Positions 1 to 64,000 of a stretch of DNA of 64,000 nucleotides are shown here, piece after piece. Where the stretch lies: positions 64,001 through 128,000 of the forward strand of contig CBDCEW010000105.1 of assembly GCA_965215885.1 (NCBI GenBank), written 5' to 3'. Origin of the DNA: Candidatus Moanibacter sp. (GTDB taxonomy: Bacteria > Verrucomicrobiota > Verrucomicrobiia > Opitutales > UBA2987). The first letter of the stretch is position 1. The number at the start of each line of letters is the position of its first letter. The position numbers and the translations under genes are program-made. A model generated the notes under the pieces. The model was not told where the DNA came from. It searched no databases and was given only the letters and a program-made list of their open reading frames with translations.

Positions 1-489
1 AAAATTGTTAAGACTAACCGCGTCAAGCGGAGACAGTACGATCCGGCGGCCCTCAATCTCGCTTCGGTCTTTCAGTACATGATTGGAAACACCGATTTCA
101 GCCTGCTGAAAGGTCCTGGCGATGAGCGATGTTGCCACAACGGCCGACCGTTCTCGTTTCCCGATCCAGACGCCCCCTTCGTTCCCGTGCCTTATGATTT
201 CGATATTGCCGGTATGGTCGACACGCCCTACGCGATTCCAGATCCACATTTCGAGCTTGCGAGCGTCAGAGAACGGATTTACCGCGGGTTCTGCCATAAA
301 GCAGGAGTTCTGGAGGGGACCATTGAGGTTTTCCATAAGCATCGGTCCGAGATCACCGAACTGTGGAATACCCAACCGGAGCTCAAACCAAGGATTCGGA
401 AAATCGCGTTGGCCTATATCAGTTCGTTCTACGCCATTATCGACAACCCGAAGAAACGGCAGCGTCGGATTGAATCGAAATGCCGTTGA
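1..489 (+). CDS. Hypothetical protein, C-terminal part (5' end outside window)
   Basis: Frame is open from base 1 (KIVKTNR...VFQYMIGNTDFS...CCHN...VPYDFDIAG). The MIGNTD/PYDFD motifs resemble CotH-like kinase-fold hypotheticals. Confidence 0.6.
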   Translation, partial: KIVKTNRVKRRQYDPAALNLASVFQYMIGNTDFSLLKGPGDERCCHNGRPFSFPDPDAPFVPVPYDFDIAGMVDTPYAIPDPHFELASVRERIYRGFCHKAGVLEGTIEVFHKHRSEITELWNTQPELKPRIRKIALAYISSFYAIIDNPKKRQRRIESKCR

Positions 490-511
490 CGGCACGATTG
501 GCGAGGTCGGC

Positions 512-1696
512 CTATTCTACAGAGGATTCCAGCATTTCAATTACCTCTGTGAGAGGCGAAGGCTTTGGGTCCAGTTTCTCTGCCTTTCTCAAGTATCGGA
601 TCAGGCCCTCCCGGGAATCCGTTGGGAGCGAGAGAGGCGTTCCACGGTGAATGGCATAGGCTTTATCCCGATCGATCCTGAGGCAGGCAACTCTTGATCC
701 ATAGACTGAAGCAAGACCTACGTCCGCGAGGATGACCCGGCCCCCGAACCGCGGCATGATCGCACCGGCGGTGGTGGTATGAGCGATCACGATCCGGTTG
801 ACCTCGTGCTTCTCCACAAGGGCCATGAGATGGGCCATCTCCTCCTCTTCTTTGTGAAGGGCCAGCCCCCGGTACCAAAGAGGGCCCTCCTCGTGGCGCA
901 CCAATCCACCGGACGGGGGATCGCCGCTCTTCAACTCCTCGCGAATTCCGTTGTTGATTTCGGACAGAGTTAGACGAGCGAAAGGGGGCCCTATACCCCC
1001 GTGCATAAATAGAGTGTCGTTGATTTTTATCACCGTGTTCCGTTCGCTCACCCAATCTCCAATCTTCCCACCCGGTATCCAGGCCATACGATGTTCCACA
1101 TAACCAAGCGGATACTCACCTTCCCACTTCTTACGGAAATCACGATCAAAAACGGGCCACTCTGTTTCAGGCTTGGTTCGTTGGAAATATCTGATCGTTT
1201 TCTGAAAATGCTCCTCCTGTAACAAGTGTGAGTCGACGTCAACAAAGGCTTCGTACTCGCCCGGATGCACGAAGCGGAGATCACCATAGGTGTTCATAGC
1301 GTCGTGGTTCCCAATCAGAATGTGGACGTCGCCCTTGGCCCGTTGGGCCTGTTTTTTCAGCTTCTGCAGATGCTTGATGATTTTCAATGTGTCCGGACCG
1401 CGATCCGGAATGTCCCCTAACTGAACAAGATGCGCGCTTCCGCCCTGCCATCGGCCGGAGCGAGAGATGATATCAGCCGATCTGAGCACCGCGAGAAACT
1501 GACTGTAGTCACCGTGAAGATCGCCCACCGCCACAATTTTTTCAACCCCGCTCCACGTGTCGGTCGCGGAAGTCGCAAGAGAGAAAGAAAAGAGCAAGAG
1601 CGCAAGCCACGCCATAAGCAGTCGGCCGTGCTTCCTCCAGACGGTGAAGAGCTCACCGCCGATGGAAAGACGATAGGTGGAGATCTGATTGGCCAT
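512..1696 (-). CDS. Calcineurin-like metallophosphoesterase (Shewanella-like phosphatase), secreted
   Basis: Motifs GDLHG, GDIPDRG, GNHD, HGG, GPLWYRG, AHT and DVG, plus a hydrophobic signal peptide. The true start may be ~1615. Confidence 0.9.
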   Translation of the reverse strand: MANQISTYRLSIGGELFTVWRKHGRLLMAWLALLLFSFSLATSATDTWSGVEKIVAVGDLHGDYSQFLAVLRSADIISRSGRWQGGSAHLVQLGDIPDRGPDTLKIIKHLQKLKKQAQRAKGDVHILIGNHDAMNTYGDLRFVHPGEYEAFVDVDSHLLQEEHFQKTIRYFQRTKPETEWPVFDRDFRKKWEGEYPLGYVEHRMAWIPGGKIGDWVSERNTVIKINDTLFMHGGIGPPFARLTLSEINNGIREELKSGDPPSGGLVRHEEGPLWYRGLALHKEEEEMAHLMALVEKHEVNRIVIAHTTTAGAIMPRFGGRVILADVGLASVYGSRVACLRIDRDKAYAIHRGTPLSLPTDSREGLIRYLRKAEKLDPKPSPLTEVIEMLESSVE

Positions 1697-1719
1697 TTGA
1701 ACTACGGGGCGCCGAAGCG

Positions 1720-1806
1720 TTAGTCCGCCTATTTAGGATGTCGCTTCGCTCGGTACACAGAATAAGCGGACTAACCCGAAAATTGCAAGATGTCTCCCGC
1801 TGAGCG
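1720..1806. repeat. Two adjacent palindromic MITE-like elements; the second is split by the IS4 and continues at 3413-3448
   Basis: TTAGTCCGC...GCGGACTAA, then CTAACCCGAAAATTGCAAGATGTC... An intact relative of the second lies at 6998-7052. Confidence 0.65.
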
Positions 1807-3412
1807 CATTTGCGTTAACCTAAGGAGAAGAAACAAGAGAGGAAATCAAGTCGAGAACGCTTTTCATAGGTGCAGTGTTTGGGGATTTGTTTGAGCCATC
1901 GTGGGATGATCTGATCTTTGGGAATGTGAGAGAGGATGAAGAAGTAGGGAGCAAAGAAGCCAAACCAGTAGGAGAATTTAAGGATACTCAGAGGAGAGGA
2001 CAAACTGGTATTCGAATAGTGTCTAAGGGGACCATAGACGAAGTTGAGTAAGTGGGTAATGAGGATGAGACGGGCGTAGATAAGAAGCTCAACCTGGTAG
2101 GGAGTAGTCTCTTTGACCTGACCGAGATTAAGATGTTGCTTAAAGGCCTTAAAGAAAATTTCGATGCGCCAGCGAAGCCCGTAAAAGCTCAGAATCTGCT
2201 TAGGGCTAAAGTCTTTCTGATGGAGGTTTGTAATAAAGATTTGGAAACCGAGAAGGAAGCTGGTGCGGCTGGTATATCGAAGTCTATTGTCGCGGTTTTG
2301 TCTATGCTCGCGGCGGCGTTTATGGGCCACCTTCTGAGGGAGTTTGACGGCGATCAGACGAACCGGAAGCTTGGCTTTTTTACCCACCCGAACGGGCATA
2401 TCGAGAAGCTTTTGGCCACGTAAAAGTTTGCGTAGATCGAGCTCTTCATCGCCTTCGTTGGCTAAAAGGCAAGTGCCGGTTTTCAAACGACTCACAAAGA
2501 AGCAGCCGCGCTGATCGAGTTGCTTAAAGACATCGAGGACAAAATAGCCTAAGTCGCGCAGGATCAAGTCGTTGGGTTGAGCGAGAGCGAGAATGTCTTT
2601 GGAAGCAGCCTGATCGTTTTTTCGGAAGCTACTGAGGCTGAAGTCAACGAAGGATTCATTGCGCAGATCGTAATAGGCCTGAATCTTCAGTTGAGCCTGT
2701 TTGGAGCCTGTCTGATTGGACGCTCCGGGGAAGAAGGGGGCCAGGACCTTAGGCAAGCCAATCGAAGTGCTGTCGGCAATGAGAACCCGTTCAAAGCTCC
2801 TCATGCAATTTGGAACAGCTCTGCCCACAGGCCCATAAGCTTTAAGTTCTAAAAGCCTCAGGAGCACTAAGGTCATAAAAGCGGTGGCTTTTTTGGCGCA
2901 CTTTTGGACCGCTTGTCTGGAAATGGTGCGGTTGGCTAAGAATCCAATAAGCTCGGCTTCTTTGCCAAGGGACAAGGCCCCCTTAGAAGCCATCGCCAGC
3001 AAAGCCAAAACAAAGTTCAGAGGGGAGATCTTGCGCGATTTCCTCTCTCTAAAACCACTCTGTTTAGCGAGGGCTGTGAGGTTCAACTTACGGAAGGTTT
3101 GACGGATACAATCAGCTTTTTTTATACTTTGCATCCGAAGGATAAATCCTATATATGAACGAATGTACAGTATAAAATGCTGCCAAAGTGAAAAAAAATG
3201 GGGTAGACGGTAAAAGTAGAGAAGATAACCCGACCAAAATGCACTCGCTCAACTGCGAATTTCCTCACCGCTGTGGTCGAAACGAAGCAAATAGAAAAGG
3301 GCGAACAAATGGAGTGGAACCTCGAGGATAGAGACACCCTCATACTCCGCCGCAAAATACCTCGCAAGTCTTTGAATCTGACTAAGTTGCGAAAATAAGG
3401 TTTACGCGTATG
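1807..3412 (-). mobile_element. IS4-family insertion sequence
   Basis: IRs CATTTGCGTTAACCT / CATACGCGTAAACCT (rc). 9-bp direct repeat CGCTGAGCG at 1798-1806 and 3413-3421. Confidence 0.9.
1815..3134 (-). CDS. IS4-family DDE transposase
   Basis: ADST, RDLGYF and the YREK signature (YGLRWRIEIFFKAFKQ). Confidence 0.95.
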   Translation of the reverse strand: MQSIKKADCIRQTFRKLNLTALAKQSGFRERKSRKISPLNFVLALLAMASKGALSLGKEAELIGFLANRTISRQAVQKCAKKATAFMTLVLLRLLELKAYGPVGRAVPNCMRSFERVLIADSTSIGLPKVLAPFFPGASNQTGSKQAQLKIQAYYDLRNESFVDFSLSSFRKNDQAASKDILALAQPNDLILRDLGYFVLDVFKQLDQRGCFFVSRLKTGTCLLANEGDEELDLRKLLRGQKLLDMPVRVGKKAKLPVRLIAVKLPQKVAHKRRREHRQNRDNRLRYTSRTSFLLGFQIFITNLHQKDFSPKQILSFYGLRWRIEIFFKAFKQHLNLGQVKETTPYQVELLIYARLILITHLLNFVYGPLRHYSNTSLSSPLSILKFSYWFGFFAPYFFILSHIPKDQIIPRWLKQIPKHCTYEKRSRLDFLSCFFSLG

Positions 3413-3748
3413 CGCTGAGCGGGATCGGTAGTGAGATTTTCGGGCTAGGCGGGTTGCATCTGGGTTGGCGACAGCTCTCTCAGTAGTGCCCGAGTAAGAG
3501 TGTCAGTCTCAGGTATTCTGTAGACAAGCCATCTTTAGCCCGGACATTACACAGAGTAAGCGGACTATCTAGAGCCTTTTCTAAAAGGGTGAATGCCCTC
3601 TGTCAGCGAACAGGCCTCCTTGATCCAACTTCGGCGAGTTTATTCTTGCATCTTACCGCAATCAGTTGAATTTTTGCCCGAGAGTGAGGCTGGTACACTC
3701 AGGAAGCGTGAGGTTGTGAATTTCGATTCGAACGTCGAACTATTAACC

Positions 3749-4078
3749 ATGACGACCAGCTCTTCACCGCTCCCCTATGAGGACGCTCTCGCGGCGAAAC
3801 CCCTTCATGACGTGAGGCAACAGATTCTTCTGCTGTATCTCGGCGGATCCGACCTTGGGGCGCAAGTCATTGGATGGACGCTCTACGACGGCACCGGTCG
3901 GTATAACTACGACAGTAACGAACGAGACGAACCGATTTACAAAACGGGGCTGGATGCCCTGCGCGCCGGCTGGCACATCGTGCAATGGCCGGTATTGCAG
4001 AACACCAACCCCGTCGACGGGAACGAGTCCGGCTTTCTGCCGTTTGAGTTCGTTTTCGAACGAAAGGTGTTGCCGTGA
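3749..4078 (+). CDS. Small uncharacterised PhyH-partner protein
   Basis: Homologous to 9867 and 31736 (QxILxL, IGWxxY, PxY, AxRxGWxxxQ, LP). GTGA overlap with the downstream PhyH gene. Confidence 0.75.
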   Translation: MTTSSSPLPYEDALAAKPLHDVRQQILLLYLGGSDLGAQVIGWTLYDGTGRYNYDSNERDEPIYKTGLDALRAGWHIVQWPVLQNTNPVDGNESGFLPFEFVFERKVLP

Positions 4079-4935
4079 ACAAGCCGCTCACTGAGGAACT
4101 ACCCGTTAAAACAGGCAAGCCCTTTCCTCTCTTGAACAGCAGGGAGGTCGCGACTTTTGTCAACCAGGGTTACCTGCGCTTCGACGAAATTGTGCCGAGG
4201 GATCTGTGCCGGGAAACCCTGGAATTTCTGACCGGCCCGTCCGCATCCTTTAGATCGTATGAAGGCAGACACACGATCAGCCAAAGTTGGCTGGGAACTC
4301 CCCTCGCTGACGTGTTCTCCATACCGAAAATCAGAGGCATTGCCGAAAGTCTGGTCGGAGAGGAACCCTGGGTGGACGGCCAGGCCATGCACTTACTGCC
4401 GGCCAACTCGCCCGGCGCAACAGGGTTGCACCAGGATTATGAACGCAAACCGTTTCGTTACCGGTTCCGCGTGCTGCTCTCCTTCTTCTTTCACGACGTT
4501 CCCTACGATATGGGCGGCACAGTCTTTCTCCCAGGCTCCCACTTGCGCCGGATGGACCGCTTCCTCTCTCCGGCGAGGTACCATCACATCACCGGCAAGT
4601 TGCCCTGCGTTTGCAAAGCGGGAACCATGTTCATCTGGCATTGGAATATCTGGCACGAGAGGCGAAGCAATCAAACGGACAAATCCCGCTACATGTATAA
4701 GGTCTTTCTTCACCCAAGGGTTCGCCAGCGCCTGATGTGGGATACCCGCGACTTGGACGACCCGGAAATTGACAAGATCCTGACCCGCCCCCAGCCCTGG
4801 TTTGGCGGTGAGGGTCGGTTGGAGGCCCTGAAACGCATAGAGCTCTGGCGTTACCTCACTGGCGATCGCGAAAAAAAGGTGGCATGGCAACCCATCGACC
4901 AGTATCCCAACGACGCTGAGTACGACGAGCTTTGA
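4075..4935 (+). CDS. PhyH-family Fe(II)/2OG dioxygenase
   Basis: FVNQGYL, HQD, GGTVFLPGSH, AGTMF...WH...N...R. Confidence 0.9.
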   Translation: MNKPLTEELPVKTGKPFPLLNSREVATFVNQGYLRFDEIVPRDLCRETLEFLTGPSASFRSYEGRHTISQSWLGTPLADVFSIPKIRGIAESLVGEEPWVDGQAMHLLPANSPGATGLHQDYERKPFRYRFRVLLSFFFHDVPYDMGGTVFLPGSHLRRMDRFLSPARYHHITGKLPCVCKAGTMFIWHWNIWHERRSNQTDKSRYMYKVFLHPRVRQRLMWDTRDLDDPEIDKILTRPQPWFGGEGRLEALKRIELWRYLTGDREKKVAWQPIDQYPNDAEYDEL

Positions 4936-5008
4936 AGGCGGCAAAATTGCGGGATTTTTGTAATCCTTCTTCCTGATTTCTTCTTAGAGCAATTTGGTAG
5001 AAGAGCGA

Positions 5009-6115
5009 ATGCCACTGAAATTCAAAAAAATCCTCATCGACGATCAGCGCTTTGAATCCGCTGGGATCATGGATGTGAATCAGGACGGTCACCTCGATAT
5101 TGTTTCCGGTTCCTACTGGTACGAGGGGCCCGATTTCGTAAAACGGCACATCGTCGCGCCACAGGAGCCGCAGAATGTTGAATATTTTGACGACTTCTCA
5201 ACCATTCCGCTCGATGTGAATGGGAATGGTCTTCCTGACGTTATCACGGGAGGATGGTTTGGAAAACAGCTCCGCTGGCTCGAGAATCCCGGGGATACGG
5301 GTAGAGAGTGGCAAGTCCACGAGTTAAAGGAGATCGGCAATATTGAGACCACCCGCGCCTGGGACATCGACGGGGACGGGAATCTCGAGATCATCCCCAA
5401 CACCCCCAACGAACCTCTCAGGGTTTTCAAGCTCGTCATCGACTCCTCGGGAAAAGGGACCGGGGAGTTTGAAGTTCACTTACTCCGAGAGGAATCTCAA
5501 GAGCACGGTCTGGGATGCGGCGACATCGCGGGGAATGGGCGTATGGATATCGTGCTACGGGAGGGTTGGCTGGAAGCGCCCGAGGCCACCTATGCTGCGG
5601 AGTGGATATGGCATCCCGGATTACCGATAGTGAACAGAGCCAGCGTGCCCATTCTCGTCGTTGATGTCACCGGAAACGGGATCAACGACCTGATTGTCGG
5701 GAGTGCCCATGACTACGGCCTCGACTGGATAGAACACCAGTTCGAGGCCGGCGAACACCGCTGGGTCAGGCATCCCATCGATCCTTATAATTCCCAGTAT
5801 CACGACATGAAATGGATCGACATCGACGGCGACGGAGCGTGCGAACTCGTCACGGGCAAGAGATACCGCGCCCACAGCGGCACGGATTCCGGAGCGCATG
5901 ACGACTACGGCATTTACTACTTCAAATGGACGGGTGAGAATTTTGTGAAAGAGGTCGTCGATTACGGTCCCAAACGCGAAACCACCGGTTTAGGCATTCA
6001 TTTCGATATGGCCGATATGACAGGTAACGGTTTTCCGGACATCGTGGCGCCGGGTAAGGACGGGCTCTATCTTTACATCAACGAGGGAGCCGAGATAGAG
6101 GGTTTCAAGTATTGA
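5009..6115 (+). CDS. FG-GAP/VCBS-repeat beta-propeller protein
   Basis: Repeated DxDGDGxxD-like motifs (DVNQDGHLD, DVNGNGLPD, DIDGDGNLE, DMTGNGFPD). Confidence 0.85.
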   Translation: MPLKFKKILIDDQRFESAGIMDVNQDGHLDIVSGSYWYEGPDFVKRHIVAPQEPQNVEYFDDFSTIPLDVNGNGLPDVITGGWFGKQLRWLENPGDTGREWQVHELKEIGNIETTRAWDIDGDGNLEIIPNTPNEPLRVFKLVIDSSGKGTGEFEVHLLREESQEHGLGCGDIAGNGRMDIVLREGWLEAPEATYAAEWIWHPGLPIVNRASVPILVVDVTGNGINDLIVGSAHDYGLDWIEHQFEAGEHRWVRHPIDPYNSQYHDMKWIDIDGDGACELVTGKRYRAHSGTDSGAHDDYGIYYFKWTGENFVKEVVDYGPKRETTGLGIHFDMADMTGNGFPDIVAPGKDGLYLYINEGAEIEGFKY

Positions 6116-6178
6116 CGGCGGGCATCGACCGTGATTCGGGAAGCCTGCATCGCACGAAAAGCGATTTCTTATCAGTTA

Positions 6179-7001
6179 ATGCAAGACAATCAGAATTCAG
6201 CGGCACGGGTAGGAGATATTCAAGCCGGACAAATCGATCTTTCCGAGAAGGTCGCGCTGGTTACCGGCGGTGGGCGTGGTATCGGCGCCACGATATCGCT
6301 GGTGCTCGCGCAGGCCGGGGCGGATGTAGTCATAAATTACAGTACCAGCCAGGAAGAATCCAAGAGGATACAAGGCAAAATTGAGGCGGCAGGCGGGCGG
6401 GCCGCGACCATTCGTGCCGATGTCGGAGACACCGCTCAGTGTGCAGCGCTCGTCCGTCAGGCTGAAGAGACTTTCGGCCGGGTGGATATCCTGGTGAGCA
6501 ACGCCGGGATCGGCCAACCACACAAGATCGTCGATACCCCCGATGAGGAATGGGAACGAGTGATGAACGTCAATGCGCGTGCCACATTTGCACTTGCCCG
6601 CGAACTCCTGGCTGGCATGATCAAGAGGAAGTTCGGACGGTTCGTTACGATTTCCTCGAACATCGCCGTCTACGGGCGTGGGGGTGGTTCTTTTGCAACC
6701 TACGGGGCGTCAAAAGCGGCCTTAATTGCCCTGCAAGGGGATAGCTCATGAAGGCGCTCCCTTTGTCACAGCCAATGCAATCTGCCCCGGCACCACGGCC
6801 CGAGAGTTAGCGGAAGATAGAACAACACCAATACAAATTCAGGAAGATCTGCCGATGAACTGGTTAGGCATCCCGATGCTCATCAGCCGCAAGGGGACAC
6901 CTGAAGATATCGCCCACGCGGTGAGCTATTTCGCATCGCCTGCCGCAGAATATGTCACCGTGCAAACGCTCCATGTCAGCGGCGGATTGTTCATGCCCTA
7001 A
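6179..7001 (+). pseudogene. SDR/FabG-like oxidoreductase with a frameshift at ~6730
   Basis: TGGGRGIG, SNAG and YGASK in the first frame. NAICPG...GTPEDIA...LHVSGG continues in another frame. Could be a sequencing indel. Confidence 0.85.
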
Positions 7002-7255
7002 CCCGAAAATCTCACTACCGAGCGGAGCGACATCTTGCAATTTTCGGGTTAATGGCGAAACCGATATGTAATTTGCTGAAAAGCAGGTTGTTAAGACTAT
7101 GTAAAGATGCCTTCAAGGATATTCATTTTGATAGACTGTTTGATACTCAACCGTTCGAAGGATAAATACATAAACATTCAACTTACTGAATTTCAGTAAA
7201 TTACATATCGGTTTCGCTTTCTAGTCCGCTTATTTTGTGAAATAAGCGGACTAAC
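6998..7255. repeat. Three back-to-back palindromic elements (6998-7052, 7055-7217, 7221-7255)
   Basis: TAACCCGAAAAT/ATTTTCGGGTTA; a 27-bp IR GCGAAACCGATATGTAATTTRCTGAAA; TAGTCCGCTTATT/AATAAGCGGACTA. Confidence 0.8.
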
Positions 7256-7271
7256 TTCAAAAAGGGAATCA

Positions 7272-8180
7272 GTGGCACAATTAACCCAGTCAGAGGTCGA
7301 CTCATACCGGGACCAGGGCTACCTGCTCCTGCGAGAGAGCCTCAAGCCGGAAGACTTAGCGTCTCTACGCCTGTTGATTCTAGTGCTCGTGGACAAGCAT
7401 GCTCGTAAGCTCTACCGCGCGGGAAAGATATCCTCCCTCCATGAAGGTGAGTCGTTTGAGCGCCGCTTGGCCGTTATCAATGAGGAAGCCAAGCTGGGGG
7501 TGAGCTTGTGGGACCTGACACAAGCGTTCGATTCCCCAGATCTGTTCAACCTCATACGCCATCCGGCGATCCTGGACAGCGTCGAATCGCTGCTAGGGCC
7601 GGAAGTTGCTTGGACGGGCAGCTACGTCACCAGACCGAAGCTACCACAAAATGAGCGAACTCCTTTCCCCTGGCACCAGGATAGTCAATACTATGGCGAG
7701 TCGACCCAACATATCCATGTGGTGAGCATGTGGATACCGTTAGTCGATGTGGACGAGCGCAATGGCTGCCTCTACGTCATGCCGGGCAGCCACAGCTGGA
7801 GTCTTCTGAAGGGCGAACGCGGTGCGGATAAGAAGATACGCACGTTCGAGGACGTCGAAAAGCGGGGCAAGCCAGTCGCCCTGCCGATGAGACCAGGTGA
7901 TATTCTCTTCTTCTCCAATCTCACCTTTCATGCCAGCAAGCTCAATACCACGGACAGGGTGCGCTGGAACGCAGACCTGCGCTATGTGGCGCCTCCCGAG
8001 TCCCAACCGCTGTCGGAACAAGAGCGGCAAGCTTACGACACCCTGAATGCCCACTACCGCGTGGCGCCCATTACTGTCCGCAGCCGTCAGCTGGAGAAGA
8101 TCGCGAACTTGGCGCAACTGCAGGCATTCTCGCGAGCCTGGCGCAACTATAGGCATTCGTCTCCCGGCGTTCGGCGCTAA
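7272..8180 (+). CDS. PhyH-family dioxygenase
   Basis: YRDQGYL, FPWHQD, WIPL, NGCLYVMPGSH, FHAS...R. Confidence 0.92.
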   Translation: MAQLTQSEVDSYRDQGYLLLRESLKPEDLASLRLLILVLVDKHARKLYRAGKISSLHEGESFERRLAVINEEAKLGVSLWDLTQAFDSPDLFNLIRHPAILDSVESLLGPEVAWTGSYVTRPKLPQNERTPFPWHQDSQYYGESTQHIHVVSMWIPLVDVDERNGCLYVMPGSHSWSLLKGERGADKKIRTFEDVEKRGKPVALPMRPGDILFFSNLTFHASKLNTTDRVRWNADLRYVAPPESQPLSEQERQAYDTLNAHYRVAPITVRSRQLEKIANLAQLQAFSRAWRNYRHSSPGVRR

Positions 8181-8289
8181 ATTTTATCATGCTTACGCCG
8201 CTCAACCGGGTGAGCAAACGGCGATGACCGATAACTGGCTTGTGGGCCCCGATCTGTTCTTGCAGAACTACCCGATGCTTGACGAGTTT

Positions 8290-8452
8290 CTAGCCCGGGT
8301 CGGTGTTGACCCAGGGATGCTCCACATCGGGAACGCCGTGAAAGGTGAGCACGAGGATGGCACCTTCCTTTGCCTGCCCGGTCGCCCACACCAGATCGTC
8401 AAAGACCCAGCGAGGTCCGGAGGCACCCGTAGTGGGAACCAGAATCAGATTG
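8290..8452 (-). pseudogene. Fragment resembling a polysaccharide deacetylase C-terminus
   Basis: Minus frame reads LVPTTGASGPRW...ILVLTFHGVPDVEHPWVNTDPG* and ends at a CCGGGCTAG MITE-like end. Confidence 0.5.
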
Positions 8453-8484
8453 CAAAATCGAGTCGGTAAAAGAAATCTTAACCT

Positions 8485-9288
8485 ATGGCAACGGCACTAC
8501 CTCTAGTACCCAGATCAAATCTGGAGGAGTACGTTCAGGCGATGGAAGACGACGGCTTCGCCTATTTTCCAGGGGTGCTCAATGAGACCGAAATCTCCGC
8601 CCTGCGCGAGGCGATGGACAACCTGACGGCGATCGAAGAAAATTACGATCGGCACCCCGACCCGGAAAAGGACGGCTTTCTCAACAAGAGCATCAATAAC
8701 GCTTTTAATCGCGACCCGATTTTCGTTCAATATCTGGACCGGCCCGAAATCATCGACCTGATCGAGGCCGTGCACGGCGCCGACTGCCATTGCATCGGCA
8801 TGACGGCGTGGCTGACAGGGAGCGGCCGGCCGGCGCAGAAGCTGCACGCCGACTGGCAGCCCCTGACCCTGCCCGCGAATGTGATGGAGAATCCGGAGGT
8901 CAAAATTCCGATCTTCATCTCTACCGCCCATTTTTATCTCGACGACATTACAGAGGATTTGGGGCCGACGAACTTCGTTCCGGGCAGCCACCGCGCGGGA
9001 CGCCGGCCTCAGCCGGAGGAAACGAGCTTTAAGGGTGTCGAGGAAAAAAGCATCATGAGCAAGGCCGGTGACTGTGTCGTTTTCCGCTGCGAGGTGTGGC
9101 ACCGAGGCACGCCGAATACCAGTGGGCGGACCCGCTACCTCTTGCAGGTTCACTACGCTCAGCGCATCATCACCCAGAAATTCCCTCCATACCTGAACAG
9201 ATTCCAGTTCGACGAGGAGCTTCTGGCTAAGGCAACGCCGAGGCAGTTGCGGCTACTGGGCGATCATGTGAACAGTAACTACGACTAA
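8485..9288 (+). CDS. PhyH-family dioxygenase
   Basis: DDGFA, LHAD, GPTNFVPGSH, AGD, VWHRG..N...R. Confidence 0.92.
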   Translation: MATALPLVPRSNLEEYVQAMEDDGFAYFPGVLNETEISALREAMDNLTAIEENYDRHPDPEKDGFLNKSINNAFNRDPIFVQYLDRPEIIDLIEAVHGADCHCIGMTAWLTGSGRPAQKLHADWQPLTLPANVMENPEVKIPIFISTAHFYLDDITEDLGPTNFVPGSHRAGRRPQPEETSFKGVEEKSIMSKAGDCVVFRCEVWHRGTPNTSGRTRYLLQVHYAQRIITQKFPPYLNRFQFDEELLAKATPRQLRLLGDHVNSNYD

Positions 9289-9506
9289 CAGCCCGTCGGA
9301 CTCTGTCCGACGGGCTGTTAGAGAACCTGCTTATCTCAAGAGACAAGCAGGTTAGTGTAAATCAGGTAAAAGATACATTGATGAGCTAACGTTTTCTGAG
9401 GGTAGAAGTCGTCTTGAAAGAAACCCACCCCTGTCCCCTCCCAGGAGGGGAAATCAGTGAACGAACCCAGGATCTGAAAGATCCCCTCCTCGGAGGGGAC
9501 AGGGGT
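9285..9506. repeat. Palindromes and REP-like pair after the PhyH stop
   Basis: CTAACAGCCCGTCGGA-ctctg-TCCGACGGGCTGTTAG; AACCTGCTT/AAGCAGGTT; ACCCCTGTCCCCTCC...GGAGGGGACAGGGGT. Confidence 0.7.
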
Positions 9507-9562
9507 CGGTTGAGTCACAGTTTCGCTTGAATATATGTCGGAATGCGTCCGCACCCTGCCAG

Positions 9563-9697
9563 CGCTTGACAGGTTCCCCGGGTTGGACAGCCTTCGAACG
9601 GTGAAGCAGCTCCGTTAGGCTGGATGCCGTGGACCTTTTAATGAATATACTTGAGAACGATTTCTTGGTCAGCTTGCCGATTCTCTGCAGGCATTAA
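9563..9697 (+). promoter_or_regulatory. Conserved upstream region of the partner-PhyH module, copy 1 (TTGACA promoter plus possible 18-aa leader ORF at 9641-9697)
   Basis: GCGCTTGACAGGT...TGGrCAGC and GATTTC(T)TGGTCAGCTyGCC...TCTCTGCAGG are shared with 31087-31217. Confidence 0.5.
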
Positions 9698-9866
9698 AAT
9701 TTGAATGCACTACATTATTGATAATTGATCCCGCTGACCCCGCGTTCTTGCGAACTACAATATTTCGTAAGTCGTTGAAATTTGTAGCCGTCCCGCTCGG
9801 CGGGATCAGAAAGTGGTCATGATGTTCGAAACGACGACTTTTTTACCGTAAATGAAAAACTGAGAC

Positions 9867-10174
9867 ATGCATCTCGTACAAGACATCCTCGTGCTCTTCC
9901 AGACCTCGCCCGGGCTCGACTCGGAGGCGATTGGCTGGTCCAGGTACGAGGCGTCCAAGGGCACCGGAATAAACGACCTCGTCGATGAGGTGGAACCCCC
10001 GTATCGAAATGCCATGGAAGCCATGCGGGACGGTTGGCAGGTAATCCAGATGTCCGAGCTCACGCCGCGCAGGCCCGACGATGCCTACGAAGACGGTCCC
10101 CTGCCCTGCCCTGCCAGACTGTTCTGGCCAAATTCCGCGATATGGAAGACGAAGAATGCGAAGTGCAAACATGA
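9867..10174 (+). pseudogene. PhyH-partner protein frameshifted by an extra CCCTG unit (~10098-10114)
   Basis: Close paralogue of 31736-32038. Removing 5 bp restores the frame and the ATGA overlap with the PhyH gene. Confidence 0.8.
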
Positions 10175-11001
10175 AGAAACATCTACTGAGTTCGAAGCAG
10201 ATGGCCCGATTCGTCGCATCCGGCTATCTCAAGTTCGACAAAATGGTATCCAGGAAGTTGTGTGCGGTCGCCCTGGAGGAGATGAAGAATCGGAAACGGG
10301 GATTTTACGCCGTCGGGACTCCCTTTGAAGAGACTTGGCCAAAGGGCACGGCCCTCGGCGATATCTTCCGACTGCCAAAGGTTAAGGGACTGATCCACTC
10401 CCTCGTCGGTCCCGATCCACTTTACGACCATCACGCCGCTCATTTCGTGGCTGCGAAGAAAATGGCGGGGCCGAACACCCATCAGGACTCCGTGATCGAT
10501 TTTCGCGAGAACTACTTCGATATACAGCTGTCCCTGTTTCCTGCCGACACTCCTGACGAGATGGGCGGCACTTTTCTGATTCCGGGCACGCAGTTTCGCA
10601 ATGTGCGTACCGGGGAGATCACCTTTTACCAGCATATGCGAGGCAAGATCTGGGCCTCCTGCAAGGCAGGAACAATGTTTGTGTGGAATACCCGCGTCTG
10701 GCACGGCGCTCGCAGCAATCACACCGACCGGGACCGCTTCATGTACAAGCTGCGTCTGAATCCGACGCTCCCCCAGATTCGAAATTTCGACACTTCTGAT
10801 CTGGATGACCCGGAGATCCCGGGAATTCTGTCCACAAAACACGGATGGGAGGGGAACGAGCACCGCTACGAGACTATGCGTCGCGTGCGCCTGTGGCGCT
10901 ACGTTTCGGGGCAGCCGGATTTCGACATCGGCGAGCGGTTTCTGCGGCGCATCGAGTACCTTCCTACCCGGGAGGGCAAACAGGCAGCATTGGCTACGTA
11001 A
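10171..11001 (+). CDS. PhyH-family dioxygenase (paralogue of 32035-32865)
   Basis: MKKHLLSSKQMARFVASGYL, HQD, GGTFLIPGT, WHGARSN...R. Confidence 0.9.
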   Translation: MKKHLLSSKQMARFVASGYLKFDKMVSRKLCAVALEEMKNRKRGFYAVGTPFEETWPKGTALGDIFRLPKVKGLIHSLVGPDPLYDHHAAHFVAAKKMAGPNTHQDSVIDFRENYFDIQLSLFPADTPDEMGGTFLIPGTQFRNVRTGEITFYQHMRGKIWASCKAGTMFVWNTRVWHGARSNHTDRDRFMYKLRLNPTLPQIRNFDTSDLDDPEIPGILSTKHGWEGNEHRYETMRRVRLWRYVSGQPDFDIGERFLRRIEYLPTREGKQAALAT

Positions 11002-11460
11002 AATCCACGGTGATTTCGAATTCCCAAAAAAATCCGGTTCGGCTCTTAGGTGTACTGATTGGTTCGGGGTTGGCACAGCGGACCGGGGGAGATTGAAAAC
11101 CGCGCATAAACTCGAATGTACGCGAATTCCCGAAGCCGAATGGACTTTTCTGTTCTCATCCGGCAGCAAGATTGGAATACCGAACGCTAATCACACCCAG
11201 ACCTTTCGTATTACAAATTCGCCTGCGGTGAGCCTCGCCGGATCCGTTGAGAATCCCTCTTCATAAAATCCGCGGTTTTTCCTGGCTCGCCGCAGTGCAG
11301 CGAAGACCGCTCGAATCCGTGGTGCCTTCCTCTTTATTCGCGTTCATTTGCGTCCATCTGCGGTTCTCTTCTTCTTTTTTGGTTGCGGCTACGCTGCGTT
11401 GGGTTCATTGACGTTCAGTCGCGGTTCAATGAATTCTCTTTCCCCAACGTCGAAATCACG

Positions 11461-11489
11461 CGCTTGTCGCTTGCATTGCCTTGTTAACT
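11461..11489 (-). other. Left half (R''-L'') of an attC site, truncated
   Basis: Minus strand GCAGTTAAC-AAGGCAATGCAAGCG overlaps the gene stop and is complementary to the cassette start GTTAACTGC. Confidence 0.65.
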
Positions 11490-11851
11490 GCTTGATTTTC
11501 GATACTGCAAAAATACTTTGATTCCTCTTGCTGACAAACCAGAAACCAGTGGGATTATGCAAAGAAATATACTGGTGAATAGCAGTAATATTGCCCAAGC
11601 TTTGGCTTCGCTGCTTCCAAAAACATATGCATATGCATTCTGACCTAGATACAACCCAAAACAACGACAAGGAGTTTCTTGTAGTTTGCAATGAAACCGA
11701 TATACGCAGCAAAAACCGCCATTATTACTTGCCCTATCAAGAATCCAGTACCTGTATCAAATGGCTCAAAGCGATCCGATACCAAGGGACAAATAGCCCA
11801 ACTCAGGCATCCCAAAATAAAGCCTGCGAAAAATACTGCTTTTCTATTCAT
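11484..11851 (-). CDS. AT-rich multi-TM membrane protein, gene-cassette ORF (frameshift ~11650)
   Basis: MNRKAVFFAGFILG... continues as YLGQNAYAYVFG...QYRKSSS* in the shifted frame. Bounded by GTTAACT and an attC half. Confidence 0.65.
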
Positions 11852-11858
11852 CTCATGC

Positions 11859-11947
11859 AGTTAACGCCAGTGCTATCCCGCTCGAAGATCATGTCGTCAA
11901 GGTTAGAAGCAACGGAACCGACGAATCTCTAACGGCTGTTCCTTACA
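11859..11947 (-). promoter_or_regulatory. attI-like/promoter leader, copy 1
   Basis: Shares ~75 bp with 30383-30458. TTGACG-17bp-GATAGC promoter-like motif, ending in the core site GTTAACT. Confidence 0.6.
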
Positions 11948-12196
11948 GCAGATTAACGGGAAAGGTTGATCGAATTTGAAAGACGGCGCCCGGGATCTAC
12001 AGGATCACAAGAGATCTCGATCTGGCGAGATTGAAAAAGGTCGGTTGATTGCTCCACGACCCGGCGAAAATGCGGAGATTCTTCGCGGACAACCCGGAGG
12101 GGTTCTTCCAGGTATTCAACGCCTACCGGCCCGGAGTTTTACCGAATCGGTGGAGCTTAGAGTTGCGATCGAGGGATTTTTTCATAGAAAGATCAA

Positions 12197-13087
12197 ATGA
12201 CACCATTCGTCGAGTCCAACGACATCAGAGAGGACACTGATGCACTGCGTCACCGCGCCGATCGCGACGGCTACCTCTTCCTGAAGGCTGTCGTCAACAA
12301 GGATGCCATCCTCGAAGCGCGCCGAGACATCGCCGCAACCCTGCAGGACGTCGGCTGGATCGACCCCGGCACCAATCAGGATGACGCCATAACGAGCCAC
12401 CCCGCGCTGGTTTCCGGCATGGAGGATTTCAAACCGGTTTATGACGCCGTCCAGAAGCTCGAATCATTCCACACCCTCGCCCATGACCCTGTGCTCCTCC
12501 ATGTCACAGAAGCTCTTCTCGGCGACGACGTGCTACTTCAGCCCAGCAACATCGCGCGTTTCATCTTTCCCACCAATCTCGACGAAACCACTCCGCCGCA
12601 CCAGGATTATGTGCACATCCAGGGCACCCCGGATGTCTGGACGGCGTGGTTCCCGTTGGGTGATTGTCCTGCGAAAATGGGCGGATTGAGCCTGTTGTCC
12701 GGCTCGCATAAATCAGGTATTTTTCCGGTCACGCGGTCCCCAGGCGCCGGCGGACTTCGAAGCGATACCACCGAATTCGGCGGGGAATGGGTCTCGAGCC
12801 CTTTCGAACTCGGGGACGTAATTTTCTTCTACAGCCACACCGTCCACCAGGGCCTCCCGAATCTGTCCGGCAACCGCTTGAGACTCTCCGTCGACTATCG
12901 CTATCAGAGGGCCTCCGATCCCGTCATGAAATTGGTCCTCGGTGTGCACCAGGGCCGGCTTTCATGGGAGGAGGTCTACGCCGGCTGGAAATCCGACAAG
13001 TACCAATACCATTGGAAGAAATTCGATCTGAATCCGGTTTCGAAAAGTCCCTGGCCGGTCGCAGAAGCTGCGGAGCAGGAGATGTAA
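12197..13087 (+). CDS. PhyH-family dioxygenase
   Basis: RDGYLF, TPPHQD, WFPL, GSH, GDVIFF, VHQG..N...RLSVDYRY. Confidence 0.92.
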   Translation: MTPFVESNDIREDTDALRHRADRDGYLFLKAVVNKDAILEARRDIAATLQDVGWIDPGTNQDDAITSHPALVSGMEDFKPVYDAVQKLESFHTLAHDPVLLHVTEALLGDDVLLQPSNIARFIFPTNLDETTPPHQDYVHIQGTPDVWTAWFPLGDCPAKMGGLSLLSGSHKSGIFPVTRSPGAGGLRSDTTEFGGEWVSSPFELGDVIFFYSHTVHQGLPNLSGNRLRLSVDYRYQRASDPVMKLVLGVHQGRLSWEEVYAGWKSDKYQYHWKKFDLNPVSKSPWPVAEAAEQEM

Positions 13088-13347
13088 TTCGCCGCTTTCT
13101 GTCATTGCGAGGCAAAGAATGACGAAGCAATTCCAGATCGTGTTTCAGGCTTCATACCTCCTGGATTGCAGCGCTAACGCGTCGGACTGTAAGCCGGCAC
13201 CCTGGATCTTGGTCTCGGAAGATCAGGCGAGTGGTCGAGCAGAATCACTTGGAAGGGTCCGATTTAAAGGAAAGGATCCTAACAGCTGCAAAACATACAA
13301 ATCGAAAACCTTCCCCTCCGCGATCTCTACGCGCTCTGCGGTTTTTC

Positions 13348-14730
13348 TTATTCGGACGACGGCGGCGGAAGAGCATCGAGCCGGGCCCGCAACCGGGCCA
13401 GATCGGCAGCGTAGGCCGGGTCGTCGATGAGGTTCTTCGTCTCGCCGGGATCGGCTTCCAAATCGAAGAGCTGATCCGGCCACGGCTGCTCATTAAATCG
13501 AAAGAATTTCAAATTCCCCTGCTTGATCATCTCAGAGGGACCATTTTGAATCTTCCACAACTCACTGAAGACCGTGTCCGGCCAGTCCTCGCAATCTCCC
13601 TTTGCCAGCGGGACGATGCTCCGCCCATCGAGACCCTCCGGTATCGGCACGTGGGCGAGATCGCACAGGGTCGGAAAAAGATCCACGAGGGACACATTTT
13701 CATGTACGATCCGTCCGCCCTTGAAATGGCGGGGCGACCAGATCGAGAACGGCACCCGCACCGAGGCATCGAAATACTGTTGCTTCTCCCATATCCCCTT
13801 CTCTCCCAGCATCTCGCCGTGGTCGGAGAGATAGATAACGATAAATTCGTTGAGCACGTTCAGGTGTTCGAGGTAGTCGATAACCCGGCCGTATTGCCCA
13901 TCCAGCCACTCCACCATACCGTAGTAGCCGGCGGTGGCACGGTGCGCCTCCCGGTAGGTGACATCCTCGCCAATCTTCACCTTGAAAAGTTCGTGGCAGT
14001 CGAATGTTTCCGGAAAATCCTCCACGATCGGTTCGACCCGCCGGAGGTAGTAGTCGAACAGCTCTTTCGGGCACTGAAAGGGGTAGTGCGGACAGGAGAG
14101 GCTCACCACCAGGAGGAGCGGCTGTGCCCCCGGTCGATCATAGTTTTCGCTCGCGAAATACTCGTCGAGAAACTGCAGCATGCCGTCGACCGAATAGCGA
14201 TCCTGCTTCATCCATGTTCCCTCACCGGCGCGGGCGTTCATGATCTCCTTGGCGAACTTGCTGTTTGGCGTATTGATGACCGAATACTGACCGGTCCCCG
14301 GCTCGGGCTCGATGAGGGCGCCGTGGACCGGATCGTCGACCAACTCGTAGCCGTTCCGGCCCGAGATATCGCGGCCGATCCGTTCGTGCCAGCCGTGCAT
14401 CTGGTCCGGGCCGCGAAAATGCATCTTACCCGCAGCCACTCCCCGGTAGCCATAGCGGGAAAGATGGCCTGGTATGGTCAATACCTCGCTCGGCAGGGCG
14501 GTCGAGAAATCGAGACAACCGGAACGACGCGGATAGAGTCCGGAGAGGAAACTCTGGCGGGCCGGCACACAGACCGGCGAAGGGCTGTAGGCGTTGCGGA
14601 AGTATACGCCTTCGCCGATAAAGCGGTCCAGCACCGGCGTGCGAATTACCTCGTTCCCTTCCACCGGCAACACATCGGGGCGGTGCTCATCGCTGATCAG
14701 TAATAGAATATACGGCTTTTTCTCTGGCAT
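13348..14730 (-). CDS. Sulfatase (choline-sulfatase-like, S1 family)
   Basis: SDEH, CVPAR (FGly motif), GKMHF, PHYP, SDHGEM. Confidence 0.92.
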   Translation of the reverse strand: MPEKKPYILLLISDEHRPDVLPVEGNEVIRTPVLDRFIGEGVYFRNAYSPSPVCVPARQSFLSGLYPRRSGCLDFSTALPSEVLTIPGHLSRYGYRGVAAGKMHFRGPDQMHGWHERIGRDISGRNGYELVDDPVHGALIEPEPGTGQYSVINTPNSKFAKEIMNARAGEGTWMKQDRYSVDGMLQFLDEYFASENYDRPGAQPLLLVVSLSCPHYPFQCPKELFDYYLRRVEPIVEDFPETFDCHELFKVKIGEDVTYREAHRATAGYYGMVEWLDGQYGRVIDYLEHLNVLNEFIVIYLSDHGEMLGEKGIWEKQQYFDASVRVPFSIWSPRHFKGGRIVHENVSLVDLFPTLCDLAHVPIPEGLDGRSIVPLAKGDCEDWPDTVFSELWKIQNGPSEMIKQGNLKFFRFNEQPWPDQLFDLEADPGETKNLIDDPAYAADLARLRARLDALPPPSSE

Positions 14731-14986
14731 GGTGGTCCAGGGTCCAGTTAAACTTTGTCGCGAGCTCGCGAGCTTCAGCGTGAGCTTAGTCGAAACCGCC
14801 ATCCGCGCAATCAGATTTTCCTTTCACCGTTTACTTCCTCATCCCTATTACAATCCGGCAGAACCCTGTTTTTCTAGCAAAGCTCAAACAGAAGATATTG
14901 GTTTTCAAGGTATTGCGATCGAAGCTCCCATTGTGAAAGACCCTAATTCTATTCTTCCCACCTTCGTCGTAAGCCTAGTGGAAGAA

Positions 14987-15084
14987 GAGTCGCTGATGTT
15001 CACGATTAAAGATGGATGCCTTTGGCGAACTCGGCCGCCGCGGCATCGATGCGGTAGGCGATGAACTGCTCGAGAAGGTTCTGG
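14987..15084 (+). mobile_element. Internal ~98-bp fragment of the IS5/ISNCY-like transposase 3' region
   Basis: GAGTCGCTGATGTTCACGATTAAAGATGGA...GAGAAGGTTCTGG is near-identical to ~63618-63717. Confidence 0.8.
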
Positions 15085-15280
15085 ACCCGTCTCCGCTGCG
15101 CTTTGCTCGACTGAAAAAATGCCGATCCCGCTCAGCGGGATTGACGACCCGTCTCCGCTGCGCTTTGCCGTGGCAGGCGAAGCTCGCGACAAAGTTTCTC
15201 CGAAAGATCCCCACATCCCGTATCTCGTATCCCGTCGAAGCGTAGCGTAGACCCTGAGCCTGTCGAAGGGCATCTCGCAT

Positions 15281-16645
15281 CTATCTTGTGTACGGCACAC
15301 AACCTGTTTCATCAACTTCATACTCCCACTTCTCGAGGTAATATTCCTTCTCCCTGAACGGATCACCGATCATTTCCAATCGCCGCGACAAATCTTGTTC
15401 TAATGCCTTCCCGATTTCCGCCGCCCCCGGATTATCCGCGAGATTCCTCAACTGATACGGGTCTTCAACATCATCAAAGAAGAAAATCTCGTTATCACTC
15501 GTCCGCACGAAGGTATGGCGATCTGTACGAACAGCACGATACGCCGGATCGAGGTAATTCTGCCGGGCAAACGGCGAGACACTCATATAAAGTGCGGCAT
15601 GGTCTTCGATTTCGACGCCATCCCGAACGCACGATGAAAGATCCGTCCCTTCGACCGGTTTCGGTATCTCAAGACCACACAGGCTCAGGAGCGTCGGCAT
15701 GATATCGACCGTTCCCAACGGCGTCATCACCTTACGATTTTCGCGCTCTGCCGTGAACGGCGGGTAACGCAACAGGAAAGGCACACGACAGGATTCGTCC
15801 CAGAAGATCTGTTTGACAAACGGACTCCGGTTGTGAGAACCCATCATCTCCCCATGGTCAGAGGCAAAAATCAGAATCGTATTATCTTTCAACCCGTTTG
15901 TCTTCAGCGCCTCAACGACATCCCCAACGCATTTGTCCAACGCGGCAATATGCGAATAGTAACCCGCCGCCTCTTTTCGGGTGTGCTCTTCAAACTCGGA
16001 ATCGTCAAACACGACATTGGGTGAAAACGTGACCGATTCCGGCCAAAACATCGCTTGATATTCTTTCGGCGCGTAGTGATGAGGGAAATGCGGAGGGCCC
16101 AGTGACAAAACGAGGAAAAACGGATTGTCTGTGTGTCGTTTTATGTAGTCACAGGCATCTTCCGTCTGGGCAAACGCATCGTATCCGAGCCAGATCTTAA
16201 TTTCCGTATCATCGCCGTCGTAGTATTCGGATTTCTGATAACTGTGCGTGCACTCCAGCACTTTCCAATAATCAAAACCCTGCCGCCGATCGGGTGGGAT
16301 ATAGCTGGCCCGTCCGTGCCCGTCGACGTGCCACTTGCCGATATAAGCAGTGTCGTAACCACCGGATTTGAACGATTTACCAATGCTCTCCTCATCCGGC
16401 GACAACGGTATATCATTCATAAACATCCCGTTGGTCGTCGGGTAACGCCCGGTCAACAACACCGCACGGGCCGGTGTGCAAACAGGAGAGGTGCCAATGG
16501 CATTGGCAAAATCAATCGATTCAGCGGCCAGTCGATCGATATTCGGCGTGATCGCGTTCGGATCACCGTTATACCCGGTCGCCTTGGCGCGCCACTGGTC
16601 GGTCAAGATGTAGACTACGTTGGGTTTGTCGTTATTGGACATCAA
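15281..16645 (-). CDS. Sulfatase (S1 family)
   Basis: PNVVYILTDQ, CTPAR, GKWH, PPH, SDHGEM. Confidence 0.93.
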   Translation of the reverse strand: MMSNNDKPNVVYILTDQWRAKATGYNGDPNAITPNIDRLAAESIDFANAIGTSPVCTPARAVLLTGRYPTTNGMFMNDIPLSPDEESIGKSFKSGGYDTAYIGKWHVDGHGRASYIPPDRRQGFDYWKVLECTHSYQKSEYYDGDDTEIKIWLGYDAFAQTEDACDYIKRHTDNPFFLVLSLGPPHFPHHYAPKEYQAMFWPESVTFSPNVVFDDSEFEEHTRKEAAGYYSHIAALDKCVGDVVEALKTNGLKDNTILIFASDHGEMMGSHNRSPFVKQIFWDESCRVPFLLRYPPFTAERENRKVMTPLGTVDIMPTLLSLCGLEIPKPVEGTDLSSCVRDGVEIEDHAALYMSVSPFARQNYLDPAYRAVRTDRHTFVRTSDNEIFFFDDVEDPYQLRNLADNPGAAEIGKALEQDLSRRLEMIGDPFREKEYYLEKWEYEVDETGCVPYTR

Positions 16646-16684
16646 CTGGAAACGTCGACCCGTCGTCGCTCCGCTGTGCCGAGG

Positions 16685-16953
16685 CAGGCAAAGTTGACGT
16701 CGAAGCTTACGACAAAGATTCCCATGCGGGGAGATATGTTCCCTCGAAACTTAATCGTAAGCCTCGTCGTAAGCTTCGTCGGCAGATCGAACAACACAAT
16801 TCGACAAAGTTCACGACGAAGCTCGCGACAAAGTTCCCCCATGCGTGGTTTGCTCTTCTTTACTTCGTCGCTAACCTCGTCGTAAGCTTCATCGACCGAT
16901 CGACCGACAGAATTCGACAAAGTTAACGACAAAGCTTACGACTAAGTTTCCCT
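16685..16953. repeat. Cluster of ~12-bp periodic CGACAAAG/CGACGAAG inverted repeats
   Basis: Recurrent CGACAAAGTTCACGACGAAGCTCGCGACAAAG units in both orientations. Relatives at ~14750, ~15180 and ~59490-59605. Confidence 0.75.
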
Positions 16954-18272
16954 CAATACTGTCCGGTTATAAGTCAAACAACTCCAACTGTTTAGGAATG
17001 CGGTGTTCATTGAAAGTGTAATCGGTTTCTGTAAGTAGTTCAGTCATAGGAGTTTTCTCAAATAGGGTGAAGCTGAGAATCTGTAGGATTTTGTGCAAAC
17101 TGATCTCCAGGCGAAGGCGTTTGCGGATGATGGCGATGAGCACATAGACGCTGACGGCAATCCAGATTTGAGTCTTCACAGCATTCTCGGAGGTGCCGAA
17201 AAAGCTCTTGCTGCGCAAGTGCTGTTTGATCCATTTGAAGAACAATTCGATCTGCCAGCGTAAACGGTAAATCTGGGTGATGATTATGGCTGGGAGGGCA
17301 AACTGATTGGTGAGAAACACGAAGCGCTCGGAACTGTCGGGATCGAGGTAAGTGATACGCCGGAGTCTTTCGGGGTAGGCCTTGGCAGGATAGAAGCTGA
17401 CCAGGGCAACGGTCTGGTCCGAACGCAGACCGGTTGATTTGTCGACCTTTTGAGAGTAGAGGCGGCGAAACTGAAAGCCGCGGCGGGCGCGTGTGACGAA
17501 GAAAGAACCGCATTGTGCGATCCGATAGAGGCGCTCGTAATGCAGATAGGCTCGGTCCATTACATAGTAAGCACCGGCCTCGGGGATGATGAGATCCAGA
17601 ATGTTTACGTCGTGAACTTTTCCATCGGTAATCTCGATAAAATAAGGGATAGAGCCTCTGAGATCGAGAAGCGTATGGACCTTCACCGCCCCCTTGTGCT
17701 TGCGGAAACGTGCCCACGGGAAGAGTGATAGACATAGATCGATCGTGGTGGAGTCCAGAGCGTAGAGCGTATTGTCCAGGTCGATGCCCAGATCCTCGTT
17801 TGAATACAAAGGACGAGCCATTGCGATGAGGACCTGTGCAAAGTCGGCGTAGATGCGCCAGTCTCGTTTCTCGTTGGCATCGGCGAGCGTGCTTTTGGAT
17901 ACTCCGCTTCGAATCCCTGCGTGGTATAGTTTTGGTTGTACTGCCCGCAGGCAGGTTTCGATGTCGCGCAGACTCTCCCGGTAGGTCAACTCGGCAAAAC
18001 CCATGCAGAGAAATTGTTCGAAGCAACTGAACTTTTGAACTTTGTAGTCGCCTCCGTAGCGTTGGACGCAACGATGGAACTGATGGCGCGGAAGATAATC
18101 TATGATTTGAGAAAAAACGAATCGACCTGTATACATGATTTGGACCCTCGAAATTTTTGAGAGTCCACAAGGCTTTTTGCAATTTCAAGTCGAAAACAGC
18201 AGAAATCATATGTAAAATGTTGGTTATCAATCGATTAACCTGCGTTCCTAGAAAAACAACCGGACAGTAGTG
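16954..18272 (-). mobile_element. IS4-family insertion sequence
   Basis: IRs CAATACTGTCCGGTT / CACTACTGTCCGGTT (rc). 9-bp TSD AGTTTCCCT at 16945-16953 and 18273-18281. Confidence 0.92.
16967..18136 (-). CDS. IS4-family transposase (DUF4372 + DDE)
   Basis: MYTGRFVFSQ, SLRDIETCL, LDSTTIDL, MDRAY, YRLRWQIELFFKWIKQ. Confidence 0.95.
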   Translation of the reverse strand: MYTGRFVFSQIIDYLPRHQFHRCVQRYGGDYKVQKFSCFEQFLCMGFAELTYRESLRDIETCLRAVQPKLYHAGIRSGVSKSTLADANEKRDWRIYADFAQVLIAMARPLYSNEDLGIDLDNTLYALDSTTIDLCLSLFPWARFRKHKGAVKVHTLLDLRGSIPYFIEITDGKVHDVNILDLIIPEAGAYYVMDRAYLHYERLYRIAQCGSFFVTRARRGFQFRRLYSQKVDKSTGLRSDQTVALVSFYPAKAYPERLRRITYLDPDSSERFVFLTNQFALPAIIITQIYRLRWQIELFFKWIKQHLRSKSFFGTSENAVKTQIWIAVSVYVLIAIIRKRLRLEISLHKILQILSFTLFEKTPMTELLTETDYTFNEHRIPKQLELFDL

Positions 18273-18380
18273 AGTTTCCCTCACGGGTGAATTGCGTCCG
18301 CCCTGCGCCCTGCGCCGCGCGCATCACGCATCCCTCATCTCGCATCTCACACCCCGCATCCCGACATCACCAGCAAGACA

Positions 18381-19343
18381 ATGAAGCGCCTCGTAAAGGA
18401 AGCCGGCTTCGGAAATGTCCGGCTGGTCGATGATCAGGTTCCAGTGCCCGATCGAGGCGAATTCCTCGTCAAGCTGACACGCTCCCTGATCAGCTGGGGG
18501 TCCGAGCTCTTTCGGCGCTATGTTCGCGAGGAAGCGGTCGATCCCCGGATCATGGGATATTCGGCGGTTGGCCGTGTCGTCGAACTCGGTCGAGACACCA
18601 GCGGGATTGCGACCGGCCAACGAGTGGTGGTGACCGCACCACACGCGCAATATGAGCTGAGTACGCTTTCAGGAGACCGTCGGCGTGCTTTCCCAATCCC
18701 CGATTCCATTGCCGACGAGGAGGCGCCATTCCTACATCTGGCTTCGGAGTCGCTCATGTGGATGCGCAGCACTCCGGTTAAGGAGACCGACACTGTCGTT
18801 GTTTTAGGGCAGGGAATCGTCGGTGCACTCTGCGCCCAGACTGTCCGCGAGCGTAATCCGGCCCGGGTTATCACCATCGATCTGCTACCGCTCAGATGCG
18901 GCGTCTCAGCTAAGCTCGGCGTCGATTCCGTGGTCGACGGTTCGAAAGTCGATCCGGCTGAGACGATCCTGCAACTTACCGATGGCGAGGGCTCCGACGT
19001 CGTGATTGAATGTGTCGGAGGACCGGCGGGCGTAAAGTCATTCGAGAAGGCGCAAAAAATGTTGAAGCGAGGCGGTGTGATTCAATTGGTGGCCCGTTAT
19101 CAAGGCAGCCCGCTGCCTCTCGATACACAGGCAATGGCGAACGGTATGATCCTGATCGGCGATCGGCTAAACCACAGCTATCGTGATTGCAAGCGGGATG
19201 CGGCGGCCATGATAGTCGACGGCCGGTTAAAGGTTCGCGAAATCATCACCCATCGCCTGCCCTGGGAAAAAGTCGCCGACGCCTACCACTTCCTCTACAA
19301 ACACCCAGACCAGGCCCTCGGCGTGATCCTCGAGTGGGAGTAG
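18381..19343 (+). CDS. Zinc-binding/MDR-family alcohol dehydrogenase
   Basis: SLISWGSE, GYSAVG, PHA, GQGIVG Rossmann motif, DVVIECVG. Confidence 0.88.
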   Translation: MKRLVKEAGFGNVRLVDDQVPVPDRGEFLVKLTRSLISWGSELFRRYVREEAVDPRIMGYSAVGRVVELGRDTSGIATGQRVVVTAPHAQYELSTLSGDRRRAFPIPDSIADEEAPFLHLASESLMWMRSTPVKETDTVVVLGQGIVGALCAQTVRERNPARVITIDLLPLRCGVSAKLGVDSVVDGSKVDPAETILQLTDGEGSDVVIECVGGPAGVKSFEKAQKMLKRGGVIQLVARYQGSPLPLDTQAMANGMILIGDRLNHSYRDCKRDAAAMIVDGRLKVREIITHRLPWEKVADAYHFLYKHPDQALGVILEWE

Positions 19344-19391
19344 CTCGGCGGAATTCGACAATGCTCAAGTCTGCATTCGACCATCGACATC

Positions 19392-22300
19392 AGATTACGA
19401 TTGAGAGTCACGACGGAAGAGCGGAAACCCAATCAATCTTCCGTCGTGCTTCATAATCGTTATCTAAAATCGAAAGAAGAAAGATCGACAGGAGATCACG
19501 ATTAGGAATCACGATAGCAGAACGACAACCAACTTAATCTCCCGTCGTGGATCATAATCGTTATCTAAAATCGAAAGAAGAAAGATCGACAGGAGATCAC
19601 GATTAGGAATCACGATAGCAGAACGACAACCAACTTAATCTTCCGTCGTGTATCATAATCGTAATCTAAAATCGAAAGAAGAGAAGATCGACAGGAGATC
19701 ACGATTAGGAATCACGATAGCAGAACGACAACCAACTTAATCTTCCGTCGTGCATCATAATCGTAATCTCAAGTCGAAGAAGCAGAAGATCGACGGAAGA
19801 TCACGATTGAGAGCCACGATGGCGGAAACAAAATCAATCTTCCGTCGTGCACCATAATCGTTATCTAGACCCCATTCGAAAAGCCTTTCGAGCGGGCGGT
19901 TTAAGGTTCTCCGCCACGGGCGGACCAGCCTATGGCTGGCAGGTTTCGGGTTTTAGGCTGCCGGCGCTGCCGATGAGCAGGTATTGAGCGGCCATCGGCG
20001 TGGCTTGCTGCACAATACGTATATTTGCCGCTGTCTGGAGGCATACTCATCCCGTGGTGCTTTTTTCTCTGAGCTTCAAAGCGGTCAGATTCAGGCTGCC
20101 TGTTCGTATTGGAGTTCCTCCCCTCGGCGTTTCTTCATCAGTATGATGCGGCAGAAGTTGTAGGCCAGAACCTTCTCGAGCAGTTCATCGCCTACCGCAT
20201 CGATGCCGCGGCGGCCGAGTTCGCCAAAGGCAAATCCATCTTTAATCGTGAACATCAGCGACTCCACTGCGGAGCGATCGCGGCGTGCCTCGCGATACGC
20301 CTCGCTCTCCCAGTCCTCGGGGGTGGTCAACTTCTTGCCCTTCGCCCCACTGATACTGATCTGCTTTACCCCCATGCTCAGCACCTCCTTGCGTCCCTTC
20401 GCCGAAGCATATCCGTCATCGGTGCTGACCAGTTCAGCAATGACACCGGTGCGCTTGATCGAATCGCCGATGGCCGGCGCCAGCTCAATGGAGTCTGCCG
20501 CGTTGCCTTGCGGTACGATCAGGCTGGTGACAAAACCGTTTTCGCTGCGAACCAGTTGTGGCTTGTACCCGATCACTGGATTGCGGCTGCCCATTCTTGA
20601 TGTAGGCCGCCGATCCGTCCGAGAGGCACTCAGGACCTTCTGTGTGGACGGTAGCTTCTTTTCGTGAAACACCCGATCATGAGCATACTCAACAACCCGC
20701 TTGGCGTCGGCAATATCGCCCCTGATCTGGCTCAATGCCCGCTCCAGAAGCTCCCGGCGAGTGGGAGGCAGTGAATCCATCGACAGGCCGTCTTCAAGAT
20801 GGCTCAGTTCCCCCGTTAGTGAGTCGGCCGCCTTGCGGCCCCGCTTGAGCAACCGCCGGTAGTGTTTCTTCGAGCTTGCCCTTCGACTTCGGGTTTGCCC
20901 GCGGCCAGACAAATCTGAAACTCACAGCTTGTCCATTTCCTCCAGCCAACGCCCAACCCTGGATCCCTTGCGAAAATCCTCCAGCCCGAAGACATGCAAC
21001 TTCTGACCCAAACGATTGGCCCGCATCAAAAGACCGCTCAGAATCTTCCCATCGGTGGGCCAGCAGCTGTTTGCTTTCACCGAGGTGCTGTCGATCGTCA
21101 GCTTCCCGAAATCGTCCCATTGCTCCTGGAGGATAAACCCAATCTGTTTATCAAAGATCAACTCGCGGGTCGTATAGCTGACCAGGTTCACGTTCTCCAG
21201 AATCGTCGTCACCGCCGGCATTCTCAGTCCCCCGCTCTGCAAAAATCCGTACAAGCTCATCGACTCGCGCACAAACCGCCGTGCCGGTTTCCGTGGTCAA
21301 CGAACCCAGAAACCCTCGAATCATCACGAACCCGTATACCGCATAAGCCGGCATCCGCGGCCGGCCTGCCCTAAGATTCAATTCAGCAGCCAGAATATTC
21401 TCCTCCTCGATGTCCAGCTCCGGCAGCTCCGCTGTGCGCCCTTCAAAGAACCTGCGATCTTCCAATCGAAGTTTCTTCTTCTCACGCGCATGGGCGTCCA
21501 GATCCTTCTCGATCGCCTCGATGATTTGCGCCGCGAACCCGGCCAATTCTTCAACTTCATCCAGAAAATCACGGAAATCCGTGTCTGGAACCGGCAGAAT
21601 GAGGTTGCTAAGGGATCAACGTCTTATCGCTTTTGTTCTCCTCTGTCGCACATGTTGGCATGTTTAACTCCTTTCTTAATCTTAAGTTGTTAAACACTAG
21701 CATGTTGCGACACTTTTTATCAAGCCAAAAAATGATTTTCTCAAGTTTTTCTTGCGCCTTTTGCGCCTCTTTGCGGCCAATCAGTAGCTTTTCGGATAAG
21801 GTCTATCTAAAATCGAAAGAAGAAAGATCGACAGAAGATCACGATTAGGACTCCCGATGGAAGAACGACAACCAACTTAATCTCCCGTCGTGGATCATAA
21901 TCGTTATCTAAATTCGAAAGAAGAGAAGATCGACAAGAGATCACGATTAGAAATCACGATAGCAGAACGACAATCAACTTAATCTTCCGTCGTGTATCAT
22001 AATCGTAATCTAAAATCGAAGAAGAGAAGATCGACAGGAGATCACGATTAGGCATCACGATAGCAGAACGACAACCAACTTAATTTTCCGTCGTGCATCA
22101 TAATCGTTATCTAAATTCGAAAGAAGAGAAGATCGACAGGAGATCACGATTAGGCATCACGATAGCAGAACGACAACCAACTTAATTTCCGTCGTGCACC
22201 ATAATCGTTATCTAAAATCGGAAGAAGAAAGATCGACAGAAGATCACGATTAGGAATCACGATGGAAGAACGACAACCAACTTAATCTCCCGTCGTGGAT

Positions 22301-22635
22301 CATAATCGTTATCTAAAATCGAAAGAAGAAAGATCGACAGGAGATCACGATTATGAATCACGATAGCAGAACGACAACCAACTTAATTTTCCGTCGTGCA
22401 TCATAATCGTAATCTCAAGTCGAAGAAGCAGAAGATCACGATTAGGAATCACGATAGCAGCACGACAACCAACTTAATCTCCCGTCGTGCTTCATAATCG
22501 TTATCTAAAATCGAAAGAAGAAAGATCGACAGGAGATCACGATTATAAATCACGATAGCAGAACGACAACCAACTTAATTTTCCGTCGTGCATCATAATC
22601 GTAATCTAAAATCGAAGAAGAGAAGATCGACAGGA
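19392..22635. repeat. Tandem array of ~101-bp hairpin units (~13 units) interrupted by an IS at 19868-21803
   Basis: Unit starts at 19435, 19536, 19637, 19739, 19836, 21879, 21981, 22082, 22184, 22284, 22385, ~22476 and 22577. Confidence 0.92.
19868..21803 (-). mobile_element. IS5/ISNCY-like IS, copy 1 (transposase frameshifted)
   Basis: IRs GACCCCATTCGAAAAGC / GACCTTATCCGAAAAGC, TATCTA direct repeats, near-identical to 33400-35316. Confidence 0.9.
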
Positions 22636-22826
22636 TACCTGCAGCTGTTGTGGTTTCGGGCAGTTGCTCGATGACGCGATTGTTCAATTGCCGGCGGAAT
22701 AAGAATGCAGATGGGAATCAACCTACAATGTGCTCTGCCACCTTGTCATTGCGAGCCCAGCACTACCCGTCCTGAATCCCGGTATGCCGGGATCGAAGGA
22801 GCTGGGCGTGGCAATCCAGAGAAAGG

Positions 22827-23315
22827 CAGGAAGATCGGGCCATTGACCGCATGCAGATGGAACTGGTGGCAGGGCGCGTTTCGGCGATCAACGAATGCTT
22901 CTACTGAACGAATTCCCACGCTACGACGCTCCGGGTGAGCGCGCAAACCAACGACACCGAAATCGACATTCAAGGGATCAACGGCGATGCTGAGGCCGCT
23001 GGACTAGGCGTAACGCATGGCACGGAACTGATGAAGTTCGCCGAGAGTATTGCAACTGGGAATGGAAAGCATCTTTCATCTGCTCGCCGCGCCTTGTTCG
23101 AAGCTGCCGGTGAGAGAGTCCTGGTCGACGCTGCAGCCGTCGCGGCCAATTTCCAGCGGATGGTCCGCATCGCGGATGCCATGGGAATCCCGGTCGACGA
23201 CATGGCGCGAGAGGGGAGTGCACAGATTCGCGAAGAGCTCAACCTCAACCGATTTGCCAGCGCCCAGAATTCCCTGATACGGTTAGGCCGCAGGCAAATG
23301 GATACATCTGAGTAG
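22827..23315 (+). CDS. AhpD-related (seleno)protein with a CFYUT motif, in-frame TGA at 22905-22907; N-terminus truncated or short
   Basis: Frame reads IDRMQMELVAGRVSAINECFY-TGA-TNSHATTLRVSAQ...LVDAAAVAANFQRMVRIADAMGIPVD. Hairpin CGCTC-CGGGT-GAGCG ~20 nt after the TGA. Confidence 0.75.
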
Positions 23316-23575
23316 AAATGAAACCGCGGATTGCGCGGATGAACACGGATTTAGAGGTAAATTTTCCACGGATTCGGCAAGTTCGCCGCTCGTTTTTCAG
23401 TCACTGAATTACCCCTCCGTAATACCACACCTTCAGCTCTCGTTTCTTAGCAAGTTTCTACGTTGAAGAGGCTGATATTGAATGAATCGCGCTCGACTCG
23501 TTTCAGCATAGAAAAGGCTATGGTATCACCTTGCTCATTCCAACCACGGGTGGCACTGATGACACGGATATTTAA

Positions 23576-23738
23576 CCGACAGGAATGGGGAGGGAAGAAG
23601 AGAAATTGCTCACTCGGACACGCGAGTTTAGACACCGCCTGGACAGGAATGCACAAGAGCGGGCTCTTGTGCATTCCTGTCCGGGTGGTGGAGCCGCCCT
23701 CACGCGGCGAGCAATTTCTCCTCTCCCCTCACCGTCGG
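23576..23738. repeat. Long imperfect palindrome with a perfect 20-bp core
   Basis: GGACAGGAATGCACAAGAGC-gg-GCTCTTGTGCATTCCTGTCC (23641-23682), with outer arms GAGAAATTGCTC/GAGCAATTTCTC. Confidence 0.75.
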
Positions 23739-24025
23739 CAACGAGCTATTACGATTCATTCTACAAAGCGCTCGACAAAGATCCCCACATCCGTGCCCAT
23801 CCGTGCCATCCGTGGTCAATCTTCCTCCTCACGCTGTATTGGTTGCGGGTCTTCATTCGCACCATCCGCGCAATCCGCGGTCAATTCCCGCCGTTTTCCT
23901 TGTTTGAAGATCGATAAACCATGAGTAAAGATCGGGGCTTTAGCCCCGCATGGCCCATTCAGGCCGCCGATTCGCCGAACTTTATCATCGGTAGAAACGA
24001 AGCAATCGGGGATTGATCGAACCCG

Positions 24026-25514
24026 ATGGCCGGCGCTTAAACGCAAAAACATCCTCCTCATCCTGACCGACCAGCAGCGGTGGGATTCCCTCGGATGTTA
24101 CGGCACGCCCGGCGTGCACACGCCCAACCTGGCTCGGCTCGCCGCCCAAGGCACGCTCTACGAACGGTGTTACGTCAACGGAACGATCTGCACCCCCAGC
24201 CGCGCCAGCATGTGGACGGGCAAGCATATTCCCGGCCACGGTGTGCGCGCGCTCCACGACTGCCTGCCTGAGGACGAGATCCTTTTTCCCAAACGCTTGC
24301 AGGACGCCGGCTACGACACCGCCCTCTTTGGAAAACTGCATGTTTCGGGCATCTACGCGGAATCCGACGGTCGGCGTCACCCCAACGACGGGTTCGACGT
24401 CTATGAGTGGGCATGCGATCCCTTCGGGCCCTGGGGCTTGGATAATGCATACCTGGACTGGCTTGCCGTTCGGGACCCCGAACTGCGGGAGGGTATACGC
24501 GAGAAACTACAGAAAGTGGGAAACATTCCCGTATCGGCACACATGACGACGTGGGCAGCCGAGCGCTCCATCGATTTCCTGAGCCGGCGTGGTGCCGGAA
24601 AAAATGAAAAGCCCTTTTTCTGCTGCATGAGCGTGTTCGACCCACACTCGCCCCTACGTTAACCACCCGAAGAAGATGGAGGATTTATTGGACATCCCGA
24701 ATCTTCCCGAAGTCATCGCCGCTGACCAGCCATTTGAGGGCCGTCCGATCGCACACGAGATGGAGCACCGCTGGGGACCCAGCCTCCCGGACCCCGACAC
24801 CCTGGCCAAATGGCGGATCGGATACCGCGCGGGGATCGCGAACATCGACGCCCAGGTCGGTCGCGTGCTCGATGCGTTGGAATCCCGAGGATTGGCCGAT
24901 AGCACTGTAGTCATCTTTACCAGCGACCACGGCGACATGATGGGCGACCATGGCCTGATGACGAAGGGCGCCTACTTCTACGATGCCTGCACCCGCGTGC
25001 CCATGATCATTCGCGATCCAGAGGCCAAACCTGCAATCGAATCATCAGCTCCGGTTCAATGGCACGACATCGCGGCTACCTGCCTGCAAATCGCGGGACA
25101 GTCACGGGAAAAGACACGCGCATGGTCGCCCGATGGATTGAACATCCTCGAATCGAATATACGCGGCTGAAACAGCGCAATCACGCCGTCTGCTTATATC
25201 GGAACAGTGGGGTCTGTTCGAAGCCGGAAGAGGGCTACCGCGGTTATTTCGATCCCCCCATCCACGGCACGATGTGGTTCGAGGATGATTACAAGGTCAA
25301 TGTTTACCACTCACCGCCGCCCGACGATGAGCATCCGCAGGGAGAGATCTATAATCTCGCTAAGGATTCCAACGAGATGGACAATCTCTGGGATTCGGAT
25401 GCGACGCGGAATCTTAGAGATCAGACAATACTAAAAGCAATGGACTGGCTCACACGCGAAACCGTGGCAGGCCGGGCAAGAGGGGAAGATGCAAGTGGCG
25501 ACAGGTTTAACTAG
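24026..25514 (+). pseudogene. Sulfatase split by frameshifts (~24030, ~24660, ~25170)
   Basis: NILLILTDQQR, CTPSR, GKLH, DPHSP, SDHGDM and EIYNL..D..E..NL in successive frames. Confidence 0.85.
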
Positions 25515-25598
25515 CCTGCTTTTCATAGCCGGCTCTGCCGTACGGCAGGTACCCGTATTGCGTTTCCGAGGCGGAGCCTGTTAAGAAAAGCGGGCTAG
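25511..25598. repeat. MITE-like element (family shared with 38856-38950)
   Basis: CTAGCCTGCTTTTC...GAAAAGCGGGCTAG. The left CTAG contains the sulfatase stop codon. Confidence 0.65.
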
Positions 25599-25817
25599 AG
25601 ATGCTGCTCGAGAAATTTCGCTACCGTTACATAGAAGCGAATGCGTGACTTTTCGTCCGGGAGGCCATGCACGCCCGGATATTGCTTTCTAACGCTCCTA
25701 TCGCGCCATTCGGACCAGCCGCCACACGTTCGTTCCGACGAGTGGGGCTGAGGTACACTTCGTTGACGATGTCGAATACCCTTATTAGTTGAGGAATTTG
25801 TCCAATACCGCTGAAGC

Positions 25818-25882
25818 GGCACTTGGAAAAGATCGGCGATCATTTCCGGGAAAAAGAGTACTACCTGGAGAAGTGGGGCCAT
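25818..25882 (+). pseudogene. Remnant C-terminus of a sulfatase paralogous to 15281-16645
   Basis: LEKIGDHFREKEYYLEKWG here versus LEMIGDPFREKEYYLEKWE. Confidence 0.6.
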
Positions 25883-26064
25883 GGGACTCCACCTTACCGA
25901 AGGCTCTCCCAATTCGTCTTCGTTCTCGAAACAGGCAACACCAGAGTCCCAAGACGAGGTGGACGCTCGAACAAACTGAATAGAAGGGTGGCCAAAAGCC
26001 ATTGCCATGTCCGTCGCAATTGCTCTTCATCACATCTCGTGTATATCAAGCCTTGGGGATAAAA

Positions 26065-27438
26065 ATGAAACCAAACGTTCTCTGGATCTACGGTGAAGAC
26101 CTGTATCCCGACCTGGGCTGCTACGGAACCCCGGTCGTCGAGACGCCGGTGCTCGATCAGTTCGCTTCAGAGGGGACATTGTTTACGAACGCCTTCGTGA
26201 CCTGTCCGGTCTGTTCACCCAGCCGATCCGCCATCATCACCGGGCGATATCAGACGAGCTTTGGCGCGCACAACCACCGCAGCAAACGTGAAACGCCTCT
26301 ACCTGAAGATATCCGCCTGATCACGGACTATTTCCGCGATGCGGGCTACTTCACCTGCAACAGCAGCGGCCCGCCGAACGATCGACCCGGAAAGATCGAC
26401 TTCAATTTTCTCCGCGAAGCTCCCTTCGATGGCGTGCTCTGGTCCGAGCGTGCCGGCGATCAACCGTTCTATGCGCAGTTCAACATCATCGATACCCACC
26501 GCGATTTTTCGCCGGATCCCGAGAACCCTATTGATCCCGCCACCGTCGAATTGCCTCCCTACTACCCGGATCATCCCCTCATCCGCAAGGACTGGGCGAT
26601 GTGGCTCGAGAGTATTCAGGTTTTCGACCGGAAAGTGGGGGAGATCCTGAAGCGACTCGAAGATGATGGTCTGAGCGAGAATACGATCGTTTTCATCATC
26701 AGCGATCATGGACGCGCTCATATACGCGACAAGCAGTTCCTCTATGATGGAGGGACCCGCGTTCCGTGCGTCGTCAGGTGGCCGGGACACATCGAAGCGG
26801 GTTCCGTCAGCGATTCCATGGTCAGCGGGATCGACTTTGCCCCGACGTCACTCTCTCTTTCGGGTCTGGATGTTCCTGACGTAATGGAGGGCAACGTTTT
26901 CCTTGGCCCCGATGCGAGTGAGCGCGATCACATCGTCTCAGCTCGAGATCGCTGCGACGGGACTGTCGATCGCATCCGCTCTGTTCGGACGAAGACGCAC
27001 AAATACATTCGGAACTACCATCCGGACCGGCCCTACATGCAGTTCAACGGATACAAGAAGCAACAGTATCCACTCTGGACGCTGGCCCCGATGCTCCAAG
27101 CCGAAGGCAAGCTCACGCCTGCTCAGGAGAAATTCCTGGCGCCCTGTCGCCCCTATGAGGAGCTCTACGACCTTGAAGCCGATCAAGACGAACTGACAAA
27201 CCTGGCATCGTCAACTGACCATAGCTCCGAGTTGGATGACCTGCGTACAAAGTTGGACGACTGGATAGAAACGTATGGCGACCTTGGCTCGATCCCGGAA
27301 GACCCAGCCGTGATCGCAGAGGAAGCAGACAAAATGCACAAAAATCACGTCATCCGAATGGCGGCAAAGAATCTCCCTCCGGACGTCACGGACGAGGCAT
27401 TTATCGCGTGGTGGGGCTTATTTATCTTCACACGCTGA
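26065..27438 (+). CDS. Sulfatase (sulfamidase/SGSH-like)
   Basis: PNVLWI, CSPSR, LPPYYPD, SDHG, ARDRCD, EELYDLEAD. Confidence 0.92.
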   Translation: MKPNVLWIYGEDLYPDLGCYGTPVVETPVLDQFASEGTLFTNAFVTCPVCSPSRSAIITGRYQTSFGAHNHRSKRETPLPEDIRLITDYFRDAGYFTCNSSGPPNDRPGKIDFNFLREAPFDGVLWSERAGDQPFYAQFNIIDTHRDFSPDPENPIDPATVELPPYYPDHPLIRKDWAMWLESIQVFDRKVGEILKRLEDDGLSENTIVFIISDHGRAHIRDKQFLYDGGTRVPCVVRWPGHIEAGSVSDSMVSGIDFAPTSLSLSGLDVPDVMEGNVFLGPDASERDHIVSARDRCDGTVDRIRSVRTKTHKYIRNYHPDRPYMQFNGYKKQQYPLWTLAPMLQAEGKLTPAQEKFLAPCRPYEELYDLEADQDELTNLASSTDHSSELDDLRTKLDDWIETYGDLGSIPEDPAVIAEEADKMHKNHVIRMAAKNLPPDVTDEAFIAWWGLFIFTR

Positions 27439-27440
27439 CA

Positions 27441-27644
27441 CTAACGGATACTACTGTTAGGTCTGATCGATTTTGATCGACCTATAGCGAGCCTGCCGGC
27501 GATTCCCATCGTTTGAGAAACGGTGTGCGCTTGTTGCCGCAATCCGCGCGCGCCGGCGCGCGGATCGACTACTTCCGCATTTAGAGTCAACCACCACCCG
27601 AGTAACCATGTATGCAAGATGATCGATCTATGAATGGAATTCAT
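27441..27644 (-). CDS. Short cassette ORF, probably truncated
   Basis: Follows attC R' GTTCTGC and an RBS (AGGA). Ends at ACCTAAC-10bp-GTTAGTG. Confidence 0.35.
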   Translation of the reverse strand: MNSIHRSIILHTWLLGWWLTLNAEVVDPRAGARGLRQQAHTVSQTMGIAGRLAIGRSKSIRPNSSIR

Positions 27645-27658
27645 TTCCTATCTCGCTC

Positions 27659-27722
27659 GCAGAACGATGAAGCTCAGCCGCCGGACGCGTCAAAGGACGG
27701 ACGGCTGCAGCGGGTGTTAGGT
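27659..27722 (-). other. Integron attC site (64 bp)
   Basis: Minus strand: ACCTAAC ACCCG CTGCAGCCG...CGGCTGAG CTTCATC GTTCTGC. Confidence 0.85.
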
Positions 27723-27777
27723 CGCCACACGGGCACTATATTTTCTTCGAGATTGCAATGTAGCATAGCCTACTGTT

Positions 27778-29619
<1,842 letters not shown>

Positions 29620-29654
29620 ATTGTCTTTCCTCAAATTGTTTGGTGATTGAGGCG

Positions 29655-29783
29655 AGCTAACGCACCAGATCTGTGGCGCAACCAAAGATCGGCGATGCTG
29701 TTCAGATAGCCATGCGGTTCAAATCGCCGAAAACCAGAAATCGGTACACGCGTGGTTGCGTCCACTGAATTAGATTGTTAGAC
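29655..29783 (-). other. Integron attC site (129 bp)
   Basis: Minus strand: GTCTAAC AATCT AATTCAGTGG ACGCAACCA...TGGTTGCG CCACAGAT CTGGTGC GTTAGCT. The upstream gene stop lies in R''. Confidence 0.8.
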
Positions 29784-30335
29784 ATCAGTTCGTTGAGACC
29801 ATCTTGTTTGACTAAAGATAAAATGTTGATCAGCATGCGCAACGACATCAGGCGTTGCACGGTATCCGCGTAACCATAGCCCGTCCTCGAGTCGTCTCAG
29901 ATAAAAACCGTTCGGAAAGCCTTCCTCTTTCGATATCTTCTTCGACGCTATTATAATCGCACCTGACCCCGGTATGTTTGCCTTGTCGGAATGACACCCT
30001 TGGGGCTGATCAAAATACTGCAATCTCAAGTGAGGCCCGAGTTCAAGCGGGCACAGCTCGAGACCCAGTTCGATCGCTCTTTCGAAGTTCTGAGCCGCAG
30101 TGGCTCCCTCTGAGAAACCGAGGTCGCGAATTGTCAGTTCAACGGTCTTCAGCTTGTAGGAAGTCTTAGAGGTCGTAAAACGATCATCAGCGAAGAGCCT
30201 TTCTGCAGACACATTCATCGAGATCGCGTTTCTCTGTGATTCTTGCATCAGCTCCGATTTTGTAAGACCGCCCACATCGACCGTTCTCACGATGGTAGGA
30301 CAATCGGGGTAGATATTCTCAGTTTCGAGATGCAT
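29778..30335 (-). CDS. Conserved hypothetical protein (first gene cassette)
   Basis: Intact ORF with AGGAG RBS; motifs LGLELCPLELGPHLRLQY and GFYLRR...WLRGY. Confidence 0.8.
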   Translation of the reverse strand: MHLETENIYPDCPTIVRTVDVGGLTKSELMQESQRNAISMNVSAERLFADDRFTTSKTSYKLKTVELTIRDLGFSEGATAAQNFERAIELGLELCPLELGPHLRLQYFDQPQGCHSDKANIPGSGAIIIASKKISKEEGFPNGFYLRRLEDGLWLRGYRATPDVVAHADQHFIFSQTRWSQRTDV

Positions 30336-30355
30336 TGGGGAGAGTTTCTCCTGAT

Positions 30356-30458
30356 GCCTAACAAGTCAATATCGAGATCTGTACTATCCCGCTGGAGGAT
30401 CATGTCGTCAAGGTTAGATACCGCAGTTACGACGAATCCCTAACAGCTGTTCCTTACA
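30356..30458 (-). promoter_or_regulatory. attI-like/promoter leader, copy 2
   Basis: TTGACG-17bp-GATAGT, ending in the core site GTTAGGC. Homologous to 11859-11947. Confidence 0.6.
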
Positions 30459-30631
30459 ATTGGAATAATAGGAAGTTTCTGTCGTTTCCATGGAAGAGTT
30501 GCCTCCTGGACCCACACCCATAAAATCTTCAGGATCACCTTGAAGAGTCGAGTTCCAACCAGCACACTACCATTGTCAAAAGGGCTGTTGCCCAAAATCC
30601 CTGCCTACGATTAAGCATTCCTCGAAACACG

Positions 30632-30841
30632 ATGAAAAACTGTAGCGGCAAAAACAATCCGATCGCCCATTATACAGGACTCGGCGTTGCTTTCGGTGCC
30701 GGAATCGGCGCGGCTATCGGGGCAGCAATTGATGATGTCGGGACAGGGGTGGCGATGGAAGTGGCGCTGGGCCCGGCCTTCGGCGCCGGTATCGGGACGA
30801 GAATAGAGAAGAAACAGGAAGAGGATGATAAGGACGAGTAG
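30632..30841 (+). CDS. Small glycine-zipper membrane protein
   Basis: GLGVAFGAGIGAAIG...GAGIG repeats. Confidence 0.6.
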   Translation: MKNCSGKNNPIAHYTGLGVAFGAGIGAAIGAAIDDVGTGVAMEVALGPAFGAGIGTRIEKKQEEDDKDE

Positions 30842-31035
30842 ATCTTCGACTTTAGATAACGGCCTGCCATGAGCTTGCCGAATGGATTATGGTTCACGAC
30901 GAAAGAAGTCGATCAAGTTGCCTTCTCTCCCCCTCTCCGCATCCCCGCGTCTCCGTTTCTCTTCATTCCCCTCTCCCATCGTGAGTCTCAATCGTGATCT
31001 CCCGTCGATCTTCCTCCCTTCTACTTTAGATCGAA
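30840..31035 (-). repeat. Solo, degenerate copies of the 101-bp array unit
   Basis: rc reads GTCGTGAACCATAATC[insert]GTTATCTAAAGTCGAAG and GAAGATCGACGGGAGATCACGATTGAGACTCACGATGG. Confidence 0.65.
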
Positions 31036-31086
31036 AAAAGGAGGATCGTGCTGCAAAATCACAAAGCGAAGTCCGACAGATTCCTG

Positions 31087-31217
31087 GCGCTTGACAGGTC
31101 CGCTCGGCTGGGCAGCATTTCAATCGCGAAATCGCTCCTCCAGGCTCTCTTAAGTGAGTTCTTATGTGAACACTACTGAAAGCGATTTCTGGTCAGCTCG
31201 CCACCTCTCTGCAGGAA
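31087..31217 (+). promoter_or_regulatory. Conserved upstream region of the partner-PhyH module, copy 2
   Basis: GCGCTTGACAGGT-...-CAGCAT; homologous to 9563-9697. Confidence 0.5.
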
Positions 31218-31735
31218 TAGTAAAGAAACCACGGATCACGGATTGCACGGATAGAGATTGGTATTCAATAAACTGCTGTCGACAAGGTTCGCGACGAGAT
31301 TACACAACGGAAGTAGGAGTTTACTTCTGCATTCGCGTCCATCTGCGTGCATCTGCGGTTCTCTTCTTCTTTTTTGGTTGCGGCTATGCTGCGCTAGGTC
31401 ATCCGTGGTTCTCTCTCTTAGCGATCCTCGATTTTTTATCGTATTCAAATCCAATACCTTATGTGTATCCATGGAGAAAAACTTGCCAAAAAAACAAGAT
31501 TCTGACGGATTGTAATACAAAGCTTTCGGTTTGATTTTTTTGCGCTCTTTGCGTTCTTTTGTGGCCAAACACAGGCTACGCCGAAGACCGATCAATTTTC
31601 CGAATTAGAGCGCGAGGGTTCGCAGAATCCACGGCAGATCGAATGTTGCGGGCGAAAGAAAAACTAACAACCTTAGAACAAATCGCGGTAGCCAACTCGG
31701 ACTAGTGCCGCCGCGAGTAACCGGTAACGTTAGCT

Positions 31736-32038
31736 ATGCCTCTCGTACAAGACATCCTCGTGCTCTTCCAGACTTCACCCGGACTCGATTCGGCGGCGAT
31801 TGGCTGGTCCAGATACGAGGCATCCAAAGGCACCGGAATCAGCGACCTGGTCGACGAGGTGGAACCCCCTTATCGAAATGCCATGGAGGCCATGCGCGAC
31901 GGATGGCAGGTCATCCAGATGTCCGAACTTACCCCGCGCTCACCCGACGATGCTTACGAAGACGGGCCCCTACCCTACCAGACGGTGTTGGCCAAATACC
32001 GCGAACTGGAAAACGAAGAAGCCGAAGCAAAAACATGA
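31736..32038 (+). CDS. Small uncharacterised PhyH-partner protein (intact)
   Basis: 100 aa, ATGA-coupled to the PhyH gene, homologues at 3749 and 9867. Confidence 0.85.
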   Translation: MPLVQDILVLFQTSPGLDSAAIGWSRYEASKGTGISDLVDEVEPPYRNAMEAMRDGWQVIQMSELTPRSPDDAYEDGPLPYQTVLAKYRELENEEAEAKT

Positions 32039-32865
32039 AAAAGCATCTACTGAACTCGAAGCAGATGGCCCGATTCGTGGCATCGGGCTATCTCAAGTTT
32101 GAAAAAATGGTATCCAGGAAGTTGTGTGTGGCCGCCCTGGAGGAGATGAAGAATCGGAAACGGGGATTTTACGCCGTCGGCACCCCCTTTGAGAAGACCT
32201 GGCCAAAGGGCACGGCCCTCGGCGATATCTTCCGCCTGCCAAAGGTTAAAGGGCTGATTCACTCCCTCGTCGGCCCCGATCCTCTCTACGATCACCACGC
32301 CGCTCATTTCGTGGCCGCGAAGAAGATGACCGGGCCAAACACCCACCAGGATTCCGTGATCGATTTTCGTGAGAACTATTTCGACATACAGTTGTCCCTC
32401 TTTCCGGCTGATACGCCCGACGAAATGGGCGGCACTTTTTTGATCCCGGGTACGCAGTTCCGCAATGTGCGCACTGGGGAGATCACCTTTTACCAGCATA
32501 TGCGGGGCAAGATCTGGGCCAGCTGCACCGCGGGCACGATGTACGTATGGAACACCCGCGTGTGGCACGGCGCCCGCAGCAACCACACCGATCAAGACCG
32601 GTTCATGTATAAGCTACGCCTGAACCCTACGCGCCCGCAGATTCGCAATTTCGATACCTCGGATCTCGATGATCCGGAAATCCCGGGGATTCTTTCGACA
32701 AACCACGATTGGGAAGGGAACGAGCACCGCTACGAGACCATGCGCCGCGTGCACCTTTGGCGTTATCTCTCTGACCAGCCCGATTTCGACATCGGCGAAC
32801 GTTTTCTCCGGCGCATCGAGTACCTTCCTACCCGGGAGGGTAAGAAGGCGGCATTGGCACGGTAA
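32035..32865 (+). CDS. PhyH-family dioxygenase
   Basis: HQD and WHGARSN; near-identical protein to 10171-11001. Confidence 0.9.
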   Translation: MKKHLLNSKQMARFVASGYLKFEKMVSRKLCVAALEEMKNRKRGFYAVGTPFEKTWPKGTALGDIFRLPKVKGLIHSLVGPDPLYDHHAAHFVAAKKMTGPNTHQDSVIDFRENYFDIQLSLFPADTPDEMGGTFLIPGTQFRNVRTGEITFYQHMRGKIWASCTAGTMYVWNTRVWHGARSNHTDQDRFMYKLRLNPTRPQIRNFDTSDLDDPEIPGILSTNHDWEGNEHRYETMRRVHLWRYLSDQPDFDIGERFLRRIEYLPTREGKKAALAR

Positions 32866-33092
32866 GCCCGTTTGTTTAATAAATCCCCCTCCACTAAATC
32901 CCGCAAGGTCTTCCGTAAGCAGATCCGAGGTACTGCGGAGTCCCGGCGCGCCGGGATGGGTAACTCTTTCTCTTCGCTTTCTTTGTTTCTTTCTGTTCAA
33001 TCCTCTTCAAGTTCTCTGCGTTCTCTGGGTCCTCTGCGGTTTCACGTCTGGTTCTTCGAACAGCTTCTATTTAGAGCCTGTTCGAAAAGGCT

Positions 33093-33399
33093 CTAACTAC
33101 AGTCTCCCATATCGACTAACTCTGACACCTCTAGTGATCCGCCAATATCAAGAAAAGGGCAAGCCTTGGCAATCGACAGTGCCGCCTCCATAGAATCCGC
33201 TTCAATTATAGTGTAACCAGACATTGTCGTTGTGCCTCCGGTGGAAACAGTACCATCAGAGTTTACTGTGCTCGTATCCTTTAGCGGATTGGCAGGACTA
33301 ACTGCAGAGTCGCCCAATGAAGATGCGCATCCACTCCATATATTTCGACATATGTTGCTTTCCTTCCTCTGGGCTGGATGGCTGATCGCCACCTAGATA
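33093..33399 (-). pseudogene. YCII-related protein, 5' end removed at the IS boundary, with a frameshift
   Basis: YLGGDQPSSPEEGKQHMSKYMEW then LGDSAVSPANPL...SGYTIIEADSMEAALSIAKACP. Confidence 0.75.
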
Positions 33400-35316
33400 G
33401 ACCCCATTCGAAAAGCCTTTCGAGCGGGCGGTTTAAGGTTCTCCGCCACGGGCGGACCAGCCTATGGCTGGCAGGTTTCGGGTTTTAGGCTGCCGGCGCT
33501 GCCGATGAGCAGGTATTGAGCGGCCATCGGCGTGGCTTGCTGCACAATACGTATATTTGCCGCTGTCTGGAGGCATACTCATCCCGTGGTGCTTTTTTCT
33601 CTGAGCTTCAAAGCGGTCAGATTCAGGCTGCCTGTTCCAGTTCCTCCCCTCGGCGTTTCTTCATCAGTATGATGCGGCAGAAGTTGTAGGCCAGAACCTT
33701 CTCGAGCAGTTCATCGCCTACCGCATCGATGCCGCGGCGGCCGAGTTCGCCAAAGGCAAATCCATCTTTAATCGTGAACATCAGCGACTCCACTGCGGAG
33801 CGATCGCGGCGTGCCTCGCGATACGCCTCGCTCTCCCAGTCCTCGGGGGTGGTCAACTTCTTGCCCTTCGCCCCACTGATACTGATCTGCTTTACCCCCA
33901 TGCTCAGCACCTCCTTGCGTCCCTTCGCCGAAGCATATCCGTCATCGGTGCTGACCAGTTCAGCAATGACACCGGTGCGCTTGATCGAATCGCCGATGGC
34001 CGGCGCCAGCTCAATGGAGTCTGCCGCGTTGCCTTGCGGTACGATCAGGCTGGTGACAAAACCGTTTTCGCTGCGAACCAGTTGTGGCTTGTACCCGATC
34101 ACTGGATTGCGGCTGCCCTTCTTGATGTAGGCCGCCGATCCGTCCGAGAGGCTCAGGACCTTCTGTGTGGACGGTAGCTTCTTTTCGTGAAACACCCGAT
34201 CATGAGCATACTCAACAACCCGCTTGGCGTCGGCAATATCGCCCCTGATCTGGCTCAATGCCCGCTCCAGAAGCTCCCGGCGAGTGGGAGGCAGTGAATC
34301 CATCGACAGGCCCTCTTCAAGATGGCTCAGTTCCCCCGTTAGTGAGTCGGCCGCCTTGCGGCCCCGCTTGAGCAACCGCCGGTAGTGTTTCTTCAGCTTG
34401 CCCTTCGACTTCGGTTTGCCCGCGGCCAGACAAATCTGAAACTCCAGCTTGTCCATTTCCTCCAGCCAACGCCCAACCCATCCCTTGCGAAAATCCTCCA
34501 GCCCGAAGACATGCAACTTCTGACCCAAACGATTGGCCCGCATCAAAAGACCGCTCAGAATCTTCCCATCGGTGGGCCAGCAGCTGTTTGCTTTCACCGA
34601 GGTGCTGTCGATCGTCAGCTTCCCGAAATCGTCCCATTGCTCCTGGAGGATAAACCCAATCTGTTTATCAAAGATCAACTCGCGGGTCGTATGGCTGACC
34701 AGGTTCACGTTCTCCAGAATCGTCGTCACCGCCGGCATTCTCAGTCCCCCGCTCTGCAAAAATCCGTACAAGCTCATCGACTCGCGCACAAACCGCCGTG
34801 CCGGTTTCGTGGTCAACGAACCCAGAAACCCTCGAATCATCACGAACACGTATACCGCATAAGCCGGCATCCGCGGCCGGCCTGCCCCAAGATTCAATTC
34901 AGCAGCCAGAATATTCTCCTCCTCGATGTCCAGCTCCGGCAGCTCCGCTGTGCGCCCTTCAAAGAACCTTCGATCTTCCAATCGAAGTTTCTTCTTCTCA
35001 CGCGCATGGGCGTCCAGATCCTTCTCGATCGCCTCGATGATTTGCGCCGCGAACCCGGCCAATTCTTCAACTTCATCCAGAAAATCACGGAAATCCGTGT
35101 CTGGAACCGGCAGAATGAGGTTGCTAAGGGGCGTCTTATCGCTTTTGTTCTCCTCTGTCGCACATGTTGGCATGTTTAACTCCTTTCTTAATCTTAGGTT
35201 GTTAAACACTAGCATGTTGCGACACTTTTTATCAAGCCAAAAAATGATTTTTCTCAAGTTTTTCTTGCGCCTTTTGCGCCTCTTTGCGGCCAATCAGTAG
35301 CTTTTCGGATAAGGTC
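33400..35316 (-). mobile_element. IS5/ISNCY-like IS, copy 2 (intact transposase)
   Basis: Same 17-bp IRs as copy 1. Flanks TAGATA / TATCTA are not direct repeats. Confidence 0.92.
33623..35173 (-). CDS. DDE transposase, IS5/IS1182/ISNCY-like
   Basis: IDSTSVKAN, SLSDGSAAYIKKG, GYKPQ, TDDGYAS, RSAVESLMFTIK; AGGAG RBS. Confidence 0.88.
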   Translation of the reverse strand: MPTCATEENKSDKTPLSNLILPVPDTDFRDFLDEVEELAGFAAQIIEAIEKDLDAHAREKKKLRLEDRRFFEGRTAELPELDIEEENILAAELNLGAGRPRMPAYAVYVFVMIRGFLGSLTTKPARRFVRESMSLYGFLQSGGLRMPAVTTILENVNLVSHTTRELIFDKQIGFILQEQWDDFGKLTIDSTSVKANSCWPTDGKILSGLLMRANRLGQKLHVFGLEDFRKGWVGRWLEEMDKLEFQICLAAGKPKSKGKLKKHYRRLLKRGRKAADSLTGELSHLEEGLSMDSLPPTRRELLERALSQIRGDIADAKRVVEYAHDRVFHEKKLPSTQKVLSLSDGSAAYIKKGSRNPVIGYKPQLVRSENGFVTSLIVPQGNAADSIELAPAIGDSIKRTGVIAELVSTDDGYASAKGRKEVLSMGVKQISISGAKGKKLTTPEDWESEAYREARRDRSAVESLMFTIKDGFAFGELGRRGIDAVGDELLEKVLAYNFCRIILMKKRRGEELEQAA

Positions 35317-36053
35317 TATCTAAGGCCCGCTTTACGACGGAAGTCTTCTATCTGATTGAAGCGTTCCCACAGGCTGCTCATCTGTTCCACTTTGAGGCAG
35401 ACCGCATGGGAGTTATCGGTTTCATTGAGCGCCTGGCTCTGTGCCGCGGGCAATGGCCCTGAAGCGCGCAAAAGCTCAAGGGCATTAGCCTTGAGGGGTT
35501 TGACCCAGATCTGCTTGGGACGCTCATGGCGTTGATAGAAATCTTCGCGTTGGCGGCCATATCCCGCGCTCAAGCCCAAGGGCGTCCACCCGCTCGCTTC
35601 GTAGCAAGTGCCCCGGTGAATCTGTGGGTCCACGAACGTTTCCGCTACTAAGGGACGATAGCCAAAAGCCTCCTGCCAGTGATCGGCTAAGACTCTCAGG
35701 CACATACCCAACGTCTTGGAGGCCAAATTTGCAAGATCCACCCAGGGCAAAATCAGAAAACGCCGGTTCTGTACTACCAGTTTCAATCGTGCATGCCGTT
35801 GCGCCCCGTCCCACCCGATCCATTCGTCTCGATCCTTCAGCCGGTAGGATGCGGCCCCCCACAAGAGCAGGCCCATCCATTGCCCGTCGATCTGCGCCAC
35901 ATAGCGCAGGGTCTCTCCTGCGCTGCCCGCACTGTGTAAATAATGATGTTGTTTCAATAGATCATTGAATCGCTCCTGCTCTTCGGGCAGGACCAGACGC
36001 AGAGTTAAACGATCTATCGAAGGATTCAGTTGGTAAGATTTTTTGTCTTTCAT
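35316..36053 (-). pseudogene. DUF4338-domain N-terminus of an ISAs1-type transposase, truncated by the IS
   Basis: HHYL, RDEWIGW, NRRFLILP, ETFVDP, GTCYEASGW, then EDFRRKAG (start of an ISAs1-associated domain). CAGGG-type end at 36148. Confidence 0.75.
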
Positions 36054-36148
36054 CCCATCTTAACATGACTGATTCCCTCGGGTTTGTTTAGCTCTTTTTT
36101 TATCTTCTTGCTTATCAGCTAGTTGCTTCCTGGAATCCTTTTACCCTG

Positions 36149-36234
36149 ACTGTCGCCCGCCGTGCTTCGGAAAGGCATTGACACGCAGCGATCTACGCCG
36201 TCTCGCTACGAAGTGTGTGAAATGTTCGGGCTAG
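36149..36234. repeat. Right half of the 182-bp MITE (cut by the ISAs1-like element)
   Basis: Matches 51790-51875 and ends GAAATGTTCGGGCTAG. Confidence 0.8.
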
Positions 36235-36263
36235 CTACATCAGATGCTTTTTAACATATACAA

Positions 36264-36287
36264 ATCCCCCGGGCTTGCCCCGGGGAT
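36264..36287. repeat. IS200/IS605-like terminal hairpin remnant
   Basis: ATCCCCCGGGCTTGCCCCGGGGAT. Confidence 0.4.
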
Positions 36288-36365
36288 CGTTAGGTTTCAG
36301 GGCTATGGAAGGTATCTGAGCACATCTCATTGCTCACCCCTTTAGTCCGGAAAGGAACAGCCCTC

Positions 36366-37898
36366 ATGTCTTCACAAAGCCGTTCTCGGCCCAACATCGT
36401 CCTGATCATGTCGGATCAGCACAATCCCCACGTCATGGGATGCTCGGGTGATTCGGTCGTCCAGACACCCCATCTTGATGCCTTGGCCGCGGAGGGGATC
36501 CACTGCACCTCAGCCTACTGCGCTTACCCGCTCTGTGTCCCTTCACGGATGGCATTCATGACCGGTCAGTATGCGAGCGAGATAGGAGTCTGGCACAACC
36601 CCTCCATTCTACGCTCGGATATTCCGACCTTTGCTCATGCTTTCGGAGCTTCAGGCTACGAAGCCGTTCTATGCGGGCGCATGCACTTCAACGGGCCCGA
36701 CCAGTTTCACGGATTCGAAAGCCGCATATACGGAGACTGCAGCAACTTCATTAGCCGGGAAATCGCAGGATCCGGGAACAACCGTACCACCGGTCAGCGA
36801 AAGTACGCAGTGGAGGTCTCCGGCTACGGGAAAGCGGGTTACTCCCAATTCGATGAGCGCGTCACGGCTCGCGCCTGTAGCTTTCTTGCAAACCGCGATT
36901 CCGCGAAGCGGCCATTCTGCCTGGTGGTGGGATACATGCTGCCACACAACCCGCTAATCTGCGACAAGGTCCTTTTCGAACGGTACCTGGAAAAGTTACC
37001 CGTTCCCGATCCTCCGATCAGTGATTTGTCAGAGCTCCCACTCCCCATCCGTAAGTGGTGGGAGCGCCGGGGCGTGCAGGATCTTACGCCACACCAGAAC
37101 CACCGGGCGCTCGCCGCTTACTATGGCTTGGTCACGGAACTGGATCGAAATATCGGTCGGTTGGTTAGCACGGTGCGGACCTCACCCGCGGCGTCGAACA
37201 CCATTCTCGTATACTGCTCCGACCACGGAGACAGCGCTTGCGAACACGGAATGTGGTGGAAAAGCAGTTACTTCGAAGGAGCAGCCCGTGTTCCTCTCAT
37301 CTTTTCCTGGCCTGGTCATTTCCCGGGCCGATCAACCGTCGATGCCGTACTCAGCCTGATCGATGTCGGACCGACCCTGCTGGATCTCGCCGGGGCGAAA
37401 CCAATGTCCGATATCAGCGGGAAAAGCTTCGGCCGCCTGCTCTTTGAACCCTCCGCATCCGCGGACACCTGGCCGAACGAAATTTTCTGCGAATATATCG
37501 GAGCACACGGAGATAAACCTTCCTGTATGGTGCGATCGGGGCCGTGGAAACTCATGTATTATTCCGAGTTCGACTCGTATCTCCTCTTTAACCTCAATGA
37601 AGATCCCGGAGAACTTCGCGACCGTGCCGCGGATCCGTCCTGCAAAGCCCTTGCGGATCACCTCCTGGATAAGATTCACCGGCGGTGGTCGGCCCGCCGC
37701 ATGCTCGATGGGTATGCGCGAGAACGCCGCGCTCAGGACCTGCTGCGGCGATGCGGTCACCCGCCAATTCCGCACGCACTCCAGCATGATTCCCCGGCGG
37801 AAGACGCCAATCAGTTCGATTTCTCACAAGTTCATAACTGGGAAGCGATCAAATCACGTGCTGCCCGGGAAGGCAATCTGCCCGATACTTCCAGTTGA
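36366..37898 (+). CDS. Sulfatase (choline-sulfatase-like)
   Basis: RPNIVLIMSDQH, CVPSR, GRMHF, PHNP, SDHGD. Confidence 0.93.
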   Translation: MSSQSRSRPNIVLIMSDQHNPHVMGCSGDSVVQTPHLDALAAEGIHCTSAYCAYPLCVPSRMAFMTGQYASEIGVWHNPSILRSDIPTFAHAFGASGYEAVLCGRMHFNGPDQFHGFESRIYGDCSNFISREIAGSGNNRTTGQRKYAVEVSGYGKAGYSQFDERVTARACSFLANRDSAKRPFCLVVGYMLPHNPLICDKVLFERYLEKLPVPDPPISDLSELPLPIRKWWERRGVQDLTPHQNHRALAAYYGLVTELDRNIGRLVSTVRTSPAASNTILVYCSDHGDSACEHGMWWKSSYFEGAARVPLIFSWPGHFPGRSTVDAVLSLIDVGPTLLDLAGAKPMSDISGKSFGRLLFEPSASADTWPNEIFCEYIGAHGDKPSCMVRSGPWKLMYYSEFDSYLLFNLNEDPGELRDRAADPSCKALADHLLDKIHRRWSARRMLDGYARERRAQDLLRRCGHPPIPHALQHDSPAEDANQFDFSQVHNWEAIKSRAAREGNLPDTSS

Positions 37899-37989
37899 CA
37901 GCCGCTCCGTGTCGAAAACTGCACAGTGAAAAGTCAACCAAATCCAAAGACGGCTATCCATCGTTGTGCTAAGCTTTTGCCCGTTCACC

Positions 37990-38859
37990 ATGACGCACAC
38001 ACAGATCCACCAAATGGACGAGATGGCATTGAAAACGGAGTTTGACCGCGAGGGATTCGTTATCCTCCGCGACATCATTCCTTCCGACTACGTGGAAAAC
38101 GCAAAACCGGCGATCAATACCCTTGTCGATCGGGAGGCGGACCGGCTGGTATCCGAGGGCAAGCTGGCCGAGCGCTTCACGGGAGATCCTTTTGAATCCC
38201 GCTTGATTCGATTATTTGAGCGGTACCCCGACGAAGCGCCTAAGAGCTACCGACCGGAGCTTCACTTGGCGCCGTTGTTTCACTTTTTTTTCAACCCCGC
38301 TATTCTCGATCTGGTGCAAGTCACTCTGGGCGACGAAATCCGCCTCTACCCCAATTACACGCTTCGCCCGAAAGTTCCGGATAACGTTCGGGGGCAGGTT
38401 CTCTGGCACCAGGACGGCGGTTACACGGCGAAAGGAAACGCGGACTCCGAAGTTGAAACCCTCTTGATGGTCAACGCTTGGACGCCGCTTGTTCCGGTCA
38501 ATCGCGAAAACGGATGTATGCAATTCATTCCGGGCACGCACAAGAAAGGGGTTGTACCTCACGTAAAAAAGGAGCATTACCTGGAAATTCGCCGCGATAT
38601 CATTGAACAGCGCCTGAGAACGAGCGATCCGGTCGATATCGAAATGTCGCCAGGCGATGTCGTACTCTTTCATAACCTCTTGTTTCACCACGGATTGCCG
38701 AACCGTTCAAAAACCATTCGATGGAGCCTCGATTTCCGATATCAGGATGCCCGTCAGCCTACATTCCGGGCTCACAACGGCCATCTTGCGCGAAGCAGAG
38801 CGCATCCGGAAGCGGTGGTCCGGTCTCCAGAACAATGGGCCGGCCTGAGCTTTGTTTAG
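37990..38859 (+). CDS. PhyH-family dioxygenase
   Basis: FDREGF, LWHQD, NGCMQFIPGTH, GDVVLF, HHG..N...RWSLDFRY. Confidence 0.92.
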   Translation: MTHTQIHQMDEMALKTEFDREGFVILRDIIPSDYVENAKPAINTLVDREADRLVSEGKLAERFTGDPFESRLIRLFERYPDEAPKSYRPELHLAPLFHFFFNPAILDLVQVTLGDEIRLYPNYTLRPKVPDNVRGQVLWHQDGGYTAKGNADSEVETLLMVNAWTPLVPVNRENGCMQFIPGTHKKGVVPHVKKEHYLEIRRDIIEQRLRTSDPVDIEMSPGDVVLFHNLLFHHGLPNRSKTIRWSLDFRYQDARQPTFRAHNGHLARSRAHPEAVVRSPEQWAGLSFV

Positions 38860-39226
38860 CCCGCTTTTTGTGGCCGGAAAGAAACAGCGCTAAAGGATGG
38901 AGACTTCGCCGCCAAGGGTTCGACGGAAATTTGTGAGAAAAGCGGGCTAGTGTTGTGTCCCGCAAATACCTTTACACAGGTGAGAGCGCCATTGAGGCGC
39001 AGCGCAAGGCGGGCAGACGGGAGGAAGCCCTCTGGGCTTTCCCCGCCTGCACAACGCTGCGAACCCCTCGATGCCGCCTCATTCTTCAAGAACAGGGCGC
39101 TTTTGTGTCCCAGCGGCGTTCGCGCCCAAGGAGCAGTGCCTATGGCACAGCACACTTGTCGCTGCCTTGCTGGAGACGCAAAATCACTCCTGCCTGTGTG
39201 AAGGTATTTGCGGGACACAACACTAG
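38856..39226. mobile_element. Two abutting MITEs (38856-38950; 38947-39226 with 34-bp IRs)
   Basis: TTAGCCCGCTTTT/AAAAGCGGGCTAG, and CTAGTGTTGTGTCCCGCAAATACCTTyACACAGG at both ends of the second. Confidence 0.85.
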
Positions 39227-39332
39227 AGGAATCGATTTTGGCCGACTCTCCGGAAAATTCACCTGAATCTTCAATGTCCATGCGGGTATTCGGCTCGATC
39301 CCTAACGTATCCTTTTTCGTGGAACTTGCCGA

Positions 39333-39427
39333 AGTGGCACGAAGGCTTCCAGCCTCAACGAAAAGTGAAAAGTCGCATGATACCGCCCGGTATCAGCATT
39401 TTCACAGGCTGGAAGCCTGTGCCACTT
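39333..39427. repeat. REP-like inverted pair
   Basis: AGTGGCACGAAGGCTTCCAGCCT ... AGGCTGGAAGCCTGTGCCACT. Confidence 0.7.
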
Positions 39428-39515
39428 TGCTGTCCAAAGTTTCATTCATGTTTGATCCGGCATGGGTCAGCGCGCCGGGGGCGCGACTGACTTGGTACAA
39501 CGATTCAGCCTTACG

Positions 39516-40913
39516 ATGGATCAGCATATGTCGCAGGAACTGAAAAACCGCATCCACGCCGATTACCCCGAACTGCGCGATCCGCGATTACCGGATTGGG
39601 ACAAGGCTCGTATCCTAAGGACGTGGACTTGGTCGCTCGTCGATGTCGCCTGGCCGCCGGTGAGCTACGATCAGCAAAAGGACTGGCATCGAAGCGAAGC
39701 CGACGAAGCCGACCGGTTGGTCGAAAGGTTCGATTCGGACAAGGGCGGCGTTTGGTGCGAAGGGGCCGCCTTCACGCTTCAGAAAATCTACGCCCTATAC
39801 GGATTCGAGGCCTATCTTATTACGCTCTCCCAGCGGTATGAACAGGGCTGGGGAAGCCACACCATGACACTGATTCATATCGAGGACGGGAGCCGCCGCA
39901 TCTGGTCGCTCCAGGACGCCTATTTTGACAATGCGATTACTGACGCTGGGGGAAGGCCGCTGGATTACGTCGAGTTTCTACAGCGCCTCAAGGCCCGCAG
40001 GCTCCATGAAGTCGGGTTGAAGGAATTTGATGTACCCGTTCGGTTCCTTCCGGCCGTCATTGTACCTGCCTATAAGGCCATCGGTAAGACCGAAAAAGAA
40101 ATCGCTTACAACCATTGGCCCGTCGACCTCGACAGCTACTCAGTCAAGCGGCTGGATGATGGAAGCGTGAAAATCGTTTCGCGACGGATGCTCAGCCAGT
40201 ACATAGCTCGATTTGACTATTTCAAGGAACTCTTGGCTGCAAACCGGGTTCCAACCGACCCGATTTACTATTTTCTCTTTGCCGACACTCGCGTTTCCGG
40301 TTCAAGCCCAAAAGCGCAAGCCCTCCGGCGGGGGATTCGTGCGATCCAGCGCGAACAGGAGCTACTCCCACTGCTCTCCTCTTCACCCCCGGTATGGCAT
40401 ACCACGCGCGGGTTCCGTGAAGGCCGGTGGAATTGGAGCACCTCCAACCCGGACGGCCGGCGGGCAAGCATTTCAGTGCCAGGCGCCGGTGCGCATACAC
40501 TCAACATTTGGATGGGTGAAGACGGCACCTGTATCGATAAGCTCATCCTTACGCAAAACCCGGATTTCACGCCAAACGGAAATGATCCGCATTCCGGTAG
40601 TGACGGGGTTCTCCTCATCGATACTTGCAATTTAGAACGAAACATTCCGCGCTCTGGATCCGCATGGATCCTGAAGACCGATAAGCCCGGATTCACGGAT
40701 TGCGGCTACATGCAAGCCCTCCCCTTGAAGGGACTAAGAATCTCTCGCAAAGAGGCCGTCGACACTGCCCCCGAACTTCAATTTTCCCTGCAGTTTCGCG
40801 CTCCCGGGACATATTTTGTTTGGGTGCGGGAAAACTGTACATCGAAATTCAGCGACTGCATCCATCTGGGGACCGATGGCGAGGTGATGGATACCATGGA
40901 TTTCTCCTTCTGA
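39516..40913 (+). CDS. Hypothetical protein: possible transglutaminase-like N-domain plus partial carbohydrate-binding-like C-domains
   Basis: GGVWCEGAA...SHTMT...QDAYF (C-H-D spacing); HTLNIWMGEDGTCIDKLILT; GTYFVWVR. Confidence 0.6.
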   Translation: MDQHMSQELKNRIHADYPELRDPRLPDWDKARILRTWTWSLVDVAWPPVSYDQQKDWHRSEADEADRLVERFDSDKGGVWCEGAAFTLQKIYALYGFEAYLITLSQRYEQGWGSHTMTLIHIEDGSRRIWSLQDAYFDNAITDAGGRPLDYVEFLQRLKARRLHEVGLKEFDVPVRFLPAVIVPAYKAIGKTEKEIAYNHWPVDLDSYSVKRLDDGSVKIVSRRMLSQYIARFDYFKELLAANRVPTDPIYYFLFADTRVSGSSPKAQALRRGIRAIQREQELLPLLSSSPPVWHTTRGFREGRWNWSTSNPDGRRASISVPGAGAHTLNIWMGEDGTCIDKLILTQNPDFTPNGNDPHSGSDGVLLIDTCNLERNIPRSGSAWILKTDKPGFTDCGYMQALPLKGLRISRKEAVDTAPELQFSLQFRAPGTYFVWVRENCTSKFSDCIHLGTDGEVMDTMDFSF

Positions 40914-40966
40914 TTGCCCCGTCGTCATCCTCCCGCATGCTGTTCCTTGCGTAAACTGTTTCGAGA

Positions 40967-42340
40967 TTAGCCATCTTTACCCGGACGTCCGTCCGTCCAC
41001 CAACGCTCACGTTCGCGGCAGATAGCATCGTCGAGATAGAGTTGCTGCTCACGGCGGTTGCGCCGGCCGCCCGGTGCACTATTCATGGTTCCCCCATTAT
41101 GGGCCGGGGTGGGCGAGAGGCTGAGGTCCAGGCTTGCCATGAGAATGCCTACTCCCTTCGTCTCCCGTTCCATCACATCACGGAAGCTGATATCGTGCAC
41201 CGGTTTGGCCGTGGGGTCGCTTTCGGGGTTCGTCACCTCCCGACCGGTCGTATCCCAGATGCCGTAACCGCTGTTATGGGAGCTGGCTATCAGACGAACG
41301 CAATTGTCGGCGCTGCGCGCAGGCATGAGCGAGCGATAGAATCCTGCACTGGGAAAAAGAATAATCTCGGCGCCTTTGAGGGCGAGCAATTCGGTCACAT
41401 CAGTAAACCAACTATCGTAACAGATGATAAACCCGAGGATCCCGAAATCCGTCTCAATAACCGGTACACTTCGACCCGGCAACACACCTGAATCCTGAAG
41501 TTCGGGGCTGTAGGGATGAACCTTGTCATAGCTTCCGGCGAGACGGCCTTCCCGATCGAAGAGGAGAGCGGTATTGTAGATGTCTCCGCTGCGGGTCTCC
41601 TGCCTGACAATTCCGCCGCCCACGTACATGCGATGGCGCCTGGCTTCCTTTGCCATCAAGGCCGCTGAAGCGCCATCGATGGGTTCCGGAAGGTACTGGC
41701 CTCGCATATATTCCGGCAGCAGGAAGAGATCGCAGTCGGCTTCACCGGCAAGATCGAGGGCGGCGGCACATCGATCGAGATCCGGTTTCCCGCGCATACA
41801 TCCCACCCGAACCCAGCGCGAGGGTACAGGCGGGCACTCCGTGAGCGAAATCGAGCGAATCCAGACTTTCTTCGATCCGGCATGGCGGAATACGATGCGA
41901 ATCTCCGCCTCCCCGTCGCCTTCGCCCGGAAGGAAAATGCGCACTGAACCTTCGACACAGCCGTTCGGGAGACGGCGAAACTCGAATATCCCGTTGCGCT
42001 CTTTCTCCAGAAAGCACTGGAAGAGCAGATTCCTGTGGGGATTCAATCCGTCCGACATGTGAAATATGACGCGAAAATAATAGGTCTTTCCCAGCCCCAT
42101 GGGTATGGTCGTGGACAGAATTCCCATGCAATGCTCGTTGCCTTCGCCGGAAGCCATGAGACATCGCTTTCCGAACTGCTCGGTCAACTCGAATTTTGGG
42201 GCGAGGCTTTCTCGCGGCGTAAAGAAGCGCCAGCCGTCCGGCAGTGCTCCGATCGCCCCCTTTTCGAAGCGTCCGTTCGGGATCAGGTCTTCGGTTGTCT
42301 CGGCCGATGTGGGATCTGGTGCTTCCGTTCCTATTCTCAT
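40967..42340 (-). CDS. Carbon-nitrogen hydrolase (nitrilase superfamily) with N-terminal CBM-like domain
   Basis: LPEY, YDKVH and ICYD (E-K-C triad); LIPNGRFE...PDGW. Confidence 0.88.
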   Translation of the reverse strand: MRIGTEAPDPTSAETTEDLIPNGRFEKGAIGALPDGWRFFTPRESLAPKFELTEQFGKRCLMASGEGNEHCMGILSTTIPMGLGKTYYFRVIFHMSDGLNPHRNLLFQCFLEKERNGIFEFRRLPNGCVEGSVRIFLPGEGDGEAEIRIVFRHAGSKKVWIRSISLTECPPVPSRWVRVGCMRGKPDLDRCAAALDLAGEADCDLFLLPEYMRGQYLPEPIDGASAALMAKEARRHRMYVGGGIVRQETRSGDIYNTALLFDREGRLAGSYDKVHPYSPELQDSGVLPGRSVPVIETDFGILGFIICYDSWFTDVTELLALKGAEIILFPSAGFYRSLMPARSADNCVRLIASSHNSGYGIWDTTGREVTNPESDPTAKPVHDISFRDVMERETKGVGILMASLDLSLSPTPAHNGGTMNSAPGGRRNRREQQLYLDDAICRERERWWTDGRPGKDG

Positions 42341-42396
42341 GTCTCGTTTCCGTTCAATCGTTCAGGCGCAGGTATGATTCGTCCCGGCATGGAGCT

Positions 42397-43371
42397 TCAG
42401 CGGGTCTCCGGACCCTCAATCCGGTTGACCAGTTCCATGGTGTGCACAACGTCCCGGATGTCGGAAGACGGGATCGCGCGGTCTCGCACACATTGGGCAA
42501 AATGGCGATGCATCGCAAGCACTCCTTCGAAACTATCCTCGTCGGAGGGATCCCCGCCATCGAACTCCCACCCGTTCAGTTTGCGGCTCTGGTTGTCCTC
42601 GAAGATCTCGATCTCCTCCGGGAGCTTCATGTAGCAACCCACCCCCACGCCGTGCAATTCGGCCCGCAGGACCCGGCCGCCGGAAGCCCGGTTCCCCATC
42701 ACGACTCCGGTTGCCCCGCTGTCAAAGCGGATTAAGGTGGTATAACTGTTCCGGCTCTTTCCCCCAAAGCAATCCGAGAAAGCTGTTACCTCAACCGCCT
42801 CTCCTCCGGCCATGAATCGAACCAGATCCACGATGTGGCTGACGTCGTTCCACAGGGTGGTGGTAATCTCGGTCCCGTCACCCCCCAGCATCTGTTTGTT
42901 AAAACTGGCCGTTACCAGGGAAACGGGACCTTTTTTCCGCACCAGTCGCATCGCTTCGCGCGTCACGGCGGCGTACCGGCGCTGGAATCCAACCATAACA
43001 AAACGGTCGTTGGCTTTCGCCGCCTCCAATATCTGCCGGACCTCATTAATGTCTTTTCCCGGGGGCTTCTCGACGAAGAGGTGCCTGCCTGAATTGAGAA
43101 TGTCAATGGCGGGCTCGAGCAGGTACTGCTCGCGCATTACACAATAGACCACGTCCAACTCCACCGCGTCGAGCATCTCCCGGTGGTCGGAGAACGTGCG
43201 TGGAATGCGATATTTCTTCGCCGTTGCACGCAGTCGGTTCTCATCCAGCTCGCATATGGCCGCAATCTCGACATTGTCGAGTTTGCTGACACACGGGTAG
43301 TGTGCATGCAGGCTCCGATTTCCGGCGCCAACGAAACCAACGCGGAGTTTGCGCATATTGTTATTAGTCAT
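42397..43371 (-). CDS. Gfo/Idh/MocA oxidoreductase
   Basis: VGFVGAG, VEKPP, GFQRRY, DVSHIVD. Confidence 0.92.
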   Translation of the reverse strand: MTNNNMRKLRVGFVGAGNRSLHAHYPCVSKLDNVEIAAICELDENRLRATAKKYRIPRTFSDHREMLDAVELDVVYCVMREQYLLEPAIDILNSGRHLFVEKPPGKDINEVRQILEAAKANDRFVMVGFQRRYAAVTREAMRLVRKKGPVSLVTASFNKQMLGGDGTEITTTLWNDVSHIVDLVRFMAGGEAVEVTAFSDCFGGKSRNSYTTLIRFDSGATGVVMGNRASGGRVLRAELHGVGVGCYMKLPEEIEIFEDNQSRKLNGWEFDGGDPSDEDSFEGVLAMHRHFAQCVRDRAIPSSDIRDVVHTMELVNRIEGPETR

Positions 43372-43687
43372 CAGCTCAATCTGCCTTGTAGCAAAGGGGG
43401 CGGGTAGGCGGCGCCGCAGACGCCGTTCCAAAATCCCAGCGTCCGGCATGCCGGGCGATCATCCGTCATTCCCCCAGTTTATCCAACCGATTCCGATCAG
43501 TCTTTGGTCGGTCATGACGTTCTGCTGTTCATTTAAGGTCATCTGGCCGGGGCTTTTGTTGTGCTTGTGTATGCTTTACTCCTGTTGCTTGAACGTGAGT
43601 ATGGTGGATGCAGGCTTGAATAAAAACAACAAATATTCCTTCCTTTCGAAGGCGATTGAGACTATGGGGTAAGTAGAGCCTGTTCAC

Positions 43688-44746
43688 ATGACACAAGGAT
43701 ATCGGCAATTGGAGGTTAGCGGTTCGCCCAGGGAGATGGGGCATGGGATCGGCGAAGCGGCGCGGGAGGAGATCCGGGGGTTTTCGGCCGTTGCCTGGGA
43801 GAGGGCGAACCTGTCAACCCCCATCCCCCGCGAAGCCGCCATGGATGTCGCGCGTGCCTGCATCCCACTGACGGAATCTTACTGCCCTGACATGATCGCC
43901 GAAATGCGGGGCGTCGCCGAGGCTTCGGGCGAAAGTCTGGAGAACCTTATGCTGCTCAACGCAAGAAACCAGTTGCGACCCCATGCGGACGCGGGTTGCA
44001 CCTCGTTCTCGGTTACGGCCGGCAGTGGATGCACTGACGGCACGCTAACCGGTCAGAACTGGGACAACGATCCGGACCTCGACCCATTTACCCTTGTGCT
44101 GACACGGCGACCCAAAGACAAACCGGCCTTTATGACCATCACGCCGGCGGGGTTGATCGCGTATATCGGCGTGAATGATGCCGGCCTCGGCCTCTGCCTT
44201 AATTCGCTTCCGGCGCCAAGCCGAAGAACCGGGATTCCGCTGTATTTCATTCTTAGAATGATTTTCGAATGCACTTCCCTTGATGCTGCTGTGCGCGCCG
44301 CATCCGATGCGGAACGAGCCATACCCAGCAACGTCATCATGGCGACTCCCCAGGGTCCGGCCGACCTGGAAGTCACCGTTCCGGGCGTCTATGTGCTACG
44401 CGAGGAACGCAAGGGCTTAATCACGCACACCAACCATTGCCAACATACGGAGCTTCAGGACATCAATTCGGAATATGCGGAGCTTATTCAATCGCATGCG
44501 AGAAAATCCCGGGTCGACCTATTGACTTTGCGGGACGCGGAAACATTGTCCATCGCCCGTTTCAAGGAAATCCTCTCTGACCACGATGGCTATCCCCGGT
44601 CCATCTGCCGCCACCCCAACAATGATCCGGCGACCGGACACTGGCGGAGTGTATTCTCAGTCATCATAGAAGTGGACGCGGCGAAGATGCACATCTCCCG
44701 AGGAAACCCTTGCGAGACGCCGTATGAGACCTATTCGCTGAACTGA
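43688..44746 (+). CDS. C45-family Ntn-hydrolase / acyltransferase
   Basis: G-CTS autocleavage site, GQNWD, GVNDAGL, HTNH. Confidence 0.9.
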   Translation: MTQGYRQLEVSGSPREMGHGIGEAAREEIRGFSAVAWERANLSTPIPREAAMDVARACIPLTESYCPDMIAEMRGVAEASGESLENLMLLNARNQLRPHADAGCTSFSVTAGSGCTDGTLTGQNWDNDPDLDPFTLVLTRRPKDKPAFMTITPAGLIAYIGVNDAGLGLCLNSLPAPSRRTGIPLYFILRMIFECTSLDAAVRAASDAERAIPSNVIMATPQGPADLEVTVPGVYVLREERKGLITHTNHCQHTELQDINSEYAELIQSHARKSRVDLLTLRDAETLSIARFKEILSDHDGYPRSICRHPNNDPATGHWRSVFSVIIEVDAAKMHISRGNPCETPYETYSLN

Positions 44747-44844
44747 CCCCGAAATTCTCACTACCTTTTTAGCGTTTCTGAGCCTGCCCCGGTCTTGTGC
44801 CGGGGTGGCGCACGCTATACAGCTACAATAGGCGATTGCCACCG

Positions 44845-44929
44845 CCCGCCCCTCCACCGTTCCTTTCTCGCCTCAGTCCCGGCGCGACGCGCCGGGACTG
44901 AGGCGAGAAAGGAACGGTGGAGGGGCGGG
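44845..44929. repeat. Perfect 42-bp-arm palindrome inside nested inverted repeats
   Basis: CCCGCCCCTCCACCGTTCCTTTCTCGCCTCAGTCCCGGCGCG-A-exact reverse complement. Confidence 0.9.
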
Positions 44930-45300
44930 TAGAAGCACACGGCTGATAGCAGGGAACGCGCGACACCCCGGCGCAAGACCCATAATTACGAAATTGGGTT
45001 GGAGAACCCAAAGTAAATGTTATTCAGGCACTTGCAAGATTCTATTGATTACATAGTATGCCAGAATGGAGTTTCAACGATTGTAGTGTGTGGGTTCGTT
45101 AGAGGTAGAGAGCTTTTCCTGCAGGTTTGTTTTCAGTTAGAAACTTGTTGAGTATTAATCAGTTACAAAAGCGCTTTGAACGGGGAGTTGATTTCTGGGG
45201 GCAATTGAGTAGAAGCGAAGGGAGCTGGAGAAAGTTGGTATTGGCATTGTATGTAAAATAGAGTTTGCAGTTTTGCCTCCTTTCCATACTGTGCCGGTGC

Positions 45301-46017
45301 ATGCAAGAAGAGCTTTCGCGTAAAGAGAGGGAGGTGGTCGAAGCGGTACGGCGGGATCGGGTAAGCACGGTGTGGAGGCTGATGAAGGAGCAGAGGGTGT
45401 CGCGGCGAACGGTCTATCGGGCTTTGCAAAAATATGGCCATTACTCCAGTTACAATGCCAATTGTGGCTACCTGAGCTTGAAAGACATTCCGCGCTTTGA
45501 CGGGGCCGGTTTGTGGCGTTTTCGCAAGGGGCGCTTTTCGCGCCACGGCACCTTGGAGGAGACCGTGGAGGCGGTGGTGGGAGCTTCGCTTTGCGGCTAC
45601 ACGGTGGCTGAGTTGGAGACCCTCCTTGGGGTACGGGTGCACAACCCCATAAGCGTGCTTTGTAGAAAGAAGCGGTTGAGTCGATACTATGAAGGGCGTC
45701 ACTGCGTGTATGTCTCGGCCGGGGAACAGGGCGGGGCCGAACAGAAAAAGCGGCGGCAAGGGCGAAGAACAGCGGCACAAGTTCAGGCAGGGGACCCCGG
45801 GGGCGCTTTGCAGGCAGCTCCCGAAGGGCTCGAAACGATGGTCGTGATCGCTTTGCTGGTCGCCTGTATCGGCCATCCCGAGGCCGGGGTCAAGGAGCTT
45901 GTCGAGCTTATGCAAGAGCAGGGAGTAGAGCTGAGCGGGGAGCAAATTGAGCGGGTGATGGCGTTTTACTCGCTCAAAAAAAACCGGACCGATCGCGGTA
46001 GCGGAGCTGTTACATGA
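45301..46017 (+). CDS. OrfA, HTH-type protein of the IS-like element
   Basis: VSRRTVYRAL HTH, SYNxN...IPRFDGAGLW...FSRHGTL; A8 run near the 3' end. Confidence 0.7.
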   Translation: MQEELSRKEREVVEAVRRDRVSTVWRLMKEQRVSRRTVYRALQKYGHYSSYNANCGYLSLKDIPRFDGAGLWRFRKGRFSRHGTLEETVEAVVGASLCGYTVAELETLLGVRVHNPISVLCRKKRLSRYYEGRHCVYVSAGEQGGAEQKKRRQGRRTAAQVQAGDPGGALQAAPEGLETMVVIALLVACIGHPEAGVKELVELMQEQGVELSGEQIERVMAFYSLKKNRTDRGSGAVT

Positions 46018-46018
46018 T

Positions 46019-47836
46019 TTGCGGGCAGAGGCTGAACGGGCCCTGCAAACGGTGGGGGCTGTGCCTGCGCAAACGAGTTATCGCTTCGATGCCCGGGAGG
46101 ACGAAGAGGGTCCTTCAGAGGTGCGCAAGACCCTGCGCCGCAAGGTGGTCAGTTTCTCCTATGGATGCTTCCAGGCGGTGGAAGTTGTGCGCGAGCAGGG
46201 GCAAGGGAGCCACCGCAACAGCTACCGTTCTGCTCGCCTGGAACAGATCGTGCCCTCGCATAGTCGCTACGCTTACGATCTGATTGCCTATGTGGGCAAG
46301 CGATGTTTGTGCGAAAGCGCCACCCTCAAAGAGGTGCACAGGGAACTGCGCGAGGGCCCGGGGCAGCTGCAGATTGCTCAAAGCAGCCTCTATGAGATGC
46401 AGCAGAAGTTTCTTTTTTATCTGGGTCGGCTGCACGCCGCGGCCGCTCCGGTGCTTAAAGATTACCTGAGCGCTCGCCCTTGCCTGCGCTGGCTGGTGGA
46501 TGGGACCGTGGAACCGCAGACGCCGGTTTTCTTCGCTGTTCAGGAAGCCGACGAAGGGATCCTTTTGGGCAGCTGGAAAATGCCTTCCGAACAGAGCGAA
46601 ACGATCAGTGGCTGTTTTGCCCGGGCGGCCCGGGCTTTTGGCCAACCCCACCATGTCTATCATGATTTAAGCGCTCAGATCAGCAAGGCCTGCGAGAGCG
46701 AAACCTTCCAGGCCCCCCATGGCGTCTGCCATTATCATTTCGCCCGCAATGTGGGCGAACAGCTTTATCGAAAACCCCAGCAGATGCTCAACGGGCGCTT
46801 GCGGCAATTGAAGCTCATGGAGCGCATGCGCGAGCAACGCAAACACATCACCGCAAAGCTCCGTGACGCCCTCCGTGAAAAACACGCCCTCGTCCTGGCC
46901 GATTTGCTCACCGCCAAAGCGCTCGCAGTGCCCTTCGATCCCACCCTTGCACGGGAACTGCTCATGGCCCTGCAATTGTGGATTTTGGATTATCCCTGCG
47001 ACGGTCACCGCCAGGGCTTTCCCTTCGATCCTTACCTGCTTTATTGGCATCGGCGGGTCGTGCGCGCCCATGCCGCCCTGGAGCAGTGGCTTGCCCGCGC
47101 TCCTGCCAGTTGCTCTGTTCTGCGAAGCTTCTTTCATCTTTCGACCGGGTTGAAGCAGTATCTGGCTGATGCCCTCGTCATCGAAGCCGCTACTATCTAT
47201 GAAAACGCTTTTTGCATTTTCAGCGCTTTGCGCGATGCCCTTTGGCTCAGCGCCAGCGGCCCCTGCCCTTTAAGCGACCCTTATCTGTTGCAAGCAGGAC
47301 AAGCCGCTGAGCTCACCGAGGCTCTCCAGTTGCTGCGTGCCCAATATCGCCAAAAAGGCGCCTCCCTGACCAACCCCTCGAAAGCCAAACTCTACCGCAC
47401 CGTGGTCACTCATCTGGACAAATACTGGCAGCGGCTGCTTCCCCCACCGGCCCATCCAGACAGCGTACGCACGACCAATGAGCTGGAAGGCACCTGGCGC
47501 ACCTCCAAGCGCAAACGCCGTCAAACCCACGGGCGCAAAAATCTGACGCGCGACTTTGAAGCGCTCCCCGAAGAATACATGCTCCTGGCCAACTTACACA
47601 ATCCCCGCTATGTGGAGCTGGTTTTAGGCAGTATCGATAATCTGCCCCAAAAGCTTGCCCAGGCTGCACAGAAAGCACCCCCCTTCAGTCACTGGCGGGC
47701 GAACAGAAAAACCCTCGCCGTGGGTCGATTGCCCAAAAAGCTCCTGCGAAAAGAAAACTTCCTTGAGGAACTCTTCGAAGTCTGTAATCGCCAGGATCAA
47801 TCCTTAAACCCGCAACCCCATCGGATTGCCTCCTGA
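46019..47836 (+). CDS. OrfB, putative DDE transposase
   Basis: LVDGT, YHDL, CHYHF (CxxH), RTTNELEG. Frame is open back to the A8 run at 45976-45983. Confidence 0.7.
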   Translation: MRAEAERALQTVGAVPAQTSYRFDAREDEEGPSEVRKTLRRKVVSFSYGCFQAVEVVREQGQGSHRNSYRSARLEQIVPSHSRYAYDLIAYVGKRCLCESATLKEVHRELREGPGQLQIAQSSLYEMQQKFLFYLGRLHAAAAPVLKDYLSARPCLRWLVDGTVEPQTPVFFAVQEADEGILLGSWKMPSEQSETISGCFARAARAFGQPHHVYHDLSAQISKACESETFQAPHGVCHYHFARNVGEQLYRKPQQMLNGRLRQLKLMERMREQRKHITAKLRDALREKHALVLADLLTAKALAVPFDPTLARELLMALQLWILDYPCDGHRQGFPFDPYLLYWHRRVVRAHAALEQWLARAPASCSVLRSFFHLSTGLKQYLADALVIEAATIYENAFCIFSALRDALWLSASGPCPLSDPYLLQAGQAAELTEALQLLRAQYRQKGASLTNPSKAKLYRTVVTHLDKYWQRLLPPPAHPDSVRTTNELEGTWRTSKRKRRQTHGRKNLTRDFEALPEEYMLLANLHNPRYVELVLGSIDNLPQKLAQAAQKAPPFSHWRANRKTLAVGRLPKKLLRKENFLEELFEVCNRQDQSLNPQPHRIAS

Positions 47837-48195
47837 CAACGACTCCAGTGCCCTCCCTCTGCTCCCCATTTTCTTCATGCTCTAACCAGAGAACTCCACG
47901 CAATTTGCGTGCCAACCGAAATTCAGAACGATGGGCACAAGACCGGGGCAGCCAGCAATCGAAGCATGACGCTAAACACGTACAAATCTCACAGATTTTC
48001 GGGGTAGCGGGGAACGAGGGTTCGCTGTTTGCCGGCCGTATCATCCAGTTATCCACAAAATTTCGAATGTCGGCGAGCGGACGTAGGACCGAGTTTTTCG
48101 CAGAGCCTGAGCACAGTCGAAGGGCGTATGATGAATCGAACGGGTTGCGACACTTAGTTCCTACCCTTCGTCGGGAACACTTAGTCTATCCAGTT

Positions 48196-48570
48196 AGGAA
48201 TCTGTCGGACTTAGCATTCTAAACACCCCTGTAGTACGGATTCTTAGGTGACAGATGGAGTTTCCGACGAAGTTCAGACCGACAGATTCCTTCGAAGAAA
48301 ATGAATCTGAGATTTGAGACTGTGTGTTAGAACGATTGCGTCTTTGGCTAAGTTTCTTCCGACAAAAAGCTGTGGTCATTGAATTAATCGTCTCAAAATG
48401 GCTCAAAGCGCGCCCGCTGGAAAATACCTCGATCACTTCTCCCCAAATCTCAGATTCATTTTCTTATTGTTAGCAGCCTGTCGGAATGAAGCCGATTAAA
48501 TCTTTCGAAAGAGACAAAAACCCCGACAGGCTGTTAGTCCGAGCAAAAGCCAATCGACTAGGTGGAGGGA
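48196..48570. repeat. Stack of MITE-like inverted-repeat elements
   Basis: AGGAATCTGTCGG/CCGACAGATTCCT; AAGAAAATGAATCTGAGATTTG/CAAATCTCAGATTCATTTTCTT; CAGCCTGTCGG/CCGACAGGCTG. Confidence 0.7.
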
Positions 48571-49028
48571 CGAAGTGTGATGGACGAAGGGTGGCGACTA
48601 AGGGTTTTGCCCGATCCTGGGGCAAGAGGAGTGCAAGAATCTTCTTTGACTTGCCCACTTTGCCGGCAAGGCGGATCCACCCGAACCGATTCAATCCGTT
48701 TCCACTCATCAACAGCGGGTGTACATGTCCAATTTTGCAAAGTTGTTTGTCTGTTATTGGCATATACTAAGTGTTCTCCGCCATGGTATAGTCTATTTTG
48801 GACCCTAACCTAAGTAACGTGTATAACCCAACCTTGTCGATATCTTAGAAACCCTAAAACTGCCCGGGGGTTCTTGATGCCTCTGAATATCTGAAAATGA
48901 CAAGAGCATGCTGCATGCCGGTTAAACACGACTCCCAAGCGCTCTTTTTAACATCCTTAATCACTCGGTCGACGCTAAGTGGAAAAGGATAATCGAAAAC
49001 CGTAATGACCCAGTAGAAAGAGATCCCC

Positions 49029-51554
49029 ATGAGTTACCTGGAATTGAAAAATTGGAAAACGAAAAGTATTGCGAGATTATTGGCTCTGGCGCTAATATCA
49101 ATAGTTCCGGCCACGGTTGCTTCAGCCCAGTCCGAAGCCGAATCGGACCGTGAACAGAGCGCGCAGGCCAAAGAAAAGGCTGAGGAGCTGGTTATCCTCT
49201 CTGAGTTCGAAGTCGTATCGAAGCGGGACCATGGCTACCGGGCGACGTTTACGAGCACCGCGACGAAGATATGGGATGAAGATATCAACGTTCCCATTGT
49301 CGTTTCGACGATTACGCGGGAATTTCTCGACGATTTGCAGGTGGACGACGTTCGCAAATCGCTCGACTACACGTCCGGGGTGTTCAGCAACCGTCGGGAC
49401 ACCGCCGGTCCGCTGTATATCCGGGGTTTTACCGCAAACGCGGTTTACCGCGACGGCTATGACCAACTCAGCGCAGCCTATCCGAATTCAGCCAACGTGG
49501 ACCGGATCGAGGTCGTCAAGGGTCCGGTGTCGGCATTTTTCGGGTTAGCCAGTCCGGGGGGAATCATCAACTATATTACGAAAAAGCCGCAGTTTATTGA
49601 GGGAGGATCGGTGGAATTTACCTACGGGAGTTACGATTATCTGCGCGCCTTGTTGGACTATCAGACTCGGGTCGGGGACCAATTGGGGGTTCGCCTCGTA
49701 GCGGAGTGGACCGACCAGGACGATTGGCGGCAGTATGCTGAGATAGAGCGAACCTTTATCGCGCCGTCGATTCTCTGGCGGCCCACAGAAAAAATCGATG
49801 TGTTGGTGCAATACGAGTACACCGATTTATTCCGCGCGGAACCGAGAGCCTTCACCCAGGTCAATCCCCAGTTTTTCGATGAATACGCAAACCCTCCGGC
49901 CGACGCCGTCGCCTATTACAAGGACCAACAGGGCTTCGCCACGGACGCCGAAACGGTAGACTGGCTTCGTGATCCTACTGTATCAAGTAGATGGTATAAC
50001 CGAACCCACAGATGGAGTCAGATGGTTGAGCCAGTGCGCGGGGGAAACAACATTTTTGCCTGGGACCAGCCGGCGGCTATCGCACGAGTCAAGAGAGATA
50101 CACCCTCGCCATATACGCCGCTTTCCGGCGATATCTGGGACAAGCTGAGTTTCAATCCCGCGGGGCCGGATACGGGTTTGTGGAAAGAGGTGCACTACGT
50201 CAATACCGCAGTTCGCGTCCGCCCAGCCGAATGGATGGAAGCTCGCGTGGCGTTTAATTACTTCAAAAACGACGAACGGAACATGAATAACGCCACCATC
50301 TTCAGGGGCACGGGCGAATATGCTTCGCGGTTGAGACATTTTTACAGGGGGCACAAATGGATAACCGTTCAGGCCGACCTCGTGCTCAAGAAGGATTTTT
50401 CCTGGATCAAGAACAAGCTTCTCGTTGGCTACCAGTACGACAAAAACCGGGAATACCGGGTGAATGCTCCTTTTGATTTCACCAATGTTACTCCCCAGGT
50501 CGGGCGTGGCGGCGTCCTCCTCACCGGGCAGGACGTGTTCAATAATTACGATCCTACGATCATGCCCCCGTTACGGCAGGGCGAGGCGGTCACCTTCCTG
50601 AGTGGCCCGTTTGATTATGGGGATGCTAGAGAGATCGTTGGTTTCTACGCATTGCATCGCGGGGTTCTTTTCAATGACAGGTTGCACACCATGCTGGGGG
50701 TTCGACACGAATATGAGAAGGGGACGGACACGAAGGGTACCGTGCCGACCTTGGGATTGAATTTTCATTTTGCGGACGGCTTCGCCTTTTTCGCCAGCTA
50801 CAGCGAGAATTTTCGCCCCAACTTCGGTGCCAATATTACCGGCCCCAACGCGGAGTCGGATCCCGGATATGTCGCGATCCTGCCGAATGAACGCGGGGTC
50901 GGGCTCGACATTGGACTCAAAACTAACTGGATGAACGATAAACTCTCCGGCACCATCACGTATTTCCAGGTCGAGCGTGATAATATCAGGCGCCAAGATT
51001 GGTTGGCGGGTCTCAACGATCCCCGAAACTCGGACACTGATGACACCAACAATCTCCGCTTTTATGGCGTAAGCGGTTTGGAGCGGAGTCAAGGGATCGA
51101 AGTGGACCTGATCTGGACGCCCACGGAAAATTATCAATTGCTGTTCAGTTGGGGTTGGATGTGGGAAGCCGAAATCGTGAGTAATCCGCAATGGGCCGAG
51201 GACGACCTGAACCGGGTGATCCAGATTGGGCGCCGGGCGGACGGCGCCCCTGAGCACATGTTATCGGTCTGGAACAAATACACCTTCGCGAAAGGACCTC
51301 TGGAAGGTCTGAGTCTGGGTTTAGGAGCACACCATACCAGCTCGCAAGGGCAGAATTTCGGCCTTCGCTTTTACAACTCGTTTTCCGAGGCTGCCACGAT
51401 TGTCGATGCCATGGTTGGGTACACCACAACGGTGTTTGAGCGCCGCACCAGCTTCAATTTGACGGTCAGAAATCTGACCGATGAATTCTACACTCTCGGA
51501 ACCGATTATAACGAACCCATTAAGTTCTGGTTTAAGATCAAGGTAGAAATCTGA
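49029..51554 (+). CDS. TonB-dependent receptor
   Basis: Signal peptide, plug (IRGF, RDG, DRIEVVKGP, PGGIINYITKKP), NLTDEFY, beta-strand C-terminus. Confidence 0.93.
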   Translation: MSYLELKNWKTKSIARLLALALISIVPATVASAQSEAESDREQSAQAKEKAEELVILSEFEVVSKRDHGYRATFTSTATKIWDEDINVPIVVSTITREFLDDLQVDDVRKSLDYTSGVFSNRRDTAGPLYIRGFTANAVYRDGYDQLSAAYPNSANVDRIEVVKGPVSAFFGLASPGGIINYITKKPQFIEGGSVEFTYGSYDYLRALLDYQTRVGDQLGVRLVAEWTDQDDWRQYAEIERTFIAPSILWRPTEKIDVLVQYEYTDLFRAEPRAFTQVNPQFFDEYANPPADAVAYYKDQQGFATDAETVDWLRDPTVSSRWYNRTHRWSQMVEPVRGGNNIFAWDQPAAIARVKRDTPSPYTPLSGDIWDKLSFNPAGPDTGLWKEVHYVNTAVRVRPAEWMEARVAFNYFKNDERNMNNATIFRGTGEYASRLRHFYRGHKWITVQADLVLKKDFSWIKNKLLVGYQYDKNREYRVNAPFDFTNVTPQVGRGGVLLTGQDVFNNYDPTIMPPLRQGEAVTFLSGPFDYGDAREIVGFYALHRGVLFNDRLHTMLGVRHEYEKGTDTKGTVPTLGLNFHFADGFAFFASYSENFRPNFGANITGPNAESDPGYVAILPNERGVGLDIGLKTNWMNDKLSGTITYFQVERDNIRRQDWLAGLNDPRNSDTDDTNNLRFYGVSGLERSQGIEVDLIWTPTENYQLLFSWGWMWEAEIVSNPQWAEDDLNRVIQIGRRADGAPEHMLSVWNKYTFAKGPLEGLSLGLGAHHTSSQGQNFGLRFYNSFSEAATIVDAMVGYTTTVFERRTSFNLTVRNLTDEFYTLGTDYNEPIKFWFKIKVEI

Positions 51555-51599
51555 ATCACTGAACTTGATCGATTCTGCTGATAAAGCATACGGCGTTAG

Positions 51600-51645
51600 A
51601 ATCGCCGGGATGGGTTTCTCGACTCCATCCCGGCGATTTCGTTTT
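51600..51645 (+). terminator. Probable intrinsic terminator
   Basis: AATCGCCGGGATGG-loop-CCATCCCGGCGATT followed by TCGTTTT. Confidence 0.55.
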
Positions 51646-51693
51646 CGAATATCGCGCATTTCGACCTTTTGAGATCGTGCTGCGGCTGATACC

Positions 51694-51875
51694 CTAGCCC
51701 GAACATTTCACAAACCTTCTACTACGACGACGGATCTCACAGCGTGTCAATGCCTTCCTTTGCCCGACGACCTCAGAGGATCTCAACACACTGTCGCCCG
51801 CCGTGCTTCGAAAAGGCATTGACACGCAACGATCTACGCCGTCTCGCTACGAAGTGTGTGAAATGTCCGGGCTAG
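51694..51875. mobile_element. 182-bp MITE, copy A
   Basis: CTAGCCCGAACATTTCACA...TGTGAAATGTCCGGGCTAG. Confidence 0.85.
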
Positions 51876-51991
51876 CAGCCTCTTGATTTTGGTGAGAACG
51901 AACTCAAAATAGTTGGAACTTGGGAGTCGTGCATTGACGTAATCCAAAACCAATTTTAAGAAATACAGCCTTAAATTGGAATATCCGTGAT

Positions 51992-53041
51992 ATGACACTA
52001 AATGAGGTGAAGAACGACATTTTTCGAGAAACGGGCTTCCTGGTGGTGCGCAACCTGTTTTCTCGATACGAGACCGAAAAACTGCGCGACCGAGCTGACG
52101 ACATCGGCCGCAATCTTGGAGAATACGTAAAAAACGACCGCGAAGTTTGCGAACGTCGCCGCCAGGCGAACGGAATTGAGATCCTGGATGCGAGTTATAG
52201 CGACCGCGTTGCGGGAGCGGTCGAAAATCAGCAGGAAGTCAAAATCACCGACCGGCACGCGCGCCGGGGTACGCACGTTTATCCTCTGCGCGAGCACGCA
52301 GTCGATCCTGAGGAGATGAAGCGGTTGCAGGATCCTTCCATTCACCCGTTCAACGGAGCGGACGTAGGTGCGGTAATTCGTCTCGCTGACCACGATGAAC
52401 TATACCTATCCTTCCTCACTCATCCCAACCTTGTCGACAGCATCGGCGAGTTACTTGGCCCCAACGTGAAGATGTGGCACGACCATATATTCAGTAAACC
52501 GCCCCTGAATGATTCCGGGGCCTACCACGGCGCCAATCGCTACCACCAGGATGGATTCCTTTATTTCGAACCGCTGCATGAAGAACAGGAGACAGGAGGC
52601 CCGGGACAACTTCACAGCAGCCTGAGGAGTGTGACCTGCTGGATCGCCCTCGATGAGGTGACCGAGGACCATGGCTGCTTGCGCTATATCCCGCTGAGAG
52701 AAAATTACGGTCAGTTCGACTTCGACAAGGTAGCCAACGGCATCACTCCTGATCACCTTTCCCGGGAAGAGCTGACGCCTCTAGAGCCGGGCGATGCCGT
52801 CTTTCACGACCATTGGACGATTCACGGCACCGGCCCCAATGAAGCGCGCACCATGCGCCGAGGATGGTCCTTGCACTTCACGGACGCTGAATCGCGTTAC
52901 GCCGACGTTGCCAACCATCCGAACCGCCTGAAGAAGATACTCAAACAGACCCCGGACGGCACGCACTTCATGAACGGAAACATCCTTGGGAATCTCAAAT
53001 TTCAGCTGGTCTGCGGGCGCGAGTTCCCCGGAGGGATATAG
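51992..53041 (+). CDS. PhyH-family dioxygenase with insertions
   Basis: FRETGFL, IFSKPP, YHQD, WIALD, GCL, IHGTGPN....RR. Confidence 0.88.
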   Translation: MTLNEVKNDIFRETGFLVVRNLFSRYETEKLRDRADDIGRNLGEYVKNDREVCERRRQANGIEILDASYSDRVAGAVENQQEVKITDRHARRGTHVYPLREHAVDPEEMKRLQDPSIHPFNGADVGAVIRLADHDELYLSFLTHPNLVDSIGELLGPNVKMWHDHIFSKPPLNDSGAYHGANRYHQDGFLYFEPLHEEQETGGPGQLHSSLRSVTCWIALDEVTEDHGCLRYIPLRENYGQFDFDKVANGITPDHLSREELTPLEPGDAVFHDHWTIHGTGPNEARTMRRGWSLHFTDAESRYADVANHPNRLKKILKQTPDGTHFMNGNILGNLKFQLVCGREFPGGI

Positions 53042-53091
53042 GTGATCCGCCTTCGTCGTTCGCCTTGACCCATCCAGCCCGCTTCAACTGA

Positions 53092-54654
53092 ATGACGAAC
53101 ACCCCAACGGACCTCGATCGAGAATCATCGGGCATCGAGGAACCGCCGAGTCAGCTCGTCGGCATTCTCCGTCGCCTGGGGCCGGGCCTCATCATCGCCG
53201 GCTCAATCGTGGGCTCGGGCGAGCTGATCGCGACGACCAAGACGGGGGCCGAGGCCGGCTTCTCGCTGCTCTGGCTTATCCTGCTCGGTTGCGTGATCAA
53301 GGTCTTCGCCCAGGTCGAGCTCGCGCGATATACGATCCTCACTCGCAAGACCACGATGGAGGGCCTGAACGAACTGCCCGGCCCGAGTGTTTCGTTTCCG
53401 ATCGGTGGCGCCGAGAGCGGCCGAACCATCCGGGCGAATTGGTTCCTTTGGTATTGGATCCTCATGACCGCCGCCGGCCTGGGACAGCTCGGCGGCATCG
53501 TGGGCGGAGTGGGACAGGCGCTTTCGATATCCGCGCCGCTGACAGAATCGGGACGCGTCTACAACGAGGCGAGCAGCCGGCTGATCGAGCTGAGAGTGGA
53601 GAGCGCTCGGGAGGGCCTGGAGAGTGAAGAATCTTCCCCCGCCGCCGCCACTTCGCTCGAGCCTCTAGAGGGCGAAGTCGCGGAGCTTGCCTCGAAGAGT
53701 AGGGATGACATCTACTGGGCGCTCGGTTTGACGCTGATCACCATCGTTCTGCTCGTCGTCGGAAAGTACGGCCTCATCCAGAGCTTCTCGACGGCTATGG
53801 TCGCTTGCTTCACGCTCATCACGATCGGCAACCTCTTCGCGCTGGAATCGCATGAGGCCTGGGCGGTAACGCCCTCGGAGCTCCTCCATGGCCTCAGCTT
53901 CCGACTCAATTTCTCGAACGAGGGCGCGCTCGCGACGGCCCTCATGACATTTGGAATTATTGGCGTCGGCGCGGCCGAGCTGCTTGCTTACCCTTACTGG
54001 TGCCTGGAGAAGGGCTACGCGCGCTTCACCGGTCCACGCGACGACTCGCCGGAGTGGGCCAAGCGCGCCCGCGGCTGGATGCGAGTCCTGCGCTGGGATG
54101 CCTGGTGCTCGATGGTCGTCTACACGTTCGCGACGATCGCGTTCTATCTTCTGGGCGCGGCGATTCTCTGGCGCGTGGGGCTCGACCCCAAGGGGATGGA
54201 GATGATCGCGACGCTCGGGACGATGTACGTCCCAGTTTTCGGCGATTACGCGAAGCTCCTGTTTCTCTTCGGCGCGTTCGCCGTGCTTTATTCGACGTTC
54301 TTCGTCGGGACCGCGGGCGCCGCGCGCGTGGCCGCCGACGCCTTTCGCGTCGCCGGATTTTGGGCGCCGACCGAGGTCAATCGACGCCGCGCGGTTCAGG
54401 TCGCGAGCATTCTCTACCCGGTCATCTCTTTCTCAGCCTACGTCTTCTTTCGCTCGCCGGCCAAACTCGTGCTGATCAGTGGCGCCATGCAGGCCATCAT
54501 GCTCCCGATGCTCGGCGGAGCCGCGCTCTACTTCCGCTACAAGCGGATGGACGCGCGGATAGCCCCCGGCATTGGGTGGGACATCTTCCTCTGGATTTCT
54601 GGATTCGGAATGCTCCTCGTGGGAGGATATAATCTCGTGAGACTCTTTTTTTAG
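53092..54654 (+). CDS. Nramp/YcsG-like (APC-fold) membrane transporter
   Basis: LGPGLIIAGSIVGSGELIATT; ~11 hydrophobic segments. Confidence 0.8.
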   Translation: MTNTPTDLDRESSGIEEPPSQLVGILRRLGPGLIIAGSIVGSGELIATTKTGAEAGFSLLWLILLGCVIKVFAQVELARYTILTRKTTMEGLNELPGPSVSFPIGGAESGRTIRANWFLWYWILMTAAGLGQLGGIVGGVGQALSISAPLTESGRVYNEASSRLIELRVESAREGLESEESSPAAATSLEPLEGEVAELASKSRDDIYWALGLTLITIVLLVVGKYGLIQSFSTAMVACFTLITIGNLFALESHEAWAVTPSELLHGLSFRLNFSNEGALATALMTFGIIGVGAAELLAYPYWCLEKGYARFTGPRDDSPEWAKRARGWMRVLRWDAWCSMVVYTFATIAFYLLGAAILWRVGLDPKGMEMIATLGTMYVPVFGDYAKLLFLFGAFAVLYSTFFVGTAGAARVAADAFRVAGFWAPTEVNRRRAVQVASILYPVISFSAYVFFRSPAKLVLISGAMQAIMLPMLGGAALYFRYKRMDARIAPGIGWDIFLWISGFGMLLVGGYNLVRLFF

Positions 54655-55048
54655 ACTCGATTCAAGATCGGAAGGAAACGCGTCATGCATTCGATCGTGA
54701 GCCACTTCGCGCCCCTGACCTGGATCGTCCGCGGATCGCACCCCACCGGGACCCGCCTCGACGTCCGTCTGCACCTGCCTCAGACGCTAAAACAAGCCCG
54801 GCCGATCCTGGAGGAGGCGCGGCGCAAAAGCCGGCCCTTCGGCCTCAAACAATCCCTCGGAGGCAGCGAAGTGATTTCTTGAATCTCGGGAGAGTTTCGA
54901 TCAGGCTTTTTCCAGAATCTTCCTACCCAATGCGCTAAGGAGCGTGCTGGTGGACCTGGGAGGACAATTCGACATTGAACGATGATTGAAAGTAAAGAGA
55001 GACAATGGTAGTGACCGGTGGGGAGGGATTCGTGGGCCAGATCATTGA

Positions 55049-56452
55049 ATGAAAGAGAGTCTTTCCAAACTTGGTATCTGCGTCTTCACGGGTGCGGTCC
55101 TCTGGTATATCCCGTTGCCCGACAACCTGCCTTCCCATGGCTGGCAGGTCTTTTCTGTTTTCGTGGCGGTCATTCTGAGCCTCATTCTACGCCCGTTTCC
55201 CATGGGACAGATGGTTCTCCTGGGGTTGGTCGTCCTCGTAGTGACGAGAACACTCAATGAGAAGGAGGCCCTGGCCGGATACGGCAACACGACGGTCTGG
55301 CTCGTCGTCGCTGCTTTTCTTATCGCGGGAGGCATGATCAATACCGGTTTGGGAAGACGAATCGCTTTGAAAATGGTACACGGGCTGGGTAAGTCGTCCC
55401 TCGGATTGGGTTACGCACTCTGTGGAGCGGAGCTGATACTCGGACCCATTGTACCTTCCAACACGGCCCGCGGCGGCGGGGTCGTCGCTCCGGTCATGAA
55501 CTCTCTCGCCGGCACCCTCGATTCACGACCCGACCATCAACCTGAACGCATTGGGCGCTTTCTGGCTCTCGTTGGAGCGCATGCCAATCTCGTGACAGCG
55601 GCAATGTTTCTCACCGGAATGGCGGCGAATCCGCTCGTCGCAAAAGCGGCAAGTGACGTCCTTGAGGTTGAATTCGGTTGGGGAATGTGGGCTCTGGGCG
55701 GCATCGTCCCCGGACTGCTCACCCTGGCGCTTTTGCCAATCGTCATTCACAAACTCGAGACTCCCACCCTAACCGATACCAGGCCGGCACAGGAACATGC
55801 CGCCAGGGAGCTTGAGGCGATGGGCCCCTGGAGTCAGCACGAGAAGATGATGGCATTCGTTTTCGTCGTTCTCCTGCTTCTATGGTCGACGACGAGCCTC
55901 CATGGCCTGCACACCACAATCGTAGCCTGGATCGGCGTAACGCTGCTCGCTCTCAGTGGAACGCAAAAGTGGGATGATTTTGTCAGCAATAAGAACGCAT
56001 GGGATACTTTAATCTGGGTGGGAGGCCTCCTCACCATGGCAAACGCCCTGCGCGATCATGGGTTCGTGAGCTGGTTTGCCGACACGGTGGGAGGCCAACT
56101 GGCCGGTCTCCCGGGGATAGCCCTCGTTCTCGTTCTTGCGCTCGTCTACTTTTATTCGATGTATTTCTTTTCCATGCTCACGGCGCATATTGCGGCGATG
56201 GTGGCGGCTTTTTTCGCGATCGCGCTAGGCGCTGGTGCCCCTCCCCTCCTCACCGTCGCTGTCTTAGCCTACTTTTCCAACCTCTGCGCCTCTATCACGA
56301 ACTACTCAACAGGGCCGGTCGTCATATACTTCGGCCTGGGCTATGTCTCCGCCCCACAATGGTTCAGGATAGGTTTCGTCATTTCCCTCTTCCACATCGC
56401 AATCTGGTTTTCAGCCGGGATGCTCTGGTGGAAAATTCTCGGGTGGTGGTAA
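55049..56452 (+). CDS. DASS-family di/tricarboxylate transporter (CitT/TtdT-like)
   Basis: TGLGRRIA, PSNTARGGG, MFLTGMAANP, AWDTLIW, WWKILG. Confidence 0.92.
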   Translation: MKESLSKLGICVFTGAVLWYIPLPDNLPSHGWQVFSVFVAVILSLILRPFPMGQMVLLGLVVLVVTRTLNEKEALAGYGNTTVWLVVAAFLIAGGMINTGLGRRIALKMVHGLGKSSLGLGYALCGAELILGPIVPSNTARGGGVVAPVMNSLAGTLDSRPDHQPERIGRFLALVGAHANLVTAAMFLTGMAANPLVAKAASDVLEVEFGWGMWALGGIVPGLLTLALLPIVIHKLETPTLTDTRPAQEHAARELEAMGPWSQHEKMMAFVFVVLLLLWSTTSLHGLHTTIVAWIGVTLLALSGTQKWDDFVSNKNAWDTLIWVGGLLTMANALRDHGFVSWFADTVGGQLAGLPGIALVLVLALVYFYSMYFFSMLTAHIAAMVAAFFAIALGAGAPPLLTVAVLAYFSNLCASITNYSTGPVVIYFGLGYVSAPQWFRIGFVISLFHIAIWFSAGMLWWKILGWW

Positions 56453-56578
56453 CCCGCTTTTCTCACGTATCTTTACAAAACTTTACCTTCCGGACATACT
56501 TCAGAAACGCCGGTCTGCTATGTTTGCAGGAACAGGATTCGCAATGAAGCGCAGCCTGAAAACATTAGGAGACAAAAA

Positions 56579-57139
56579 ATGAAGGAACAGGAAAGTAAAA
56601 GGACACCAACTAATAACGACGACTCCACTCTATCGCACCGAAGAAAAGGGCAAGGAGGTTTTATATTCGGGAGCCTGCTAGGGGCTACCCTCGCGAGTGG
56701 AGCGCTGATTCTGGCCTTTACTTCGGCCAAAGGAAGTCCATGGGGACACCGCTCCGGCCATTCAAATTGGAGCCATGGCCACAGAGGGCACTCGAATGAC
56801 ACGATTTTTCGCGAACATGCTGAGGAGAGGCTTGATTGGATCCTCGATTGGATCGAGGTTAGCGATGAGCAGGGAGACCAGATTAAAGACATCGTTGGCG
56901 ATACTATGGTGAATATGCGGCAACTGTCAGTTGAGCACCACACCTATCGAGACGCATTCGTGTCCGCGTTTTCACAGACCGATGTCGATCGCGTAGCCCT
57001 GGAAGAGATTCGGCTCTCTGTGTTACAGTTGGCCGACGAAGCCTCCAGTGGAATGCTCGAAATGCTCGCAGAGGTTGGACAAGTGCTCACGCCGGAGCAA
57101 CGACTCGAGTTGTCAGACCACATAAGGAAGCATCACTGA
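56579..57139 (+). CDS. Spy/CpxP-like periplasmic protein with His-rich segment
   Basis: TM/signal segment, VSDEQ and LTPEQR LTxxQ-type motifs. Confidence 0.8.
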   Translation: MKEQESKRTPTNNDDSTLSHRRKGQGGFIFGSLLGATLASGALILAFTSAKGSPWGHRSGHSNWSHGHRGHSNDTIFREHAEERLDWILDWIEVSDEQGDQIKDIVGDTMVNMRQLSVEHHTYRDAFVSAFSQTDVDRVALEEIRLSVLQLADEASSGMLEMLAEVGQVLTPEQRLELSDHIRKHH

Positions 57140-57502
57140 CCGGATGATTTGTCTTCGGCCGCTCTGCCGTTCAGCAGAGTCTTCGACAAGTGGCCTTCCT
57201 ACACCTGACGGTGATCGATATGACCAATTTACATCGATTTACCGGCAGGGTAGGAAGCTCGCTCGCGAGCGATTCGATGAAATATGGAAGAGTCGGAAAG
57301 CGGGAGCTTTTCGATTTCCGCTACAGTTGATGGGAGATCGTCGCTTTCTGAAGGACTTACTGCACATAGGGAAATCCGGCTTGCCCCGCCAAGCTATTTG
57401 ATCGAAATTGTGAAGCATTCCAGCGAAAGAAAAGCGAGAGCCGGCTGCGCCCTCATAGCACCGTCGGATCAGAGCTCGATCGATCCAAACAGGCCGATTA
57501 AA

Positions 57503-58195
57503 ATGAAGAAGCGCGTCCTCATGATCGAAGATGATGAAGAGCTATCCAGCATGGTAAGAAAGTATCTTGCGGATGCAGATTTCGATGTGACCTCCCGGAC
57601 CTCAGTAAAGAGCGGACTCGAGACACTCGACAGGGATGATCATGATGCGCTTATTCTCGACCTGATGCTTCCAGATGGAGACGGCTTTGACGTCTGCCGA
57701 AAGGTACGGTCAAAGTCGGACATTCCGATCCTTATGCTCACTGCGCGCGGAGAGGAGACGGATCGAATCATCGGACTTGAACTCGGCGCCGACGATTACC
57801 TGCCAAAGCCTTTCAATCCCAGGGAGCTTCTAGCCCGGCTGCGCGCCATTCTTCGCCGCCGCGGAGACACCGGGAGATCTGGCGCGACAGTAATGAGATT
57901 CGGTCGGCTCGAAATCGACTGCGACGCCCGGACTGTGCGAGTCGACGGAAGCGTGCGTGACCTTACAGGCTACCAATTCGACCTCCTCTGTAGGCTGGCG
58001 GAGAACGCCGGGCGGGTCATGTCGCGAGACACCCTGATGAATCATCTCCGGGGTCACGATATGGAGACTTTTGACCGCAGTATCGACGTTCACATCTCGC
58101 GCCTCCGCGCAGCCATCGAGGACGACCCGAAGCACGCGCGCCGAGTCATAACCGTTCGTGGGGTCGGGTACGTCTTTGCGCGAAATCAGGATTGA
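57503..58195 (+). CDS. OmpR/CpxR-family response regulator
   Basis: IEDD, LDLMLP, LTARG, GADDYLPKPF, RSIDVHISRLR, TVRGVGY. Confidence 0.95.
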   Translation: MKKRVLMIEDDEELSSMVRKYLADADFDVTSRTSVKSGLETLDRDDHDALILDLMLPDGDGFDVCRKVRSKSDIPILMLTARGEETDRIIGLELGADDYLPKPFNPRELLARLRAILRRRGDTGRSGATVMRFGRLEIDCDARTVRVDGSVRDLTGYQFDLLCRLAENAGRVMSRDTLMNHLRGHDMETFDRSIDVHISRLRAAIEDDPKHARRVITVRGVGYVFARNQD

Positions 58196-58204
58196 GCAAA
58201 AGCC

Positions 58205-59476
58205 ATGCGGCGGCTCTACCTACAGATCTACCTCACGTTCGTCGGCATCCTTCTTATTTTCGGTGTGCTTGCATCGATCGTGCGATTCTCCGGGCTTCAG
58301 GGGCCTCAAACTCGCCGCCTGCTTCAGACTTTCGCTTCGATTTCGGGCGAGTTGCTCCCGGGACCAGACCGACCAAAAGAGGAACTCCAGACTGCACTGA
58401 ACAGATATTCTCAACACCTCTCTGCCGATTTGGCCCTTCACGATGTGGACGGATCGCTCCTCGCCGCAGCAGGTGCTCCACTACCGACTCCCGAGCCCGA
58501 TCGCTCAACCAGCGGGATAATCCGCTCCGGTCATTCCCGTCTCGCCGCAGCCATTCGCCTCCCGGACGGACGCTGGCTCATGGCACGCCACAGAATCCGC
58601 CCGGGGGGGCATGGTCTTGGATGGATAGCAAATTTGGCCCTTATGGCCGCTGCCATCGCCCTCGGCGCCTATCCGGTCGTCCGCCGCATTACCGGACGCC
58701 TCGAGCGCCTGCGGGTTCGAGTGGAGAAACTGGGCGCGGGTGACCTGGCTGCTCGAATCGAAGTTGAAGGCAACGATGAAGTCGCCGATCTGGCGCGTTG
58801 CTTTAACAGGGCGGCGGAGCGCATAGAGCATCTGGTGAACTCGCAACGCAGCATCCTGGCCGAAGCATCCCACGAGTTGCGCTCGCCCCTGACTCGTATT
58901 CGCATGGCTATAGAGCTCATTTCGGAAGAGAGAGATCCTGAACTTCGCGAGCGTGTGTCAAGGGACATCGCCGACCTGGACGAACTCATAGATGAACTGC
59001 TTCTGGCCAGCCGCCTCGAGATAATGGATGAATTCGAGAGCACGGAGCCCATCGACCTGCTCGCTCTCGTCGCTGAGGAAGCTGCCCGGGTCGGCATCGA
59101 AATTGAGGGAGAATACGTCCAGGTCATGGGAACTCAAAGCTTGCTTCGGCGTCTCGTCCGCAACCTTCTTGAAAACGCGCGCCGCTACGGGGAAGACACA
59201 CCCATCGAGTTGTCTGTCCTACCGTTGGGAGAGAGAGGCGCACAGCTCACAGTGTGTGATCGAGGTCCGGGAGTAAGCCCGGACGAACGTGAACGCATTT
59301 TCGAGCCCTTCTATCGGCCATCCGGAACAGGCGAAAAAAATGAGCGCGGTGTCGGTTTAGGACTGGCCCTTGTCCGCCGAATCGCACGCCATCACAATGG
59401 CGATGCGCGCTGCCTCCCCAGAACCGGGGGAGGCACCTGCATTGAAGTGACTCTGCAGACGGAGGATTCCAGATAA
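58205..59476 (+). CDS. HAMP-domain sensor histidine kinase
   Basis: Two TMs, SHELRSPL, NLLENA, DRGPG, FEPFYR, GVGLGL. Confidence 0.95.
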   Translation: MRRLYLQIYLTFVGILLIFGVLASIVRFSGLQGPQTRRLLQTFASISGELLPGPDRPKEELQTALNRYSQHLSADLALHDVDGSLLAAAGAPLPTPEPDRSTSGIIRSGHSRLAAAIRLPDGRWLMARHRIRPGGHGLGWIANLALMAAAIALGAYPVVRRITGRLERLRVRVEKLGAGDLAARIEVEGNDEVADLARCFNRAAERIEHLVNSQRSILAEASHELRSPLTRIRMAIELISEERDPELRERVSRDIADLDELIDELLLASRLEIMDEFESTEPIDLLALVAEEAARVGIEIEGEYVQVMGTQSLLRRLVRNLLENARRYGEDTPIELSVLPLGERGAQLTVCDRGPGVSPDERERIFEPFYRPSGTGEKNERGVGLGLALVRRIARHHNGDARCLPRTGGGTCIEVTLQTEDSR

Positions 59477-59786
59477 GATTCCCTTTCAAACTCTTTGTCG
59501 TGAGCTTCGTCGCAACGTTACCTGAGTCCCTGGGCAATGCGCAGCTCTCTTCGACTATAGGCTTTCGACAAAGTTGACGACGAAGCTCGCGACAAAGATT
59601 CCCTCACGGGGAGAGAGGCTCCTCGTCGCAAATTTCGTCGTTTCAACTTCGAATCGAAATACTACGACCTAGATTCACATTGAATTCGACCAAGTTGACG
59701 ACGTGTGTGAGATTTCAGGCCCAAAATAGAACTTGACGAAAACTCTACGACTCCATTACTCCAATTCTTTCTTTCCACCCCTTCCC

Positions 59787-59862
59787 GCCAGCTTAGCTCA
59801 ATTGGTAGAGCAACGCATTTGTAATGCGTAGGTTGTCGGTTCGAGTCCGACAGCTGGCCCCA
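59787..59862 (+). tRNA. tRNA-Thr(TGT)
   Basis: GCCAGCT/AGCTGGC acceptor stem, ACGCA-TTTGTAA-TGCGT anticodon arm, TTCGAGT T-loop, encoded CCA. Confidence 0.95.
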
Positions 59863-59866
59863 TACT

Positions 59867-60110
59867 CTAGCCCCAGATTCAATGGGCATCCATTACGTCG
59901 CTACAGCCAATCTACGTTGAATCTGGGGCTAGCCCGAACATTTCACAAACCATCTGCTGCGACTGCGGATCTCACGGCGCCTCAAAGCCTTCCCTTACCC
60001 GGCGACCTCAGAGGGTTTCAACACGCTGTCACCCGCCGGACTGCGAAAAGGCCTTGATTCACAGCAAGCTACGCATTCTCGCTACGATGTGTGTGAAATG
60101 TCCGGGCTAG
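59867..60110. mobile_element. Short palindromic element (59867-59932) plus 182-bp MITE copy B (59929-60110)
   Basis: CTAGCCCCAGATTCAA/TTGAATCTGGGGCTAG shares its CTAG with the 182-bp MITE. Confidence 0.85.
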
Positions 60111-60562
60111 TAGGCCAGCATGGCTTCGTATTCGAGAAACCCGGTATATGCCGCCCGCACTGATCGAGGATCAATCGGTCTGGTGAGATAGCCGTTCATA
60201 CCGCTGTCGAGGCAGACCTTCCTCTCCCTGCCCCCAATTCTGCTGGTCATACCGACAATAAAGGCCGGTCTCGAAAAACTCTGCCGCTCATGTTGACGAA
60301 CTGCCTCGGAAATATCGACGCCACCATAGTGGGGCAGGACCAAATCGAGGAAAATACAGTCGTAGTCGAAGTTTGCCAAAGAGATCAGAACTTCCTGACC
60401 ATTGCATGCGGTATGAAAATCGATCTGCCAGGAACAAAGCGATTCCATGATGATCTCTTGTATCCGCGGTTCATCGTCGATGATGAGAACCGATCGTTCT
60501 GTCCTACCACAGGTAGGGGACTCATTTCCTTCGCACGGTGCGCATACAATTTCGTTTAACAT
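60107..60562 (-). CDS. CheY-like single-domain response regulator
   Basis: VLIIDDE, IFLDLVLP, GMTS, GMNGYLTRP. The stop lies in the MITE CTAG. Confidence 0.75.
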   Translation of the reverse strand: MLNEIVCAPCEGNESPTCGRTERSVLIIDDEPRIQEIIMESLCSWQIDFHTACNGQEVLISLANFDYDCIFLDLVLPHYGGVDISEAVRQHERQSFSRPAFIVGMTSRIGGRERKVCLDSGMNGYLTRPIDPRSVRAAYTGFLEYEAMLAY

Positions 60563-60836
60563 AGGGACTTTTCCGTATTGGTGTGGTGAACAGTTTTGAT
60601 AATGAGCTTATTTTATCATTTTCCGCCACTCATGGGTATGGGATGTATATCCCATATAGATTGAATATTTCCCCCATTCGGCCCCTTCTTTGCCATCGAG
60701 TCGAGGTGTCTCATTCTAATATGGGCAACACGCCCTGTAGATCGACTCACCGCTTCTCAGTTTGAGAGAAAAATTCCGCGGAATTCTTTATTGCAAAGGT
60801 GCCGGATCGATATATTCACTAATTCCCTCCATTTTT

Positions 60837-60910
60837 TGCCTGGTGGTGTAATGGTAGCACGACGGGTTCTGGCTCCGTTAGTCCAGGTTCGAGCCCTGGC
60901 CGGGCAGCCA
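60837..60910 (+). tRNA. tRNA-Gln(CTG)
   Basis: TGCCTGG/CCGGGCA acceptor stem, ACGGG-TTCTGGC-TCCGT anticodon arm, TTCGAGC T-loop, CCA. Confidence 0.93.
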
Positions 60911-61344
60911 TTTTGGAAGTCATCACTTTCCGTTACCTTGAGCCCATTTCTCATAAGAAGCGGTCAATTATCTTTATTCAGCAGCAGAGAAAATCGAGAA
61001 ACGCTCTTTGTGTACTCTCGTATGCGTTAGATCGGTAAACGACCTCGGTATTGGTAGGGCTTTTTGAACCTCCAAGCGCTCAGTGCAATACGGGGCCACG
61101 GCCGTCCTCGCCCGCACCTGCGGAATCCGTGGCTGAGGTGTGCGGAAAGGGGGTTTGCGCTGCTGGGAGCCTGTTTGGGAATGACGTGTAACCTGCCACA
61201 GGGCAGGAAGGGTCCAATCGGCTAACCCGAGGGGGAGGACATGAGCATTCGGATTGTGGGGGTGATGGAGGGTTTTTTCGCTTTGAGCGGGGAGATTTCG
61301 TTGGTCCATGTCGCAGAGCAGGCTAAAGGCAAGCGAACGCCTCG

Positions 61345-61555
61345 TGGCCAGGACGCGGGCGAAGCCCTGCTGCAGATCGCCACAGTCCAGAAACCTGTTG
61401 ACCACACACACCTCCCTGATGATTGGCCGCAGGAAGCCGTAGAGGGACTGGTAGCGCCCCTCGTAGTCGGCCAGGAACGAATCGAAGTGCCGGGACAGGC
61501 ACTGCCACAGCGGCGACTCCCTGGGCCGGCGCGGACGATAGACTTGCCCCACCAT
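61345..61555 (-). pseudogene. IS91-family (Y2) transposase N-terminal fragment
   Basis: VYRPRRPRESPLWQ...YGFLRP...FLDCGDLQQGFARV. Confidence 0.75.
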
Positions 61556-61620
61556 GCCGCCCAGTGTAGAAAAGAGGGTGTGCCATCTAACGGCATACCG
61601 ATGAAGAAAGTTCGAGGAAA

Positions 61621-61715
61621 ATGAAGGCGGGTTCCAGGCCGCAGTATTACCGTATCCGGCGCATGGTGCAGATGGTGCGCGAGGGCGCCAAGAGCGGCTA
61701 TCTGCCGAACAGCGG
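61621..61715 (+). pseudogene. N-terminal fragment of a probable HTH-WYL regulator
   Basis: GAGG RBS plus MKAGSRPQYYRIRRMVQMVREG...YLPNSG, then it runs into the IS66 remnant. Family assignment is from recall only. Confidence 0.4.
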
Positions 61716-61858
61716 CGGCGGCCACCAGATCGATGTAGGATCCGTCGGTCTGTCGGCAGGTGGCAGCCAGGCTGGCGAGGATTTTCCATGTGCGGGCGCC
61801 CCTGGGGGTTTTGTTACCGCAGGAGAGTTTGCGGGCGATGACCGCGGGGCGCAGTATT
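61712..61858 (-). pseudogene. IS66 TnpC C-terminal fragment
   Basis: ILRPAVIARKLSCGNKTPRGARTWKILASLAATCRQ. Confidence 0.75.
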
Positions 61859-61905
61859 CATGCGTTGCCGTGAGCGCTCCTACACTGAGAAGCAACCGCT
61901 TGGGT

Positions 61906-62087
61906 CTAGCCCGAACATTTCACAAACCATCTGCTGCGACCACGGATGTCACTGCGCCTCAAAGCCTTCTCTTCTCCGGCGACCTCAGAGGGTTCCAACA
62001 CACTGTCGACCGCCAGACTGCGAAAAGATCTTGATCCGCAGCAACCTACGCGGTCTCGCTACGATGTGTGTGAAATGTCCGGGCTAG
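61906..62087. mobile_element. 182-bp MITE, copy C
   Basis: Same IRs. The right CTAG overlaps the first base of the IS end. Confidence 0.85.
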
Positions 62088-64000
62088 ACCTTATCCGAAA
62101 AGCTACTGATTGGCCGCAAAGAGGCGCAAAAGGCGCAAGAAAAACTTGAGAAAAATCATTTTTTGGCTTGATAAAAAGTGTCGCAACATGCTAGTGTTTA
62201 ACAACCTAAGATTAAGAAATTCGTGGAGGTAAACATGCCAACATGTGCGACAGAGGAGAACAAAAGCGATAAGACGCCCCTTAGCAACCTCATTCTGCCG
62301 GTTCCAGACACGGATTTCCGTGATTTTCTGGATGAAGTTGAAGAATTGGCCGGGTTCGCGGCGCAAATCATCGAGGCGATCGAGAAGGATCTGGACGCCC
62401 ATGCGCGTGAGAAGAAGAAACTTCGATTGGAAGATCGCAGGTTCTTTGAAGGGCGCACAGCGGAGCTGCCGGAGCTGGACATCGAGGAGGAGAATATTCT
62501 GGCTGCTGAATTGAATCTTCGGCAGGCCGGCCGCGGATGCCGGCTTATGCGGTATACGTGTTCGTGATGATTCGAGGGTTTCTGGGTTCGTTGACCACGA
62601 AACCGGCACGGCGGTTTGTGCGCGAGTCGATGAGCTTGTACGGATTTTTGCAGAGCGGGGGACTGAGAATGCCGGCGGTGACGACGATTCTGGAGAACGT
62701 GAACCTGGTCAGCCATACGACCCGCGAGTTGATCTTTGATAAACAGATTGGGTTTATCCTCCAGGAGCAATGGGACGATTTCGGGAAGCTGACGATCGAC
62801 AGCACCTCGGTGAAAGCAAACAGCTGCTGGCCCACCGATGGGAAGATTCTGAGCGGTCTTTTGATGCGGGCCAATCGTTTGGGTCAGAAGTTGCATGTCT
62901 TCGGGCTGGAGGATTTTCGCAAGGGATGGGTTGGGCGTTGGCTGGAGGAAATGGACAAGCTGGAGTTTCAGATTTGTCTGGCCGCGGGCAAACCGAAGTC
63001 GAAGGGCAAGCTGAAGAAACACTACCGGCGGTTGCTCAAGCGGGGCCGCAAGGCGGCCGACTCACTAACGGGGGAACTGAGCCATCCGTGAAGAGGGCCT
63101 GTCGATGGATTCACTGCCTCCCACTCGCCGGGAGCTTCTGGAGCGGGCATTGAGCCAGATCAGGGGCGATATTGCCGACGCCAAGCGGGTTGTTGAGTAT
63201 GCTCATGATCGGGTGTTTCACGAAAAGAAGCTACCGTCCACACAGAAGGTCCTGAGCCTCTCGGACGGATCGGCGGCCTACATCAAGAAGGGCAGCCGCA
63301 ATCCAGTGATCGGGTACAAGCCACAACTGGTTCGCAGCGAAAACGGTTTTGTCACCAGCCTGATCGTACCGCAAGGCAACGCGGCAGACTCCATTGAGCT
63401 GGCGCCGGCCATCGGCGATTCGATCAAGCGCACCGGTGTCATTGCTGAACTGGTCAGCACCGATGACGGATATGCTTCGGCGAAGGGACGCAAGGAGGTG
63501 CTGAGCATGGGGGTAAAGCAGATCAGTATCAGTGGGGCGAAGGGCAAGAAGTTGACCACCCCCGAGGACTGGGAGAGCGAGGCGTATCGCGAGGCACGCC
63601 GCGATCGCTCCGCAGTGGAGTCGCTGATGTTCACGATTAAAGATGGATTTGCCTTTGGCGAACTCGGCCGCCGCGGCATCGATGCGGTAGGCGATGAACT
63701 GCTCGAGAAGGTTCTGGCCTACAACTTCTGCCGCATCATACTGATGAAGAAACGCCGAGGGGAGGAACTGGAACAGGCAGCCTGAATCTGACCGCTTTGA
63801 AGCTCAGAGAAAAAAGCACCACGGGATGAGTATGCCTCCAGACAGCGGCAAATATACGTATTGTGCAGCAAGCCACGCCGATGGCCGCTCAATACCTGCT
63901 CATCGGCAGCGCCGGCAGCCTAAAACCCGAAACCTGCCAGCCATAGGCTGGTCCGCCCGTGGCGGAGAACCTTAATCCGCCCGCTCGAAAGGCTTTTCGA
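62087..64000 (+). mobile_element. IS5/ISNCY-like IS, copy 3 (frameshifts ~62520 and ~63088; right IR runs off the window)
   Basis: Starts GACCTTATCCGAAAAGC, near-identical to copy 2, ends GCTTTTCGA at the window edge. Confidence 0.9.

Follow-up and report, generated by a model that had tools for sequence, protein, structure and literature searches.

The window, by which we mean the whole stretch of 64,000 nucleotides analysed here, carries two copies of a leader sequence on its minus strand: the flagged copy near 11 kb (W1) and a second one near 30 kb (W2). The original prediction, that some 75 bp are conserved at two loci 18 kb apart, is borne out by the alignment of W1 (11870-11947) with W2 (30381-30458), which is 78 bp long and 83% identical (E 8e-17 against the genome of 6.36 Mb). 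As had also been described, behind each leader stand a GTTRRRY site, with its G at 11865 for W1 and 30362 for W2, and an unrelated gene. The differences between the two copies are unevenly distributed, with 2 mismatches in the 29 positions of the first block and 2 in the 34 of the promoter block against 8 in the 11 of the spacer, and this disparity (4/63 versus 8/11; Fisher p 5e-6) points to constrained motif blocks. The minus-strand motif string proposed for the leader holds in its promoter part, since TTGACG-17-GATAGy is present in both copies (11895-11900/11872-11877 in W1, 30406-30411/30383-30388 in W2); the inverted pair GTTAG..TCTAAC forms no hairpin in either (z -0.45 and -0.30), and TCTAAC is not kept across the leader family. 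A reading of the leader as a hairpin RNA or an attC site was rejected on folds no better than those of shuffled sequences, and an Rfam search over the window returned only two tRNAs. The features of both loci are compiled in Table 1.

Table 1. Features of the W1 and W2 loci (positions in the window).
Feature	Position	Strand	Basis
Leader copy W1, intI-attI intergenic region, attI core missing	11870..11947	-	83% identity to W2; model R1 positions 4-91/116, E 2.5e-7 (W1 belonged to the training set of R1)
Possible LexA (SOS) box GAAC-N4-GTTA over the divergent integrase promoter	11930..11941	-	Motif in W1 and W2; putative
Predicted cassette promoter Pc of W1, TTGACG-17-GATAGC	11872..11900	-	Motif; block kept at 32/34 positions, W1 vs W2
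Junction, short attC-tail-like stretch in place of the attI core, crossover G 11865	11865..11873	-	14 nt shorter; cassette end in run X3
W1 gene cassette, 41% GC, core/inverse core GTTAACTGC/GCAGTTAAC	11448..11865	-	Sequence; 97%-identical copy in run X3
Hydrophobic protein gene, ~122 aa, stop inside R''	11484..11851	-	Frameshifted at ~11657 in this assembly
Short complete attC, 48 bp, R''/L''/L'/R'	11442..11489	-	L-box pairing of the scan; boundary in run X3
intI start-region remnant, weak, ATG near 30490	30466..30510	+	Profile without window copies, in register; alignment to the C101 copy
Leader copy W2 with predicted Pc, TTGACG-17-GATAGT	30381..30458	-	Alignment, motif, sequence model
attI of W2, crossover G 30362	30356..30380	-	Aligned with AAT[AC]ACTT-GTT of intI-linked relatives
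W2 cassette 1: 185-aa ORF (29778-30335) and 129-bp attC (29655-29783)	29655..30362	-	Fold
W2 cassette 2: S9 prolyl oligopeptidase gene and attC (27659-27722)	27659..29661	-	PF00326, E 8e-48
W2 third, truncated cassette-like unit	27456..27665	-	GTTCTGC start, ACCTAAC end

The description of the gene behind W1 as an AT-rich membrane-protein gene bounded by core and inverse core sites stands with respect to composition (the cassette has a GC content of 41%, against 55% for the window) and to its bounds, both of which are perfect, with the stop codon falling within R''. The gene is, however, frameshifted in this assembly. Comparison with contigs from four public runs over 10900-13200 revealed that one extra base at 11657 keeps the frame open in runs X2 and X3, and the frameshift is therefore not general. 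What had been read as half an attC is a complete site. In run X3 a 97%-identical copy of the cassette is joined to other DNA from 11445, the R' core site of the attC. With core and inverse core, an attC comprising L and R boxes (weakly folding, z +0.6) and an occurrence in more than one context, the W1 cassette is a genuine gene cassette. Neither half of its hydrophobic protein has a Pfam match and no family was found for it; the best Atlas score, 0.82, is a lead only. Contigs of the RNA library X2 cover the cassette and not the flanking genes, a pattern to be read in the knowledge that the contigs were picked by that stretch and carry no start or strand information. A high-copy dispersed repeat at 11208-11438, also present at ~31300-31400 and very deep in other runs, truncates the W1 array.

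Compared with W2 and the rest of the family, W1 is 14 nt shorter before the crossover and its attI core is absent, so that the view of W1 as a working attI platform has to be given up; an intact simple site, composed of L box, 5-bp spacer and R box, was not found there. The leader-cassette junction is bridged without differences by contigs of X2 and X4, and the diverged cassette copy of X3 reaches 11874 and ends there. From this end we infer that the nine bases preceding the W1 crossover are an attC tail; the other branch was not seen. A deletion is likely to have joined the promoter to an attC tail, which would leave one cassette still expressed and no proper attI. The promoter scan did not call the Pc of W1, because its -10 element lacks the final T. 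W1 is thus a degraded member of the leader family and the most worn copy in the window.

The first conserved block of both copies contains GAAC-N4-GTTA, which may be an SOS box of the integrase promoter Pint. A similar element, GAAC-N4-GTTT, is located upstream of this genome's lexA; patterns of the GAAC-N4-GTTA type are not enriched in the window (8 occurrences, 5.9 expected by chance). The verrucomicrobial LexA motif is TGTTC-N4-GAACA, with 0 occurrences in the genome. It is established that intI is under the control of LexA (PMC8876359). Separately, recA was not found in the assembly (TIGR02012) though lexA is present, probably as a result of an assembly gap.

At W2 the attI reads ATTGACTT followed by GTT, with two mismatches to the family consensus AAT[AC]ACTT within the 8 bp preceding GTT, and the leader heads at least two full cassettes. 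The bottom-strand fold of the first attC has a z-score of -2.5, equalled by 5 of 200 shuffles, and the attC of the second, 2-kb cassette forms a stem with two bulged bases whose folding energy does not surpass that of shuffles (z -0.3). A heuristic attC scan missed both of these sites and was positive in 26 of 150 random windows; given this insensitivity, the attC calls reported here rest on manual pairing and folds, with the scan as support only. The 185-aa ORF of the first cassette has no Pfam or NCBIfam match and scores 0.96 against unnamed Atlas clusters. The statement that neither upstream region encodes IntI holds insofar as the integrase HMM detects no coding sequence at either locus; at W2, some 45 bp nonetheless resemble an intI start region, a weak match (E 1.7 genome-wide). 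Two further observations concern the window at large. A GC-rich hairpin starting with GAT rather than GTT lies behind several attI copies (window 27537-27566, C32:7688, C100:117013 and loci of genomes G006 and G301) and is part of a family whose ~165-180-bp units are cassette-like and lack an ORF, and a 101-bp tandem repeat array of ~13 units occupies 19435-19867 and 21804-22635, split by a transposase-bearing insertion.

On sequence grounds, the repeat is the intI-attI interval, with predicted Pint and Pc and the attI itself, of a widespread family of long-form integron integrases (~430-500 aa, with an N-terminal KWLRYYLDFC domain). This assignment follows from the matches of a profile built on the leaders of this genome, from the attI cores found at intI-linked loci and from the divergence of sequence after GTT. 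We retrieved 160 loci encoding the long-integrase N-terminus, 96 of them with an intact gene of at least 400 aa, from taxa including Verrucomicrobiota, Lentisphaerae and Desulfobacterales. The own-genome profile matches 22 of the 160, in all cases upstream of intI on the divergent strand, with 7 matches at E<0.005 and a best value of 2.6e-8. Among the 106 usable loci (at least 420 bp of flank; 54 were omitted for short flank or no motif call), AAT[AC]ACTTGTT is located 130-403 bp from the N-terminal motif and facing away from intI in 52, against a single instance on the wrong strand; for loci with an intact gene, the figure is 29 of 57. Identical or near-identical leaders (L117/L120 and L123/L124) switch sequence directly after GTT. 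A broken relative with this N-terminus, in genome G063, matches TIGR02249 in two pieces (E 2.6e-50 and 1.4e-22), each below the whole-protein cut-off of that model. In the reverse direction, a profile derived from foreign intI-linked leaders only detected four copies in this genome (best E 6.5e-5, the others 0.22-2.7) and did not recover W1 or W2, and the family assignment of these two therefore passes through their paralogues.

The genome (G000; its contigs are cited as C4, C32, C100, C101, C104 and C105) holds more than the two copies first reported. An iterated profile found eight and a weak ninth, and a sequence model returned nine at E<=0.002, eight of the nine being in its training set: W1 and W2 on one contig, three on C100 and the others on C4, C32, C101 and C104. 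In most copies similarity continues beyond the end of W1 to the G/TT site, and the expectation that the leader would be followed in each case by GTTRRRY and a different cassette was confirmed for W2 and for most of the others, conservation ending at G/TT. By sequence reading, attC-like ends follow W1, W2, C4 and C100:80727, and those following C100:155943 and C100:117004 are degenerate; C101, C104 and C32 showed none. At C104:76270-76720, a short same-strand gene, which we take by eye to be TfoX-like, ends just before a short Pc-attI copy and is possibly a delta-attI-type cassette.

Whether one copy abuts intI had been posed as a check. None of the nine adjoins an intact gene, and six bear a trace of one. 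A divergent reading frame resembling the integrase N-terminus begins upstream of several copies. Coding remnants detected by HMM cover aa 3-53 at C100:80868 and at C101:24992 and the internal aa 267-315 at C100:155711; this internal piece implies a formerly much longer gene in one copy or more. The other three traces consist of the start region only: the weak one at W2, one at C4 (78% identity to C101 over 88 bp), where a 277-bp multi-copy element lies within the leader, and one at C100:119023 (E 6e-7), separated from its own attI by a 1.9-kb IS. At W1, C32 and C104, integrase HMM, start-region profile and alignment revealed no trace. A protein search with two of the remnants returned one match. 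An intact long-form intI of this clade is absent from the assembly (90% complete, 5.47% contamination), and the parent was thus not seen. The left ends of the copies are ragged and differ from copy to copy, and a common left crossover was sought across the copies and not seen.

The only intact integron integrase of the genome, at C100:128287 (432 bits), is of the short type. We rejected the leader as the attI of this enzyme, since the region upstream of it is a different sequence. The attI-bearing part present at a truncated paralogue has no counterpart at the intact gene, the attI of which is hence missing in the assembly. A 1.9-kb multi-copy IS at C100:126250-128143, encoding a transposase with a DruA-like N-terminal domain, separates the intact integrase from its array. 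At C105:327146-327902 lies a frameshifted integrase of a third type; it has a cassette array of its own and, upstream, a perfect GAAC-N4-GTTC.

The array of the intact integrase nevertheless has a link to the leader copies. A 1,050-bp block of two cassettes, encoding an unknown membrane protein and a DUF2513 protein, is present with five substitutions (99.5% identity) at C4:951-2000, where it comes first behind an integrase-less head, and at C100:123658-124707, inside the array of the intact integrase of different type. Its left end is attI followed by GTT at C4 and attC followed by GTT at C100, and its right end also lies at GTT. Given the exact G/TT ends and the 99.5% identity, the C4 site recombined within ~0.5% divergence on every route considered. 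Judged from these junctions, the block shows the C4 head as a recent recombination partner, implying neither the acting enzyme nor the timing relative to intI loss, and at least one head is likely to have taken up cassettes recently. An attI site is held to be specific to the integrase it belongs with (PMC2095811); the non-cognate IntI1, on the other hand, excises cassettes ending in a 244-nt piece of attI2 (PMC12901181). A second candidate for cassette sharing, a 164-bp ORF-less unit (96-97%) common to the solo copy on contig C37 of G301 and the contig of another IntI, was not counted, because its ends do not lie at clear attC junctions. No cassette sharing was found in the stretches examined of G006.

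Solo heads in several copies recur in three other genomes. A BLAST search of W2 against 40 relatives gave hits in four genomes, all of them chance matches of 19-23 bp. Several strong copies were detected in two of 60 relatives, at least 7 in G006 and at least 15 in G039 (up to 60 candidates were scored per genome, and the copy numbers are minima), and six more genomes gave weak matches only. G039 is a single contig, 94% complete, and contains no integrase over the cut-off. G301, which was reached via its intI locus, carries five copies, one of them beside an intact long-form IntI. On a 40-row tree inferred from an alignment of 111 columns, excluding additional copies of G039 and a partial one of G301, the 13 rows of G039 form one group (99/99), as do the four of G301 (92/94); W1 and W2 are sisters (99/95), and the copies of this genome and of G006 are mixed. 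The grouping by genome indicates that heads multiplied within lineages.

We assign a probability of about 0.78 to the interpretation that the nine copies derive from integrons that multiplied in this lineage and then lost intI by deletion, leaving heads that are predicted to drive cassettes from Pc and intact attI sites that are likely still able to recombine. Long-form integrons would have been duplicated or acquired repeatedly in this lineage and intI deleted afterwards, duplication presumably preceding deletion. As Pc is located between intI and attI, it would survive the loss of intI, and the first cassettes would stay expressed if the predicted promoter is active. Intact attI copies could then be loaded in trans by an integrase encoded elsewhere. 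The proposal of a solo attI+Pc module is accordingly kept in part: the copies are attI/Pc heads, dispersed, away from an intact intI and in most cases fronting cassettes. They are not a separate element, however, but the usual intI-attI stretch of a long-form integron family, and six of the nine bear a trace of intI.

An unlikely alternative, and the one that survives best, is that most copies were never whole integrons, and that delta-attI-type cassettes instead carried copies of Pc-attI as their 3' end, or IntI inserted it at secondary sites, seeding promoter and docking points. The organization of G039 speaks for it. At least 14 near-identical Pc-attI units lie within 37 kb (G039:C1:2859798-2896710; L264-L266), often beside GGGGTCAG/CTGACCCC repeats and in tandem behind attC sites or other heads; the repeated unit, ORF-less or encoding a four-helix-bundle protein (PF05635), ends in Pc-attI in place of attC. 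Such short tandem units without any trace of intI are poorly explained by the decay of whole integrons. The same alternative would accommodate the three own copies without intI trace, and attI2-ended cassettes excised by the non-cognate IntI1 are on record (PMC12901181). Against it stand the internal intI piece (aa 267-315) and the 50-codon N-terminal pieces found beside three own copies, the ragged left ends with no common G/TT crossover, and the retention by W1 and W2 of the Pint-side block, for which a short module would have no need.

It is very improbable that the copies reflect a mixed metagenome bin, in which each would come from a different strain or species with a single integron. Contamination of 5.47% and the less typical tetranucleotide composition of C32 and C101 (ranks 57 and 66 of 78 by distance) would fit such mixing, but W1 and W2 share one contig and three more copies share C100, a 324-bp repeat found throughout the genome has 100%-identical copies on C4, contigs of other runs bridge the W1 junction, and G039 has its 15 copies in a one-contig genome. 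Scarcely tenable and already largely refuted is the notion that a repeated host promoter or IS/MITE end unrelated to attI had cassettes inserted behind it at secondary (attG) sites. Published attG insertion near host promoters (10.1101/2022.09.11.507474) and the lack of a canonical attI at W1 lend it some plausibility. In other genomes, however, this leader adjoins an intact intI, its left ends are ragged with no terminal repeats, fixed ends or hairpin seen, and neither 72,556 plasmid nor 50,697 phage records contain a match. The identity with a known IS or MITE end which the original prediction had named as its refutation was not borne out. Carriage by phage or plasmid was also considered and rejected, none of 22 pattern matches in viral contigs being followed by an attI core.

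Beyond the multiplication of integrons followed by loss of intI, a more far-reaching possibility, which we advance tentatively and would not expect to hold, is that of a distributed integron, in which heads multiply alone as delta-attI-type units, selection maintains them at 7-15 or more places on the chromosome for expression and docking, and one non-cognate IntI that lost its own attI serves them in trans. If so, many arrays tallied as CALINs or SALINs and taken to be promoterless orphans would have a head, from which they could be expressed and still loaded. The intact IntI without attI in the assembly, together with the 99.5%-identical cassette pair it has in common with an integrase-less head, may represent a natural case of trans-acting, cross-type attI use. 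Moreover, a searchable attI/Pc profile for the long-form family makes it testable, genome by genome, whether orphan arrays retain a head, as those described here show they can.

Among the closest known systems are CALINs and SALINs (Cury et al. 2016, PMC4889954; Loot et al., 10.1101/2022.09.11.507474), which likewise comprise attC cassettes with no intI nearby. There is no IntI near W1 or W2, and hence no complete integron at either; W2, with two attC sites established by manual pairing and folding and not by IntegronFinder, corresponds to a CALIN, and W1, with its one attC, to a SALIN. Loss of intI is among the origins listed for such arrays (PMC4889954; 10.1101/2022.09.11.507474), their origin is debated (10.1101/2022.09.11.507474), and ~95% of CALINs are reported to have no recognisable intI pseudogene (PMC4889954). 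Short N-terminal and internal remnants of the kind found here would escape a C-terminal pseudogene search at 50% coverage. The CALIN and SALIN definitions, as given in these sources, ignore attI, which their authors state to be unsearchable in most integrons, whereas here a recognisable Pc-attI head occurs in nine dispersed copies.

The chromosomal integrons of Xanthomonas (10.1101/2025.06.18.660453) share the deletion or truncation of intI with retention of the cassette array, but are described as one ancestral platform at ilvD, in contrast to the many paralogous heads per genome, amplified separately by lineage, reported here. The class 2 head, with Pc2 embedded in attI2 and tail-to-tail with PintI2 (PMC8876359), resembles these heads in having an intergenic Pc that survives loss of the gene; it belongs to a different sequence family, and the present heads differ further in being multi-copy and in having an intI that was deleted instead of stopped. 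The delta-attI-type cassettes that integrons of classes 1 and 2 carry (PMC12901181) also comprise attI pieces (up to 244 nt) located away from intI and recombined, including by a non-cognate integrase. They are described inside the resistance arrays of mobile integrons, whereas W1 and W2 head arrays at separate chromosomal loci and do not have that form, which the tandem units of G039 resemble more closely. From environmental and archaeal DNA, attI sites adjacent to intI are on record (PMC3146285; 10.1101/2022.02.06.479319). We found no account of dispersed multi-copy Pc-attI heads in the integron literature, within a search that covered subscription journals thinly. CALINs and SALINs, the loss of intI and delta-attI cassettes are thus already published, and what is unusual here is the multi-copy, dispersed layout of the heads.
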